Shown: positions 1-64,000 of the stretch, piece after piece
Layout: each line of letters opens with the position of its first letter
Position numbering within the stretch: position 1 is the stretch's first letter
DNA from: a virus
Strand: one strand, 5' to 3'
Virus record (IMG/VR): IMGVR_UViG_3300017917_002937
Span: 21,172-85,171 of that record
Length of the DNA: 64,000 bases
The notes under the pieces: generated by a model
Seen by the model: only the letters and a program-made list of their open reading frames with translations
Databases searched by the model: none
What the model was told of the DNA's origin: nothing
Position numbers and translations under genes: made by a program

Positions 1-645
1 ACTAGACATATTAACAGTGCGTTCAATGAAACTCTGTGTTTCCTTGTTCTCGCCCTGTGCATCATCCTGCGTTTTCTGTAATTTATTGTCAACATAAAAT
101 TTTAGTATGTTAGGTTTACGACCACGTTCAATCTTATAGTCTGTACCATTTACGTTAAAATCTAATGTAACTAACATACCTTTACTATTGGTACGATTTA
201 CAAGATTATCCTTACGTATATTATTTATTGGTACACCAAATAATGCATAACATAACCCTTGGATTAAGGTTGTGTTATGTGACAGTATTTCGTTAGTGTA
301 ATATCTATGGTCAGGTGAATCAACGGTAATATCGTACATGTTTTCTTCTCTAGTCGAAGAAGTAATTGTGTGTACCTTTTCAATTCCTGATGAAGTTAAT
401 ATATGTGATTTATAAGGAATTAAGTTTTTTACAAATATTTCTGTAGCATTATCAGTGAAAACAATATGATCGTCAGCACATTCTAGCTGTTTTCCTGTTT
501 CTGTTTCTATTGTCCAAACAGTATAAGGTATTGTTTTGTGTATTTTGGAAATTGGCTTCCAACCAGTATCAGTTTCTATTTCTAAATTATTTAAATTTAG
601 ACTTTCTATGAATTTTCTTTTTACTGATTCAGAAAGTTTATGCAT
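1..645 (-). CDS. 46: C-terminal fragment of fractured gp46 (Rad50/SbcC-like recombination ATPase): 124-aa IntC plus C-extein; runs off the window
   Basis: Not in the ORF track; translated by hand. ATG at 645 with AGGA upstream gives MHKLSESVKRKFIESLNLNNLEIETDTGWKPI...LECADDHIVF...MYDITVDSPDHRYYTNEILSHN|TTLIQGLCYALFGVPINNIRKDNLVNRTNSKGMLVTLDFNVNGTDYKIERGRKPN..., open to base 1. The sequence after HN is typical of gp46 just after Walker A. Confidence 0.93.
   Translation of the reverse strand, partial: MHKLSESVKRKFIESLNLNNLEIETDTGWKPISKIHKTIPYTVWTIETETGKQLECADDHIVFTDNATEIFVKNLIPYKSHILTSSGIEKVHTITSSTREENMYDITVDSPDHRYYTNEILSHNTTLIQGLCYALFGVPINNIRKDNLVNRTNSKGMLVTLDFNVNGTDYKIERGRKPNILKFYVDNKLQKTQDDAQGENKETQSFIERTVNMSS
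274..645 (-). mobile_element. Split intein C-fragment (IntC, 124 aa)
   Basis: Block B-like CADDH, block F MYDITV..H.Y, block G ILSHN followed by Thr+1 (codon 273-271). Confidence 0.92.
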
Positions 646-1709
646 TTGTTGATTATTCCTTGTTTGTCTTTTTTGTATTCCGACTCCCAGATTATTAATA
701 CAGTGTACCCATCATCATTAAGTAACTTTATTTTTTGACGGTCATGATCCCATATTTTTTCTGCGGTTGTTTTTTTTATGACATCTGTGGCTTTAAATTT
801 GTTAGGATTGGCATGCCAATAGTCACCATAGAACTCTATAATTTTTTTTTGTAGAACATCAATACAATCTATAGAGTATGACATATTGTTTATTCTTAAT
901 ACAACCTCATTATAACCAAACTTTATATTTGGGATATTGCATTTTATGGATTCAAACAACTCAAGTGATATTTTTGAAAATCCACCATGTAATCCCGATT
1001 TTTTTAAAGAAGACAGCCATTTAATTTGTCGTTCGCTCCAAATTTGTAATCCTTTTTCTTCTCCATATTTTTCAACACATTTTTTTTGTGAAAATAAAGT
1101 TTGAGCTTCTGTAACTTTGTTTGTTGCTTCTTCTTTTGAATAGCCTCGTAACATCCAATACTCAATAGTACGATGACTATGTGCTCTTATACGGTTAACA
1201 TTTCTGTTTTTTGATGCTTTCGCTCCCATGCTATTATTAAAGTTTTTTTGATTTTGTGCCAAAAATAAGGCGATTTCATCATCGTACCCTTTATTAATCC
1301 AATATTCTTTTCTTATAGGTCTTCTAGAATTTCTTTCAAACTCAGCCTCGGCGAATGTATATTTTTTTCCTGTTTTAGGATTAATTCTGTCTGTCCAAAA
1401 ATTAATAGAGTAAGTGCTTTTTCTTACTGTTTTACTATTAATGTCCTTCATACACATTTTAGCCTTAATTTCTGCTGACAGTTCGTCCCAACCCCTACTA
1501 AGCCAATATTTTTTTCCTCCCTTACCTACTCCAGGTAAGGTTAGCATATTTTGTCTTACAATGGCTTCACATTTTTTAACACTAGTTATGTCAACATGAC
1601 ATAACAATTTTTCTCTAATTGATGCCATGAGGTTAGGTTCTATGTTTTTAATAATTTCTATCAATGTTTTATCTATTATTTGGGTCAGTGTAAATTTTGG
1701 CTGCTTCAT
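621..1709 (-). mobile_element. Free-standing homing endonuclease, Vsr-like (EDxHD/PD-(D/E)xK type), between the split-intein halves
   Basis: C-terminal SIDCID..KIIEFYGDYWHANP...HDRQK...GYTVLIIWESEY is Vsr-like. N-terminal repeated YW..RG(Y/W) motifs. Overlaps both gp46 fragments; GGAG RBS upstream of the ATG at 1709. Confidence 0.85.
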
Positions 1710-1788
1710 ATAATTCTCCCATAGTTATAGAGCATATCTCACCTGTGAGAGTGTTTCTTACTCTAACTATAGTATTTATCCCAACGCA
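1669..1788 (-). mobile_element. Split intein N-fragment (IntN, 39 aa)
   Basis: Cys1 codon at 1788-1786 directly after GTGK; CVGINTIVRVRNTLTGEICSITMGELYEAAKIYTDPNNR then stop. Confidence 0.9.
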
Positions 1789-1938
1789 CTTACCAGTACC
1801 ATTACGTGCACCGTCACCACCTAAGTCTAAGTTCTCACCTAATATTAGTGTTAACTCTTTTCTATCAAAGTTTACTGCTTGTGTGACTTGTCCAATAGAC
1901 AAAAAATTACGCAAGGTTATATTTTTTAGTGTTATCAT
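1669..1938 (-). CDS. 46: N-terminal fragment of fractured gp46: 50-aa N-extein plus 39-aa IntN
   Basis: MITLKNITLRNFLSIG...LILGEN...GARNGTGK is the Rad50/gp46 N-terminus up to the Walker A Lys, followed directly by intein block A CVGINTIVRVRN. Start overlaps the gp47 stop (ATGA). Confidence 0.93.
   Translation of the reverse strand: MITLKNITLRNFLSIGQVTQAVNFDRKELTLILGENLDLGGDGARNGTGKCVGINTIVRVRNTLTGEICSITMGELYEAAKIYTDPNNR
1773..1780 (-). promoter_or_regulatory. Putative late promoter GATAAATA embedded in IntN codons (G-I-N-T), 64 nt upstream of the endonuclease start
   Basis: Same octamer as found before the late structural genes in this window. Confidence 0.55.
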
Positions 1939-2948
1939 AGTGTGTTATAGATATCCAATAATAATTTTTTATCAAAACTATTACTTTCAATAGCGTTAAT
2001 CTGATCTACGATGATTTGGTCAACGCTTTCAAATTTCAGTCCCTCAAAATTACCTTGGTCAACATTTTCTAATTTCATTGGTATTAATGTCATTTCACGT
2101 AGTTTGTATTCGGGAATAAATGTTTCACGTAGAAAGTTAGCTTCTTCATAACTTATATCAATATCTAGGTGTACCCTAACATGGCTATCAATTAATAGCA
2201 AGCCCTGTGGATTATCTAATATATCGCTAAGTTTATGTACACGGTATACAGGTTGTCTTGGCCAACTATGAAAAACAGGGTCTTTACCCCATTCTAATAT
2301 CATCATACCACGTGCATCATCACCTGCGTCAGCATAATTATGCGGGAAAGCGTTACCTATATACCAAATATTTTTACGTGCTTGTCGTTTATGAAAATGT
2401 CCACTGAAAGCACTTTCAAAACCAACAAAATGTTCTTCATTAATTTCGCCATGATCTGGCATCTCTACCATAGCATTCATATAAAAATGAGGTAATTCTA
2501 AATGTCCAAACAAATATTTACCTGACATTTTTTTGATTTTCTTGTAGTCATCCTGTACTAACCATGGACAAATAACTACATCATCTTGTTTAAAAAAATC
2601 ATTAACAATGTGTACATTTGGTAAGTGATTAGCCCATTCTACACTATGAATGTCACGACGGTCACGATAATATAAGTCATGGTTGCCTGGAATAAAATAT
2701 ACTTGGCTAAAGTTTTGATTTAGTTTTTCTAATGCTTTTAATCCAAATTGTAATGTTTGGATGTTTATACTAGCACGATGATGATTATAGTCACCTAAAA
2801 AGAAACAAGTATCACATTGTTCCTTTTTAGCTTTATCTATGAACCAATCAACAAAGTTAGCACAATCAATATTGTGCTGTAAACTATTTGACTTTAAACC
2901 GAAATGCACGTCGGTAAAAATTGCTGCCTTTTTAAATAAATTACTCAT
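1935..2948 (-). CDS. 47: gp47-like recombination nuclease subunit (Mre11/SbcD metallophosphoesterase)
   Basis: DVHFG, LGD, GNHD and SGHFH metallophosphoesterase motifs; adjacent to gp46. Confidence 0.93.
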   Translation of the reverse strand: MSNLFKKAAIFTDVHFGLKSNSLQHNIDCANFVDWFIDKAKKEQCDTCFFLGDYNHHRASINIQTLQFGLKALEKLNQNFSQVYFIPGNHDLYYRDRRDIHSVEWANHLPNVHIVNDFFKQDDVVICPWLVQDDYKKIKKMSGKYLFGHLELPHFYMNAMVEMPDHGEINEEHFVGFESAFSGHFHKRQARKNIWYIGNAFPHNYADAGDDARGMMILEWGKDPVFHSWPRQPVYRVHKLSDILDNPQGLLLIDSHVRVHLDIDISYEEANFLRETFIPEYKLREMTLIPMKLENVDQGNFEGLKFESVDQIIVDQINAIESNSFDKKLLLDIYNTL

Positions 2949-2954
2949 TTTATA

Positions 2955-2983
2955 AGTATAACTTTAATTTTTACACAATTCAA
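2955..2983 (-). promoter_or_regulatory. Sigma70-like promoter for gp47 (TTGAAT-N17-TATACT), overlapped by an 8-bp inverted repeat
   Basis: -35 at 2983-2978, -10 at 2960-2955, ATG 6 nt further on. ATAACTTT/AAAGTTAT inverted repeat at 2989-2982 and 2965-2958. Confidence 0.55.
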
Positions 2984-2996
2984 AGTTATTGGTTAA

Positions 2997-3896
2997 TTAT
3001 TCTTCAAAGACTGGACCTATAGATCCAACTCCTTGTCTAGACCAAGAAGGATTTAATCCATTTATTTCTAAAATGTCATCACGTATGTTTTGATTTCGTT
3101 TTTCTGTGTTTAATACACGACAGAAACTATTTGTTATAGCGGCAGTGTAATAAGCAAATGGGTTAGCTGACTTCGCTTCATTGAATCGTAAACCCACATA
3201 TGTAAGTTGAAGTATTGCACTATTTTGCATTTCATCTCTGTAAGTATACCCACGCCAATTATATTTCATGGCATATTTTTCACACATCATAATATACATT
3301 CTAGCCAATTTATCTGTAATTGTACCGTGTTCCTTGCTAAATTTACCAGTCTTGATACCACCTGTCCAATGACTTTTACCTACACAATAAAAACTATCAT
3401 TTTCATCAATTTTGTAATGTTGAAAAGGTGGAAAATTTACTTTAACATGAACCATGTCGTCTACTTCATCTTTAGTAGTTGTATCTTCTAATTCAACAAA
3501 TATATCATCTTCATCGTCTTCAAATTCAAAAATATCAATAGCGGTTCTTTTTTTATTAGTTTTCCTAGGTTGTTTAGTAGATATAGGTATATGTTCCCAA
3601 GTCATTACCCTAAACACTAAATCTGTAGTAGGTATTGATTTTGGATCTACAAGGTCTTTAGCTCCTTTTTCTAATGATAATCTTAGTGCTCTATTTTCTT
3701 TAGCCTGTTTTATAATATCACGTTTTTTTGCATATTTAAAACATTCTTCAAGTGAACTTTGCGGCATGTCAATAATTAAATCATACATATGATATTCTTT
3801 TTTAGTAAAATAACAATATGATGATTTGCTTGTGTGTATTTCTTTTAATATGTCTTTATTGTTAAGGTAGTTAACCGGTTTTTTGGAGGTACTCAT
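2997..3896 (-). CDS. 55: gp55-like late-transcription sigma factor
   Basis: NYLNNKD N-terminus, NWRGYTYRDEM and NPFAYYT...FCRVLNTEKRNQ motifs; T4-like 55-47-46 gene order. Confidence 0.85.
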   Translation of the reverse strand: MSTSKKPVNYLNNKDILKEIHTSKSSYCYFTKKEYHMYDLIIDMPQSSLEECFKYAKKRDIIKQAKENRALRLSLEKGAKDLVDPKSIPTTDLVFRVMTWEHIPISTKQPRKTNKKRTAIDIFEFEDDEDDIFVELEDTTTKDEVDDMVHVKVNFPPFQHYKIDENDSFYCVGKSHWTGGIKTGKFSKEHGTITDKLARMYIMMCEKYAMKYNWRGYTYRDEMQNSAILQLTYVGLRFNEAKSANPFAYYTAAITNSFCRVLNTEKRNQNIRDDILEINGLNPSWSRQGVGSIGPVFEE

Positions 3897-3915
3897 AAAA
3901 TCCTTTATTTTAATA

Positions 3916-3945
3916 ATTATATCATAGATGTTGTGGAGGGCACAA
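3916..3945 (-). promoter_or_regulatory. Sigma70-like extended -10 promoter for gp55 (TTGTGC-N18, TGaTATAAT) with an overlapping 7-bp hairpin
   Basis: TATAAT at 3921-3916 preceded by TGn; AAAGGA RBS before the ATG; TGTTGTG-gaggg-CACAACA at 3929-3947. Confidence 0.55.
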
Positions 3946-3981
3946 CAATTTAATTTGTATTTGGTAAAATGATGCTATATT

Positions 3982-3995
3982 TATTTAGCTAAATA
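3982..3995. promoter_or_regulatory. Perfect 14-bp palindrome TATTTAGCTAAATA, giving back-to-back CTAAATA late-promoter motifs
   Basis: Lies at the divergence point between gp55 (-) and the baseplate operon (+), 22 nt before the ATG at 4018. Confidence 0.6.
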
Positions 3996-4017
3996 TATAT
4001 AAGGATAATAAGACGAC

Positions 4018-5550
4018 ATGCCACAATATACCAGTACAGTTACTTCATCACTGGGAGTGCTAACAGTAACAACAGTTATAAACACCGAGGCGAACACCCA
4101 AACAATAACTGTTACCACTTCAGGGGGTCAGACGGCAACCGCCACTCAAACTAGTTCATCTAGACCTAATAATTCAACATTAGATAGTCTAGGAACACAA
4201 TTAAGAGCAGCCGGCGCTAGAGATTTAAACACAACAGATTTAGGAGGTGCTGTTAGGTCTAGTTATAACAAGGCAACACAGGAAGCATCAAAAGCCCAAG
4301 CCACAGCAACAGCAACTAATACAAGTGTACCTGAAAACCCTAGTCCTCCGCCCCCTGTATCACCTCAAACTGATCCAACTGTTCCTGAATCGGTACCACT
4401 AACTAATTCACCTTTATCAGAGCCTCCTGGCGTACCAACAGATGAGTTTACAGGAGTAGAAGAAGTAATTGTAAGTAATGAAAATAGATTACAAGAACCA
4501 CCGCAGCTTACAGAAGAAGAAGGTGAACAAGCATTTAGAACTTTCAATGAAGAATTTATAGAAAATGAAGAACCACCTGTAATCGATATAAATGAAGAAC
4601 CATATCCTGTCGCTGATTTGGGGGAATTAGGAATTAATACTGATTTACCAACTGAAGCTGATTTAGGAGAATTAGGCATTAATACAGATCCTGCAGCAGG
4701 AGGAAGTTCTAGAGGATTAACAGGAGCTCAAATTAATGCTAGGACTGGAGCAACAGCACAGGATGAAGCTAATTTTAAACAACGTGAAGATTGGAGAGTT
4801 CGCTTAAGTTTAGCACCATCAGCAGATTATCTTTATAAATCAAAACAGGTACAAGGTATATTACAACCACTAGCAGCAACCGATGGTATTATATTTCCAT
4901 ACACACCATCTATTCAGTTAACTTATGCTGCAAGTTATACAACTACTGATTTAACGCATAGTAATTATAAAATTTTTCAATACAACTATAGTTCAATTGA
5001 TAACTTACAGATAACTGGTGATTTTACAGCACAAGATACATTTGAAGCTGATTATTTATTAGCTGTAATACATTTTTTAAGATCGGTAACCAAAATGTTT
5101 TATGGTCAGGATCAAAACCCTAAACCAGGAACACCTCCACCGTTATGTTATTTAAGTGGATTGGGTGCATTTCAATTTGATGCACATCCTTTAGCAGTAA
5201 CAAGTTTTACTTATTCTTTACCTAGTGATGTTGATTATATAAGAGCAGGTTCTACTACTACTCTAGCTGGGGTTAATAGAAGTTCAGGTAATACACCTAT
5301 TAATGATAATTCTATTACAAACAATCGATTGGTTGGTTTACAAAGTGGTGGACAACCTATAGGTCCACAATATCAAACCACACCAGGTGGTACAGTAGAG
5401 CCAACATATGTTCCTACAAAAATTCAAATTAGTATAGGTTGTGTACCAATTATAAGTAGAAATGACATAAGTAATCGCTTTAGTTTGAAAGATTATGCTT
5501 CAGGAAAATTATTACGTGGATCACAAAACAAACAAGCAGGGATATGGTAA
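4018..5550 (+). CDS. Baseplate/tail-tube initiator-like protein with a low-complexity Pro/Glu/Thr N-terminal extension
   Basis: Conserved-looking core DWRVRL...GIIFPYTP...THSNY...ITGDFTAQ...PPPLCYLSGLG; first gene of the baseplate operon. Confidence 0.6.
   Translation: MPQYTSTVTSSLGVLTVTTVINTEANTQTITVTTSGGQTATATQTSSSRPNNSTLDSLGTQLRAAGARDLNTTDLGGAVRSSYNKATQEASKAQATATATNTSVPENPSPPPPVSPQTDPTVPESVPLTNSPLSEPPGVPTDEFTGVEEVIVSNENRLQEPPQLTEEEGEQAFRTFNEEFIENEEPPVIDINEEPYPVADLGELGINTDLPTEADLGELGINTDPAAGGSSRGLTGAQINARTGATAQDEANFKQREDWRVRLSLAPSADYLYKSKQVQGILQPLAATDGIIFPYTPSIQLTYAASYTTTDLTHSNYKIFQYNYSSIDNLQITGDFTAQDTFEADYLLAVIHFLRSVTKMFYGQDQNPKPGTPPPLCYLSGLGAFQFDAHPLAVTSFTYSLPSDVDYIRAGSTTTLAGVNRSSGNTPINDNSITNNRLVGLQSGGQPIGPQYQTTPGGTVEPTYVPTKIQISIGCVPIISRNDISNRFSLKDYASGKLLRGSQNKQAGIW
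4612..4689 (+). repeat. In-frame tandem duplication, 45-nt period (ADLGELGINTD x2)
   Basis: Copies start at 4612 and 4657, with synonymous differences. Confidence 0.85.
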
Positions 5551-5861
5551 TGGCAAATAACGATTTATACCCTAGAACAAGTCCTTATTATAATACAGGT
5601 ATTGAAAATGGTAAATTTTTAGATATAATGATTAATAGACCTATACCCATTGTAAGTAGTGATGTATATTGGAATATACAAAGAGTTTATGAATATAGAC
5701 CTGATTTGTTGGCATATGATTTGTATGCGGATAGTAGATTATGGTGGGTGTTTGCACAACGTAATCCTAATAGACTTAAAGACCCGTATTTTGATTTTGT
5801 AACAGGTTTAGGAATTTATATTCCAAAGTTAGATACTATTAAACAAGTATTAGGAATATAA
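5544..5861 (+). CDS. gp53-like (LysM-like) baseplate wedge protein; probable start at ATG 5550
   Basis: YEYRPDLLAYDLY...LWWVFAQRN motif typical of gp53-like proteins; ATG 5550 overlaps the upstream TAA. Confidence 0.75.
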   Translation: MVMANNDLYPRTSPYYNTGIENGKFLDIMINRPIPIVSSDVYWNIQRVYEYRPDLLAYDLYADSRLWWVFAQRNPNRLKDPYFDFVTGLGIYIPKLDTIKQVLGI

Positions 5862-5938
5862 TGGCTATCATAAAAGAAAAACAAACTAACGGTATTTCAA
5901 ATAAGTTATACTTAATAATAGAGTTAATTAATGAGTAA
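5861..5938 (+). CDS. Possible 25-aa translationally coupled mini-ORF
   Basis: TAATG overlap with the gp53-like stop and AGGA upstream; MAIIKEKQTNGISNKLYLIIELINE*; its stop overlaps the next start. Confidence 0.3.
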   Translation: MAIIKEKQTNGISNKLYLIIELINE

Positions 5939-8387
5939 TAATAATAATGTTGATGGTCAAACTTCAGGTGATCAAGACGGACCTGCTGTTGGTGGTCCAG
6001 CAAATGAAACTGAAGCACAGAACGAACAGTATATTAGTCAAGGTGGATCAGATGATGACAACGCAGGAGAAATGGATACTAGTGGTTTAGCACCACAACT
6101 TAATGACAACGCAGGAGAAATGGATACTAGTGGTTTAGCACCACAAATTAATACTACAAGTAAAAAGCAACCAAGTAATCCAAATCAACGAGTAGGAAAA
6201 CGCAAAGACAATCCATTAAGTAATTTAGCGAGTTATACCTATCAACTATCGTTATATATGGTTACTCCTGAATCTTATAATTCATTTGTCAACTCAGGCA
6301 GAAGAAATATATCTGCTTTAAATACTGCTTCAAGCACTGGCGGTGCATTTTTAATTGCACAAAGCGGTGGTATAAACAATCAATCAAGTAAAAGAGCTCC
6401 TGGGTTTAATTATGATTACTATATAGATAACTTAAAAATTAAAACAGCTACAGATAGTTCTGCAACACAAACGGCAAGTAATGTTACTACAATTACATTT
6501 ACTATTACTGAACCATATGGTTTTAGTTTTTTAAGTAATCTTAAAAGGGCAAATGAAGCATTGGGTAGAGGAAGTACAACTAAAAATGCAAATCAACAAA
6601 AAAATGCTTCTAGACAATTTTTTATTATTGGTATAAGATTTTTAGGATACGATATTAATGGAAAATTAATTACAGGTAAAGAATCGTTTGTAAGTAATGC
6701 CAATGATAATAGTGGAAATAGTGATGGTATTTTTGAACGTTATTATGATGTTTTTATAACAAATATAAAATTTAAAATAGATGGTAAAGCTGTTATTTAT
6801 AATATAGAAGCAAAAACGGCGGCACCAGACATTGCATTTGGAAACAAAAAAGGCAGAACTACAAAAGATTTACAAATTACTGCTGCTAATGTATTTGACG
6901 CCTTGGTGGGCGATGATGAAGATGGTACAATAATCGGCTTATTAACTAGTTTAAATCGTCAACAAAAACTTGAAGTTGCAGATAATGTAAGAGAATTGGC
7001 TAACACATATTCTGTTGTATTTAAAGGACAAGGAAACGAACTCATTCGTAATGCGTCAATTGCAGATGAAACACAAAAATCACAATGGCCTATGAAGGCT
7101 ACTAATAAACAAAAAGTAAATCCATATTTAGAAACCAAAGCAGTACCTAATAGTTTATTAAGGACATTAAAATTTAAAACCGATACAAGTATCATGCAAG
7201 CTATTGGTTTAATTATTTTGCAAAGTGATTATCTAAAACAAGCATTAACAAAACTTTATGATAGTGACCCAGAAGGTGAGGAAGATGATCCCAATAATCC
7301 TAGACCACCTAAAGGAGGAATCACATGGTATAACTTAAGTGCAGATGTTAGAGTAAATGGATATGATACAAAAGTAGGAGATTATGCATATGATATAACC
7401 TATATTATACAACCTTATCAAGCGCCTATTGTTATAAGTCCATATGTAAATGATGAAATTAATTATTATGGACCTGTAAAACGTTATGAATATTGGTATA
7501 CAGGACAAAATAATGCTATTATTAAGTATGAACAGGAACTTAACAATGCTTATTTTAATGTGACTTTAGATACACGTAGTGATGGTAAGGGTAATGATAA
7601 AGGAGGTGATGCAAGTATACCGTTAGAACCTAATAAAAATCAGCCTCAACCAAGTCAAGGTGATTTAAGTAAAGGATTATTCCCTCAAAATAGTGTGGTA
7701 ACATCACTTTATGATCCTGGTTCATACGCCCAAGCAAGAGTAACAATTTTAGGAGATCCTGACTTTTTAGTTATAGATAGTCCAGATACTATCAATAGCG
7801 TTTATAATAGATTTTATGGTAGTGATGGTTTTACTATAAATGCGAATGGTGGTCAAACTTTTATTGAAATAGATTTTAAAGAACCAGTTGACTATCTGAA
7901 TAGTTCAGGTTTATTAAGTATTAATGAGTCTATTGAATTTTTTAGATATCCTCCTAAAGTACCTAAAGTTAAAGGTGTTAGTTATAGAGTAGTTTGGGTA
8001 ACATCAACATTTAATAAGGGAGTTTTTACACAGGAACTTGAATTAAAATTAAACACATTTCCAAATAATAAAAGTAAAGCTGCTAATGACGGTGGTCGTA
8101 TACCTTCAGGTGAAAATGCAAGAGATGATTTATTATTAAGAGGTCAAGGGAATACTGCGAGCGAAAGTGAAAATGTACAACCTAAAGGTTTAAAAGACGA
8201 TCCTCCTGCACCTAACGCTACTGAATATATAGCAGATGATTTTAGAAGCGAAAATCAAGGCGACATAACTTCGCAACAAAATTCATCTCCAACTACAAGA
8301 GGTGGTTTTGTTCAGGATGGTGATAATACAGCAGATAATATTGTTTACATAGCAGATGATTTTAGATCAGAAGGTAGAGAGGTTTAA
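5931..8387 (+). CDS. Baseplate hub protein (gp27/VgrG-N-like)
   Basis: Lies between gp53-like and gp5-like genes; NPLSNLASYTYQLSL, ITEPYGFSFL, ILGDPDFL and GVFTQELEL motifs. Confidence 0.55.
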   Translation: MSNNNNVDGQTSGDQDGPAVGGPANETEAQNEQYISQGGSDDDNAGEMDTSGLAPQLNDNAGEMDTSGLAPQINTTSKKQPSNPNQRVGKRKDNPLSNLASYTYQLSLYMVTPESYNSFVNSGRRNISALNTASSTGGAFLIAQSGGINNQSSKRAPGFNYDYYIDNLKIKTATDSSATQTASNVTTITFTITEPYGFSFLSNLKRANEALGRGSTTKNANQQKNASRQFFIIGIRFLGYDINGKLITGKESFVSNANDNSGNSDGIFERYYDVFITNIKFKIDGKAVIYNIEAKTAAPDIAFGNKKGRTTKDLQITAANVFDALVGDDEDGTIIGLLTSLNRQQKLEVADNVRELANTYSVVFKGQGNELIRNASIADETQKSQWPMKATNKQKVNPYLETKAVPNSLLRTLKFKTDTSIMQAIGLIILQSDYLKQALTKLYDSDPEGEEDDPNNPRPPKGGITWYNLSADVRVNGYDTKVGDYAYDITYIIQPYQAPIVISPYVNDEINYYGPVKRYEYWYTGQNNAIIKYEQELNNAYFNVTLDTRSDGKGNDKGGDASIPLEPNKNQPQPSQGDLSKGLFPQNSVVTSLYDPGSYAQARVTILGDPDFLVIDSPDTINSVYNRFYGSDGFTINANGGQTFIEIDFKEPVDYLNSSGLLSINESIEFFRYPPKVPKVKGVSYRVVWVTSTFNKGVFTQELELKLNTFPNNKSKAANDGGRIPSGENARDDLLLRGQGNTASESENVQPKGLKDDPPAPNATEYIADDFRSENQGDITSQQNSSPTTRGGFVQDGDNTADNIVYIADDFRSEGREV
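6055..6146 (+). repeat. Exact 44-bp direct repeat, 48-nt period (DNAGEMDTSGLAPQ x2)
   Basis: Identical copies at 6055-6098 and 6103-6146. Confidence 0.95.
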
Positions 8388-8389
8388 CA

Positions 8390-11300
8390 ATGCAAGATAA
8401 TTTTAAACCTTATGGTAGCACCGCTAGCGGTGAAGTAGGCGCAGGTAAAGGCAATTATAGAACTGTACCAGTAATAGGTGTTGTTAAAGATAATATTGAT
8501 CCTATAAGGTCGGGCAGATTGCAGGTATTTGTAGCTGATATAGGTGGCAGTGATCCTGATAATGCTGATAGTTGGATAACAGTAAATTATCTTACTCCGT
8601 TTTATGGTTATGTAGAACCAACGTCAAACAATACAGGTCCAGGAGATTTTGTAGGTAATCCAGCAAGTTATGGAATGTGGTTTAGTCCACCTGATATTGG
8701 TACTGAGGTTCTTTGTGTTTTTGTAAATGGTGATCCTAATTATGGTTTTTGGGTGGGTTGTATACCTAAGCCAGAAGCATTAAGAATGGTTCCTGCTATT
8801 GGAGCTAATTTTCCTAATGAAAATGTTGTGCCTAATAAAGGTGAAGGAAAATCATTGGGTGGTGCTGAAAGATTGCCTGTTACAAATATGAACACTAATG
8901 ATGCCAATCAAGAAGATAGTCCATTATTTTTAACTGCCCCTAAACCTGTACATAGTTATGTTGCATCTATTATGGCACAACAAGGTATAATTCGTGATCC
9001 AATAAGGGGTCCAATATCAAGTAGTAGCCAACGTGAGAGTCCAAGTCGTGTAGGATGGGGTGTAAGTACACCTGGTAGACCTATTTACGAAGGAGGTTAT
9101 ACAGACGATACAATATTAAGTTCACTTGAAGAATCTAACCAAGAAACCTTAAAGGTAATTAGCCGTAGAGGTGGACATAGTATTGTCATGGATGATGGTG
9201 ATATAGTTGGACAAGATCAATTAATTAGAATTAGAACAGCATTAGGACATCAAATATTATTAAGTGATAGTGGACAAGTCCTTTCTATATTGCATAGTAA
9301 TGGACAAAGTTATATTGAGTTAGGTAAAGAGGGTACAATTGATATGTACTCAACTAATTCAGTAAACATTAGAACACAAGGTGATTTAAATTTACATGCA
9401 GATAACAATGTTAACATTCATGCTAAAAAGAAATTACAAATTTTTGCAGAGGAATCAACTGTAAATATTGAAAAAGATTTATCAGTAAAAACAGGTAAAG
9501 ATTTTCAAGCTTATACAATGGGTAAGTTTACTCATTTGGTAGATGGTGCATACAGTATAAAATGCACTGGTGAAGCAAGTCTTAACAGCTCAAGTATTAC
9601 TTATATAAATGGCAGTAAAGTTAATTTAAATACTGGTGAAACAAGTGTAACACCTGAAAAAGTAAAAGATTTACCTATTGTCGCACATAGTGATACACTG
9701 TTTGATAGTGAAAAAGGATATGCAGCAGCTCCAGTTAAATTACAAAGTATTACATCAAGAGCACCTGCACACTATCCATGGTCAAGTGCAAATCAGGGGG
9801 TAGCCGTTGAAACATCAACTAATGCTAGTGAAAATTTACCTGCTAATCCAAGTTCCAGTGCTGATGCTGTAAATAATTTGGCAGATAATGCTGCTAATGA
9901 AGCAGAAGTAAGTGCAGCAGGTATAAGCACGGTACCACCAGTTGAAGCGGTTAGCCCTTCAATTGATAAAGCTACCACTACAGGACTTGTAAGTGCAGCA
10001 GCAACCTCAGCAGCAACAGGACCTTTAAAGGATGCAGTTGCAAAGGGTGCTGATATAGTAAAAACAGCTACAGGAAATATTGCAGCAGTTGGACCGTTAG
10101 CATTAAATCCAAAACAATTAGAAACAGCAGGATTCATTAAGCCAGGATCTAGTGCGACTGTAAATGCACTAATACAATCAGGTGCTAATATAACACAATC
10201 AATGTCTAATGCAATATTCACAGGTAAAGATGGTGTAAAATCTGTTGTTGATATGGCAACTAACTTACCAGCACAAGTTGGAGCGGCAGTTAGAAACTTG
10301 CAACAGGTACAAAGTGGGCTACAGGCAACAGGAATTATGTCAGGTAAAGAAGCTCCAACTGCCGTAGCAGGTATGGTCTTATCAGGTTTTAACAATGGTA
10401 TAACAAACACTGTAAATACAATAAAGAATGTAGCAACTACAGCATTAGGCGGTGTTACAAGTTTAGCTTCAAATACTATAAATTCATTAACTGGTTCAGC
10501 AAGTAAAGTTTTAGGTACTATCAACGCAGGAAACTTTGCAGCAGGCGCTATGAATAATGTAAGTGGAGCATTATCGGCAGTGCAAGGAAGTCTAAGCGCA
10601 CTACCAAAAATTACAGGTGTGTCAGGATTAATTGATGCTGCTAAAGGTGTAAGTGCAAGTGCTTTTACAGCAATTACTGATTCATTTAAGCCTTTACAAG
10701 CAGGGGTACCTCAAAATTTAATACAAATTGCAAAGGCTAATGCAGAAAAAATAGCAGCTAATGCAACTAATGAACTTCAAAATGTAGCAGGACAGTTTTC
10801 TAATTTAACAGGAGGACTAAGTAGTGCTGCTGGTTTACCAACTTCATTGGCAACAAATTTATTACCACAAGCTGGACAACTTTTACAAACTGGTTCACGA
10901 AGTATACAAAATCTTAACTCACAAATACCTGATATATTAAAAACAACAGGAATAAATCCAAGTATTCAAGGTCTCAGTCCTGTAAGTAGTATTGCAAGTG
11001 GTATAAGTGCATTACCTGGTGGACAGGCTGTACTTAATAATATAACTAATTTTGCTAATCCCTCAAATTTATCTGTACCCGGTGTAGATATAATTAAAAA
11101 TGCATCTCAATCTGTTATGACAGCAGCAACAAATGGTCTTAGTATACAAGATATTAATAAAAGTTTTGGTACAGTCACAAACTTATTACCACAAACTTCT
11201 AAATTATTAGAAGGTCTTGGAACAAATCCATTATCAAGTTTAGCAGGATCAGGATTACCTGCAGGTGCAGCAGCGCAATTGAATGCAGCAGTGTCAAGTT

Positions 11301-11671
11301 TAAGTAGTGGAAGTGAAATTCAAATTAAGCTTCCTGAAATAGGTTTAAACACTTTAAATAGAAAAGAAATTACTACTAATGTTCAACGAGTATTAGAAAA
11401 TCCTAAAATACCTGCCCCAGATTGGTTAAAAGTACAAAATGTTGAAGCAGATGCAATATTGAAAAATGAGTTTCAAAAACAATTAGAAGAGGATGAAAAA
11501 CGTAAAGAAAAATCAAAAAATTACGATGAACAATTTCTGATTACTAAAAAAGCAAAAGAAGAATTTTCTAATGCTTTAAATATTTTAGATGAGGGAGATT
11601 CACAAATTCCTATATTAAAAACAAAGTATATAGAAGAATATAAAAAGTTAATTGAAATAATAAAATCTTGA
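8390..11671 (+). CDS. gp5/VgrG-like baseplate central spike with a long C-terminal extension
   Basis: OB-fold GVVKDNIDPIRSGRLQV...SYGMWFSPPDIGTEV; beta-helix region RRGGHSIVMDD...IRIRTALGHQILLSD; then a long Ala/Gly/Ser-rich tail. Confidence 0.8.
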   Translation: MQDNFKPYGSTASGEVGAGKGNYRTVPVIGVVKDNIDPIRSGRLQVFVADIGGSDPDNADSWITVNYLTPFYGYVEPTSNNTGPGDFVGNPASYGMWFSPPDIGTEVLCVFVNGDPNYGFWVGCIPKPEALRMVPAIGANFPNENVVPNKGEGKSLGGAERLPVTNMNTNDANQEDSPLFLTAPKPVHSYVASIMAQQGIIRDPIRGPISSSSQRESPSRVGWGVSTPGRPIYEGGYTDDTILSSLEESNQETLKVISRRGGHSIVMDDGDIVGQDQLIRIRTALGHQILLSDSGQVLSILHSNGQSYIELGKEGTIDMYSTNSVNIRTQGDLNLHADNNVNIHAKKKLQIFAEESTVNIEKDLSVKTGKDFQAYTMGKFTHLVDGAYSIKCTGEASLNSSSITYINGSKVNLNTGETSVTPEKVKDLPIVAHSDTLFDSEKGYAAAPVKLQSITSRAPAHYPWSSANQGVAVETSTNASENLPANPSSSADAVNNLADNAANEAEVSAAGISTVPPVEAVSPSIDKATTTGLVSAAATSAATGPLKDAVAKGADIVKTATGNIAAVGPLALNPKQLETAGFIKPGSSATVNALIQSGANITQSMSNAIFTGKDGVKSVVDMATNLPAQVGAAVRNLQQVQSGLQATGIMSGKEAPTAVAGMVLSGFNNGITNTVNTIKNVATTALGGVTSLASNTINSLTGSASKVLGTINAGNFAAGAMNNVSGALSAVQGSLSALPKITGVSGLIDAAKGVSASAFTAITDSFKPLQAGVPQNLIQIAKANAEKIAANATNELQNVAGQFSNLTGGLSSAAGLPTSLATNLLPQAGQLLQTGSRSIQNLNSQIPDILKTTGINPSIQGLSPVSSIASGISALPGGQAVLNNITNFANPSNLSVPGVDIIKNASQSVMTAATNGLSIQDINKSFGTVTNLLPQTSKLLEGLGTNPLSSLAGSGLPAGAAAQLNAAVSSLSSGSEIQIKLPEIGLNTLNRKEITTNVQRVLENPKIPAPDWLKVQNVEADAILKNEFQKQLEEDEKRKEKSKNYDEQFLITKKAKEEFSNALNILDEGDSQIPILKTKYIEEYKKLIEIIKS

Positions 11672-11672
11672 T

Positions 11673-11680
11673 GATAAATA
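11673..11680 (+). promoter_or_regulatory. Late promoter motif GATAAATA
   Basis: Intergenic, 18 nt before the gp25-like ATG. Confidence 0.65.
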
Positions 11681-11698
11681 TTTTTATAAGGTTTAAAT

Positions 11699-12148
11699 AT
11701 GCCATATTATTTGGGTTTTAGTACAATAGGATCAAACTTGCCAATAACAACAAACGCACCTGGGGGTGTAGATGGTGGGTTTGGTGGTATCATGAAACCA
11801 ATTAATACTGGAAGAAAATATAAATTAGTTGATGAAAAACTTGTATTACAGGATTTCATAAATGCACTTAATATAAGACAAGGACAAAAGGTAGGACAAC
11901 CTGGTTATGGAACCACACTTTGGGATTTTGTGTTTGAACCAAATAATGCAGACACTCAATTTAAGTTAGAAACAGAAATTAGGCGTATAGGTAATCTTGA
12001 CCCTAGATTAGAGTTAAATTCTGTAAGAGCTTTCCCACAAGAACTTGGTATACTAATCGAAGTAGAAATGAGTGTAACACCATTCAATAACGCTAGAATT
12101 TTAAGCGTATTCTTTAATAATCAAACAAACAAAGCTATTTTACAGTGA
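11699..12148 (+). CDS. gp25-like baseplate wedge / sheath initiator
   Basis: LNIRQGQKVGQPGYGTTLWDFVFEP...DPRLEL motif of the gp25/GPW family. Confidence 0.85.
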   Translation: MPYYLGFSTIGSNLPITTNAPGGVDGGFGGIMKPINTGRKYKLVDEKLVLQDFINALNIRQGQKVGQPGYGTTLWDFVFEPNNADTQFKLETEIRRIGNLDPRLELNSVRAFPQELGILIEVEMSVTPFNNARILSVFFNNQTNKAILQ

Positions 12149-12171
12149 TCAAATAGTTGGTTTTTAAGTAT

Positions 12172-12179
12172 GATAAATA
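12172..12179 (+). promoter_or_regulatory. Late promoter motif GATAAATA
   Basis: 16 nt before ATG 12196; supports that start over the track's 12157. Confidence 0.65.
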
Positions 12180-12195
12180 CTTTAAAGAGATACAT

Positions 12196-15100
12196 ATGGC
12201 TATAAGTTCTAGACAATCCGCACTTTTTGGTATCAATGATTGGAAAGCAATTTATCAAACTTTCCGTGAGGCTGATTTTCGTAGTTATGATTATGAAACC
12301 TTAAGAAAAAGTTTTATAGATTATTTAAAAATCTATTATCCAGAAACGTTTAACGATTATATTGAAAGTAGTGAATTTATTGCATTACTTGATGTAATGG
12401 CCTACATGGGTCAAGGTTTAGCATTTAGAAATGACTTGAATACTAGAGAAAATTTTATTGATACTGCTGAACGCAGAGATAGTGTCATAAAGTTAGCCAA
12501 TTTAGTAAGTTATACTCCTAAAAGAAATTTATGTGCTGAAGGGTATTTAAAGATTACAAGTATTCAAACTAGTCAAAACATAAGTGATATTAATGGTACA
12601 AATTTAAGTAACATACCTATACTATGGAACGACCCAGCCAATCCAAATTGGTTAGAACAATTTAATACGATCCTAAATGCTACATTAATTAGTAATCAAA
12701 GAATAGGTAGACCTGGTAATGTTTCTGATTTGTTAGGTGTTACAACAAGTGAATATTCTATGCAAATTCCTGTTAACACATTACCTATAGTTCCATTTAC
12801 AAGCACTGTTGATGGTATCAATATGGATTTTGAATTAGTAAGTAGCACCAGTTTAGATGCAGATTATATCTACGAATTACCTCCTGCTCCAACAGGCAAG
12901 TTTAATTTTTTGTATAGAAATGATAAATTAGGTTACGGGAGTCCTAATACAGGTTTTTTCTTTTATTTTAAACAAGGCGCACTAACAAACTTTGATTTTA
13001 ATTTAGAACAACAAATTAGTAACCAAAGCATATTGATTGACATTCAAGGTATTAATAATACTGATACTTGGTTATATCAATTAAATGTAAATAACGGTGG
13101 AAACGTATTATGGAATAAAGTAGAAAGTGTATATGCTGATGCATATCTACAGACACAAACAAGTAGTAGAGAAATTTTTAGTGTAACTTCAGGATTTAAT
13201 GATACTGTATCTTATGTGTTTGGTGATGGAGTTTTTAGTAAAATTCCAGTTGGATTATTTAGAGCATATGTTAGATCAAGTAATGGTTTAACATATACAA
13301 TTGATCCAAACGAAATACAAGGTTTAAGTGTAACATTCTCATATTTAAGTAGAGTAGGTAGATTAGAAACGCTTACTTTAGGTTTAACATTAACGATTCC
13401 TGTAAGTAATGCACAAGCAAGAGAAAGTTTAGCTAGTATTAAACAACGAGCACCTACTAGATACTATACACAAAATCGTATGGTTAACGGAGAAGATTAT
13501 AGTAATTTTCCATATACACTATACAGTTCAATAATTAAAAGTAAAGCAATTAATAGAAGTAGCATAGGTGTAAGTAAAAATTTAGACTTACTTGATCCGA
13601 CAGGAAAATATTCAAGTACCAATAGTTTTGGAAGTGACGGAGCATTATATCAAAATAGTGATAATGGTGTACTAACACTTACTATAACTAATACAGGGGA
13701 TATTATTACATTTTTAACTGGAGACCTAGCAGCAGCACTTGCTGCAAATAGGTCTACACAGTATTACTTGCAAAATTATCCAAGATACAACTTAGATAGT
13801 GCATCTGGTGATGGTGTTGTATATTGGAATAATTCAACAGTAAATGCTAATTCAGATACAGGTTATTTTTATAATTTAAATGTTACTTCAATCGTACCTA
13901 TACCCGTTGGTACTTTTTCAAGTTTAAATGCAAAATATATTACAAAAGGTGCATTAATCAAGGTTACAGCACCTACTGGATATTATTTTGATGAGAATAA
14001 TAGATTAATTTCAGGAATACCAACTCCTAGTAATCCAACTTATTTTTGGACTACAGTTTTAAATGTAGTCGGTGATGGTAATAATAATGGAGAAGGTAAT
14101 TTTACAAATGGTTTAGGTCCTATTACACTGAACGGATATGTTCCTTCTGGTGTAATAATTACTACTGTAATACCTAGTTTTGATAATACTTTGTCTAATA
14201 ATATTATTCAAGAAATAATCACAAAAATGGAATTAAACCAAAATTTTTCATTATTATTTAATAATTCATTGACAATAGGACAAGATCGGTGGGATATTGA
14301 TAATTATGATACTTCAGGTTGGTTTGTAAATTTTCTTTCAGACGGATCAAATCGTTATACTATTACATATAAATCATTGACTTATTATTTTGGTAGTGTA
14401 AGTGACACACGTTTTAGTTTTGATAGAGATAAACTTGTATATGATCCTTTTTCAGGAAAAATCTTACAAGATTTCATAAAAGTTTTAATAACAAATACTC
14501 AACCAACAAATAGTTATCCATTATCTAATCCAATTATTACAAATATAGTTGGACAAACTGTTGCGACAGATGGATACATAAATGATTTTGAAGTTGAAGT
14601 TGCAACTACAGATGTAAACAATAGAACATTAATTGTTAATCCAGACTTTTTCAACATCATTACAGGGTATACATCAGGTTCAAGTAACATTGGTATCTAT
14701 GTATTTTTTACATTAGTACAAGATGCAATAAATTTATCACGTTATCAACTATTACCCACAACCGATGTAGTTTATATCTACCCTACAAAAACTAGTATTG
14801 AAATTATAAAATATGAATATCCATTGGGACAGTTGTTTTATGCTTATACTGATAACAAATTTTATGTAACCATTCAAGATCAGACTGTTACAACTCCCTA
14901 CTATATTGTAACTGAACAACCTGAAGGTCAATATACTGTTTTACCAGGCAGACAAGGTCTACAATATCAATATAGACATAATAGTAATAATACCACTAGA
15001 ATTGATCCTGCTACAACAAATATTATTGATTTATATGTCGTAACACAAAGTTATTACACGCAATATCAAAATTATATTACAGACAGTACAAATACCATAC

Positions 15101-15573
15101 CCGAACCTGATAGACCCACTATAGCAGAACTATCATCTGAATATGGACTTGTAAATGATTATAAAATGTTAAGTGATAGTTTAGTGCTTAATAGTGTAAT
15201 TTTCAAACCATTATTTGGTCCTAAAGCTGCACCCGCTTTGAGAGCAACAATTAAAGTCATTAAATCTAGTTCTACAAATGCAAGTGATAGTGAAATCAGA
15301 AGTGCAGTATTAGGTTCAATGAATACTTATTTTAATATAAACAATTGGAGTTTTGGAGATACGTTCTATTTCAGTGAATTAGCAGCTTATTTACATAATG
15401 AATTGGGGGACTTAATAAGTTCAGCAGTATTAGTGCCAAATGATCCAACATTAAAGTTTGGTGATTTATATGAAATAAAATCTGGCCCATATGAAATTTT
15501 TGTAAATGGTGCCACTGCAAATGATGTTGTTATTATTAGTGCCCTTACACCGGCAGAACTACAGATAGGTTAA
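12196..15573 (+). CDS. gp6-like baseplate wedge protein
   Basis: SYDYETLR...FNDYIESSEFIALLD...ENFIDTAERRDSV..LA, FGDG and QNRMVNGEDY motifs of gp6/baseplate J. Confidence 0.85.
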   Translation: MAISSRQSALFGINDWKAIYQTFREADFRSYDYETLRKSFIDYLKIYYPETFNDYIESSEFIALLDVMAYMGQGLAFRNDLNTRENFIDTAERRDSVIKLANLVSYTPKRNLCAEGYLKITSIQTSQNISDINGTNLSNIPILWNDPANPNWLEQFNTILNATLISNQRIGRPGNVSDLLGVTTSEYSMQIPVNTLPIVPFTSTVDGINMDFELVSSTSLDADYIYELPPAPTGKFNFLYRNDKLGYGSPNTGFFFYFKQGALTNFDFNLEQQISNQSILIDIQGINNTDTWLYQLNVNNGGNVLWNKVESVYADAYLQTQTSSREIFSVTSGFNDTVSYVFGDGVFSKIPVGLFRAYVRSSNGLTYTIDPNEIQGLSVTFSYLSRVGRLETLTLGLTLTIPVSNAQARESLASIKQRAPTRYYTQNRMVNGEDYSNFPYTLYSSIIKSKAINRSSIGVSKNLDLLDPTGKYSSTNSFGSDGALYQNSDNGVLTLTITNTGDIITFLTGDLAAALAANRSTQYYLQNYPRYNLDSASGDGVVYWNNSTVNANSDTGYFYNLNVTSIVPIPVGTFSSLNAKYITKGALIKVTAPTGYYFDENNRLISGIPTPSNPTYFWTTVLNVVGDGNNNGEGNFTNGLGPITLNGYVPSGVIITTVIPSFDNTLSNNIIQEIITKMELNQNFSLLFNNSLTIGQDRWDIDNYDTSGWFVNFLSDGSNRYTITYKSLTYYFGSVSDTRFSFDRDKLVYDPFSGKILQDFIKVLITNTQPTNSYPLSNPIITNIVGQTVATDGYINDFEVEVATTDVNNRTLIVNPDFFNIITGYTSGSSNIGIYVFFTLVQDAINLSRYQLLPTTDVVYIYPTKTSIEIIKYEYPLGQLFYAYTDNKFYVTIQDQTVTTPYYIVTEQPEGQYTVLPGRQGLQYQYRHNSNNTTRIDPATTNIIDLYVVTQSYYTQYQNYITDSTNTIPEPDRPTIAELSSEYGLVNDYKMLSDSLVLNSVIFKPLFGPKAAPALRATIKVIKSSSTNASDSEIRSAVLGSMNTYFNINNWSFGDTFYFSELAAYLHNELGDLISSAVLVPNDPTLKFGDLYEIKSGPYEIFVNGATANDVVIISALTPAELQIG

Positions 15574-15577
15574 TTAA

Positions 15578-18500
15578 ATGGCTACACGTATAAGAACTTT
15601 AAATTTTTTACCTGAAATATTTCAAACTCCTACTAATTCACAATTTTTATCTGCTACTCTAGATCAAATTGTTAATCCACCTAATACTAATCGCATTCAA
15701 GGTTATGTTGGTAGTAAGTTTGGTTATGGTATAAATGCCAAAGACTATTACGTAACAGAACCAAGTAAAGAAAGAGTAGATTACCAATTAGAACCAGGTG
15801 TCGTTTTTACAAAAGATAATGAATCTACTGCATATGATTTTATAAGTTATCCAGGTATTGTGAATGGATTACAAAATCAAGGTGGTATTGTTAATAACAA
15901 TGATAGATTATTTGAAAGTCAGTTTTATAGCTGGGATTCATTTTCTAATTTAGATAAACTAATTAACTTTAATTATTATTATTGGTTACCTGAAGGTCCA
16001 CCAGCCGTAACAGTTAGTACAGAAACAGTTTTTACTACATTTTCATATGTTGTAGTGGATACGCCTTCTGGGTATTTAATATCTGGTAGTCAACAAGCTA
16101 CAGGTAGTGTGAATCCAACTATTACATTATTACGCGGTGGAACATATACTTTTACAGTCAATCAAGCAACCGATTTTTGGATACAAGGGGAACCAGGAGT
16201 TACTGGGTACAGTCCTACACAACCAAATTTAAATACACGAGAAATATTGGGTGTTACTAATAATGGTATTGATCAAGGTATACTTACCTTTAGTGTACCA
16301 CTTGCTGATGCACAAAGTAACTTAAATTTTCCAGGTAATAATTTAGTAGATGTTGTTAGTACAATACCATTTTCTCAATTAAATGGGCAACCTGTTGTTG
16401 GATTCGCCGGTGTTGATGGTATAACGTCATTAAACGGCTTAACTGTTATGTTTTATAATACAGGTGTTGTTAATGAATTGGGTTATGTTCAACAATTTTT
16501 TAACCAAAATAATTATGATGTTAATGGTAACCTAATTACACCGCTTACTATAGATATAACAAATACTAATAGTGTTGGGAACGTTATAACATGTAATTCA
16601 ACTGCTAATCTTACAGTTGGACAAACAATAACTTTTACTGGTACTGAATTTGGAAACTTAACATCATACACTGGTTTAACAAGTAGTGCCATATCAGCAG
16701 GTAGTTTTAATATAGGTCAAAAATATATAATTCAAACTAGTGGTACTACAGATTGGATATCAATCGGGTTAACAGAGACAGCAAATGTAACTGCATCAAT
16801 TAGTGGTACAGTTCTGACAGTAAGTGCAGTAAATACAAATCCTTTTAGTATTGGACAAACAATTACAGGTACTGGTGTAGCATCAGGTACGGTTGTAACA
16901 GACTACAATGAAATTAATGGTACTTATACAGTAAGTATTAGCCAAACTGTAAGTAGCACTACTATACTAGGTTATACAATTTTAGGGGGTTTATTTACTG
17001 CAACTGGTATAGGTTCAGGAACAGGAACTGCTTTACTTTATGATCCTGAAATATTTTATGTTACAAGTATTTTAAATGGTACGACTTTTACTATCGCAGC
17101 AGAAGAACCATATATTGACTATGGTGGCACATTAGTAATAGGACAAAAATATGTAATAACAAGTTTAGGATCAACTAATTTTATATTGTCTGGTGCTGCA
17201 TCAAATACAGTAGGTACTGTATTTACAGCTACAAATGTTGGTTTGGGTACTGGATCTGCAAGACAAGTTATAACAGCGGGAGCGTTTAATCCAGGATCCA
17301 CCTATACAATTACAAGTATTGGTACCACAGATTTTACTTTAATAGGGGCAAGCTCTAACACAATTGGATTAAGTTTTACAGCAACTGGAGTTGGTGCAGG
17401 TAATGGTACTGCATATTTAGGAAGTAATATTACACTTACAACAGCTACAGGGACAATGACAGGATACATTAATCAAGGTTTGTTGGAAGAAGGATATTAT
17501 ACAACTGTTGATGATTTATTTTATACTATTACATATATAGGAGATCCTGCAACTCCAACAATAAGTTTAGTACCATATAATTCGATACCAACAAATCAAA
17601 AAATTACAGCAAATTTTGGTACAACTTATAATGGCAGAAACTTTTATAAGAATACTGCAGGAACAATTATACTAATTCCTTACTTAAGTGCACCATTAAC
17701 AACATTGTATTATCAAGATGGTACTTTTGCCAATAAGGTAGGTATCATTAAAATTATTGAAAGCAATACAAGTAATCGTTTAAACATTTTGACTGAAATA
17801 CTTGGAAAAGACCAATATACAAGTAGTACAGGTATAGTTTTTACAAATGGATTAAAAGTAGAATTTCAGGGAGATATTTTTCCTTCAAGTTATTTAGAAG
17901 GAAGTTACTATGTTGAAGGTGTTGGAACAAGCATACAACTTATCAATACGAATGATTTAGTTGTACCTGAAGCGTTTACAGAAAATTTATTGTTGCCATG
18001 GGACACAGTGGGTTGGGATTTTGGAAACTGGGACGGTACATCAAATATACCAATAAAACAAGATTATATAACAATAAGTAGAAATAGTTTAAGTTTAAAT
18101 CCTTGGTCTAGAAGTAATCGTTGGTTTCATATTGACGTTATTAATGCAACAGCAACTTATAATAATAATCCAAACATTGTAACAGAGTATGCTACTGAAT
18201 CTGCAAAAGCAAAAAGACCTATTATTGAATTTTATCCAAATTTAAAACTTTTTGATTTTGGCACTTTTGGTAAAGCACCTGTTGATTTTGTTGATGAAAG
18301 AACTACAGATGCTTTCAGTGAAGTAGCTGGGCAGCAAAATTATTATCCCGATGTTATTGCATATACAGATTATACAGGAAGTATCGCAACAACTAACTAT
18401 ACAGTATCAAGAACTATATCAGCAACAACTACCCTGACAAATCATGTAACGGTTAGTAGTACTAATGGCTTTAGAGTTAATGATTTAATTGTTATTACAT

Positions 18501-21500
18501 CATTGTCTACGTTTGGTGGTTTAAGTTATAACACTGATTATTATGTTCAATCAATTGTTAATTCAACAACTTTAAAATTAAGTACAACAGTAAATGGAGA
18601 TCCAATTAATTTGACTACAGGTTCAGGTACAATGAATTTTGATTGGACTCCTAGAAGCACTGAAATTACTATTGCAGCAGATGACGTTACAGGCTTATTA
18701 ACAGAAGGTAACTATATTACCGACTCTACTAATTTATTACCAAATAACTCTTATATTGTAGAAATTACAGGTACTACTACATTTACAATTACAGTAAGTT
18801 GGCCAGAAAGTTCTAATCCATTTTTTACATCAACGAGTGTAGCATCATTTATTACTACAGATACTACTGTTGATAATTATGCACTGTTTGATGGAGCAAG
18901 AATTGTTTTTGCAAATGACACAAACTTAAATGTTAGAAATAAAATATACATTTCTAAATTTCAAAGTATTACAGGAACAAGCACACCAGTTATAACATTA
19001 ATCGAAGCACTAGATGGTACAGTATATGAAAACGATCAAACTGTAAGTAAGAGGGGTTATAACAACACAGGTATAGATTTTTATTTTGATGGAAATAATT
19101 GGATAAAAGGTCAACAAAAAACAGATATAAATCAAGCTCCATTATTTGATATATTTGATAATAACGGAATAAGTTTTGGAAATAGGGACATATATGTTGG
19201 TTCAAATTTTAATGGCTGTAAACTATTCAGTTATAGTATAGGAAACGGTATCGATGATATAGTATTAGGATTTCCTATAAAGTATAGTAATATTGATAAT
19301 ATCGGTGATATTTCTTTTGATGTGAATTTAAACAGTGACACATTTGATTATGTTACAGGGTCAACACCTATTAATCAAAATGTAAGTAAAGGTTATGTTT
19401 ATAATTATTTGACTAGAGAATTATATGAAAGAATGTTGGGTTGGCAAACAGCAAAATATCCAAGTGTGCAATATCAGCTTTTCCAGTTTAACTACGTATT
19501 AGGGGATGATAATTCATTTTTATGTGATGTGGCTGCTAATATTGTTGATAGTTGGCCTAACATTAGAGTTTTTATTAATAATAATTTAGTAGCAACTGAT
19601 AACTTTACAACATTAATTGGTAGTAATTCAACTACTGTTACTATTGATTCTATTTTACTTTTAGAAAATACAGTTATTCAAATTTTAATACTTAGTGATC
19701 AAGTTAGTTTAACAGCTTATTATACCACTCCTATTAACTTAAATAATAATCCGTTTAATGTAAACATAACTTCTGTTAATGTTGGTGAAATAAGAGGGCA
19801 ATATCAAAGTATATTTTATAATAATACTAATTTAACAGGTCAAGTTTTTGGATCAAATAATTTTAGAGACTTGGGTAATTTAGTACCATATGGTGACAGA
19901 ATAATACAAAATAGTGCCAGTCTTGTATTACCTGGAGTCTTTTTAAGAAAACAAGATTGTAATTTGTTTGACGCACTTTTGTTTAATAGTAAACAATATA
20001 TTTTATATAAAACTTTACTTGTTTATACTGTTAATAATTCAAATTATGAACAAAGATATAATCCTAGTGAAATTTTAGATGACGCTCTTGATCAAATAAG
20101 TGCATCAAAAACTGACAGTATGCCATTCTTTTGGAGTGATATGCTACCAGGTAAAGCAGCTTATATTATTAACAATTACACCTTTGCTAATAGTTTAAGT
20201 GTTTCAGTTTATCCACTGTCTAAGATTTATGATTTTACCTCTGCAAATTATAATGGATTGTTGGTATACTTACAAAGAACTGCAAATAACATTGTAAATA
20301 CGACACAACTTATTATCAATCAAGATTATACAGTAAGTGCTACAGCACCATCACTCACTATCACACTTCAATTACAACCTGGCGATACTATAATTGTAAA
20401 AGAATATAATCAAACATATGGAAGTTATGTACCAAACACTCCAACTAAATTAGGTCTATATCCTTCATTCATTCCTGAAGTTGTACTGGATACAACATAT
20501 TCTACCCCAACATATTTTATAAAAGGACATGATGGTTCATATACTAAATTATATGGCGATTATGATAGTACCAATAATTTACTTATTGATTTTCGTGATC
20601 AAGCTTTACTAGAATTTGAACGAAGAATTTATAATAATTTAAAAATTAATGATATAATACCTATACAATCTTACGAAATAACACCTGGCTTTTTTAGAGA
20701 TACAGGTTATAGTTATAATGAATGGTTAGAAATTTATAGTGTAAACTTTTTAAATTGGATAGGTCAAAATCGTTTAGATTATGAATCACAAATTTATAAT
20801 AAAAATAATCAATTCACATTTAATTATGACAATAGCGGAATTAAATTAAACAATAAACCAATTGAACAGGGTTATTGGAGAGGAGTCTATACTTATTTCT
20901 ATGACACTAGTACTCCTAATCTAACTCCTTGGGAAATGATTGGGTACAAAAATCAGCCTAATTGGTGGACCGATCGTTATGGTCCTGCACCATACACAAG
21001 TAATAATTTAATACTTTGGGAAGATATGGCTAATGGTATCGATTATAACAATGGTAATCCAATTGTCATAAACGAACTTAAGAGACCTGAGTTATTACAA
21101 GTTTTGCCAGTTGATTCTTATGGTAATTTATTAAGCCCATTTGATAGTATTGTAGGTAATTTCAACGAAAGACTATTTAAAAATGATTGGAAAGTTGGCG
21201 ACGACGGTCCTGTTGAATTTAGCTATAGAAGAAGTAGTACCTATCCATTTGATTTGATGAAAATTTTAGCATTGACTAAACCTGCTAAGTTTTTTAACTT
21301 AGGAGTTGATGTTGACAACTATAAGTACAACTTAGAATTTAATCAATATTTGGTCAATGATAGAAGTCATTTAATTATATCAGACATTGAAATATATGGA
21401 AATGGTACTGCAAAAACAAGTTATATTAATTGGATAGTTGATTATCAAAAACAAGTTGGCATTCCAGCAACTACAAATATTACAAACATTCTTAAAAATC

Positions 21501-24500
21501 TTGATGTTAGACTTATATATAGACTAGCTGGTTTTAGTGATAAAACTTTCTTAAAGTTTTTTGTAGAAAAAGGTAGCCCTAATAGTACAAATGCTTCTTT
21601 ACTAATTCCAGATGAAAGTTACAGCTTATTATTATACGATAATGTTCCATTTGACAAAATAATTTATAGTGGTATTATTGTTCAAATAGACCAAAGAGGT
21701 TTCACTGTATTTGGTAACTCACAAACACAAGCTTATTTTAACATTTTAAAACCTAAAAATAATGGAGTCTATGATCAATTAACTGTAGAAGATATTACAG
21801 TAAGAGTTCCTAGAAACTTTTTTACAACAACTGATATTGTACCTTATGGTCAAACATTTTATAGTATTCAAGAATTGTGTATTTTTATAAAATCATATGG
21901 TGCATATTTAGAAAGTAAAGGAATGAAATTTGATACAATTGAAAATGGATTAGAAATTAATTGGAATCAAATGATATTAGAATTCTTGTATTTTGTACAG
22001 AATGGTTGGGAAGTTGGTACACTCATTACTTTAAACCCTGCTGCTGTAAATTTACAAATCAATAGAGAAAATGCTATTGTTCAACCTTTAACTTATTATG
22101 AATCTAATTTTGTAGTTAATGAAAATTTATACCCTATAGCTTTGAAAGATTTAGCAATAACTAGGGAGGAAACATTTTTTAGTGTTCAAGCGTTAAATCA
22201 AGGAGATAGTATTGGTTATGGGCAATTTAATTTAAATAGTATTGAACATGGGATTGTGTTTGATAACATAACATTATTTAATGATACAATTTATAATGTA
22301 CCAACTGGTTTACGTCAGATAAGAATTTTCTGTAGAGGAACTAAAACAGCAGAATGGAATGGAACATTAACTCCTTCAGGATTTATATTAAATCAAGATA
22401 ACATACAAGAATGGAATTCAACTGTAACTTATACCAAAGGACAAATTGTAAAATATAAAACAAAATACTATACAGCTATAAAAATTGTACAACCTAAAAT
22501 AGTTTTTGACGAAACTGATTGGAAACGTACAGATTATGATGAAATTCAAAAAGGTTTGTTACCAAATTCAAGCACAAGAAGTGCAGAAAGTTTATTGTAT
22601 TATGATATCAACAATGCAAATTTAGAAAATGAGGCTGATTTATTAGCATTCTCACTTGTTGGATATAGACCAAGAAATTATCTAGCACTTGCTGACTTAA
22701 CCGATATAACACAAATTAATGTCTACCTTAATTTAATTAAAAACAAAGGTACAAGAAATGCTACCTATGCATTTAAAGGAGCAAACTTACCACAAGGTGG
22801 AATCGATTATGAAATTTATGAAAATTGGGCAATTAAATCAGGTGAATATGGTGGTGTTTTAAACAATAACTTTATTCAATTAAGATTACAAGAAAATGAT
22901 TTAAAGGGTAATCCTAGCACGTTAGGATTAACAAATGGTAATGTTTTTGATGATGTAGAACAAACAATACCATTAAACAAAATTTATAACTATGCAAGAC
23001 CTATTACTGATCCAAATATTTTAGCAACTATTCCGGTTGATACTCCAAATAAAGTTTTTCCTGACGCAGGATATGTAAATTTTAATGATGTTAAAATGAG
23101 TGCATTTTATGCTTCATTATTAAATGGCGCAGTAGATAAAAATGGATTGGTGGTACCATTATCTAGGGTTTATGTTAATGATTATATATGGTTGGCAAAA
23201 TATTTAAGTACTTGGCAAGTATATACTCCAGTAAGTAATGGACGTGTAGTTTTTGCGACAAATAATTTAAACGGGTCAGTAACACTAACTTTTAGTGAAC
23301 CACATAATTTAAATTTAAATCAACTTATAGCAATAATAAATTTTGATCCAACTATAAATGGATATTTTATTGTCAAAGCAATTGTAAACATTTATAAAAT
23401 TATAATTAATTTAACATTATCCCCTCAGACTACCACAGTGTCAGGGCAAGGAATTGTATTTAAGTTTCAAACCCAGCGTGTTTCTAAGCCTAGCGACATT
23501 AATGATTTGCCTTTGTTAAATTATGAGTTTGTAAAAAATAGAGTTTGGGTAGATCAAGGATCAAGTGGTAATTGGGAAGTTTACCAAAAGAGTGTTAATT
23601 ACAGTTTTGATACAGAAATTACTAAAACAAATACTGATACCTTTGGATCAGCAGTAGCATACACTGACAAATTAGGGTATTTAATAGGAGATCAAGATGC
23701 AGGTAAAGTTTATCGTTACACATATAATGATTTAACTCAATCATATGATCTAAATCAAACATTGACACAAACTGCAAGTTTTGGTGCAAGTATTTCTTAT
23801 AGTGATAATATTTTTGTTATAAGTCAACCGACAGGTACCAGCAGAGTTTATGTTTACGAGTTACCTGATTCTATTTTAACTGATGATTTAACACTTTATC
23901 AAACTGCAATTTCAGCATTAGGAGGCTCAAGTAACTGGGGTAGTTCAACTGCTATATCAGGTGATAAAAATTGGATTTATATAAGTGCAGTTGATTTAGC
24001 TAGAGTTTATGTATATAGAAAATCACAAGTTACTGATGAGTATGAATATATTACATATTTTAATGTAGGGGGTCTTACCTCAAGTGATAATTTTGGATAT
24101 TCACTTAGTACTGATTATTATGGTGACACTGTAATTGTAGGCGCTCCAAATGTAGATTATTCAGGTACTATTACAGATTGGGGCAAAACATATGTATTTA
24201 CCCGAAGTCTTCAAAACATAGAATCACAATTTAATAGTGATTCAAGTATTTCCCAAACACTTCAACTTGCTTGGACACCAACTACAATTACTTCAGCATG
24301 TAGTGCAACTGCTGTAACAACAAATCGTATAACCTGTACAGATACAACAGGCTTTGTAGTTGATATGCCTGTAATATTTTCAGGAACCATATATTCAGGA
24401 AGTGAAATATTACCTAATACAATTTATTATATTCATAGTATTGTTTCAGGGACACAGTTTACAATTAAAACAACGAGAGCAGGTATAACTTCTTTTGCAT

Positions 24501-27500
24501 TAGGAACGTCGTCAGGAACAGGAATGACAGTAAATGTTCAAAGCGAACCACTTTATGTTAGTGTTAACGGAGAACTTGTTGAAGATTCAACTTATGGTGT
24601 AATTGGAAGTACATTAAATTATGTAGGTAATTTAACAGCAGGAGATATAATTACTGTAAGTGGTAGTAATTTTACATTAAATCAAACACTGACCTCAACA
24701 GACATTGATACAGTAGGAATTAGATTTGGTAATAGCGTCAGCACAACCACACATGCCACTGAAGTTATTGTTGGAAGTCCATTTATTATTAGTAACAACG
24801 TAGAAGGTGCTGTATATCGATTTACTAATGCAGGAGGTAGATTTGGAAGTGTAAGTAGCACAACAGAAGTCAATGTAACATCTGTAAGAAAATTATTAAT
24901 AAATGGTTATCTAGTTTTTATTCCTGTTGGGCTTGCTGAGGATGCGGCAGATGCAATTAATGCAAGTTTGATTACAAATGTTATTGCAAGTGCAGAAAAT
25001 AATTATTTGACAATTTCTATTGTTAATAGTGATCTTACTCAACCAAATGAAAAATTGATTTTAGCCAGTACAGATAGCTCAACATTTACTGAGTTGGGAA
25101 TAGATATTTATTCATTAACTCAAACTATAAATTGCCCACACCCACAAGGAAGATCACAGTTTGGCACAACCGTTAAATTTAATGAATTAGGAAGTTTTGT
25201 TGCTAGCGCCCCGGTTGGTACAAGATATACTTCAACAACTTTTGACTTTTCTGATGATGTTAATTTAGATAACGATACAGTATTTGATAATAATGCTACA
25301 CAATTTGTTGACAGTTTTCCTAATGCTGGTGCAGTTTATATGTTTGACTATATTCCAAATTATAATGAAACAATCAACAATGTTGGTCAATTTATTTACG
25401 CACAAAGTATAAACGATACAGATTTAACATATGGTAGTCAACCATATTATGGTACTGCGTTAGATTTTAATCAAAATCGTGTAATTGTTGGTACTCCTAA
25501 TTTTGAACCTAATATAACAAATGGAAAGGTAACAACATTTATTAATCAATTAGGTGTGCAAGATTGGTCAATATTAAGGCAAAGCCCTGCAATTGTTGAT
25601 ATTAATAAAGTTTACAATGTACAAATCTTCAGCGCACAAACAAATAATACGCTAATTAATTTAGATTATATTGACCCATTACAAGGTAAAATATTAGGGG
25701 CAGCAAGACAAAACATTGATGTAATTAGTAATGTTGATCCTGCCAATTATAATCGTGCAGATCAACAACGAGGTTTATTTTGGGGAAGTGATCATGAAGG
25801 TGATATTTGGTTAAACACAAGCAGTATGGCTTATGTAAATTATCATCAAAACGATGTAGTTTATGATTCAAAATATTGGGGTGAATTATTCCCTGGTAGC
25901 TTTGTTGGCGTATATAGTTGGATATCAAGTAATGTTCCTCCTATAGATTATCAAGGTCCAGGTGTTGTATATGATGTTGAAAAATTTTCAATTCAATATA
26001 TTTTGAATGCAAATAATCAAATACAGCCTATATATTTCTTTTGGGTACAAAACACTAATATTATTTTTTACAAACGTGGCAAAACTCTTGCAGATAGTAT
26101 TATTGCAAACTATATAAGAAATTCAAAAAATTCTGGTATAAGTTATTTTGCACCAATTAAGCAAAATGTTTATGCATTATATAATTCAGGTGAATATATA
26201 AATGCAAATGACAGTATTTTAAGTTTTTCTTATGCAACTGGCAATAATGACGAGGCTATTCATAACCAATATAACTTAATAAGATCAAACTTTGCTGATG
26301 ATTTTTTACCAGGGGTACCTAAATTTACAGGTGTTGTAAGCCCGAATCAGCAGGTTAATGGTACACAACTAAATAATAGTCCACAATACTTGTATGACAG
26401 ATACTTAGATAGTTTTTCAGGTGTTGATGAGGTAGGTGAAATTGTTCCTAATCCATATTTACCAAAAGCTGTACAGTTTGGAATACTAGCAAGACCTAGA
26501 CAAAGCTTTTTTATTGACAGATTATTAGCACTAAAAAATTATATTACATATGCAAATACAGTAATGTCACAATTTCCTATTGTTGAATTAAGGCCTAATT
26601 TAAGCTTTTTGTTCACAGAAGGGGCAATTAATCCAAGTGATAGTCCTAATTTATTTTTTAATACAACAGATTATTGGCAATACAAGAATTGGTGGGCTGT
26701 TGGATATAGTGACAGTACAAGATCAGCATTACAGGTACCATTGTTTGCAGACCTTTCCACACTTAATGTTAACGTAGGTACTATTGTTACAGTTAATACA
26801 AATAGCGAAGGTAGAAGTGAAACTTATATATTAAGTGATACTTTAATTTGGAACAGAATAGGATTACAAAATGGTACTATTGAAATAAAAGCAGAAATTT
26901 ATGATTACCAAGATGCAAGATTGGGTTGGGGAGATAATTTTTGGGACACTACTCCATATGATTATTATCCAAGTGAGGAAACACGTTATATTATAAGAGC
27001 ACTAAACGAACAAATTTATACAAATGAATTTTTAATTTTTAGAAATAAAAGTTTAATTTTAATGTTTGAATATATTCAAAGTGAATCATTAGAAAATCAA
27101 AATTATTTACCATGGTTAAATAAAACTTCATTAATTGATGTAAGTCATAAAATTAGAGAGTTAAGACCAATTGAAGTTTTTCAAAGTGACAATCAAGAAT
27201 TTTTATCTGCCTACTTAAATGAAGTAAAACCTTATCATGTAGTCATTAAGGACTTTTTATTTACCTATACAGGTAATGAAACATTTGAAGGAGATATTAC
27301 AGATTTTGATTTACCATCAAAATATAATAATACATTCAAACAGTTTATAACACCACAGATAGTATACCAAAGTCCTGATGCTAATAATGAGTATACACCA
27401 AATAATTCTATTTGGTTAGATCCAAGTTATAATCAATGGTATGAAAATTATGGTCTTTCAATCGTTGGTCAATTAAATTATGAAATTACTACACTACAAT

Positions 27501-30500
27501 CATATATTGGTTTATCAACAACATTTTTTGCTGTAGATAATGCATTTGGTTTCCCGATTAATGGATATATAAAAATTGGTAATGAAATTATAGGTTATAG
27601 TAATGTAGACAGAAACCTACAAGTCATCAGTGGTATAACAAGAGGTGTAAATGGTACACCAATTGAAACACATATACCTAATGAACTTATTTTTATTGAT
27701 TTACCTCCAGTTATAATTTTAAATGGAAGCAGAGGTTATACTGAACCACCAAAAGTAAGCGTTTACATTGATACAACGATTTATCCTGAGCCAAAAGAGG
27801 CTGCTGAATTAGAAGTAGTTATGGCATTAGATTCTGTAAGTTATATTAATGTAGTAAATCCTGGTATAGGATATGCTGTAACACCTGAAATTATTATCGA
27901 CCCTGCTATAACAATAACACTTACTGATCAAGAAGTTAATACAACAAATAATACAATCAGATCATTTAGCTCTTTCTTACAAACAGGGGACGAAATTCAA
28001 TACAAGGAGGTTGAAGGTAATCCAATACAAGGACTGCAAAATAACCAATGGTATTATGTTAATATTTTAGAAAATACTCCATTAATAATTTTAGCATTGT
28101 ATAGCAATTACGGGGATAGCTTAAAAGATGAAAATAGAATCAAATTTTATTCAAAAAGCATAGGTACATTCTCACTTAATTTAGGTGCTAAAGCATTTGC
28201 TGTTACAATATCAAGTCCAGTAAGAGAAAATAACATTACATTAAGATTTGATAGAACAACATATAATTCAGACTTAATAGATTGGAGAGCAGGTCAATAC
28301 TATGGATCGTATTATGCAGGATCATATAGTAATAGTGAAAGTGTATCTAGTTCAAGTATACAATTGGCTTCGACTAGCCCGCCTATTGAAAGTATTTTAG
28401 CAAGTGCTCAGGGAGTTGCTTTTGAAATTTTAAATGCAGAAAATATAAGAGTAATTGATTACACATCATTTATTCGTTATGTTTCTCAAACGCTAACGTC
28501 TAGTAATATAATTACACTTATTTTACAAGATGATGGGTCAGGTAATCCAAATGCATCGGGAGGTACATTAGGATTTTATATAGGAATGCCTATAAAATTT
28601 GTAGGAAATACAGGTACATCTAATATAGTTAATGAAACAACTTATTATATTGCTGAAATAGTTAGCCTAACAGAATTTAAAATAAGTGCTTCAGACTCAG
28701 GTTCACCTGTATTGGCTTTAGGAAACTTTACAGTTGGTCCAGCTGGTCTAAAATGTTATGTTGGGCAAATTATTGATACTGCAAAATTAACTGTTTATTA
28801 TCCAGGAATATTAACTGCAACAGCTACCTCAGAGGGTACAAATAAAATTACTGTCCCACTTAATTTAACAGGAACAGGTGGAACAAATAATTTTTATACA
28901 GGTATGACATTGTTTTTTACAGGAACAGTATTTGGTAATATTATTGAAAATGAAATTTATTATGTTACGACTGTTTGTGATAATCAAACATTCACAATAT
29001 CAAAAACAAATGATCCATTAAGATTAGATGTTTTAGAGACAATAGCAAGTACAGATTCAATAAGAGTAGATGGTACATACCAAACTTTGGCTGTCAATGA
29101 TCCTATCATATTTACTGACTTTTTGTTTACTGCTGGTGATTTTGTAATTGGACAAGAATATGTTATAGAATTTGTAGGTACAACTGATTTTACATTAATT
29201 GGTGCAACCTATAATACAGTTGGAACAAGATTTACTGCATCAGGCGTAGGTACAGGTACAGGTACAGCAAGTTCATTAGAGTTTGGTAATTTAGTTGCAG
29301 GAGATACTTATTATGTTATAAGTACGATTGGTAATGATGAATTTGTCGTTGCTACATCACTTAATGGATCAACTTTTACACTTATTGACAGTGTAGGTAC
29401 AGGATATGTAACAAGTCAAATTAATACAGTGGATTTAACAACAGATACAGGTTCTATGATTGTAAATGTTAATTTACCAGTAAGTCCAGGACAAGTAAAC
29501 GGTCAATTATTTACAATGTACCAAACAAGTGGACAATATACTGGTATTACTGGCTCTGAAACATCACTACTAGAAAGAGTAGTTAAAGCAACACTTGGTA
29601 ATAGAACAGGTAATCCTGGTGCAGAGGTAGACAGAGTATTGATAAGTCAAACTGGTGATGGTTTGGAAAACTTCTATATTAATATGCCTGTGCAATTTGA
29701 AGCAAGTATAGGTGGTTTGTCTGCAGGTGCACCGGGTTATTATGTAACAGATTATGGAACAACAAGTGTTACTGTTATAAGCACAAGTGCAAGTATTACA
29801 GCAGGAATAGTAACAGGTTCAATATCAAGCACAGTGCTTACTGTTACAGCAGTGACTTCAGGTGTTGTGGTGCCAGGAGCAATATTAAGTGGTACAGGAA
29901 TCACCACTGGGACTACTGTATTAGATTACATTGGTGGGTCAGGGGGAGTTGGTACTTATTTAATTACGCCATCACAGGCTGCAGGTAGTACAACTATAAA
30001 CGTTACTATAAGTGCATTAACATGTCAAAATTCTGATGATACGAATAAATTATATGTTGATATGCCAGTCTTATTCTCTGGTCAAAGTCTTGGTGGTATA
30101 GAAATAAACTTAGAATATTACGTAAGGTCAATTATTGACGATGTTAGATTCTCAATTTCTTCAAGTCCAGGAGACACAGCAACAACATTAACTAACGAAT
30201 CAGGTATAATGGTCGGTACGGGTGATCCATGGATACAAGTTAGTACGTCAATTGGTGGAGGTGTGGTTACACTTTCAGATGATACGAATTCGACTAATTT
30301 AACACAAACACCAACAAGTACACCTGTATTTGATGTAAGTTATATATTGGGTGGATATCGTGTTGTCTTAAATAATGCTGGAACTGGTTACGCAGTAGAT
30401 AATGTTATCACTATACCAGGTACACAATTAGGTGGCACAAGCCCAACGAATGATTTAGTGTTAACTGTAAACGCTATTGATGTTATTAGTTATGATCAAA

Positions 30501-33500
30501 TAAATGATATTTTAACAAGTAATGGTGAAATTACAAGTGTAATATGTAATGGTACACCGGTTGGGATAGAACAAAGTTATTATTTAAAAGTTACAGGTGA
30601 TAATACTTTTGAGGTTTATTCAAATTCATTAATGACTGTACCTGTTAGTGGACTAACGTTTCCTTATTCAGGAATTGTAAGTACAAATGTATTAAGCACT
30701 ACTGCAAGTAATGATATTGAATTGTTGGATGTTACTGATTTTAATTTATATGATAGAATAGTGTTTACAGGAGATGTGGTTGGTGGTCTGATAAGAGGAG
30801 CTGTATATTACATTTATAGTATTGACAGTATTAACAACTTAATTACAATTTCAACAGTACCAAATGATGTTTCAACGTTAGTTACAGTAACTAATACATC
30901 TACCGAATTTACAGTAGCAAAAGTTGGTGATTTTGCATTACTACCTGAACCATTCATATTTAATCAAAGTATTGTAAAATATAATAACAATGTTTATATT
31001 TGTATTATTAGTAACAATGATCCAACATTTGTTATCGGTAAATGGGAATTACTTACATCAGGTGATCGTAGATTAAATGCATTAGATAGAATAAATGGTT
31101 ATTATCGTCCAACTGTTAATATGCCAGGACTTGATTTAACACAATTGGTTGATGGAATAACATATCCTGGATCAACTTATCAAGGTAACGCATTTGAACC
31201 TGATCAACAATTTGCAGTTGACGTAATAATCCCTTCACAGCAGTTTTATCCAACAGAAATTACATTAAAAGCAATAGTATTTGGTGAAAATGATTATTAT
31301 GCACCACTTTATACACCTAACGAATTTGGACTTGCAGTTAGCGACGTAGGCAATAGTTGGACTATTGCAAAATTAGCAAATTCAACAATAGAAGCAACAG
31401 ATATAATTTATGCTAATGGATATTATTTAATCACAACAACTAATACTGCTACTCCAATATATAGAAGCAGCAATGGTTCTGTATGGACAACAAATGGGTT
31501 CTTTACTCCATATGGTGCTACTCCGTATGATCTTGAAAATTATGATATGACTAGTTTATCTATTGCAGCTATTAGATTAAATGGTGCAGCATATGGTTCC
31601 AACGTGTTTATAGCCGTAGGAGACAGCATTGTTAGAAGTACAGATACATATAGTTGGACTGAAGTTTTCACATTTACAGGAACAGCAGTAAGTCAATTCA
31701 ATGGTGTAACCTATGTAAATATTCCTAATTTTACAGGTTTTATAGCAGTAGGAAAAACACAAACAATAATTTCAAGTAACTATGTTGATATTAATTGTAT
31801 TGCATATTCTAATCCAAATGGTATATTTTATACTCAAACACCTGTAGTTACATATCAAATTTTTAATAGTATTGTAAGTAGTCCAACTGAAATAGTTGTA
31901 GTTGGTAATAATGGTTCTATTTATACAAGTTTAAATGGTATTAATTACACAGGCGTTACAGAAACTCAAGTCTTAAATACCAATGGCGCTACGAATGAAA
32001 TGGTATTATTAACAACCACGTCATTTACTGTTGGAGACGAAATACGATTTTTAGGGGAAGGTTTTGGTGGAGTATTGCTTAATACAAGTTATTGGGTCAA
32101 AACCATCTCTACCAGTACAAATTCTATTACATTAAGTGATGATTCAGGGTTAGTAAGTACCACTACTTTAACTACCGCGAGTCCTAGTAGATTAGTAATA
32201 ATATACAAATATGGGTTTGAAAATTTAAACAAGGTGATTTATGCAAATAGTTTTTATACTGCAATAGGAGATACAGGTACTATACTTACAAGTAATGATG
32301 GTTTAACTTGGACAACACAAACATCAGGTGTTTCTGAAAATCTATATGGTATAACCTATAATTCAACAACTGGTGATTTTATTGCAGTAGGAGATAATAA
32401 TACAATTATTATTAGTAGTGATAATTGTGTTACTTGGACAAGTACATCATTATTTGTACAACCTATTTCAACTTATACACTAGATGGTGGTGAGTTCTTG
32501 TCTGGTTTTGGCCCAGAAGAATTAGTTCCTGGTGTAGTAAGTGACAATTTAGCAATGATTGTTACTACACGACCAGGTACAAATTGGCCAGTAACTGAAT
32601 ATGCTCACGTTGGTTATAATGTTGTAAGTATTGAAGTAAGTCCAACTACAGGTATTCAAACAACATTTAGTTTTGAATATGTAGTTCAAACTCCTGCACA
32701 AATTGCTGTTTACCTAATGGATGCAACAAATCAATTATGTACAGCATTATATGAAAGTAATGGGGACTATACGATTGATTGGATAAATCTAACAGTTACA
32801 ATACCTAGCCCATTAAATCTTAATGAAAAATTAAGAATTGACGTATATGAAGTGGGAAATGGAGATCAATTAGTAAAAGCAAATACATTTACCGATCCTA
32901 TTAGAATTAATACTACAACAGGATTTAATGAAATTTTTGTGAATTGTGCCTATTCTGGTACAATATTTAGTGGTGGAGGTATAATACAACAAGGAACCGA
33001 ACCCAAAACAGTTACAGCATATGAGACAGATGATATATCAAATGCTATATTTTGTTTAGATGTAACTGATTTTATTCTAAACGATCCCATTACATTTCAA
33101 GGTGCAGTATTTGGTGGTTTAGCTGAAGATACTACATATTATGTTAAAACCATAAGTTATGTTTCAAAAACAATTACAGTATCAACAAGTATAACTGGTG
33201 GTTTAGCAGGACCTACATTTGATGTTAGTTCGGCTACAGGTACAATGACTGTTATTATTCAATTAGGTACAGGAGCTGCTTTTTATTCTACACCTATTAT
33301 ATATCATAATGGTAATAAATTACAACATGGAGTTACTGGTACAGTGACTAGAACCAACGGTGATGATATACTTGCAGCAAACTTAATTGCAGGAAAAGAA
33401 TATACAATAACCGATATCGGTACAACAGATTTTACATTGATAGGCGCAGCGTCAAATACAGTAGGTTTACTATTTACATGTTCTGGTCCAGGAACGGGCA

Positions 33501-35773
33501 CAGGGACTGCTGCAAAATATACAATACAAGTTAGCACAACAACTGGTTTAATTGTTAATGATCCTGTTGTTTTTAGTGATACAATGTTTGGACCAAATAT
33601 TACACCACAAACAGTTTATTATGTAAAAAATATTTGGGATATGAATGAATTTACTGTATCAACTACTCCTGGTGGCGCAATATTACCCTTGGATAGTTAC
33701 ACAGGTGGGGCAACTTATATTACAAATGATTATACATTTGGTATACAACCAAATGGTGTATCTGCTAAAATTATATTTACATCACAATATGATAATACAA
33801 TAGACTATATCACATACACATTATTTGGGCAAACTACTCCTGCACAATATGGTTATACGATACCTGAGACACAATTAATAACAGCAGACGGTACCGTAGG
33901 ACCATTTACTTTAAATAATTATGTTGGTGGAGATAATCCAGATAATGCAATCGTTGAAGTAAACGGATTACGTATTACACCCTCAGATTATACAATTAAT
34001 TTTAGTTTGAATGAAATCACATTTACCAGTGCACCAACTATAGGTGATAATATTGCTGTTACCAGTTATAATTTAACCGATCGACAATATTTTTATACCA
34101 TGTCAGGAGTAACTGGTAAAACAGTTTCCTTGATAGTAAATGTGCAGAATAGTTTAGCACCTTATATTGCAGTAGTACAAACAACTGCAACAACCACAGG
34201 TACAAACTACATAACCTGTTCATCAACAACAGACTTTGTTGTTGGACAAACTGTACAATACAAAGGTACTGGATTTGGAAACATATTAACAGATGGTACT
34301 GTTTATTATATAAGAGCAATTATAAGTCCAACACAATATACAATTGAAGACGAAAACGGTAATATAATTTCGTTAACCACTGCTACAGGTTTAATGTTGA
34401 CTTATGTAGGTGGACTTGAAGCTGTAAGAATTACAACTGCTCAAGCACATAACTTTGTTACAAATGATTTGGTAAGAATAGATGGAGTAGGAGGATCCAC
34501 GCAATTAAACGATAATATTTACTATGTTCATGTCATTAATAGTGTTCAGTTTGATTTATATGAATTTAATCCTAACAGTCCTAGTACTGATTATGATCCA
34601 GCAGCTGGTGCGGTAAATTATCCTATTACAACCGTTAGTTCATTTACGTCAGGTGGGTATGCATGGTTAAATCAAACATATATGTTAGATCAGTTTAACC
34701 CGACTGCTACAGACAGTACTGACAATAGTATAACTATATCATCAACTAGCGACTTAGTTATTAATAATCCTATAGTTTTTATGGAAGTTGGTAGTCAAAT
34801 AGGTGACACATTAATGGGAGGAATTGTTGCAGGAACAATATATTACATCAAAGAAGTTTTAAGTGTTACAAAGTTTACAATGAGCGAAGAAAGAGAAGGA
34901 ACAGAATTTGTATTAACAACTGATACTGGATCAATCATTATGAACATGTGGGAACAATTTAATGTTGATAGACTATGGGTAACGGTTGATGGTTATCGTG
35001 TTCCAAGTAGTAAATTAAGATTAAATCCAGGTAATCAAATTAGTATTCTAACCGAGATTACTTCTGCACAAGAAGTAATTATAACATCAATGGTTCCTTC
35101 TGCTACACCTAATGAATTAACATACTTATTAAAGGTAGATAGTTCAAATCAAGGTGTTGTTTACAGAGATAATACTAATTCTAGAACTTGGTTAACAGAA
35201 GATTTATATAATACAAGTGAAACAATAAATGTTGATGATGTTACAAAAATAACAGATGTATTAGTACAAAATAGTATTGCTTCTGCTGCTATAAATGGGT
35301 ATGTTTATGTTGGACTAATAGGAGATAAAAATTCTATTGTAAATGTCAGTGTTTATAACAATACACAAAATGCTATAATCAATTCTACTAATTATGAAAT
35401 TGTTATTGAATCATTAGCTCCTAAGTTAAAAATCACCTCAGGTGCATATATTAATACAGGAGATAGTTTAACAATAACCATTCTTGAGGGCAATTTAATA
35501 CTTATTAATGGAGAAGAAATTAAATTTACTACTGTTGATACTACAAATAATACAATAACTGGAATCAGTAGAGGTGTTAATGGTACTGGAATACAAACAC
35601 TTATTCCAAAATACTCGGAGGTTTATAGTGAATTATCTAGAAATGAAATGCCAATAGCAGACTATTCTATTACATGGAATCCTATTCCAGGTAATTTGAA
35701 TCCAACTTTAGGCGACCCTTTACAACTAGCCGATACATCATCTGCTATATTCCTTAGAGAGGATCAAACCTGA
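15578..35773 (+). CDS. Giant 6731-aa virion structural protein (gp7-like wedge scaffold with many inserted beta domains)
   Basis: Uninterrupted ORF directly after gp6-like; RTLNFLPEIFQT N-terminus and YLNEVKPYH motif; FG-GAP-like, Asp-box and other repeats; very Thr/Ser/Gly/Asn-rich. Confidence 0.8.
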   Translation: MATRIRTLNFLPEIFQTPTNSQFLSATLDQIVNPPNTNRIQGYVGSKFGYGINAKDYYVTEPSKERVDYQLEPGVVFTKDNESTAYDFISYPGIVNGLQNQGGIVNNNDRLFESQFYSWDSFSNLDKLINFNYYYWLPEGPPAVTVSTETVFTTFSYVVVDTPSGYLISGSQQATGSVNPTITLLRGGTYTFTVNQATDFWIQGEPGVTGYSPTQPNLNTREILGVTNNGIDQGILTFSVPLADAQSNLNFPGNNLVDVVSTIPFSQLNGQPVVGFAGVDGITSLNGLTVMFYNTGVVNELGYVQQFFNQNNYDVNGNLITPLTIDITNTNSVGNVITCNSTANLTVGQTITFTGTEFGNLTSYTGLTSSAISAGSFNIGQKYIIQTSGTTDWISIGLTETANVTASISGTVLTVSAVNTNPFSIGQTITGTGVASGTVVTDYNEINGTYTVSISQTVSSTTILGYTILGGLFTATGIGSGTGTALLYDPEIFYVTSILNGTTFTIAAEEPYIDYGGTLVIGQKYVITSLGSTNFILSGAASNTVGTVFTATNVGLGTGSARQVITAGAFNPGSTYTITSIGTTDFTLIGASSNTIGLSFTATGVGAGNGTAYLGSNITLTTATGTMTGYINQGLLEEGYYTTVDDLFYTITYIGDPATPTISLVPYNSIPTNQKITANFGTTYNGRNFYKNTAGTIILIPYLSAPLTTLYYQDGTFANKVGIIKIIESNTSNRLNILTEILGKDQYTSSTGIVFTNGLKVEFQGDIFPSSYLEGSYYVEGVGTSIQLINTNDLVVPEAFTENLLLPWDTVGWDFGNWDGTSNIPIKQDYITISRNSLSLNPWSRSNRWFHIDVINATATYNNNPNIVTEYATESAKAKRPIIEFYPNLKLFDFGTFGKAPVDFVDERTTDAFSEVAGQQNYYPDVIAYTDYTGSIATTNYTVSRTISATTTLTNHVTVSSTNGFRVNDLIVITSLSTFGGLSYNTDYYVQSIVNSTTLKLSTTVNGDPINLTTGSGTMNFDWTPRSTEITIAADDVTGLLTEGNYITDSTNLLPNNSYIVEITGTTTFTITVSWPESSNPFFTSTSVASFITTDTTVDNYALFDGARIVFANDTNLNVRNKIYISKFQSITGTSTPVITLIEALDGTVYENDQTVSKRGYNNTGIDFYFDGNNWIKGQQKTDINQAPLFDIFDNNGISFGNRDIYVGSNFNGCKLFSYSIGNGIDDIVLGFPIKYSNIDNIGDISFDVNLNSDTFDYVTGSTPINQNVSKGYVYNYLTRELYERMLGWQTAKYPSVQYQLFQFNYVLGDDNSFLCDVAANIVDSWPNIRVFINNNLVATDNFTTLIGSNSTTVTIDSILLLENTVIQILILSDQVSLTAYYTTPINLNNNPFNVNITSVNVGEIRGQYQSIFYNNTNLTGQVFGSNNFRDLGNLVPYGDRIIQNSASLVLPGVFLRKQDCNLFDALLFNSKQYILYKTLLVYTVNNSNYEQRYNPSEILDDALDQISASKTDSMPFFWSDMLPGKAAYIINNYTFANSLSVSVYPLSKIYDFTSANYNGLLVYLQRTANNIVNTTQLIINQDYTVSATAPSLTITLQLQPGDTIIVKEYNQTYGSYVPNTPTKLGLYPSFIPEVVLDTTYSTPTYFIKGHDGSYTKLYGDYDSTNNLLIDFRDQALLEFERRIYNNLKINDIIPIQSYEITPGFFRDTGYSYNEWLEIYSVNFLNWIGQNRLDYESQIYNKNNQFTFNYDNSGIKLNNKPIEQGYWRGVYTYFYDTSTPNLTPWEMIGYKNQPNWWTDRYGPAPYTSNNLILWEDMANGIDYNNGNPIVINELKRPELLQVLPVDSYGNLLSPFDSIVGNFNERLFKNDWKVGDDGPVEFSYRRSSTYPFDLMKILALTKPAKFFNLGVDVDNYKYNLEFNQYLVNDRSHLIISDIEIYGNGTAKTSYINWIVDYQKQVGIPATTNITNILKNLDVRLIYRLAGFSDKTFLKFFVEKGSPNSTNASLLIPDESYSLLLYDNVPFDKIIYSGIIVQIDQRGFTVFGNSQTQAYFNILKPKNNGVYDQLTVEDITVRVPRNFFTTTDIVPYGQTFYSIQELCIFIKSYGAYLESKGMKFDTIENGLEINWNQMILEFLYFVQNGWEVGTLITLNPAAVNLQINRENAIVQPLTYYESNFVVNENLYPIALKDLAITREETFFSVQALNQGDSIGYGQFNLNSIEHGIVFDNITLFNDTIYNVPTGLRQIRIFCRGTKTAEWNGTLTPSGFILNQDNIQEWNSTVTYTKGQIVKYKTKYYTAIKIVQPKIVFDETDWKRTDYDEIQKGLLPNSSTRSAESLLYYDINNANLENEADLLAFSLVGYRPRNYLALADLTDITQINVYLNLIKNKGTRNATYAFKGANLPQGGIDYEIYENWAIKSGEYGGVLNNNFIQLRLQENDLKGNPSTLGLTNGNVFDDVEQTIPLNKIYNYARPITDPNILATIPVDTPNKVFPDAGYVNFNDVKMSAFYASLLNGAVDKNGLVVPLSRVYVNDYIWLAKYLSTWQVYTPVSNGRVVFATNNLNGSVTLTFSEPHNLNLNQLIAIINFDPTINGYFIVKAIVNIYKIIINLTLSPQTTTVSGQGIVFKFQTQRVSKPSDINDLPLLNYEFVKNRVWVDQGSSGNWEVYQKSVNYSFDTEITKTNTDTFGSAVAYTDKLGYLIGDQDAGKVYRYTYNDLTQSYDLNQTLTQTASFGASISYSDNIFVISQPTGTSRVYVYELPDSILTDDLTLYQTAISALGGSSNWGSSTAISGDKNWIYISAVDLARVYVYRKSQVTDEYEYITYFNVGGLTSSDNFGYSLSTDYYGDTVIVGAPNVDYSGTITDWGKTYVFTRSLQNIESQFNSDSSISQTLQLAWTPTTITSACSATAVTTNRITCTDTTGFVVDMPVIFSGTIYSGSEILPNTIYYIHSIVSGTQFTIKTTRAGITSFALGTSSGTGMTVNVQSEPLYVSVNGELVEDSTYGVIGSTLNYVGNLTAGDIITVSGSNFTLNQTLTSTDIDTVGIRFGNSVSTTTHATEVIVGSPFIISNNVEGAVYRFTNAGGRFGSVSSTTEVNVTSVRKLLINGYLVFIPVGLAEDAADAINASLITNVIASAENNYLTISIVNSDLTQPNEKLILASTDSSTFTELGIDIYSLTQTINCPHPQGRSQFGTTVKFNELGSFVASAPVGTRYTSTTFDFSDDVNLDNDTVFDNNATQFVDSFPNAGAVYMFDYIPNYNETINNVGQFIYAQSINDTDLTYGSQPYYGTALDFNQNRVIVGTPNFEPNITNGKVTTFINQLGVQDWSILRQSPAIVDINKVYNVQIFSAQTNNTLINLDYIDPLQGKILGAARQNIDVISNVDPANYNRADQQRGLFWGSDHEGDIWLNTSSMAYVNYHQNDVVYDSKYWGELFPGSFVGVYSWISSNVPPIDYQGPGVVYDVEKFSIQYILNANNQIQPIYFFWVQNTNIIFYKRGKTLADSIIANYIRNSKNSGISYFAPIKQNVYALYNSGEYINANDSILSFSYATGNNDEAIHNQYNLIRSNFADDFLPGVPKFTGVVSPNQQVNGTQLNNSPQYLYDRYLDSFSGVDEVGEIVPNPYLPKAVQFGILARPRQSFFIDRLLALKNYITYANTVMSQFPIVELRPNLSFLFTEGAINPSDSPNLFFNTTDYWQYKNWWAVGYSDSTRSALQVPLFADLSTLNVNVGTIVTVNTNSEGRSETYILSDTLIWNRIGLQNGTIEIKAEIYDYQDARLGWGDNFWDTTPYDYYPSEETRYIIRALNEQIYTNEFLIFRNKSLILMFEYIQSESLENQNYLPWLNKTSLIDVSHKIRELRPIEVFQSDNQEFLSAYLNEVKPYHVVIKDFLFTYTGNETFEGDITDFDLPSKYNNTFKQFITPQIVYQSPDANNEYTPNNSIWLDPSYNQWYENYGLSIVGQLNYEITTLQSYIGLSTTFFAVDNAFGFPINGYIKIGNEIIGYSNVDRNLQVISGITRGVNGTPIETHIPNELIFIDLPPVIILNGSRGYTEPPKVSVYIDTTIYPEPKEAAELEVVMALDSVSYINVVNPGIGYAVTPEIIIDPAITITLTDQEVNTTNNTIRSFSSFLQTGDEIQYKEVEGNPIQGLQNNQWYYVNILENTPLIILALYSNYGDSLKDENRIKFYSKSIGTFSLNLGAKAFAVTISSPVRENNITLRFDRTTYNSDLIDWRAGQYYGSYYAGSYSNSESVSSSSIQLASTSPPIESILASAQGVAFEILNAENIRVIDYTSFIRYVSQTLTSSNIITLILQDDGSGNPNASGGTLGFYIGMPIKFVGNTGTSNIVNETTYYIAEIVSLTEFKISASDSGSPVLALGNFTVGPAGLKCYVGQIIDTAKLTVYYPGILTATATSEGTNKITVPLNLTGTGGTNNFYTGMTLFFTGTVFGNIIENEIYYVTTVCDNQTFTISKTNDPLRLDVLETIASTDSIRVDGTYQTLAVNDPIIFTDFLFTAGDFVIGQEYVIEFVGTTDFTLIGATYNTVGTRFTASGVGTGTGTASSLEFGNLVAGDTYYVISTIGNDEFVVATSLNGSTFTLIDSVGTGYVTSQINTVDLTTDTGSMIVNVNLPVSPGQVNGQLFTMYQTSGQYTGITGSETSLLERVVKATLGNRTGNPGAEVDRVLISQTGDGLENFYINMPVQFEASIGGLSAGAPGYYVTDYGTTSVTVISTSASITAGIVTGSISSTVLTVTAVTSGVVVPGAILSGTGITTGTTVLDYIGGSGGVGTYLITPSQAAGSTTINVTISALTCQNSDDTNKLYVDMPVLFSGQSLGGIEINLEYYVRSIIDDVRFSISSSPGDTATTLTNESGIMVGTGDPWIQVSTSIGGGVVTLSDDTNSTNLTQTPTSTPVFDVSYILGGYRVVLNNAGTGYAVDNVITIPGTQLGGTSPTNDLVLTVNAIDVISYDQINDILTSNGEITSVICNGTPVGIEQSYYLKVTGDNTFEVYSNSLMTVPVSGLTFPYSGIVSTNVLSTTASNDIELLDVTDFNLYDRIVFTGDVVGGLIRGAVYYIYSIDSINNLITISTVPNDVSTLVTVTNTSTEFTVAKVGDFALLPEPFIFNQSIVKYNNNVYICIISNNDPTFVIGKWELLTSGDRRLNALDRINGYYRPTVNMPGLDLTQLVDGITYPGSTYQGNAFEPDQQFAVDVIIPSQQFYPTEITLKAIVFGENDYYAPLYTPNEFGLAVSDVGNSWTIAKLANSTIEATDIIYANGYYLITTTNTATPIYRSSNGSVWTTNGFFTPYGATPYDLENYDMTSLSIAAIRLNGAAYGSNVFIAVGDSIVRSTDTYSWTEVFTFTGTAVSQFNGVTYVNIPNFTGFIAVGKTQTIISSNYVDINCIAYSNPNGIFYTQTPVVTYQIFNSIVSSPTEIVVVGNNGSIYTSLNGINYTGVTETQVLNTNGATNEMVLLTTTSFTVGDEIRFLGEGFGGVLLNTSYWVKTISTSTNSITLSDDSGLVSTTTLTTASPSRLVIIYKYGFENLNKVIYANSFYTAIGDTGTILTSNDGLTWTTQTSGVSENLYGITYNSTTGDFIAVGDNNTIIISSDNCVTWTSTSLFVQPISTYTLDGGEFLSGFGPEELVPGVVSDNLAMIVTTRPGTNWPVTEYAHVGYNVVSIEVSPTTGIQTTFSFEYVVQTPAQIAVYLMDATNQLCTALYESNGDYTIDWINLTVTIPSPLNLNEKLRIDVYEVGNGDQLVKANTFTDPIRINTTTGFNEIFVNCAYSGTIFSGGGIIQQGTEPKTVTAYETDDISNAIFCLDVTDFILNDPITFQGAVFGGLAEDTTYYVKTISYVSKTITVSTSITGGLAGPTFDVSSATGTMTVIIQLGTGAAFYSTPIIYHNGNKLQHGVTGTVTRTNGDDILAANLIAGKEYTITDIGTTDFTLIGAASNTVGLLFTCSGPGTGTGTAAKYTIQVSTTTGLIVNDPVVFSDTMFGPNITPQTVYYVKNIWDMNEFTVSTTPGGAILPLDSYTGGATYITNDYTFGIQPNGVSAKIIFTSQYDNTIDYITYTLFGQTTPAQYGYTIPETQLITADGTVGPFTLNNYVGGDNPDNAIVEVNGLRITPSDYTINFSLNEITFTSAPTIGDNIAVTSYNLTDRQYFYTMSGVTGKTVSLIVNVQNSLAPYIAVVQTTATTTGTNYITCSSTTDFVVGQTVQYKGTGFGNILTDGTVYYIRAIISPTQYTIEDENGNIISLTTATGLMLTYVGGLEAVRITTAQAHNFVTNDLVRIDGVGGSTQLNDNIYYVHVINSVQFDLYEFNPNSPSTDYDPAAGAVNYPITTVSSFTSGGYAWLNQTYMLDQFNPTATDSTDNSITISSTSDLVINNPIVFMEVGSQIGDTLMGGIVAGTIYYIKEVLSVTKFTMSEEREGTEFVLTTDTGSIIMNMWEQFNVDRLWVTVDGYRVPSSKLRLNPGNQISILTEITSAQEVIITSMVPSATPNELTYLLKVDSSNQGVVYRDNTNSRTWLTEDLYNTSETINVDDVTKITDVLVQNSIASAAINGYVYVGLIGDKNSIVNVSVYNNTQNAIINSTNYEIVIESLAPKLKITSGAYINTGDSLTITILEGNLILINGEEIKFTTVDTTNNTITGISRGVNGTGIQTLIPKYSEVYSELSRNEMPIADYSITWNPIPGNLNPTLGDPLQLADTSSAIFLREDQT
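23640..25500 (+). repeat. About seven FG-GAP-like (integrin-alpha type) propeller repeats inside the giant protein
   Basis: FGSAVAY, FGASISY, WGSSTAISG, FGYSLS..VIVGAPN, FGNSVS..VIVGSPF, FGTTVKF..VASAP, YGTALDF..VIVGTPN. Confidence 0.7.
31330..32445 (+). repeat. Asp-box/BNR-like beta-propeller repeats inside the giant protein
   Basis: SDVGNSW, SSNGSVW, STDTYSW, SLNGINY, SNDGLTW, SDNCVTW. Confidence 0.7.
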
Positions 35774-35775
35774 AA

Positions 35776-35783
35776 GATAAATA
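35776..35783 (+). promoter_or_regulatory. Late promoter motif GATAAATA
   Basis: Directly after the giant gene's stop, 4 nt before ATG 35788. Confidence 0.6.
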
Positions 35784-35787
35784 ATAT

Positions 35788-35937
35788 ATGATTAAAAATA
35801 ATGTAAAAGAAAATACAAATACCAAGCCTGTTGAAAAAAAACCTAACGAAAAATACGGTTTTTATTTCTCAAGTTCAGTTAAAATTTTTGATCCAATTAC
35901 TAAAGAAGTGTTTGTTCAAAAAAGAGGCGATAATTAA
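35788..35937 (+). CDS. 49-aa small protein resembling the N-terminus of the next gene product
   Basis: Not in the track: MIKNNVKENTNTKPVEKKPNEKYGFYFSSSVKIFDPITKEVFVQKRGDN*. Fills the gap and has a TAATG overlap with the next gene. Confidence 0.7.
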   Translation: MIKNNVKENTNTKPVEKKPNEKYGFYFSSSVKIFDPITKEVFVQKRGDN

Positions 35938-36557
35938 TGTCTGTTATTACTTTATCATATAAAATTGAAGGTTTTCTAAAAATCTTCGACCCTAATAATG
36001 GCGCAATATTTGTTGACAAAAAAAATGCTATTAACTATGAAAATATGAGTGAAGCAATTGCAGATACTTTAAGTAGTAGAGGTTACGGAGAAATATATCA
36101 AATGGCTTTTGGAAACGGTGGAGCTAGTGTAGATGCTACAGGAGTTATTACATATCTACCACCAAATGTGACAGGACAAAACGCAGCTCTATATAATCAA
36201 ACTTATGCAAAAATTGTAGATGACACCAGTGTTTTTAACTTAGATCCTACTAGAAATAAAATGACAGTTCTGCATACTACCGGTAAATTTTATACTGATA
36301 TATTAGTGCAATGTTTATTAGATTATGGTGAACCTTCAGGACAGGATGCATTTGATACAAGCACACAAACTGATTCTAGTTATATTTTTGATGAATTGGG
36401 TTTATTGGCAAATTATGGAACAGATAATGATGGTAATGTTATAACACGTTTACTAACTCATGTAATTTTTCATCCAGTACAAAAAAGCTTAAACAGACAG
36501 ATTCAAATAGATTACACAGTTAGAATTCAAAGCCTTACTAACTTAGTAACGATATAA
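35937..36557 (+). CDS. Baseplate/tail structural protein
   Basis: MAFGNGG, LDYGEP, FDELGL and HPVQKSLNR motifs; structural context. Confidence 0.6.
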   Translation: MSVITLSYKIEGFLKIFDPNNGAIFVDKKNAINYENMSEAIADTLSSRGYGEIYQMAFGNGGASVDATGVITYLPPNVTGQNAALYNQTYAKIVDDTSVFNLDPTRNKMTVLHTTGKFYTDILVQCLLDYGEPSGQDAFDTSTQTDSSYIFDELGLLANYGTDNDGNVITRLLTHVIFHPVQKSLNRQIQIDYTVRIQSLTNLVTI

Positions 36558-36565
36558 GATAAATA
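36558..36565 (+). promoter_or_regulatory. Late promoter motif GATAAATA
   Basis: Intergenic, before the GGAG RBS and ATG 36590. Confidence 0.65.
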
Positions 36566-36589
36566 AAATGATAGCGGAGTAAACTATAT

Positions 36590-37807
36590 ATGGCATATAC
36601 AATAGTTAAAAGTGATGGGACAGTTTTAACGACCATTGCCGATGGGACAATTAATACAACAAGTTCATCACTTGGACTTCCAGGACGAAATTACGCTGGT
36701 TACGGACAAACATTAGACACAAATTTTGTACATCAATTAGAGAATTTTGCAGATACAGACCCTCCCCCAAATCCTCTTAGAGGTCAACTTTGGTATAATA
36801 CAAATAACCAAACACTTTATGTGTGCCCAACAGATGGAGAAACAAACAGTGCTAACTGGTCAGCATTAACTTCAACAACAAGTGGTGGAACAACAACATT
36901 CGGTGCTGTAACTATTACAGGGAATTTATTAGCAAATAATGGTACATTTACTAATCAAGTCTCTGCAAATTTAGGAACATTTGCTTATTTGACTGTAACT
37001 TCAAATGCAAATATAGCAGATGCAAATATAACAACCTCAAACATTGGTAATTTAACAACACAGGTTATAACAACAGGTGCCAATACCACCGCAGGTACAA
37101 TAACAGGTACATGGACAGCTAACGGAGGCTTATCAGGAAATACTGTTATATTAACAAATGGCAATTTGTTTATTGGAAATTCAGGAGGTGCTAACCTTTA
37201 TGGTGTACGCACTGACAAATACATGTATGCAAATGGAACACCAATTTCATTTGCTGGAACTTATAGTAATAGCAACGTTGCTGGATATTTACCAACTTAT
37301 AACGGAGTGGTATTAGCAAGTAATGTGACTACTCCTATATTAACAACAGGGGCAAACACAACACCAGGAACTGTTACTGGTAACTGGACATTAAGTTCAG
37401 GTTCAAGATTTAATGCTACATACGCTGACTTGGCTGAAAGATTTGCATCTGATGCAATTTATGATGCAGGCACAGTTGTTGAATTGGGCGGTGACAAAGA
37501 AATTACCGCTGTAAAATATGAATTAAGTGAAGATGTGTTTGGAGTCATATCACATACTGCTGCATATTTGATGAATTCAGGTGCAGGTGATGACGAAACT
37601 CATCCTCCTGTGGCAGTTAGCGGTAGAGTAAAAGTTAAAGTAACAGGAAAAGTATCTAAAGGTCAACGCTTAGTAAGTGCTGGTAATGGCATTGCTAGGG
37701 CAGCTAATCCAGGTGAAGCAAATTCATTTAATACTATAGGTCGTTCTTTAGTAAATAAAACAACTGTTGGTGTTGGCACAGTTGAAGCTATAGTAATTAT
37801 CAGATAA
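36590..37807 (+). CDS. Tail fibre/spike-like protein with a C-terminal intramolecular-chaperone (peptidase G2-like) domain
   Basis: N-terminal attachment-like GRNYAGYG...LENFA...GQLWY; beta-rich middle; C-terminal YADLAE...GTVV...GVIS...VAVSGRVKVKV..GQRLVS. Confidence 0.65.
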   Translation: MAYTIVKSDGTVLTTIADGTINTTSSSLGLPGRNYAGYGQTLDTNFVHQLENFADTDPPPNPLRGQLWYNTNNQTLYVCPTDGETNSANWSALTSTTSGGTTTFGAVTITGNLLANNGTFTNQVSANLGTFAYLTVTSNANIADANITTSNIGNLTTQVITTGANTTAGTITGTWTANGGLSGNTVILTNGNLFIGNSGGANLYGVRTDKYMYANGTPISFAGTYSNSNVAGYLPTYNGVVLASNVTTPILTTGANTTPGTVTGNWTLSSGSRFNATYADLAERFASDAIYDAGTVVELGGDKEITAVKYELSEDVFGVISHTAAYLMNSGAGDDETHPPVAVSGRVKVKVTGKVSKGQRLVSAGNGIARAANPGEANSFNTIGRSLVNKTTVGVGTVEAIVIIR

Positions 37808-37816
37808 GGATTAACA

Positions 37817-38767
37817 ATGACTTATGCACAATTTGGATTAATACAGGCTACAGATTATAATGCGTTAGTAGGTGGTAATCCTACTACCTCAAGCGGTACA
37901 TTAAATGCAGTATGGGCTACTGGAGGTACAACAGCTGGTTATGGACAAACAGCAGAGGCTAATGTTTCAGTTGGAGATACGGTTACTTCTACAAAATGGG
38001 CAAATCTTGTCAACTTTACTGCCAATAGTGCAAGTCATCAGGGAACTTCTATTACGTCGGTTACTGCTCCTAGTTCAGGTGGAACTATAACATATTTAAG
38101 TGCTATACCAACAAATTTAACATCAATTTATACAAGTCGTTTAAATGCTGCAACACAAGGATCAACCTCATCAAATGCTGTGTCATACGGAAGTACTTGG
38201 ACAACTGCAATTACATTTACACATACTGTAACATTTGCTAATGGCGATGCTGCTAGATATTTCTTTAATTCAGGTGGACAACTTAAAATTACAACAAGTC
38301 ATGCTAACAGTACAGCGGGAATTAATTTACTAATGAACAATCTTTGTAGCAATATTGGAACAGTTGTTCTTAGTGCTCCTACTTCTGGTAGTGTAACGAT
38401 TGCATCAACAAGTTATAATGGTATTACAAAAGTTGGTGGTGGTGGAAACGCTCCTACAATAAGCACAAATAATGGGTATTTTGCATTAACAACATCAAAT
38501 GCAAACGTGTTCACTCAAACCGCTAGCACTGGGCCTGCAGGATATCTAAGTACTTTTATACGAGTTATTGTAAAATCTAATGGTACTCAAGGTTCGAATG
38601 GTGATGCTGGAAGTGTTATCACAATCTATACAGTTTGGGATGAAGTGCCAGATGGTCTAACTGTTGGAACAGGATCAACAACTACTTGTACAATAACACC
38701 CCCTGAAAATGTATATTTACCTACAGCAAGCTGGGGAACACCTACTGTAACAGGTACTGTTGCTTAA
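37817..38767 (+). CDS. Virion structural (fibre-associated) protein
   Basis: Thr/Ser/Gly-rich; ARYFFNSGG motif; structural context. Confidence 0.5.
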   Translation: MTYAQFGLIQATDYNALVGGNPTTSSGTLNAVWATGGTTAGYGQTAEANVSVGDTVTSTKWANLVNFTANSASHQGTSITSVTAPSSGGTITYLSAIPTNLTSIYTSRLNAATQGSTSSNAVSYGSTWTTAITFTHTVTFANGDAARYFFNSGGQLKITTSHANSTAGINLLMNNLCSNIGTVVLSAPTSGSVTIASTSYNGITKVGGGGNAPTISTNNGYFALTTSNANVFTQTASTGPAGYLSTFIRVIVKSNGTQGSNGDAGSVITIYTVWDEVPDGLTVGTGSTTTCTITPPENVYLPTASWGTPTVTGTVA

Positions 38768-38792
38768 TTTTTTAAAATCAAAATAATACCAT

Positions 38793-38799
38793 CTAAATA
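38793..38799 (+). promoter_or_regulatory. Late promoter motif CTAAATA at the head of the tailoring cluster
   Basis: Intergenic, before the AGGAG RBS and ATG 38816. Confidence 0.55.
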
Positions 38800-38815
38800 C
38801 TCTCAGGAGAGTAAG

Positions 38816-39121
38816 ATGGATACAAACGAACTTATTAATGATTTAAAAATTAGGTTTAATCATAATTCTGCCAAAGACTATCTTAAAAACAAATATGAAT
38901 CAAAGTTAATTGTAGCTGACCAAGGGGGATTATGGAAAGCTACTATAGAAATTATTAGTTTTTTAAGCACAAACAATCAAGAGCAAATAGTTTTAATGGA
39001 CAGCTTTAATAATCCTGTTAAAGTTGATAGGATACTTCTATTAAACAAACTTACAAACATTTATAATCAAGTAACAAATGAATGGTACACAGAATGGTCT
39101 GAACTTGAAAGGCAACGATGA
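38816..39121 (+). CDS. Hypothetical protein
   Basis: Strong AGGAG RBS; ATGA overlap with the next gene. Confidence 0.7.
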   Translation: MDTNELINDLKIRFNHNSAKDYLKNKYESKLIVADQGGLWKATIEIISFLSTNNQEQIVLMDSFNNPVKVDRILLLNKLTNIYNQVTNEWYTEWSELERQR

Positions 39122-39921
39122 GTAAAGGCGTTTTATTATTTGCTTTTAATTCACCAAAATTTAATTATTTTGACATGGCAGTTCATACTGCTAAAAGAGT
39201 AAATTATTTTTTAGATTTACCTGTAACAGTTGTCACTGATTCACAATCAAAACCAAATAATGTCGAATATAATTTTGATCAAATTATTATAACTGATTCT
39301 GACAGTTCAAATAAAAGAGATTGGGGTATATGGTTAAATAAAGGTCGATACAAAGCATTTGAACTATCTCCTTACCATCATACAATTTTACTAGATACTG
39401 ATTATATGGTAAATTCACAAAAGTTATTAAAAACTTTTACTTTACCAACCGATTTTTGTTGTCATGACACTACCGAATTTTTAATGAATCCAAATGCAGT
39501 ACAGGAAGTGTTAAGTGTATATAGTTTTAAAACATTATGGGCAACGGTAATAACATTTAAAAAATCTAAACGATCCGAACAAATTTTTAATTGTTTAAAA
39601 ATGGTTCAAAAAAATTTTGAACATTTTGCATTAATACATGGTTTTATAGCTAATACATTTAGAAATGATTATGCATTAACAGTTGCTCTTAGAACAGTAA
39701 ACGGTCAAATGGCATTAAAGAGTGATATAATACCATGGAATTTGACACATATTGGTAAAAATACTAGTGTTTATGCTGATGATACAAGTTATAAAAACAC
39801 AAAGTTTAATGTTGTTTTTGACAGATGGCAAAGAGGTAAAGTTAAAAAAGAATATATTACTATAAAAGATTTCGACTTCCACGTCATGAACAAAGAAAAC
39901 TTTTTGGAGCTAATAAAATGA
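39118..39921 (+). CDS. GT-A fold glycosyltransferase-like protein
   Basis: KGVLLFA...LSPYHHTILLDTDY (DxD), RNDYALTVA. Confidence 0.6.
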   Translation: MSKGVLLFAFNSPKFNYFDMAVHTAKRVNYFLDLPVTVVTDSQSKPNNVEYNFDQIIITDSDSSNKRDWGIWLNKGRYKAFELSPYHHTILLDTDYMVNSQKLLKTFTLPTDFCCHDTTEFLMNPNAVQEVLSVYSFKTLWATVITFKKSKRSEQIFNCLKMVQKNFEHFALIHGFIANTFRNDYALTVALRTVNGQMALKSDIIPWNLTHIGKNTSVYADDTSYKNTKFNVVFDRWQRGKVKKEYITIKDFDFHVMNKENFLELIK

Positions 39922-40724
39922 ATAAAGGATATGTTATATTAGCACAAAACACGAAAGCAGTAAACTATGTAAAATGTGCAGAAGCACTTGCTTTGAGTAT
40001 ACACAACGTCATGCCAAACGCAAAGGTTTCACTAATTACTAATGAAAACGATGTAAACTTTTCTTTATTTGATAGTGTTATTCCATTGCCATATGGCGAT
40101 TTAGAACCTAACAGCGATTGGAAGCTAATCAATGATTGGCAAATTTATGAAGCAAGTCCATATGAATATACAATTAAATTAGAAGCTGATTTGTATATGA
40201 CAAAAGATATAAGTTATTGGTTCGATATTTTAGAACATAGAGATTTAGTAATTTGTACTACCATAAGAAACTTTAAACAAGAAATAAGTAAAGTCAGAGG
40301 TTATAGACGTTTTATTGACGATAATTATTTACCTGATGTTTATAATGCAATAACTTATTTTAAAAAATCAGATTTAGCCAATAAGTTTTTCAGTATTGTT
40401 AAAAATATTTTTGAAAATTGGAGTGAATATAGAAAACATTACAAATGTAAACCAGATGAACCAGTATCAACTGATTGGGCCTATGCAATTGCAGCATATT
40501 TGTTAGGTATCGAGAAAACTACAATGCCAGTCTTTACTGACATGAGTATGATACATATGAAAGAATTTATCAATGGAAATGCTACCGAAAATTGGACAGA
40601 TACATTTGTTTATGAAATTTTTAAAAATCAAATAAAAATACAAACAGTTCCGCAATTATATCCTTTACATTATCAAGTTAAAAGTTTTGCTAATAAATTA
40701 TTAGAGGTCCATAATGACAGATAA
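39918..40724 (+). CDS. GT-A fold glycosyltransferase-like paralog (ExD variant)
   Basis: KGYVILA...ASPYEYTIKLEADL and STDWAYAIA align with the preceding protein. Confidence 0.55.
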   Translation: MNKGYVILAQNTKAVNYVKCAEALALSIHNVMPNAKVSLITNENDVNFSLFDSVIPLPYGDLEPNSDWKLINDWQIYEASPYEYTIKLEADLYMTKDISYWFDILEHRDLVICTTIRNFKQEISKVRGYRRFIDDNYLPDVYNAITYFKKSDLANKFFSIVKNIFENWSEYRKHYKCKPDEPVSTDWAYAIAAYLLGIEKTTMPVFTDMSMIHMKEFINGNATENWTDTFVYEIFKNQIKIQTVPQLYPLHYQVKSFANKLLEVHNDR

Positions 40725-41058
40725 TGAAGATAGAGTAATTATTTTTGAAGCCCCTAAAATTATTGCACCTGAGTTTCGCTTATATTATAATGATAAGGGA
40801 GAAGTTATCTGTTACACCTGTCAAAAACTAGAAGGTGATAACTTTATAATTATTGATGCACGAACTTATGCTGAAGCAAGACCAGATGTAAAAGTAATTG
40901 ATGGTAAAATTTCAAGAAAACAAGCAAATGCAGTTGTTTATAAATTGATGCCTTCATTAGAAGGTACTTTATGTGCAACTGATGATATTAGTGTAATTGT
41001 TGATGATAGATATCAAGGAAACACAACCAATTGGAAATTAACTATATATGAGTTATGA
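40714..41058 (+). CDS. Hypothetical protein
   Basis: GAGG RBS; overlaps both neighbours. Confidence 0.65.
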   Translation: MTDNEDRVIIFEAPKIIAPEFRLYYNDKGEVICYTCQKLEGDNFIIIDARTYAEARPDVKVIDGKISRKQANAVVYKLMPSLEGTLCATDDISVIVDDRYQGNTTNWKLTIYEL

Positions 41059-41998
41059 TATTGTTGATGTAGCAGATTTAGATATTATATACTTAAGTTA
41101 TGACGAGCCACAAAAAGAAGAATTTTGGCTTAAGATTAAAAACATGGTTCCATGGGCTAAACGTGTAGATGGTGTAAAAGGTAGTGATGCTGCACACAAG
41201 GCTGCTGGGTTAGCAAGCGACACAGAAAGATTCATACTAATTGATGGTGATAATATGCCTGATGAATCTTTCTTTAATATACAACTAGATTTTACAGACA
41301 AAGATCCTAAATATAAATTGGCGCAATTTAGATGGAAAGCTATCAATTCAATTAATGGGCTTAGATATGGTAACGGTGGAATGAGTTCTTGGACAAAAAG
41401 TTACGTTGCTAATATGAAAACCCATGAAGCACAAACAGAAGGTGATATAACAAGAATAGTAGATTTTTGTTTGGATAGTAATGATAATTTATATTGGGCT
41501 ATGCATGATTGTTATAGCACAACATATCCCAATTATACACCTTTTCAAGCTTGGCGAGCTGGTTTTCGTGAAGGTGTAAAAATGTGTTTAAATCGCGGGG
41601 CTGTGCCTACTGTTGATGAATTTAAAGAAACTGTAGCAGGTCGTAACTTAAATAACTTAACGATTTGGCATAATGTTGGTTTAGATGCAGAAAATGGTAT
41701 ATGGGCTATATATGGTTCTAGATTAGGTACCTATCAAACATTGTTAACAGAATGGGATCCAAAACATGTCCAATGGTTTGATAATTATATAGAAACATGG
41801 CAACATCATAAAGATTTAGATCCCGAATTAGAATCAAATAACATTGGATCAATTTTGGCTAGTAAATTAGGATTACCAATTTGTACTTTGAGTGCTGACC
41901 AAAGTAAATTTTTTAAAAGGCATTATAATGCTGATAAAAGAAACCTAGGTCCCCTTATTACTGAAATGGAAATTATAAGAAGCATAGAAGGTTGGTAA
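41048..41998 (+). CDS. Glycosyltransferase-like protein (GT-A)
   Basis: IIYLSYDEP, RVDGVKGSDAAH, FILIDGDN (DxD), YGNGG, AWRAGFREGVKM. Confidence 0.55.
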   Translation: MSYDIVDVADLDIIYLSYDEPQKEEFWLKIKNMVPWAKRVDGVKGSDAAHKAAGLASDTERFILIDGDNMPDESFFNIQLDFTDKDPKYKLAQFRWKAINSINGLRYGNGGMSSWTKSYVANMKTHEAQTEGDITRIVDFCLDSNDNLYWAMHDCYSTTYPNYTPFQAWRAGFREGVKMCLNRGAVPTVDEFKETVAGRNLNNLTIWHNVGLDAENGIWAIYGSRLGTYQTLLTEWDPKHVQWFDNYIETWQHHKDLDPELESNNIGSILASKLGLPICTLSADQSKFFKRHYNADKRNLGPLITEMEIIRSIEGW

Positions 41999-43404
41999 TG
42001 AGTGAAAATCACGAACAAAAAAGAATTAAAGAAATAAAGATTAAAGTTGAAAACGAAGTTGGTCCTACCTTTTGTCTTGCTAAATGGCATCATGTAACCA
42101 TGTATTTACAAAGTGGAGAAACACATAGTTGTTATCATCCACAGCCACATAAAATACCCTTACAAGAATTAGAAAATAACCCTTCTGCATTACATAATAC
42201 ACAACATAAAAAAGAAGAACGTAAATTAATGTTAGCGGGTGGTAAACCATCAGGATGCCAATACTGCTGGAATATAGAAGCTATGGGTCCTGATTATATC
42301 AGTGACAGACATATAAGAAATAGCAGTATATTTACTGAAGAACGTTATCAACAAACAGCTTATGGTCCATGGGATCAAAATATTAATCCTGAATATATTG
42401 AAATTAATTTTGGAAATGAATGTAATTTTAAATGCGGATATTGTCATCCAAAATACAGTACAAGTTTTTACAAAGAAATTGAAAAATTTGGACCAGTTAC
42501 TGCTGTTAAAAATCATCGTTGTGATATAGATTGGATGAAGTTATACCAACGTGAAGATGAAAATCCTTATGTAGATGCATTTTGGAATTGGTGGCCTGAC
42601 TTACGTAAAACGTTAAATATTATACGTATAACAGGAGGAGAACCAACACTACACAGTAGTACTTGGAAATTTTTAGATCAGGTAGATATTGATCCCATGC
42701 CATGGCTAGAAGTAAATGTTAATAGTAATTTAGGTACTAAAAATATTTTAATAGAACGTTTGGCAAATAAAGTTAAAAAATTAACTGATGAAAATAAAAT
42801 AAAAAGTTTTAAACTATTTACTAGTATGGATACTTGGGGAGCTAGGGCAGAATATATTCGTACAGGATTAGATTTAGAAATTTGGGAAAAAAACTTTCAT
42901 ACCTATCTACAAAATACAAACAGTCCTATAACATTTATGATAACTTTTAATATCTTTAGTGTTACTACATTTAAGAGTTTACTTGAAAAGTTTATTGAAT
43001 GGAGAAAAATATATGGATGGTATGACGATCCAATTAACCCACAACATCGAGTAAGATTTGACACACCATATTTACGTGATCCTATACAGTATGATATGAA
43101 TTTACTTCCTAAAGAACAATTCATGCCTTATATGTACGAAGCATTAGTTTATATGAAAAATAATTTGGATGATAAAAGACATGATGCGTTTACGTCTATT
43201 GAGTATGAAAAATTTAAACGTGTTGTAGATTATATGGCAGAAACTAATTATGCTGAAGAAAAACTTATTGAAGGACGTAGAGATTTTTACAATTGGTTCA
43301 ATGAACTTGATGAAAGACGAGAGTCGGATATGCTAAATGTATTTCCTGAGTTATTGGATTTTTATAGGTTATGTCAAGAAGCTAACCAGTTAAATCCAAT
43401 TTAA
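41992..43404 (+). CDS. Radical SAM protein with an N-terminal Twitch/SPASM-like Cys domain; probable start at ATG 41998
   Basis: CLAKW...SCYH...CQYCW precede CNFKCGYC and TGGEP. Confidence 0.88.
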   Translation: MVMSENHEQKRIKEIKIKVENEVGPTFCLAKWHHVTMYLQSGETHSCYHPQPHKIPLQELENNPSALHNTQHKKEERKLMLAGGKPSGCQYCWNIEAMGPDYISDRHIRNSSIFTEERYQQTAYGPWDQNINPEYIEINFGNECNFKCGYCHPKYSTSFYKEIEKFGPVTAVKNHRCDIDWMKLYQREDENPYVDAFWNWWPDLRKTLNIIRITGGEPTLHSSTWKFLDQVDIDPMPWLEVNVNSNLGTKNILIERLANKVKKLTDENKIKSFKLFTSMDTWGARAEYIRTGLDLEIWEKNFHTYLQNTNSPITFMITFNIFSVTTFKSLLEKFIEWRKIYGWYDDPINPQHRVRFDTPYLRDPIQYDMNLLPKEQFMPYMYEALVYMKNNLDDKRHDAFTSIEYEKFKRVVDYMAETNYAEEKLIEGRRDFYNWFNELDERRESDMLNVFPELLDFYRLCQEANQLNPI

Positions 43405-43411
43405 CTAAATA
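43405..43411 (+). promoter_or_regulatory. Late promoter motif CTAAATA
   Basis: Intergenic, 18 nt before ATG 43430. Confidence 0.5.
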
Positions 43412-43429
43412 CTTCCTGACAGCTATTAT

Positions 43430-45247
43430 ATGAAATCAGTATATTTTTTTCAATGTCAGGAAGCTTATGGCTCAAGCATTTATTTACCATATTCTGCAGG
43501 GATACTATGGTGTTATCTTAATCAATTTAATGAAATAAAAGATAATTACACACTTAAAAAAGTTTTTTTTGAAAAAATTCCTTATTCAAATCATTTAGAA
43601 AAAATTATTAATCCTGATATTTGTTTGTTTAGTAATTATGGATGGAATACTACATATCAATTACAAATAGCCAAAATTATCAAAGATTTATATCCAAATT
43701 GCCAAATAATTGTAGGTGGACCTAATAGTAGACAAGATGAAGATTATATTAGACAACATAGTTATGTTGATATTTGGATATGGGGTGAAGGAGAAGAAAC
43801 ATTAAGAGAGCTATTAACGAATAAACCGTTAGTTACAATTAATGGAATAGCATATTTACTCAATGATAATTATTACAAAAATCCTATTAGAGAAAGAAGA
43901 AAATATTTAGATGAAATACCTAGTCCTTACTTAACGGGATTTTTTGATAGCTTTTTTAATGATTATGATTATAATTTTTTACCAATTTGGGAAACAGATA
44001 GAGGTTGTCCATATGCCTGTACTTTTTGTGATCAAGGTTCAGAGTATTTTACTAAACTTTATCAATTTGATATTAATAGATTATATAAAGAAATAGATTG
44101 GTTCGCAAAGAAGAAAATTGAATATGTTGAGTTAACTGCTAGTAATTTTGGTATTTTTGAACGTGATTTAGATATAGTGAAATATATTAAAGAATTACAT
44201 GATAATACAGGGTATCCACAAAAAATTAATGCAACATGGGCAAAAAATAGTCCAGAACGTGTATTTAAAATGAGCAAAATATTAGAAAAAATAAATAGGG
44301 GAGGAGTTACTTTAGCACTTCAAAGTAGTAATCAAACAGCACTTGATAATATAAAACGTTTTAATATTGTTAATGATAAACTTGAAAAAATTACCAATCG
44401 TTATATAAATTCAGGAATATTAACTTATCATGATTTTATTATAGGACTACCTGGAGAAACCTTAGCAAGTTGGAAAGAAGGATTATTATATGTAATTGAC
44501 ATGAACCCAGAAGGATGGATATTTGGACATGCTATGGAAGCATTTTTTAACACAGAATTTAAAGATCCAAATTACATTAAAAAATATAAATTACAATTTG
44601 CACATGTACCTCAAGTAAGTTTTTATAATTTTAAAAAAGAAGGTATACCAGTTGAAATGGGTGATTATGTAATAGGTTCATATAGTATGACTACTGATGA
44701 TTTCATCGAAGCACTTGTATTCAAGTATTTTATCGTTACGTATTATTGTTTAGGATGGGTAAAACATATAGCGGATACTTTACACAAAGAAAACAATGTA
44801 AAGCGTAGCGATTTTTTTATTAAACTTTATGAATGGTCTAACCAAAATAACTGTATTATAAAAATTGAATGTGATATAGTAAGAAATAACGTTAAAAATG
44901 TTTTGAAAAATAAAGATTTTTGGGGAAGACAGGTACATGGATCAAACGATATTTATTGGGAATATGAAACAGGAAGTTCATGTTTTATAGAAAAAGATAG
45001 AAAAAACTTCTACATGCAATTAGAACAATTTTTAAGTAAAACCTTTCCATATTGTAAATCAAAAGAGTTAGTAAAATACGCTGATTTAAAACAAATAAGT
45101 TTCAGTAGAAAATATCCATGTGTTGTAGATAACTATAAACTTAATGCAATAAATTATGAAACTTTTGAAGAATTTTGTAAAAATGTATATTGGTATGGAA
45201 AAAAGAAACAAGGTTGGAAAGTAAATATACTGGAAATGAATGAATAG
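43430..45247 (+). CDS. Cobalamin-binding (class B type) radical SAM protein
   Basis: LPYSAG, IIVGGP, GEGE and IPSPYLTG (B12 domain), then ETDRGCPYACTFC and IIGLPGET. Confidence 0.88.
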   Translation: MKSVYFFQCQEAYGSSIYLPYSAGILWCYLNQFNEIKDNYTLKKVFFEKIPYSNHLEKIINPDICLFSNYGWNTTYQLQIAKIIKDLYPNCQIIVGGPNSRQDEDYIRQHSYVDIWIWGEGEETLRELLTNKPLVTINGIAYLLNDNYYKNPIRERRKYLDEIPSPYLTGFFDSFFNDYDYNFLPIWETDRGCPYACTFCDQGSEYFTKLYQFDINRLYKEIDWFAKKKIEYVELTASNFGIFERDLDIVKYIKELHDNTGYPQKINATWAKNSPERVFKMSKILEKINRGGVTLALQSSNQTALDNIKRFNIVNDKLEKITNRYINSGILTYHDFIIGLPGETLASWKEGLLYVIDMNPEGWIFGHAMEAFFNTEFKDPNYIKKYKLQFAHVPQVSFYNFKKEGIPVEMGDYVIGSYSMTTDDFIEALVFKYFIVTYYCLGWVKHIADTLHKENNVKRSDFFIKLYEWSNQNNCIIKIECDIVRNNVKNVLKNKDFWGRQVHGSNDIYWEYETGSSCFIEKDRKNFYMQLEQFLSKTFPYCKSKELVKYADLKQISFSRKYPCVVDNYKLNAINYETFEEFCKNVYWYGKKKQGWKVNILEMNE

Positions 45248-46469
45248 AGAATTTTTATTAAATGAAAGTAAAACATTTTGTATGTTTCCATGGCTACATT
45301 TGAATGTTACCCCTAAAGGAGATATATACCCTTGTTGTAGTAATGATTATACAAAACCATATGGTAATACTAAAGAAATTACATTGAAACAGGCATTTAA
45401 TAGCGAAGGAATGAAAAAATTACGTTTAGATATGTTAAATGAACGTAAAAATGAAATGTGTAATTTTTGTTATAAACACGAAGAAGCAGGACCACATAGT
45501 TTTAGAAATTACAGTAAAGAACATTTTGGTAAACATTTTAATGAATTAGTCACCAGTACTAAACCTGACGGAACTGTAGATACATTTCGTATGCATTACT
45601 TTGATATTAGATTCAGTAATATTTGTAATTTCAAATGTAGAACATGCGGGAGTGAATTCAGCAGTCAATGGGGTCTAGAAATGAATAAAAATTATGACCC
45701 CAAACACCCTATATTAATTCATGCAGATGACAATCAAGGTAAATTATTAGAAGAAGTTTTAGAACATGTAGACCATATTGATCTTGCTTATTTTGCCGGC
45801 GGAGAACCTTTAATTACTGACGAGCATTATACAATATTAGAGGAAATGATACGTAAAAAAAGAACTAATGTTACACTACGTTATAATACAAATGCTAGCA
45901 ATATTAAATATAAAAACCATGATGTGTTATCATTATGGAAACATTTTAAACGTATTGAATTAAGTTGTAGTATTGATCATTATGGTGAACGTGCAGAATT
46001 GTTGCGTAAAGGCACTGACTGGGGTAAAGTAGAAAGTAATTTGCTTACGTTTAGGGAACTAGATTATGTAAGTTTTCAAATGAATACTGTTTTTAGTATT
46101 TTTAATTATTTAACTATTGGTGAATTTTATCAGTATTTAAAAGATAAAAATATTATACGCCGCGAAGATTGGTATCATAGTTTGTATCTTGCTGTTCATC
46201 CAAATTACTATTCTGCAAAAAGCTTACCCAAGTCACTTAAACCTTTAGCAGAAGAAAAAGCACTAAAATATGCAGAAAACAATATTAATGATGGTACGAG
46301 TTTGTCACGTTTAGTTAAGGATGCAGTGAATTTTGCAAATGATACTGATAGTTGGAGTGAGGTAAGACAAAAATTTTTAGGTCATACAAAATCATTAGAT
46401 AGAATACGCCAAGAAAGTTTTTGGAAAGTATTCCCAGAATTAAATAGATTACAGGATTTAATGGAATAA
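45240..46469 (+). CDS. Radical SAM protein with an N-terminal Twitch-like domain
   Basis: CMFPW...PCC...CNFC, then CNFKCRTC and AGGEP. Confidence 0.88.
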   Translation: MNREFLLNESKTFCMFPWLHLNVTPKGDIYPCCSNDYTKPYGNTKEITLKQAFNSEGMKKLRLDMLNERKNEMCNFCYKHEEAGPHSFRNYSKEHFGKHFNELVTSTKPDGTVDTFRMHYFDIRFSNICNFKCRTCGSEFSSQWGLEMNKNYDPKHPILIHADDNQGKLLEEVLEHVDHIDLAYFAGGEPLITDEHYTILEEMIRKKRTNVTLRYNTNASNIKYKNHDVLSLWKHFKRIELSCSIDHYGERAELLRKGTDWGKVESNLLTFRELDYVSFQMNTVFSIFNYLTIGEFYQYLKDKNIIRREDWYHSLYLAVHPNYYSAKSLPKSLKPLAEEKALKYAENNINDGTSLSRLVKDAVNFANDTDSWSEVRQKFLGHTKSLDRIRQESFWKVFPELNRLQDLME

Positions 46470-46471
46470 TA

Positions 46472-47743
46472 ATGAATACAATTCAAACTGAAAGTTTAGT
46501 AAAGCATGGTAAGTATTTTTGTGTTCTGCCATGGATTCACTTTCACTCATGGCCAGATGGTAGAGTAATGCCATGTTGTGTAGCAGATAGTAATATGCCT
46601 GTCGCAGACATGAAAGATGATGAATCTATAATTCAAATGATGAATAGTTCGGATTATAAAAAATTACGTGTTGCTATGATGAATGATGAACCAGTCGAAA
46701 CATGTAAACGTTGTTATGATTTAGAATTAATGGGTACTTGGACTATGCGTCAAAGTCACAATAAACGTAGAGGTCTTGAGTATGTAAATTATATAAGTGA
46801 AAATACTAATCCAGATGGAAGTTTAAAAAACTTTGAAATGAAGTACATGGATTTAAGATTTAGTAGTATTTGTAATATGAAATGCCGTAGTTGTGGTCCA
46901 GGTTGTAGCAGTCAATGGGCACAAGAGTTTGTTGACAGAATGGGTGTTGATGAATATGAAAAATATTTTAAAACTAGAAAAATTGTAGTTAATACCGCTG
47001 ATGAAATGGGTTTTATGAATAAATTAAAACCTTATTTAAAAGATGTTCTCGAGGTATATTTCGCGGGGGGTGAAATAATAATTACACCCGAGCATTATGA
47101 GTGTCTTGATTATTGGATAGAAAATGGATTAACGGATCAGGTTGAACTTACATATACAACAAATTTTAGTAGTTTAAAATACAAAAAAGATGTTGATTTA
47201 ATAAAATATTGGAAAAAATTTCCTAAATTAAAAATATGGGCTAGTTTAGATGCTCACGGAAAAGTAGCAGAGTGTATTCGTAAGGGCACAGATTGGAAAA
47301 AAATTGAAGAAAATATATTAATGTTAAAAGAAAATGTGCCACACGCAGAATTTCAAATAACACCTACGATTAGTATTTGGAATATATTTACATTTCCTGA
47401 TTTTTTTGATTATATGATTGAAAAGGGTTTTATTAATACAACAAGTAGTCCAAGATTTAATTTAGCTACGAACCCATGGTATGCAAATATTATGATATTA
47501 CCTAAAGATGTGAAGCATAGGTTAGCTGAATTATATAGAGTATATCAAAATAGACATCGTGATAATATAGATATACATAACGGATTTAAAATGATAATTT
47601 ATAATCTTACCGTTGGAGATGAAAACAAAGGTGGTATACAAGAATTCATACAATTCAATGAAGAATTAGATAGTGTAAGAAATGAAAAATTAATTGATGT
47701 TATTCCACAACTTAAAGAGGTGTTTGATTGGGCAAAAAGCTAA
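46472..47743 (+). CDS. Radical SAM protein with an N-terminal Twitch-like domain
   Basis: CVLPW...PCC...CKRC, then CNMKCRSC and AGGE. Confidence 0.88.
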   Translation: MNTIQTESLVKHGKYFCVLPWIHFHSWPDGRVMPCCVADSNMPVADMKDDESIIQMMNSSDYKKLRVAMMNDEPVETCKRCYDLELMGTWTMRQSHNKRRGLEYVNYISENTNPDGSLKNFEMKYMDLRFSSICNMKCRSCGPGCSSQWAQEFVDRMGVDEYEKYFKTRKIVVNTADEMGFMNKLKPYLKDVLEVYFAGGEIIITPEHYECLDYWIENGLTDQVELTYTTNFSSLKYKKDVDLIKYWKKFPKLKIWASLDAHGKVAECIRKGTDWKKIEENILMLKENVPHAEFQITPTISIWNIFTFPDFFDYMIEKGFINTTSSPRFNLATNPWYANIMILPKDVKHRLAELYRVYQNRHRDNIDIHNGFKMIIYNLTVGDENKGGIQEFIQFNEELDSVRNEKLIDVIPQLKEVFDWAKS

Positions 47744-48726
47744 TTGCTATTGAAGCTCCTCAACCATATCTTGCTGTAACATGGCAAGTTAATAATTTTT
47801 GTAATTATAAATGTAGTTATTGCAATCCTGGTAACTGGGGAGGAACCGCACGTAATGAAGGAAATTTAGAAAAATATATTGAAAATTTAGAAACAATTAT
47901 CAATAGATATAAACAAATTGGTTATAAAAACTTTAAATTTTTCTTTAGCGGTGGTGAACCAACAGCATGGTCAAACTTTATTCCTATTTGCGAATGGATT
48001 TATAATACATTACCTAGAGCAACACTTGCAGTTAATACAAATTTAAGTAGACCTCTTGCATGGTGGCAAAAACATTATTATCTTTTTGATGATGTAGTAG
48101 CAAGTTTTCACATAGAATTTGCAGATAAAAAACGATACGAAGAAAACAGTATATTCTTATGCGATAAAGTAAATTACTTAAGTACAAAAATGTTGATGCA
48201 TGAAGAACGTTTTTGGGAAATAGTAGAATATGGCAATTATTTAAAAACTGTTATGCCAAATTATTTTTTAGAATGGACTCCATTATTTGATGAAATGAGT
48301 GCCACAACTGGACCATGGCATTATAAAGATTCTAATAAAGAACAGTGGTTACGAGAACACACCACAGAAATACAACAGATGAAACGAAAGCCAATGAAAC
48401 GAACCACTATGACTGTAAGTTATAACAAATATGATGATAATTCGTCTGAAGTTTGTAATAGCAACGAGGTTATAGTTGCGGGGAATAACTTTTTTAGTGG
48501 ATGGAATTGTAACGTAGGTGACTGTATTTTTATAAATCCAGTGGGTGAAATGAGTTTAGCAAGTTGCGGAATGGGTGGTTATGTTGGACACATATTAGAT
48601 GATATTAAAAGAGTTGGCCCTAAACAAATAATTTGTGAGAAGGAACATTGTCATTGTGGTACTGATATAATCATACCGAAATTTAATTCAGAGTTTATAA
48701 ATGAAACCTATCAAAATAGTATATAA
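47728..48726 (+). CDS. Radical SAM protein with a C-terminal Cys cluster
   Basis: CNYKCSYC, SGGEP; C-terminal CNVG...SCG...CEKEHCHC; TTG start with GAGG RBS. Confidence 0.85.
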   Translation: MGKKLIAIEAPQPYLAVTWQVNNFCNYKCSYCNPGNWGGTARNEGNLEKYIENLETIINRYKQIGYKNFKFFFSGGEPTAWSNFIPICEWIYNTLPRATLAVNTNLSRPLAWWQKHYYLFDDVVASFHIEFADKKRYEENSIFLCDKVNYLSTKMLMHEERFWEIVEYGNYLKTVMPNYFLEWTPLFDEMSATTGPWHYKDSNKEQWLREHTTEIQQMKRKPMKRTTMTVSYNKYDDNSSEVCNSNEVIVAGNNFFSGWNCNVGDCIFINPVGEMSLASCGMGGYVGHILDDIKRVGPKQIICEKEHCHCGTDIIIPKFNSEFINETYQNSI

Positions 48727-50020
48727 CTGGATTGGACCTAGAGGCCCATTATGGAATACCGAATTACCAAATGTTTTAAGTTTTGCATCATCGGCACCTA
48801 ACACTATTGTTAACAGTCATTTTTGGTTTGCTGACGATGCTTGGTATAGAGTGTTTAATCCATTAGGTAAGAAATTTGAATTAGCCTCTGTGTTTGGCAT
48901 AACACCAGAAGATACCTTTATATACCCATTATCTATTAATTGGCGAACACAATTTCAAAATTATTTTTATATACCAGACGGAATATTAGAGTTTTCTCAT
49001 ACTCAACAAAATATTATTCATGCTGTAAGATCAGGACAAGGGTATATTTATTTAGATATGAACGCAGAAGCTTGGGTAGAAGATGAACATTTACATTGCT
49101 TGCACGAATATTTTTCAGACTACCATAGAATACCGTTGTTTAAAATATTTTATATAACAGGTTGTATGAATGCATCTAAATTATATAAAAGTTTTTTATT
49201 ACGAAATAAATTTTCAACAGATCCTAGAGATATGATACAAATTATAGGATATCCAGGTTGTCAAAGTGTGTATGCCGATGAAATTAAAAAATGGACTATT
49301 CAAATACCAACATATGATATAAATTTTGTACCTGAAAAATTATTTTTAGTTTGGAATAGACGGTTTAAACCCCATAGAATAGGATTGAGTTTGGCACTTT
49401 CAAAATTAGGATTATTGGACCGATCATATTTAAGTATGTCTTATGTGCATCCTGAAATACCTAGAGAAACTATATTTAATCATTTAGATATTCATGCTTA
49501 TCCACAATTAGAAATTACTAACGAGGATGTTCAAACCTTTGTTAAAAAACTACCATTAGTTTTAGATGGAGAAACAAATACTGCAAAAATGTGTGCTGAT
49601 TTTGATTTAAAAACTAGAAAATTTTATAAAAACAGTTTAATTAGTATAGTAACAGAAACAAATTTTGAACAAAGAGCAATGTCATTTACAGAAAAATCAC
49701 TTAAACCTATGAAAGAAAAACATCCATTTATTATAGTGGGAGTCAATGGTATTTTACAAGTTTTACGTGATTTAGGATTCAAAACCTTTAGTGATTATTG
49801 GGATGAATCATATGATGAAATTGAAAACCCAAAAGCACGTATGTTTGAAATAATTAAAATTTGTAACGAAATTGGAAAATGGGATACGAATAAAATTTTA
49901 GAATTTAGAAAATCAGTAAAACCAATATTGGAACATAATTTTGAATTAATTAAACAAGATTTAGGTTTGCTTGTAACTGAAAACATTTATAATAATATAA
50001 GAGGTATGTATCCTGAATGA
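48701..50020 (+). CDS. Putative glycosyltransferase-like protein (GT-B-like C-terminal domain)
   Basis: NRR...HR, ISIVTET...TEKSLKP...PFIIVG...GFKTFSDYWDESYD; domain shared with 59462..61303. The TEK motif recalls GT10-type enzymes (inference). Confidence 0.45.
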   Translation: MKPIKIVYNWIGPRGPLWNTELPNVLSFASSAPNTIVNSHFWFADDAWYRVFNPLGKKFELASVFGITPEDTFIYPLSINWRTQFQNYFYIPDGILEFSHTQQNIIHAVRSGQGYIYLDMNAEAWVEDEHLHCLHEYFSDYHRIPLFKIFYITGCMNASKLYKSFLLRNKFSTDPRDMIQIIGYPGCQSVYADEIKKWTIQIPTYDINFVPEKLFLVWNRRFKPHRIGLSLALSKLGLLDRSYLSMSYVHPEIPRETIFNHLDIHAYPQLEITNEDVQTFVKKLPLVLDGETNTAKMCADFDLKTRKFYKNSLISIVTETNFEQRAMSFTEKSLKPMKEKHPFIIVGVNGILQVLRDLGFKTFSDYWDESYDEIENPKARMFEIIKICNEIGKWDTNKILEFRKSVKPILEHNFELIKQDLGLLVTENIYNNIRGMYPE

Positions 50021-50991
50021 AAAAAATATTGGTATGTGGCGCCGGCGGTTTTATAGGAAATCATTTAGTAAATTTTTTAAAACTTGATAAAAATAATTAT
50101 GTTATTGGTGTTGATTTAAAACTTCCAAAATATAATATTTCACAAGCTGATGAATTCTATATAATTGATTTACGTAATCAACAACAAATACATAAATTAT
50201 ATGAATATCGTTTTCATGAAATTTATCAATTAGCAGCAGATATGGGTGGCGCAGGGTATGTTTTTACAGGAACTAATGACGCAAACATTATGCATAATTC
50301 TATGCAAATTAATTTAAACATATTAAAGCTTATGGTAGATAAAAAGATACCAAAAGTTTTTTATAGTAGTAGTGCTTGCATGTATCCTGAAATAAATCAA
50401 GTTGACCCCGACAATCCAAACTGTGTTGAAAATAGTGCTTACCCCGCACAACCTGATAGTGAATATGGTTGGGAAAAATTGTTTAGTGAAAGATTATATT
50501 TAAATTTTGCAAAGAATTATAAATTAGATGTTAGAATTGCTAGATTTCATAACATATTTGGACCTAAAGGAAGTTGGAACAATGGCAAAGAAAAAGCTCC
50601 TGCTGCCTTATGTAGAAAAGTAATACAAAGTAATGGTATTGTAGAAGTATGGGGCACAGGAGAGCAAACTAGAAGTTTTTTATTTATTGATGAATGTATA
50701 GAAGGTATATATAAAATAATGCAATCGTCCTATACTAAACCAATTAATTTGGGTAGCACAAGAAAAATTTCAATTAATGAATTAGTTAAATTAATTGCAA
50801 AAATTAATAATAAATCTATTACACTAAAGCATATTGAAGGTCCAATTGGAGTAATGGGACGAGTAAGTGATAATAATTTAATACAAGAGGTAACTGGTTG
50901 GGTTCCTAAAGAAAACCTTGAATATGGATTACAACAAACTTATAATTGGATATTAGAACAAATAAATCATAATCAAAGTGATCATGAATAA
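50017..50991 (+). CDS. NAD-dependent nucleotide-sugar epimerase, GDP-mannose 3,5-epimerase-like
   Basis: GAGGFIG, QLAADMGG, SSSACMYP, EYGWEK (YxxxK), RFHNIFGP, EKAPAALCRK. Confidence 0.88.
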   Translation: MKKILVCGAGGFIGNHLVNFLKLDKNNYVIGVDLKLPKYNISQADEFYIIDLRNQQQIHKLYEYRFHEIYQLAADMGGAGYVFTGTNDANIMHNSMQINLNILKLMVDKKIPKVFYSSSACMYPEINQVDPDNPNCVENSAYPAQPDSEYGWEKLFSERLYLNFAKNYKLDVRIARFHNIFGPKGSWNNGKEKAPAALCRKVIQSNGIVEVWGTGEQTRSFLFIDECIEGIYKIMQSSYTKPINLGSTRKISINELVKLIAKINNKSITLKHIEGPIGVMGRVSDNNLIQEVTGWVPKENLEYGLQQTYNWILEQINHNQSDHE

Positions 50992-51868
50992 AATGAAGAA
51001 ATATATTATAGGATTGGGATGTAGTTGGACGCAAGGTGAAGGTGGATACCCTGAACAAGTATGGAAAGAACATAATGGAAGGGTTCAAGTTAGAGGTCGC
51101 AGTGATTATTACCTTAGAAAAATAGAGCATGAAAATAGTTGGGTAAATGTTTTATGTAGGGATCATTTTAATGATTACACTCCAATGAATTTAGGAGTAC
51201 GAGGTATTGGTAATATTGCAGCAGTCAACCAACTTTATTTTTGTGATAAAATTAATTGGCAAGAAAGTACAGGTATTATTATTTTAATGCTTAGTGGATT
51301 TGAAAGATTAGATACATTTCAACAATATCCATACACAGACGACCATGAAGATGATTTTTATTCAAATAATGAATATAGACACTACAAATATAGAACAGCA
51401 TGGCCTATTCCTAGCGAAAAAGATGGTGATAAGTTTTGGGATTGCTATAGTAGAGAATTATGGTCAGAACAGTTTGTTTGTAGTAATCAGATAATCTCCT
51501 TATTAAATTTGCAAACTTTTGCAAAAGCAAATAATTATAAAGTTGTATTAGCCAATGCATTTAATCAAAGACGTGAAGGTATTTATAATTACTTTAAAAG
51601 CAATACAGGATCTTTGGTAGATAAATTTGACTGGTCAACATATGTACATAATAGTACAGATTATACTTGTTTTGTAGAAAAACTTGTACATATGGATGGT
51701 TTGATGCCACCTGATCATTGGGGAGGCTTTCATCAATTTTACCATAAAAGAGATTGGCCAGCTAAATATCTTACAAACTGTGAAGGGGCGCATCCTACTT
51801 TAGAAGGTTACAAAGTTATAGCTGCCGAACTAGCAAGATTTATGAAAGCAAAGGAGTATGTCAATTAG
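50978..51868 (+). CDS. SGNH/GDSL-like protein (acyltransferase or esterase)
   Basis: GCSWTQG, NLGVRGIGN and AHPTLEGY blocks. Confidence 0.65.
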   Translation: MIMNKMKKYIIGLGCSWTQGEGGYPEQVWKEHNGRVQVRGRSDYYLRKIEHENSWVNVLCRDHFNDYTPMNLGVRGIGNIAAVNQLYFCDKINWQESTGIIILMLSGFERLDTFQQYPYTDDHEDDFYSNNEYRHYKYRTAWPIPSEKDGDKFWDCYSRELWSEQFVCSNQIISLLNLQTFAKANNYKVVLANAFNQRREGIYNYFKSNTGSLVDKFDWSTYVHNSTDYTCFVEKLVHMDGLMPPDHWGGFHQFYHKRDWPAKYLTNCEGAHPTLEGYKVIAAELARFMKAKEYVN

Positions 51869-53792
51869 AAAAAAAGTAATAAGCTTTGTAAGTCCGAATT
51901 TTCAACAAGGACCAAAAGAATTTAATGCTTATTACTTACCATACTCTCCTGGAATACTTTGGAGCTATGTAAACCAATTTCATGAAATAAACTCACATTA
52001 TAAACTTGGGGAATTTATTTGGCGTCGTGAATTAATAGACGATGCTGTAGAAATACTTAAGTACAGTGATATAGTTGGTTTTAGTATGTATATTTGGAAT
52101 CGAAGTTATTGTCAAGTACTAGGTAAAGCATTACGTCAAGCTAACCCAAATATATTTTTAATAGGTGGCGGTCCTGAATTTCCAATTGAAAAAGAAGATT
52201 TATTTGTTCGTTATGATTTTTGTGATATTGTTGTAAAGCTGGAAGGGGAAAAAAGTTTTAAACGTGTATTAGAAGAATTTATAAAACCAAATCCAAACTA
52301 TAAATCTATTACAGGGTTACTTATTAATGAAAATAATATACCATTTAATACTGGTGATAGTGTAAGAATAGATGATTTAGATACTATTCCTAGTCCGTAC
52401 CTTACAGGGGTTTTTGATGATCTTATACAAAAACATCCTGAAGTTAGATGGAATGTAACTTTAGAAACGAATAGAGGTTGTCCTTATGCATGTACGTTTT
52501 GTGATTGGGGATCTTTAACTTATAATAAAGTTAAAATCTTTAATTTAGAACGTGTATTTGAAGAACTTGAATGGACAGGAAAAAGCGGACTAGATTTTAT
52601 AAGTTTTACTGATGCAAATTTTGGAATATTTGCAGAGCGTGATACTTTAATTGCAGATAAATTAATTGAAGTTCAAAAGAAATATAATAACCCCAAAGCT
52701 TATACCATAGCTTGGGCAAAAAATCAAAAACGTGAGGTTGTTGATATTGTTCGTAAACTTATATACGAAGGTGGTGCCAAGATTGGATTAAATTTATCAG
52801 TTCAAACAATGGATGAAAATACACTTGATATTATAAAACGTAAAAATTTAGACACTAATAAGATTGAAGAAGTATTTATAATGTGTGAAGAACACAATAT
52901 TCCATTATATACTGAGTTAATTTTAGGTCTTCCTGGCGAAACTCTAGAGTCTTGGAAACAAAATTTTTATAGATTATACAAAGCAGGAAATCATACTGGT
53001 ATAACTATATATCAAGCACAACTATTAGAGAATGCCGAAATGAATCTTTCACAGAAAAAGATTTATAAGTTAGAAGGTAGGGTAGTTTATGATTATTTAG
53101 TTGGGACATATAATGAACATGAACTTAAAGAGGGAATAGAAGTTGTTGTTTCTACACGAGATTTACCAAGACCAAAAATGCTAGAAGCACAATTATTTGG
53201 TTGGTTCCAAAACACTTTCCATATTAATGGTATTACCAATTATATAGCAAGAATTCTTTACAATAAGTACAATGTTGATTATGTAAATTTTTATGAAAAG
53301 TTATATGAGTTTGTAAAATCAGACCAATGGTTTAACAATGAAATACAAAGAATTACTGAACATTATGATAATTGGGCTAAGTATGGTAGAATTGAACATG
53401 ATCCAATACAAGGAATGGAAATACACGGTTGGAATTTAGTGCATAGCACAGTAATCAATATACATAGTGAAGATAAACATACACATATTTTTAACCTTGT
53501 TGAACAATTTGTGCAAAAAAATTATAATTTAGAAAATAACCTATTTAAGGACTTAATGATTTTTCAAAAAAACTTTTTAATAAACTATAATGATATTAAA
53601 AATTATGATAAATTTTTATCATTTGATAATGATATCATTGGTTATTTGCAAGGTCAGAACCAATTAGAAAATAAAGTTACATATAAATTTGAATTTCCTG
53701 AAGATAAAACTATGAGTTTAGAAAGATTCTGTGAACAGATATTTTTTGCTAGGAGAAGAAATTTTGGTAAGGCTTGGGTGACTAAATTATGA
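51858..53792 (+). CDS. Cobalamin-binding (class B type) radical SAM protein
   Basis: LPYSPG, IGGGP, EGE, IPSPYLTG, ETNRGCPYACTFCDW, ILGLPGET; paralog of 43430..45247. Confidence 0.88.
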   Translation: MSIRKKVISFVSPNFQQGPKEFNAYYLPYSPGILWSYVNQFHEINSHYKLGEFIWRRELIDDAVEILKYSDIVGFSMYIWNRSYCQVLGKALRQANPNIFLIGGGPEFPIEKEDLFVRYDFCDIVVKLEGEKSFKRVLEEFIKPNPNYKSITGLLINENNIPFNTGDSVRIDDLDTIPSPYLTGVFDDLIQKHPEVRWNVTLETNRGCPYACTFCDWGSLTYNKVKIFNLERVFEELEWTGKSGLDFISFTDANFGIFAERDTLIADKLIEVQKKYNNPKAYTIAWAKNQKREVVDIVRKLIYEGGAKIGLNLSVQTMDENTLDIIKRKNLDTNKIEEVFIMCEEHNIPLYTELILGLPGETLESWKQNFYRLYKAGNHTGITIYQAQLLENAEMNLSQKKIYKLEGRVVYDYLVGTYNEHELKEGIEVVVSTRDLPRPKMLEAQLFGWFQNTFHINGITNYIARILYNKYNVDYVNFYEKLYEFVKSDQWFNNEIQRITEHYDNWAKYGRIEHDPIQGMEIHGWNLVHSTVINIHSEDKHTHIFNLVEQFVQKNYNLENNLFKDLMIFQKNFLINYNDIKNYDKFLSFDNDIIGYLQGQNQLENKVTYKFEFPEDKTMSLERFCEQIFFARRRNFGKAWVTKL

Positions 53793-54457
53793 AATTAATT
53801 ACAAATGGTTGTAGTTTTACATGGGGAGGAGGATTTCATGATTATCCTGATTATCTCCGTGAAACAATGGTATGGCCTCATCATTTGGGTTCGTTATTAC
53901 AAGCAAAACAAATTGTGAATTTATCAGCAGGTTGTGGAAGTAATCAAAGAATATTTAGAACAACACTTAATTATATTTTATCTACACCTAAAAAAGATTT
54001 AGAAAATGCAATCGCAGTTATACAATTTACTGATAGCAGTCGTTATGAATTTTATTTACCAAGCAGTGTTGACAGATTTGAAAATATTGAAGAAAATTGG
54101 GCTAAAGCAAAGGTAGATGTTTTACTAATTCCTGTACATAAAAGGGATGATGAACTATATAGGTTGACTCAAGAACGAATAAGTATGCACACACCAATTG
54201 AAGGTTTATATCAAACAATAAGTATTGCTTTAAGTTTGCAATATATTTTTAACTTGTATAATATTAAACATTATTTTTGGACTATAGATTTAAAAGATTA
54301 TCCTAATAATTTAAATAACATTATTGATGAAATTAATTTTATAGACTATCATGACTGTATGGAATATGAAAGAATTAGTTTAGAAGATCCTCATCCTAGC
54401 ATCGTAGGCCATAAACAAATAGCAAATTATGTTTTTAAAGCTATAAAAAAATTATGA
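53789..54457 (+). CDS. SGNH/GDSL-like protein
   Basis: NGCSFTWG, NLSAGCGSN and DPHPSIVGH. Confidence 0.7.
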   Translation: MKLITNGCSFTWGGGFHDYPDYLRETMVWPHHLGSLLQAKQIVNLSAGCGSNQRIFRTTLNYILSTPKKDLENAIAVIQFTDSSRYEFYLPSSVDRFENIEENWAKAKVDVLLIPVHKRDDELYRLTQERISMHTPIEGLYQTISIALSLQYIFNLYNIKHYFWTIDLKDYPNNLNNIIDEINFIDYHDCMEYERISLEDPHPSIVGHKQIANYVFKAIKKL

Positions 54458-55635
54458 TTAAAAAGGTATCAATGATTGGTTGTGGTAAACTTGGTAAAGA
54501 ATGTGGAGAAGTTATGGCTCAATATTATAATGTTGTAGGTTATGATATTGATCAACAAATTGTACCTTCAAATTTTTTAATGGTAAATAACGTAAAAGAT
54601 GCAGTAGTTGATGCTGACTTTATTTTCATAGCTGTACCCACACCACATGATCAACAATATGGTGGAGAAAAACCCTCACATCAATTAGAGCCAAAAGATT
54701 TTGATTATAAAATATTACAAAATACAGTCAATGAAGTTATAAAATATATTAACGATCAACAAATTTTAGTAATAATTAGTACAGTTTTACCTGGCACAAT
54801 TAGAAATTTGTTTTCAGATATAATTGAAAAGTATCAATTAATATATAATCCGTATTTAATTGCCATGGGTACTGTAAAATATGATATGAGAAATCCTGAA
54901 ATGGTGATCATAGGTTCCAATCAACATTCAAAGATAGCAGTTGAAAAATTAGTTGATTTTTATAAATTAATTATACAAAATAACTGTAGGTATGAAATAG
55001 GCACGTTTGATGAAGCAGAATGTATAAAAATATTTTATAATACCTTCATATCAACTAAAATTGCACTTGTTAATATGATACAAGATGTTGCTCAAGTTAA
55101 TGGAAATATAAACGTAGATATTGTTACAAAAGCATTGGCAAATAGTACACAGCGAATTATGAGTCCAGCTTATATGACAGCAGGTATGGGTGATGGTGGT
55201 GCTTGTCATCCCAGAGATAATATTGCTTTAAGATATCTTGCAAAAAATTATAATTTAGGGTATGACTTGTTTCAATCAATTGTTGAAGCAAGAGATATGC
55301 AAGCAAAGAACCTAGCAAAATTTTGTTTGAATTATGGACATAGTGTTACGATTATCGGCAAAGCATATAAAAAAGGAACAAATTTGACTAACGGTAGTTA
55401 TAGTCTTTTAGTTGGTGACTATATAAAACAATTAGGTGCGACTGTAAGCTATTATGATCCAAACACAAACGATACAGAATTTATACACAATAATGTGATG
55501 TTAATAGCTTATTGGGACACGTTTGTTGAACATATTAAATTTCCGAATAATGTTACTATAATTGATCCATGGAGAAAATTAAATTTTAGTGATAGTTATA
55601 GAGTGATACATTATGGTAATAAAAGGAATATTTAA
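54454..55635 (+). CDS. UDP-glucose/GDP-mannose 6-dehydrogenase family protein
   Basis: GCGKLG, FIAVPTP, STVLPGT, YNP, AECIK..YN and GGACHPRD (catalytic Cys). Confidence 0.9.
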   Translation: MIKKVSMIGCGKLGKECGEVMAQYYNVVGYDIDQQIVPSNFLMVNNVKDAVVDADFIFIAVPTPHDQQYGGEKPSHQLEPKDFDYKILQNTVNEVIKYINDQQILVIISTVLPGTIRNLFSDIIEKYQLIYNPYLIAMGTVKYDMRNPEMVIIGSNQHSKIAVEKLVDFYKLIIQNNCRYEIGTFDEAECIKIFYNTFISTKIALVNMIQDVAQVNGNINVDIVTKALANSTQRIMSPAYMTAGMGDGGACHPRDNIALRYLAKNYNLGYDLFQSIVEARDMQAKNLAKFCLNYGHSVTIIGKAYKKGTNLTNGSYSLLVGDYIKQLGATVSYYDPNTNDTEFIHNNVMLIAYWDTFVEHIKFPNNVTIIDPWRKLNFSDSYRVIHYGNKRNI

Positions 55636-57899
55636 TGGATTTTACATTAAGAAACTTAGCCAAAAAAGCATTAACAATAGAAGAAAGACCAACAGAAGAT
55701 GTTTCAGACTTACGTCATAGAGTAATGATGGATGCAATTGCTAAGTATGCTAAACCTACTGAGCAAAAAAATCTCACCCCTGTTTATGTTAATTATAAAA
55801 CAAGAAAAACTAAATTAGTGCTAGTGCTTTGTCCCGAATGGAGCCCTTATATGCCGCCCTTTAGTTTAGCGAGACTAAGTGGTGTTGCTAAAAGTGCAGG
55901 ATATGAAACTAACATCATGGATTTAAATGTAAAAGCATATAATGCTTATCGTGATGATTGGCGACCAAATAAAAAAATTCCATTTAGGCTATGGGATCCT
56001 AGTGCAAGTTGGCATTGGTTGGGAGATACTTACATGAATGATATTCATCCATTGTTAGTAACTATTTTAGAACCTGCTGTCAATGATATAATTAATATGA
56101 ACCCAGATGTAGTTGGTTTCAGCGTGTATTACATTAGCGAGGAACCTACAAAATGGATGTGCCAAGAAATTAAACGTAGGGCTCCTCATATTAAAATTGC
56201 AGTAGGTGGACCAAACGTACATAAAAATTGGTTTACTATAGAACCATATTATGATTACGTTGTTGTAGGAGAGGGAGAACAAAATTTACTAGTCATGCTG
56301 GATGAAATCGAAGATGGTTTAACAGTTGAATATCCAAGAGTTTTAACACAACCTGAAGAACAACGTATTAACATTAATGGTTTACCTATGCCAGATTATG
56401 AAAGTATTGACTTTAGTTTATATGAATTACCAAACGGTGTTAATACTGAAATAAGCAGAGGTTGTACAGCTAAATGTACCTTTTGTGAAGAAACTCATTT
56501 TTGGAGATATCGTCAACGTCAAGCAGTTGATTTAATTACTGAATTAGAATGGCTTTACTATAATAAAGGTACAGATGTAGTTTGGTTTATTGATAGTTTA
56601 ATTAATGGTAATGTTAAGGAACTAAGAGCATTCGCATTAGCACTAAAGGCTAAAGATTTAAAGATACGTTGGACAGGGTATGCACGTTGTGATGGCCGTA
56701 TGGATCTTGAATACTTACAGGATTTAGCAGACGGTGGATGTTTAATGTTTAATTTTGGATGTGAGTCAGGTAGTCAAAAAGTTTTAGACGATATGGCTAA
56801 AGGTGTTACAATTAAAGAAATGGAACAAAATTTTATTGATTGTAAAAAAGTAGGTATATGGTGCGCTACAAATTGGATAGTTGGTTTTCCAACAGAAGAT
56901 TTCCAAGATTTTGCTGATACTATGACATTTATGTGGCGTATGCGAAATAATAATATGAATAATGCAGGTCTTGGAGTTGGATATGGGTTAGGACCTGAAA
57001 CTATTGTAGGACAAAATCCGCATAAGTTTAATGTAAGCTGGCACAAATATCAAAATCACTGGATAACAAATGATTTCACTAAAGGTGGGACACATGTTAT
57101 GACTAGAGTAAAAACAATACACATTTTCTTCGATTGCATGAAAGGTTGTACAGATGTACCAATAAGTTATCCAGTAAGATACGCTTTGAAAATTGATCAT
57201 TATAAAATTAATTTTAATAATTCTAATATTATTAAAGAAATTGATTATGAAAAATTTGATTATAATATTATAAAACCAAATTTAAATCCATTTGCCGACA
57301 CACTTGTTAATGAAATGTGGCCATTTTTTAGAATGTTATATAAATGCAGGGGAGGATACGAAGCTGAAATACGTTTTAATCCTGAAATAGACTTAAAAGA
57401 ATTTGGTAGTCAATATGGCCCAGGTATGTATGATGCAGTTTACAAGTTTAAAATTTCTGATGAGGGTATTTGGGAAGCTGATTTTGATATTAAATTCAAT
57501 CAAGTTGATAATCCTTATGATAATAGAGAACGTCCACCACTTGGTAGAAAAGGTCCTTTTTATGCACAAGATTATAGTAGATGGCAAAGTAATACAGTAA
57601 AACGAGCTAGAAAACTAGCTAAACCTAGTTGGAGTGCAACTGAGGGCAGAAGTGGTCAAGATTTTCAAGATTTACTTGATGAAGAAGAAGTATTAAACAA
57701 GACTATAGATTTTAGTTTTGAACTTAGATATATAGGATATGGAGATTGGAGTGATACAAAGAAATATGCGATAGAAGTAAGTAATGTAAAACGTGAAGAA
57801 TTACCAGAAAAAGAAGCTATGTTTGTACCAAGTGAAATGTCAATCAATTTAAGTTCAATTACAAGAAAGAAGCCCGATGTTACAAGTACAATTGTTTGA
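55635..57899 (+). CDS. Cobalamin-binding (class B type) radical SAM protein
   Basis: PPFSLARL, VGFSVY, IAVGGP, VGEGE, SRGCTAKCTFC, GCESGS, IVGFPTE. Confidence 0.88.
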   Translation: MDFTLRNLAKKALTIEERPTEDVSDLRHRVMMDAIAKYAKPTEQKNLTPVYVNYKTRKTKLVLVLCPEWSPYMPPFSLARLSGVAKSAGYETNIMDLNVKAYNAYRDDWRPNKKIPFRLWDPSASWHWLGDTYMNDIHPLLVTILEPAVNDIINMNPDVVGFSVYYISEEPTKWMCQEIKRRAPHIKIAVGGPNVHKNWFTIEPYYDYVVVGEGEQNLLVMLDEIEDGLTVEYPRVLTQPEEQRININGLPMPDYESIDFSLYELPNGVNTEISRGCTAKCTFCEETHFWRYRQRQAVDLITELEWLYYNKGTDVVWFIDSLINGNVKELRAFALALKAKDLKIRWTGYARCDGRMDLEYLQDLADGGCLMFNFGCESGSQKVLDDMAKGVTIKEMEQNFIDCKKVGIWCATNWIVGFPTEDFQDFADTMTFMWRMRNNNMNNAGLGVGYGLGPETIVGQNPHKFNVSWHKYQNHWITNDFTKGGTHVMTRVKTIHIFFDCMKGCTDVPISYPVRYALKIDHYKINFNNSNIIKEIDYEKFDYNIIKPNLNPFADTLVNEMWPFFRMLYKCRGGYEAEIRFNPEIDLKEFGSQYGPGMYDAVYKFKISDEGIWEADFDIKFNQVDNPYDNRERPPLGRKGPFYAQDYSRWQSNTVKRARKLAKPSWSATEGRSGQDFQDLLDEEEVLNKTIDFSFELRYIGYGDWSDTKKYAIEVSNVKREELPEKEAMFVPSEMSINLSSITRKKPDVTSTIV

Positions 57900-58461
57900 A
57901 CAAACAATAGCAAATTATTATAATGCACCCTATGCAGTTGCTACTGACTGTTGTACACATGCGATTGAACTTTGTTTACGACTAATTAAACCAAAAAGTG
58001 TAACATGTCCTAACCATACTTATTTAAGTATACCAATGACCTTTGTTAAATTAAATTTAAATTGGAATTTTGTAGAAGAACAATGGGATAATTATTATTA
58101 CATTGGAAATACTAATATTATTGATGCTGCTGTTTATTTTAAAGAAAATAGTTATATACCAAATACTTTAATGTGTTTAAGTTTTCAATATAAAAAACAT
58201 TTAAATTTAGGTCGTGGGGGAATGATATTATGTGATAATTTGGAACATCAAAAATTACTTAAAAAATTTAGATACGATGGTAGATTAGAAGATATACCAT
58301 GGACAGATCAAAACATAGATTGTTTTGGATATCATTATTATATGACTCCTGAAACAGCAGAAATAGGTTTACAGAAATTTAATCAAGTAAAAAATAGTTT
58401 ACCTAAAAGTTGGAGTTATAAAGATTATCCTAATTTAAAAAATTTGAAAGTTTTTAATTAG
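57877..58461 (+). CDS. Short DegT/DnrJ/StrS-family PLP-dependent aminotransferase-like protein
   Basis: FEQTIANY..AVATDCCTHAIEL, IIDAA, SFQYKKHL..GRGGMI; only 194 aa. Confidence 0.75.
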   Translation: MLQVQLFEQTIANYYNAPYAVATDCCTHAIELCLRLIKPKSVTCPNHTYLSIPMTFVKLNLNWNFVEEQWDNYYYIGNTNIIDAAVYFKENSYIPNTLMCLSFQYKKHLNLGRGGMILCDNLEHQKLLKKFRYDGRLEDIPWTDQNIDCFGYHYYMTPETAEIGLQKFNQVKNSLPKSWSYKDYPNLKNLKVFN

Positions 58462-58491
58462 TAAAAATTTATATTTAAAAATATTAAAAAT

Positions 58492-59475
58492 ATGTTAAGT
58501 TCAAATGAATGGGATCCACTTAAAACCGTTATAATAGGTATAGCAGATGATGCTAAAGTTCCTAAAATTGACACTGGTGTTAGAACTGTAAATTATGCTG
58601 ATAAAATTGATGTAAGCAGCATAACGCCTGGTTTATATCCTAAACAAGTAATAGATGAAGCGAATGAAGATTTAGAAATTTTAGTAAATTTTCTTAAAAA
58701 GGAACATATTAAAGTTTATCGCCCTGATAAAAATCTTATTCCTAATTATTATAATTATTGTCCCAGAGACAGTGTTTTGGTTACAGATGAAGGTATACTT
58801 ACTACTCCAATGAGTTTAGAGGCACGAGAAAATGAATGGAGAGCAGTTTCACATGTACTTAATTATTATACATATAATTTAAATATTTCAAATGTAGCAA
58901 ATAGAGATTCGTTATATAATTTAAATTGTATAGGTAATCCTAATATTTTAGCATTAAATAACACTGTTCCGTGTTTTGATGCAGCAAATATTTTAAGAGC
59001 AAATGATGACCTTTACTACTTAGTAAGTAATACAGGAAATGAACTAGGAGCACAGTATTTACAGGAAGTTTTTCCAAATAAAAGAGTACATATTATAAAA
59101 GACATATATAGTTATATACACATTGATAGCACTATAGCATTTTTAAGAGAAGGATTAATGTTGCTTAATCCCAGTAGAGTAAAAAATATAGAACAATTAC
59201 CGAAATCATTACATAATTGGGACGTAATTTACTGTCCTAATCCATATGACATAGGATATTATCCTGGTTATTGCAATGCCAGTCCATGGATAAACATAAA
59301 TTTATTAAGTATTAATACTAATTTAGTTGTCTTAGAAGAAAATCAATATGATACTAGAAAAGTATTAGAAAAATACAACATAGAATGTGCTATGTTGCCC
59401 ATGCGGCATGCTAGAACGCTTGGTGGTTGTTTTCATTGTGTAAGCTTGGATATAGAACGAAATGAGTATTTTTAA
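58492..59475 (+). CDS. Amidinotransferase (StrB1 / glycine amidinotransferase family)
   Basis: SNEWDPLK, CPRD, FDAAN, HIDST and GGCFHC (catalytic Asp/His/Cys). Confidence 0.9.
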   Translation: MLSSNEWDPLKTVIIGIADDAKVPKIDTGVRTVNYADKIDVSSITPGLYPKQVIDEANEDLEILVNFLKKEHIKVYRPDKNLIPNYYNYCPRDSVLVTDEGILTTPMSLEARENEWRAVSHVLNYYTYNLNISNVANRDSLYNLNCIGNPNILALNNTVPCFDAANILRANDDLYYLVSNTGNELGAQYLQEVFPNKRVHIIKDIYSYIHIDSTIAFLREGLMLLNPSRVKNIEQLPKSLHNWDVIYCPNPYDIGYYPGYCNASPWININLLSINTNLVVLEENQYDTRKVLEKYNIECAMLPMRHARTLGGCFHCVSLDIERNEYF

Positions 59476-61303
59476 TAAATTTAGTAGGGGTCATATTGGG
59501 AAATGGTGGGAAGCCAGTGATTATAAGAATTTAAATTATATAAAGCAACCAGTAACTGTTGAAGAAGAAAATGATTGGAAAAATAAAGGTTATGATTATG
59601 TAAAAAGTTTTACTGGCTGGATGTATGATAGTAGAAACCCAATGCCTAATTTTGTAAAAAGTTTTGAGAGTATTTTTCCACTTAAAGAATTAAGTTATAC
59701 GTTTTATAAAATGAAAACTTTGGAAATTATGCCAGAACATGTTGATCATTTTAGAACCTATATTAAATTAACAGGTGCTAATTATAAACAAATTAAACGA
59801 GTACTTATAATGCTCGAAAATTGGAAACCTGGACATTATTTAGAAATTGCCGGTAAAGGTATTACTGACTGGATAGCAGGTGATTATTTTATTTGGGATA
59901 GTGATGTACCACACGCTGCAAGCAATATAGGTGTTGAAGATAGATATACTTTACAAATAACTGGAATATATTTTACTGATGAACAGGTATATAAAAAATT
60001 ACATTGGTATAATATAAGTGATTTACCTAATAAAAAAGAATCAGACTTTTCTATACAAATGTTTCATATTAAGAAGCATTTACAAAATAACCATGGCAAA
60101 CCGTATATGGTTTACATGTATAATCAAAACATTCAAGAACTTGAAAATTTAATTCATAAAAATGAAGTAATTGATGATTTAAATAATCATGGATTAGATA
60201 TCTATTTGAATGAACCACTTTGTAGTTACTTTGAAAATGCACCAATATTATTTCCTCCTTTAGGTACAAAACATACGCTAGGGTTTTATTCTGAATTTGA
60301 TCAAATTATCTATGATGAAGCCACAAATAAATGCTTTGATAAAAAAAATATTGAAATTAATCTACGTGCAGATGAATTAGATAGTATTCTTAATTATGTA
60401 CAAAAAAATAATTTAAAAAATGTAAATGTTCATACGTGTGATTATAATGTAGAAAAATATTATGGTTATTATAAAAAGTTTTTTAATTTAAAGTGTAATG
60501 ATATTTTTTTAAATACGTTTGATTTAAAACAATTTGAACCTATTACAGAAATTTATGAATCTAATAAATTTTATAAAAGGTTTCTATGCTTAAATTTTAG
60601 GTATGCCCCTCATAGACAATTTATTACTGCATATTTAAATCACAGCCCTGAAATTTCAGAAACTTTGCATTGTACATGGTATTTTAGAGCAGGATTAGAA
60701 ACAGTTGCTAGAGAACCATGGATAGATTTATTTTTATATAATTGGTTAAATAGAGAAGTTTTTGATAAAATACTACATGGTGTCACACATTTAAACTTTA
60801 AATCTCCATTTAATATAGATTTAAATATTCAAGACGTAACAAGTATATTACATCCATATTTTAAAGATATGTATCCAAAGTTCACACTTGACAAGTATAA
60901 AAATGAAAAAAATAAAAATAATATTGACCTTTTAAAAGATTGTTATAAACATATTTTTGTAGATATTGTAAATGAATCAAGATTCGCACAACCTACTGCA
61001 AATTATAGCGAAAAGACACTTAGACCGATGTTTTACAAAAAACCTTTTATATTGGTAGCACCTCCTTTTACATTACAATATGTAAGGGAACAAGGATATA
61101 AAACTTTTAGTGATTTTTGGGATGAATCATATGACAGTGAAGTAAATCACGCAGATAGATTATTTAAAATCTTTGCAATAATTGATAACATTTATAGCAA
61201 ATCAATTGAAGAATTAAAAGAGATTTATAAAAATATGACTCCTATATTAGAACATAATAGGAACATACTACTTGAAAAGAATGGATATACATTAAGAATT
61301 TAG
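59462..61303 (+). CDS. Fusion of an N-terminal 2OG-Fe(II) oxygenase-like domain and a C-terminal GT-like domain
   Basis: PEHVD...PHAASNIG..RYTLQITG (HxD...H...R); C-terminal DIVNES..SEKTLRP..PFILV..KTFSDFWDESYD. Confidence 0.65.
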   Translation: MSIFNKFSRGHIGKWWEASDYKNLNYIKQPVTVEEENDWKNKGYDYVKSFTGWMYDSRNPMPNFVKSFESIFPLKELSYTFYKMKTLEIMPEHVDHFRTYIKLTGANYKQIKRVLIMLENWKPGHYLEIAGKGITDWIAGDYFIWDSDVPHAASNIGVEDRYTLQITGIYFTDEQVYKKLHWYNISDLPNKKESDFSIQMFHIKKHLQNNHGKPYMVYMYNQNIQELENLIHKNEVIDDLNNHGLDIYLNEPLCSYFENAPILFPPLGTKHTLGFYSEFDQIIYDEATNKCFDKKNIEINLRADELDSILNYVQKNNLKNVNVHTCDYNVEKYYGYYKKFFNLKCNDIFLNTFDLKQFEPITEIYESNKFYKRFLCLNFRYAPHRQFITAYLNHSPEISETLHCTWYFRAGLETVAREPWIDLFLYNWLNREVFDKILHGVTHLNFKSPFNIDLNIQDVTSILHPYFKDMYPKFTLDKYKNEKNKNNIDLLKDCYKHIFVDIVNESRFAQPTANYSEKTLRPMFYKKPFILVAPPFTLQYVREQGYKTFSDFWDESYDSEVNHADRLFKIFAIIDNIYSKSIEELKEIYKNMTPILEHNRNILLEKNGYTLRI

Positions 61304-61320
61304 TATCAATTTAAAACATA

Positions 61321-61327
61321 ATAAATA
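61321..61327 (+). promoter_or_regulatory. Late promoter motif ATAAATA
   Basis: Intergenic, before the AAGGA RBS and ATG 61344. Confidence 0.5.
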
Positions 61328-61343
61328 ATTTAAAGGAATAATT

Positions 61344-61442
61344 ATGTTTTTAATAAAATGGATTAAAAATTTAATACGTGAAATTAAATATAGAAGACGT
61401 ATAAAAGAATTACGTAAACGTGACCCATTCATATATAAGTAG
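61344..61442 (+). CDS. 32-aa basic peptide upstream of the carbamoyltransferase
   Basis: Not in the track: MFLIKWIKNLIREIKYRRRIKELRKRDPFIYK*; AAAGGA RBS; stop 2 nt before the next ATG. Confidence 0.7.
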   Translation: MFLIKWIKNLIREIKYRRRIKELRKRDPFIYK

Positions 61443-61444
61443 TT

Positions 61445-62923
61445 ATGAATTATATAGGGATAAGTAATGGATTCCATGATGCTGGAGTATCCATAATTGA
61501 TAACCATGGTACTATATTATTTGCAGGACATAGTGAGCGATATAGTAAATTAAAACATGACAGAGAATTAAATAATGATTTAATACTTGATAGTTTAAAC
61601 TATGTAACTGATAAATTACAATGTCATTATTACGAAAGACCATGGATAACATCATTAAGACAATTAAGAGCAGGACAACCTATAGATTTTCTTTCTAGTA
61701 AAGGGCGTATAGGTAAACATATTTTAGAATTAATAAATTGTAATAAAGTATTCAATCATGAACATCATTTAAGTCATGCAGCAGCTAGTTTCCAAACAAG
61801 TTCATTTGATAATGCTATTGTTGTTGTAATTGATGCGATTGGTGAATTTGATACAATAACTATATGGGACGCAAGATACGATGATAATGGAATAGCAAAA
61901 TACAAAAAAATATTTAGAAAAACATATCCTAACAGTATAGGAATGTTTTATAGTGCAATGACAAAACAAGTTGGTCTTGTACCACTAGATGAAGAATATA
62001 TTTTAATGGGTATGGCAGCTTATGGTAAACCCAAATATCTAGATAGAATGTACGATGAATTTATTGAAAATCAAAAAGAATTAACATTTAAACAAAATCT
62101 ACATATAGGTGCAGATGAAAATTTTTTAAAAAATGCAGATATAATGGATATTGCAAGTTCTGCTCAGGAGTTGTGTGAAAAACTTATATGTGAGGTTTTA
62201 AGTATTGCAAGAAATATAGGAAGTAGTACAAATTTAGTTTATGGTGGAGGGGTAGCATTAAATTGTTTGGCAAATAGGTTATTAGGAAATTATTTTAATA
62301 AAATATGGATTATGCCCAATCCAGGAGATTGTGGAAGCAGTTTAGGTGCTGCTGCATTGGGATATCGTAAAAAATTAAATTGGCAAAATGCTTATTTAGG
62401 TTATAACATAACTGGTGAATATCCAACTAATCAACTTATTGATATATTGTTGACAGATAAAATAGTAGGTGTGGCATCAGGTAGGGCAGAATTCGGTCCA
62501 AGAGCATTAGGTAATAGAAGTTTATTAGCAGACCCACGTGGTGACACTATAAAAGATAAAGTTAACGAAATTAAACGTAGACAAAAGTTTAGACCATTTG
62601 CCCCTGTTATATTAGAAGAATATGTACATAAATTTTTTGACATGCCTAAAAATTGGGATAACAGTCGTTATATGCAAGTTATTGCAAAATGTCGATACCC
62701 TGAGTTATTTCCTGCAATCGTTCATGCAGATGGTACTAGTAGAGTTCAAACTGTGCCACAAAATAATACAGGAATAAGAAAGTTATTAGAAAAATGGTAT
62801 ATTATTACTGAATGTCCAATGTTATTAAATACTTCACTCAATATTCGTGGTGAGCCAATGGTTAACACAATTAATGATGCAAAACGTTTTCAAGATTTAT
62901 ATAAAGTAAAGGTTCTCAGTTAA
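61445..62923 (+). CDS. O-carbamoyltransferase (NodU/CmcH/TobZ family)
   Basis: HDAG, HHLSHAA, DAIGE, GGVALNC, PGDCG, EFGPRALGNRS, FRPFAP, HADGTSRVQTV, LNTSLN. Confidence 0.93.
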   Translation: MNYIGISNGFHDAGVSIIDNHGTILFAGHSERYSKLKHDRELNNDLILDSLNYVTDKLQCHYYERPWITSLRQLRAGQPIDFLSSKGRIGKHILELINCNKVFNHEHHLSHAAASFQTSSFDNAIVVVIDAIGEFDTITIWDARYDDNGIAKYKKIFRKTYPNSIGMFYSAMTKQVGLVPLDEEYILMGMAAYGKPKYLDRMYDEFIENQKELTFKQNLHIGADENFLKNADIMDIASSAQELCEKLICEVLSIARNIGSSTNLVYGGGVALNCLANRLLGNYFNKIWIMPNPGDCGSSLGAAALGYRKKLNWQNAYLGYNITGEYPTNQLIDILLTDKIVGVASGRAEFGPRALGNRSLLADPRGDTIKDKVNEIKRRQKFRPFAPVILEEYVHKFFDMPKNWDNSRYMQVIAKCRYPELFPAIVHADGTSRVQTVPQNNTGIRKLLEKWYIITECPMLLNTSLNIRGEPMVNTINDAKRFQDLYKVKVLS

Positions 62924-62924
62924 T

Positions 62925-64000
62925 ATGTTAAGAGATGTTTTTTATTATGGCATCAAGCCTAATGTACATCCTAGAGAAAAATTTGCAAAAAATTTAAAAG
63001 ATGCTAGAGATCAAGCAACCACTGAGTACTTTTGGATAATTAATGAATATTGCGATTATACAAATTTCGATTGGGATTTTGATTTTGATTTTTTACCAGA
63101 TGATGATGTATGGGCACAAGATCATAACAATGTTTGGCCTAGTCAACATCAAAAAGATAGTGGTACTTGGTTATGTCCCAAAAAAAATAGCGAAGTAATT
63201 ATATATAGGTCTGATGTTGATATTGTACGAAGAAAACCAATTAAAGAAAATTTTGTAATTTTACAAAAAGTAGATACAAGTAAATTTGATTTTAGTTGGC
63301 ATCCAGATCCAACTGACCCTCCTTATATATATTGTTGGGGTAATAAATTTTTTCCTCCGCAGTTTGGTCATGCTTTAGAATATCATGTAAAAAACGCAAC
63401 TGAAGTAAAATATATGTCAACAGTTGTTGAATTATTACCTAATTTAGATAATTATGAAGTTTTTGATGATATAGAATTTTTTGATTTTTCTTGGATACCT
63501 GACCCAGGGAGTCCACCTTATATATATGTTTGGGGAAATCAATGGAACAAACCAGAAGATAAAATTAGTATAAAATATGTTGTTGAAGGTGCAACAGAGT
63601 ACAAATACATGCGAGAGCGTGTTACTAGAAAACCAAACTTGGAAAATTGGGAACTACCAAAAAATATTAATAGTAACGGTTTTGACTTTAGTTGGGAACC
63701 AAGTCCTGCAGACCCTCCATATATTTATGAATTCGGTACGCAATGGCAAAAGACAGGTGGTCCTAGATATGTGGTAGCAGATGCGATAGAATTTAAATAC
63801 ATAGACTTTCAAAAAGTGATTGCATTGCCCTCTAAGGATCAATGGGTTATACCTAATAATATTGAAATTGATAATTTTGATTTTAGTTGGCATCCCGATA
63901 GCACAGATCCATCTTATATCTATCAATTCGGTACTCAATGGGCACTAAGTGGTGGTCCCAAATATGTTGTTGAAGGTGCAACCGAAATAAAATATGTTGA
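62925..64000 (+). CDS. Trp/Pro-rich tandem-repeat protein; runs off the window
   Basis: Not in the track; open from ATG 62925 to the end: MLRDVFYYG...ATTEYFWIINEY..., then four ~65-aa units FDFSW(H/I/E)P....P.YIY.(W/F)G. Confidence 0.85.
   Translation, partial: MLRDVFYYGIKPNVHPREKFAKNLKDARDQATTEYFWIINEYCDYTNFDWDFDFDFLPDDDVWAQDHNNVWPSQHQKDSGTWLCPKKNSEVIIYRSDVDIVRRKPIKENFVILQKVDTSKFDFSWHPDPTDPPYIYCWGNKFFPPQFGHALEYHVKNATEVKYMSTVVELLPNLDNYEVFDDIEFFDFSWIPDPGSPPYIYVWGNQWNKPEDKISIKYVVEGATEYKYMRERVTRKPNLENWELPKNINSNGFDFSWEPSPADPPYIYEFGTQWQKTGGPRYVVADAIEFKYIDFQKVIALPSKDQWVIPNNIEIDNFDFSWHPDSTDPSYIYQFGTQWALSGGPKYVVEGATEIKYV
63285..64000 (+). repeat. Protein-level tandem repeat, 65-67 aa period
   Basis: FDFSW units start at 63285, 63480, 63681 and 63876. 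Confidence 0.85.

Follow-up and report, generated by a model that had tools for sequence, protein, structure and literature searches.

Fractured genes were described in environmental phage DNA by Dassa, London, Stoddard, Schueler-Furman, and Pietrokovski in 2009 (PMC2677866) as phage genes of DNA metabolism that are divided into two ORFs on the same strand, each carrying one half of an intein, with a free-standing Vsr-like ORF between them. The locus studied here shares all of these features. Most of the inteins in that 2009 set are said to be split at the conventional site, which leaves a long IntN and a short IntC. The only case from the Mre11/Rad50 system in the text of the 2009 article is, unlike our locus, an SbcD-like gene that has a Vsr-like ORF but in which no intein was recognised (PMC2677866), and neither its main text nor that of Novikova 2016 mentions Rad50, SbcC, or gp46, though the supplements may list them. 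A similar architecture is seen in AceL-TerL, GOS-TerL, and their consensus Cat (6dsl), atypical split inteins that likewise stem from phage hosts in environmental samples and are split between blocks A and B, with a short IntN of 25, 37, and 30 aa, respectively (39 aa at our locus), and, for Cat, a long IntC of 104 aa (124 aa here; PMC11766414, PMC10189870). Work on inteins by Thiel 2014, Bachmann and Mootz 2015, and Stevens 2018 is cited in a review (PMC11766414). These TerL inteins differ from ours in their insertion point, a downstream site in TerL as opposed to the Walker A motif of gp46, and GOS-TerL uses Ser1/Cys+1 as nucleophiles instead of Cys1/Thr+1, an ordinary pairing that is found in 12% of Cys1 inteins (PMC11766414).

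Among inteins with solved structures, the best match to our IntC by sequence is VidaL (PDB 6vgv/6vgw), likewise an atypical intein with a short IntN. Burton 2020 is said to give the length of the VidaL IntN as 16 aa, in which case VidaL would be split earlier in the fold than the gp46 intein. In its two-part architecture, the endonuclease resembles I-Bth0305I and the EDxHD family, which combine an N-terminal DNA-binding region with a C-terminal Vsr-like nuclease and accompany inteins and introns of phage genes for recombination (Taylor 2011, PMC3239194). Our literature search returned no paper on an intein in gp46, for which supplementary tables of the key surveys may list cases, and contiguous inteins are also known from viral Rad50/gp46-type ATPases (bioRxiv 10.64898/2026.07.21.739742). 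Gene 539 of Salicola phage SCTP-2, annotated only as a hypothetical protein, has an intein at the identical GK|TT position that starts with Ala and not Cys; this intein and those of the preprint are unsplit and large with an internal endonuclease region, whereas the one described here is split. The gp46 protein is thus a new host for a known kind of element. The initial annotation overrated the novelty of the case: fractured genes have been known since 2009 and short-IntN inteins from 2014 onward.

The window that we analyzed is a stretch of 64,000 nucleotides (positions 21,172 to 85,171 of IMG/VR record IMGVR_UViG_3300017917_002937) from an uncultured, T4-like freshwater jumbo phage, and a megablast of its positions 1-3000 against deposited phages gave no match. 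All genes discussed below lie on the minus strand. A gene of 337 aa at 1935-2948 encodes a gp47/SbcD-Mre11-like nuclease (PHROG_100, SbcD-like, E 1.5e-62; Pfam Metallophos, E 7e-6, above cut-off), and its stop codon overlaps the start codon of the gp46 N-fragment directly downstream in a shared ATGA. This N-fragment ORF of 89 aa (1669-1938) consists of a 50-aa N-extein (1789-1938; PHROG_77 profile positions 295-333), which ends on GARNGTGK as the first part of Walker A, followed by the 39-aa IntN and a stop. The C-fragment starts at ATG 645 and leaves the window before its end; on the whole contig it comprises 658 aa (L003:169-2145:-), beginning with 124 aa that end in ILSHN and continuing with TTLIQG and the rest of the C-extein. 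Within the window, this C-extein covers 1-273 (TTLIQGL..., with Thr+1 at 271-273; PHROG_77 from profile position 334), and it runs 443 codons past the window's first base, to G000:C1:19840, for a total of 534 aa. These ORFs, their coordinates, the end of the N-fragment, and the start at 645 agree to the base with what had been annotated. The exteins match PHROG_77 (SbcC-like) with E 1e-23, and the "recombination endonuclease subunit" from Pseudomonas phage PA5oct shares 47% identity with gp46. Compared with uninterrupted gp46 genes, the N-extein is 94-98% identical to the N-termini of six relatives (L007-L010, L012, and L030) and the C-extein 74-89% identical. Judged by this homology, the interrupted gene is gp46, a predicted Rad50/SbcC-like ATPase of the ABC type that has its Walker A near the N-terminus, would contain a long coiled coil, and is encoded beside its Mre11/SbcD partner. 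Scans for promoters and terminators stayed at chance level (23 promoter-like sites vs. 23.1 expected).

The cassette measures 1515 nt (window 274-1788) and sits in the Walker A codons of gp46. Alignment to the PHROG_77 profile breaks at 333|334, exactly at the junction of N-fragment and C-extein, and in 21 of 35 related viral loci NG[TV]GK is followed directly by T or S in one frame; since both observations coincide, the junction is not a chance resemblance. Such uninterrupted alleles read GDGARNGTGK|T[TS]..., and over 20 aa one of them (L012) does not differ from the window's flanks. The comparison with intein-free gp46 that had been proposed thus bears out the idea that the joined halves would rebuild the P-loop as GARNGTGK-TT: the relatives read GK|TT unbroken, and N-extein plus C-extein make up 584 aa that are colinear with uninterrupted gp46 in these 21 loci.

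IntN (1669-1788, including its stop codon at 1669-1671) begins with CVGINT, with the Cys1 codon at 1786-1788. Its first ~27 residues are conserved, while the last ~11 form a variable tail whose DNA also encodes the 5' end of the endonuclease gene. The 124 aa of IntC (274-645) hold blocks B, F, and G: block B reads ADDH (codons 466-477, its His being IntC His60), block F has Asp105 (331-333) and His113 (307-309), and block G ends with His123-Asn124 (274-279) right before Thr+1. The letters therefore agree with the earlier description of a split just after block A, of all further blocks on IntC, of ADDH in place of TxxH, and of Thr as +1 nucleophile. The start of IntC is preceded by a weak ribosome-binding site, AAGGAA, at a distance of 11 nt. 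With N- and C-fragment in one frame, the endonuclease ORF in another, and stop codons throughout the N-fragment frame across the endonuclease gene, gp46 is expressed as two polypeptides at best, N-extein with the 39-aa IntN and the 124-aa IntC with C-extein.

The profile search that had been suggested found the intein similarity of IntC, as Pfam Intein_splicing matches with E 8e-6, but the score of 26.2 bits stays below the gathering cut-off of 35.8 bits. Searches of the PDB with the single sequence returned VidaL (6vgv, E 2.9e-5), CatC (6dsl_B, 1.9e-4, a weak similarity that points to a distant relation), and gp41-1 (6qaz, 5.6e-4), and a family profile of IntC matched VidaL with E 7e-11 and CatC with 2.4e-4. 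By sequence comparison, the closest solved relatives are hence the atypical split inteins VidaL and Cat (TerL), plus gp41-1. In the alignment, IntC residue 15 corresponds to CatC residue 11, which puts the start of both fragments at the same place, and the split between blocks A and B lies at the position of the known atypical split inteins of the AceL/GOS/Cat-TerL type. We infer that IntN and IntC together would form one class 1 HINT domain.

A free-standing homing endonuclease gene with its own start and its own frame (621-1709, 362 aa; phrog_22677, E 5e-19) occupies this A/B split point instead of lying between blocks B and F, as is usual. Its ORF shares 41 nt with the N-fragment and 25 nt with the C-fragment. 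Its N-terminal and middle regions are made of repeated YW..RG/KGY modules, and its C-terminal region (~281-345) is a Vsr-like, EDxHD-type nuclease domain. Among 215 homologues, several of which have been named Vsr endonuclease by JGI, a sample of 58 showed E292 and H299 to be invariant and D281, D296, W298, and D323 to be at least 90% conserved. The Glu, Asp, His, and Asp of the EDxHD family correspond to E292, D296, H299, and D323 (PMC3239194), so the endonuclease keeps the residues that define the Vsr-like/EDxHD class according to Dassa 2009 (PMC2677866) and Taylor 2011, and the Vsr-like gene proposed between the intein halves is indeed present; the residues were mapped onto Vsr by alignment together with the description in Dassa 2009. 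Sequence similarity is faint: the C-terminus scores under the cut-offs of Pfam MTES_1575 and DUF559, and Vsr structures align over the catalytic stretch with E 0.64 (single sequence) or 0.098 (profile). The solved domain of I-Bth0305I (3r3p) gave no sequence or profile match at E<=10, and the N-terminal repeats of the endonuclease (YW..RGW, EYW..KGY) were hit by no Pfam NUMOD model.

Taken together, the locus is very probably a mobile fractured-gene cassette in the Walker A motif of gp46 in which trans-splicing restores the protein and the endonuclease drives homing. The most likely way for the two gp46 proteins to be rejoined would be a lopsided split intein: IntN and IntC would associate into the predicted HINT domain, Cys1 would form a thioester that is then handed to Thr+1, and cyclization of Asn124 would release gp46 with an intact P-loop. 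The EDxHD/Vsr-like endonuclease would in turn cleave gp46 close to its P-loop codons in co-infecting relatives whose allele lacks the intein, and recombinational repair would copy the whole cassette into the cut allele. If so, the cassette copy in gp46 would depend for its homing on the same recombination nuclease that it interrupts, and many uncultured jumbo phages would obtain an essential ATPase of recombination and repair only through protein trans-splicing.

Alternatively, the intein halves might have lost splicing and only keep the two parts of gp46 in a non-covalent complex by binding each other, as reported for a phage NrdA that a mobile endonuclease has divided (PMC3045599); both the low Pfam score and the Ala in place of the block B Thr would fit. 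This Ala is a family trait (74 of 74 aligned relatives). In the PolB16 intein, a conserved motif that is usually crucial, and which may not be block B, proved dispensable (PMC10189870). Mere interaction would require neither nucleophiles nor a His-Asn dyad, yet these are nearly invariant over hundreds of sequences: Cys1 is kept in 71/71 N-fragments and 26/26 unsplit forms, the SHN motif in 73 of 74 aligned relatives and 261 of 266 family proteins, and position +1 holds T in 196 of these 266 proteins and S in 68, with the block B His and block F Asp present in all 74 aligned relatives. An unspliced complex would moreover leave ~163 foreign residues within the Walker A loop, and unsplit relatives with the same residues (P0025 and the TerL forms) must splice to have any P-loop, all of which makes a purely non-covalent assembly improbable.

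Two ORFs where one is expected, next to an endonuclease gene that is selfish DNA, could also mean that gp46 is a pseudogene inactivated by the insertion. Such a gene should not show exteins under strong purifying selection (dN/dS 0.05-0.10, with 0.10 for the C-extein) or be free of stops and frameshifts within both fragments. IntC is itself under purifying selection with dN/dS of about 0.1 (0.13 against L005 and 0.105 against L006; 0.16 for the endonuclease). The two-ORF layout is also kept across lineages with 23-89% extein identity, and the fragment ends are conserved in 71 N-fragments, as found among the 120 matches listed (GK|C followed by a tail of 33-46 aa, most often 39), and in the 106 C-fragments of split gp46, so that we regard inactivation as very unlikely.

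Still less credible is that the interruption is removed at the RNA level, as a group I or II intron with an endonuclease ORF, or skipped by ribosomal bypass, to give one continuous intein-containing protein. Vsr-like endonucleases do occur in recA group I introns (Dassa 2009, PMC2677866; Taylor 2011, PMC3239194), and the shared frame of N- and C-fragment would fit as well. But no Rfam family, introns included, matches positions 1-3000 on either strand at E<=1, and the endonuclease ORF takes up the entire gap and extends into both fragments, so that an intron core would find no non-coding space, which rules out a group I/II intron. Against bypass, IntN and IntC lie in different frames in three of the seven related loci with coordinates for both (L033, L034, and L036), and the Met at the start of the IntC ORF, conserved in 227 of 266 family proteins, argues against both routes. 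Finally, although the window comes from a metagenome-assembled viral contig, possibly out of run X1, an assembly or sequencing error that conceals one contiguous intein with an in-frame endonuclease has a negligible chance and is refuted as far as contigs can show, with single contigs from three other studies spanning 242-1843, 242-1815, and 242-1822 with 3, 1, and 1 substitutions and zero gaps, no insertions or deletions listed among public contigs over 1-2400, at least half of the cassette's 31-mers present in 16 runs from 11 studies, the same three-ORF layout in L005 and L006 at 77-92% nucleotide identity across the segments compared, and an in-frame endonuclease domain ruled out by the separate frame of its ORF and the stops in that of the N-fragment. 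Contigs from an RNA library (X18) also sit on parts of the cassette, which is not proof of transcription, just as the parts without cover carry no meaning.

Contrary to the rarity that the initial annotation implied, the arrangement is abundant: searches for the intein family returned 775 proteins at E<=1e-3, a further search gave 915 cluster representatives, and 106 of 266 family proteins examined are split gp46 forms (extein classes were assigned by BLAST to three reference exteins, with 17 of the 266 unclassified and 18 with unresolved N-terminal leaders). The family occupies the P-loops of gp46, TerL, and DnaB-like proteins, with hundreds of clusters in metagenomes. Its TerL members sit at gp17 K166|T167, a site that presumably differs from that of AceL-TerL. 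We tentatively entertain, without favoring it, the broader idea of one large and moving intein family specialised on P-loop GK|T/S that colonised phage ATPases unrelated to each other, namely gp46/Rad50, TerL, and DnaB-like helicases, and passed between split and unsplit states with gain or loss of the endonuclease. For protein engineering, the family offers hundreds of natural split inteins with short IntN (33-46 aa), Cys1/Thr+1 or Cys1/Ser+1 nucleophiles, and P-loop-like junctions GK/TT, and could be mined for ligation tools. Neither this prospect nor the dependence of gp46 on splicing opens a new concept, as descriptions and uses of fractured genes go back to 2009 and those of atypical split inteins to 2014.

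The cassette is much younger than the gene around it, since dS is 0.12-0.36 for IntC, endonuclease, and IntN as opposed to 0.82-1.72 in the flanking exteins, which fits homing; codon or overlap constraints might account for some of this lower dS, above all in IntN, part of whose DNA also belongs to the endonuclease gene. Occupancy is sporadic (3 of 80 viral loci interrupted vs. 77 uninterrupted), and runs X7 and X9 hold contigs that skip exactly 1515 nt (274->1790, with 3 letters ambiguous) beside the occupied form. Depth differences between cassette and flanks are sums over contigs of several phages and hence not frequencies. The three-ORF layout with an endonuclease recurs in L005, L033/L034, and L046/L048/L049. 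In L006, the endonuclease ORF has decayed through two frameshifts while IntN and IntC are intact, as a homing cycle predicts. With occupied, empty, endonuclease-decayed, and re-fused alleles all in public data, the cassette would be a clean natural example of such a cycle.

A FastTree phylogeny of 267 IntC segments (124 columns, weak support) showed clusters that follow the host protein. The supported branches force a minimum of 1 change, which is compatible with a single entry into gp46, and we therefore do not claim repeated jumps into this gene. The unsplit counterpart at the same gp46 site (P0025, 749 aa, 13 contigs) runs from IntN directly into IntC; a search for its DNA in IMG/VR and JGI metagenomes returned 160 loci, zero of them with an unsplit intein. 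As a further sign of mobility, P0025 and P0037, one fused and the other split, are 97.6% identical in IntC and 49% identical in their C-exteins, and the start Met of IntC is still present in the fused form P0025.

The source record is an IMG/VR viral contig of 85,171 bp with a CheckV completeness of 18%, and the window is its right-hand 64 kb. Its gp46 extein is nearest to a "recombination endonuclease subunit" of the Pseudomonas phage PA5oct (about 286 kb; 47% identity) followed by those of 440-490-kb phages, Phosso, Atu_ph07, and SCTP-2 among them, which makes a jumbo T4-like phage the probable identity of the virus. On the minus strand, a gp47/SbcD-like gene (1935-2948) is followed by an N-fragment ORF of 89 aa (1669-1938) composed of 50 aa of gp46 ending in GARNGTGK and 39 aa starting from a Cys (IntN, the N-terminal intein half), by an endonuclease ORF of 362 aa (621-1709) in a frame that differs from that of the N-fragment, and by a C-fragment ORF that starts at 645 and extends past the window to a full length of 658 aa on the contig (L003:169-2145:-). 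The C-fragment product comprises 124 aa ending in SHN (IntC, the C-terminal intein half) and then TTLIQGL with the remaining gp46. The gp47 stop and N-fragment start overlap (ATGA), the endonuclease ORF shares 41 nt with the N-fragment and 25 nt with the C-fragment, and GGGAGAA precedes the endonuclease ORF while AAGGAA lies 11 nt upstream of the IntC start. The N-fragment matches the SbcC-like PHROG_77 profile as far as position 333 and the C-extein takes over at position 334, so the break in gp46 is exact.

The match of IntC to Pfam Intein_splicing stayed below the cut-off (E 8e-6), and the best matches among solved structures were all inteins, namely VidaL (6vgv; E 2.9e-5, or 7e-11 with a profile of 74 relatives), CatC (6dsl_B, a consensus atypical TerL intein; E 1.9e-4), and gp41-1 (6qaz; E 5.6e-4). 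Across the 74 aligned relatives, no substitution occurs at the block B His, block F Asp, or block G Ser, 73 keep the block G His and 73 the block G Asn, and Cys1 is found in all 26 rows that include the N-terminal part. The Ala of block B ADDH (instead of TxxH), pointed out in the initial annotation, is found in 74 of 74 relatives and is a family trait, not a defect of this copy. The +1 residue is Thr (57 relatives) or Ser (16); inteins that pair Cys1 with Thr+1 are common (PMC11766414). The split-intein interpretation is supported, and the proposed mechanism, in which the two halves would splice in trans and the endonuclease would spread the cassette by homing, is very probable.

The concern that two assembly frameshifts might hide one contiguous intein is excluded as far as contigs show, since single contigs in three runs, none of them from the study that may be the source, span 242-1843, 242-1815, and 242-1822 without gaps (3, 1, and 1 substitutions, respectively), the related viral contigs L005 and L006 share the three-ORF layout, and the endonuclease gene has stops throughout when read in the N-fragment frame. 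No indels in 1-2400 were listed among the public-run contigs, and 16 public runs from 11 studies of pond, lake, freshwater, and aquaculture samples each contain half or more of this region's 31-mers. The reported fracture of gp46 into halves that flank an endonuclease ORF is confirmed.

Comparison with related alleles locates the insertion precisely. A search with the C-fragment yielded 35 viral loci, of which 21 carry an uninterrupted gp46 in which N- and C-extein abut in frame (GDGARNGTGK/T[TS]LIQ, the slash marking the insertion site), including one (L012) identical to the flanks in the window across 20 residues; in 5 others gp46 is split as in the window (L005, L006, a partial L004, and L033 and L034, both distant), a further 4 carry this IntC in different genes, and the junction is missing from the last 5. 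A second gp46 lineage is uninterrupted at 77 of 80 viral loci, with a 1527-nt IntN-endonuclease-IntC insert at the other 3, and at 79 of 80 metagenome loci, with no junction at the remaining one. The end of the N-fragment is conserved: among the 120 relatives listed of 184 matches, 71 end in GK/C with a tail of 33-46 aa (mode 39), another 47 correspond to parts of uninterrupted genes, and 2 belong to neither group. Unsplit forms exist as well, in that P0025 (749 aa; a cluster of 7 members whose representative is on 13 contigs) joins IntN straight to IntC at the same site between GK and TT; P0071 and P0113 likewise carry the intein unsplit in gp46, and P0022 is a partial protein of the P0025 type.

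The endonuclease has 215 homologs, several of them labeled "G:T-mismatch repair DNA endonuclease (Vsr)" by JGI. An alignment of 58 homologs shows no variation at E292 and H299 and almost none at D281, D296, W298, and D323. The alignment with E. coli Vsr is below significance (E 0.64 with the single sequence, 0.098 with a profile) and sets conserved residues on Asp51, Trp68, His69, and Asp97 together with a Glu at Vsr Phe62, the residues listed by Dassa 2009 (PMC2677866), the last as family specific. The composite motif has been named EDxHD in work on I-Bth0305I, which cleaves only the uninterrupted allele (Taylor 2011, PMC3239194). Structure searches with the endonuclease did not find the solved I-Bth0305I domain, so assignment to the EDxHD/Vsr-like enzymes rests on motif and context. 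A module (YW..RGW / EYW..KGY / EYW..RGYS) recurs at least 3 times in residues about 60-235 and is conserved in the 58 homologs (W105 and W137 invariant; Y68, W69, R72, G73, W74, Y184, and G189 at least 90%); the repeats have no Pfam match and presumably form a DNA-binding array of undescribed type. A free-standing 293-aa ORF between gp47 and an uninterrupted gp46 (L011:3983-4864, plus strand) shares the middle repeat module (37% over 138 aa, E 2e-26) and has a different C-terminus, HNH-like by eye and without Pfam match. Beside the same target gene, one DNA-binding module apparently combines with two nuclease types.

The intein is constrained as strongly as its host gene, with dN/dS of 0.13 (against L005) and 0.105 (against L006) for IntC, 0.16 (against L005) for the endonuclease, and 0.10 for the C-extein. 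Against L005 and L006, dS in the cassette (IntC 0.32 and 0.35; endonuclease 0.34; IntN 0.12 and 0.36) is much lower than in the flanking exteins (N-extein 1.10 and 1.37; C-extein 0.82 and 1.72), so the cassette's shared ancestor is more recent than that of the surrounding genes. The contrast is stronger still between the unsplit P0025 and the split P0037, which are 97.6% identical in IntC and 49% in their C-exteins. Contigs in two public runs (X7 and X9) join 274 to 1790 (with a 3-letter ambiguity), and since joints at 90% likeness can stem from other organisms, we read them as related phages; the omitted 1515 nt are exactly the cassette (274-1788), which argues that intein-free relatives coexist with the occupied form. 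The endonuclease gene of L006 (L006:3935-5022) lies in three frames through two frameshifts, which point to sequencing errors in A-runs or to decay of the homing endonuclease, and its IntN and IntC are intact (85-93% identical to those of the window). Together, these observations match the prediction of a homing cycle in which invasion would be followed by fixation and then endonuclease decay, with the intein retained because the host gene would need it. Within gp47, two low-depth contigs from the same runs lack 104 or 120 nt at 2165-2286, probably length variants of related phages.

The IntC family is large, with 775 of 851 candidates at E<=1e-3 in a 90%-clustered database and matches to 915 representatives of 50% clusters (553 at E<=1e-10). 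Among the 269 matches listed, 266 have a near-complete IntC: 110 in gp46 (106 split, 4 unsplit, none with unresolved leader), 132 in TerL (102, 16, and 14), 7 in DnaB-like helicases (5, 0, and 2), and 17 in unclassified hosts (14, 1, and 2). GK precedes the intein in all aligned unsplit forms, and on the T4 gp17 structure the profile breaks exactly at Walker A K166/T167; P-loops are a recognized intein hotspot (PMC4760082). IntC relatives occur in 345 deposited phage genome records, and the 40 listed include none in gp46, all being under terminase or hypothetical genes. Two TerL fragments (P0086 and P0117) begin with IntC of the gp46-cassette family. Past the first TerL segment comes a second short piece, IntN-like and starting with Cys, joined in frame to an endonuclease that resembles the GIY-YIG type and has NUMOD3 (Pfam PF07460, a precomputed assignment for P0086). 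These TerL genes would then have two fractures, and their second endonuclease would be attached to the short intein piece. Another TerL, P0055, combines two inteins of different state in one gene: its N-terminus is the P-loop IntC, and farther downstream lies another intein that is unsplit.

As the initial annotation had stated, there is precedent for such elements: a 2009 study (PMC2677866) described fractured genes that combine split inteins with Vsr-like endonucleases, and natural atypical split inteins whose IntN measures 25, 37, 30, or 15 aa are characterized tools (PMC11766414, PMC10189870). We found no published description of a split intein in gp46, Rad50, or SbcC in the article texts searched. 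A 2026 preprint (bioRxiv 10.64898/2026.07.21.739742) mentions inteins of viral Rad50-like ATPases, but those that it describes are unsplit Hint-endonuclease fusions, unlike the split halves in this gp46. What is new in the finding is the host protein; the kind of element is known, and the arrangement is abundant in freshwater phage metagenomes. The finding is valuable for its rich natural allele series and its pool of short-IntN inteins rather than for a new principle. Salicola phage SCTP-2 gene 539 (L199:2352-5117, MF360958.1), a 921-aa "hypothetical protein" adjoining a gp47 homolog, is a gp46 with a large insert at the same site between GK and TT; whereas the window intein is split and starts with Cys, this insert is unsplit, with Ala first and HN last. 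It is an unannotated intein in a cultured phage, possibly one without an N-terminal nucleophile.
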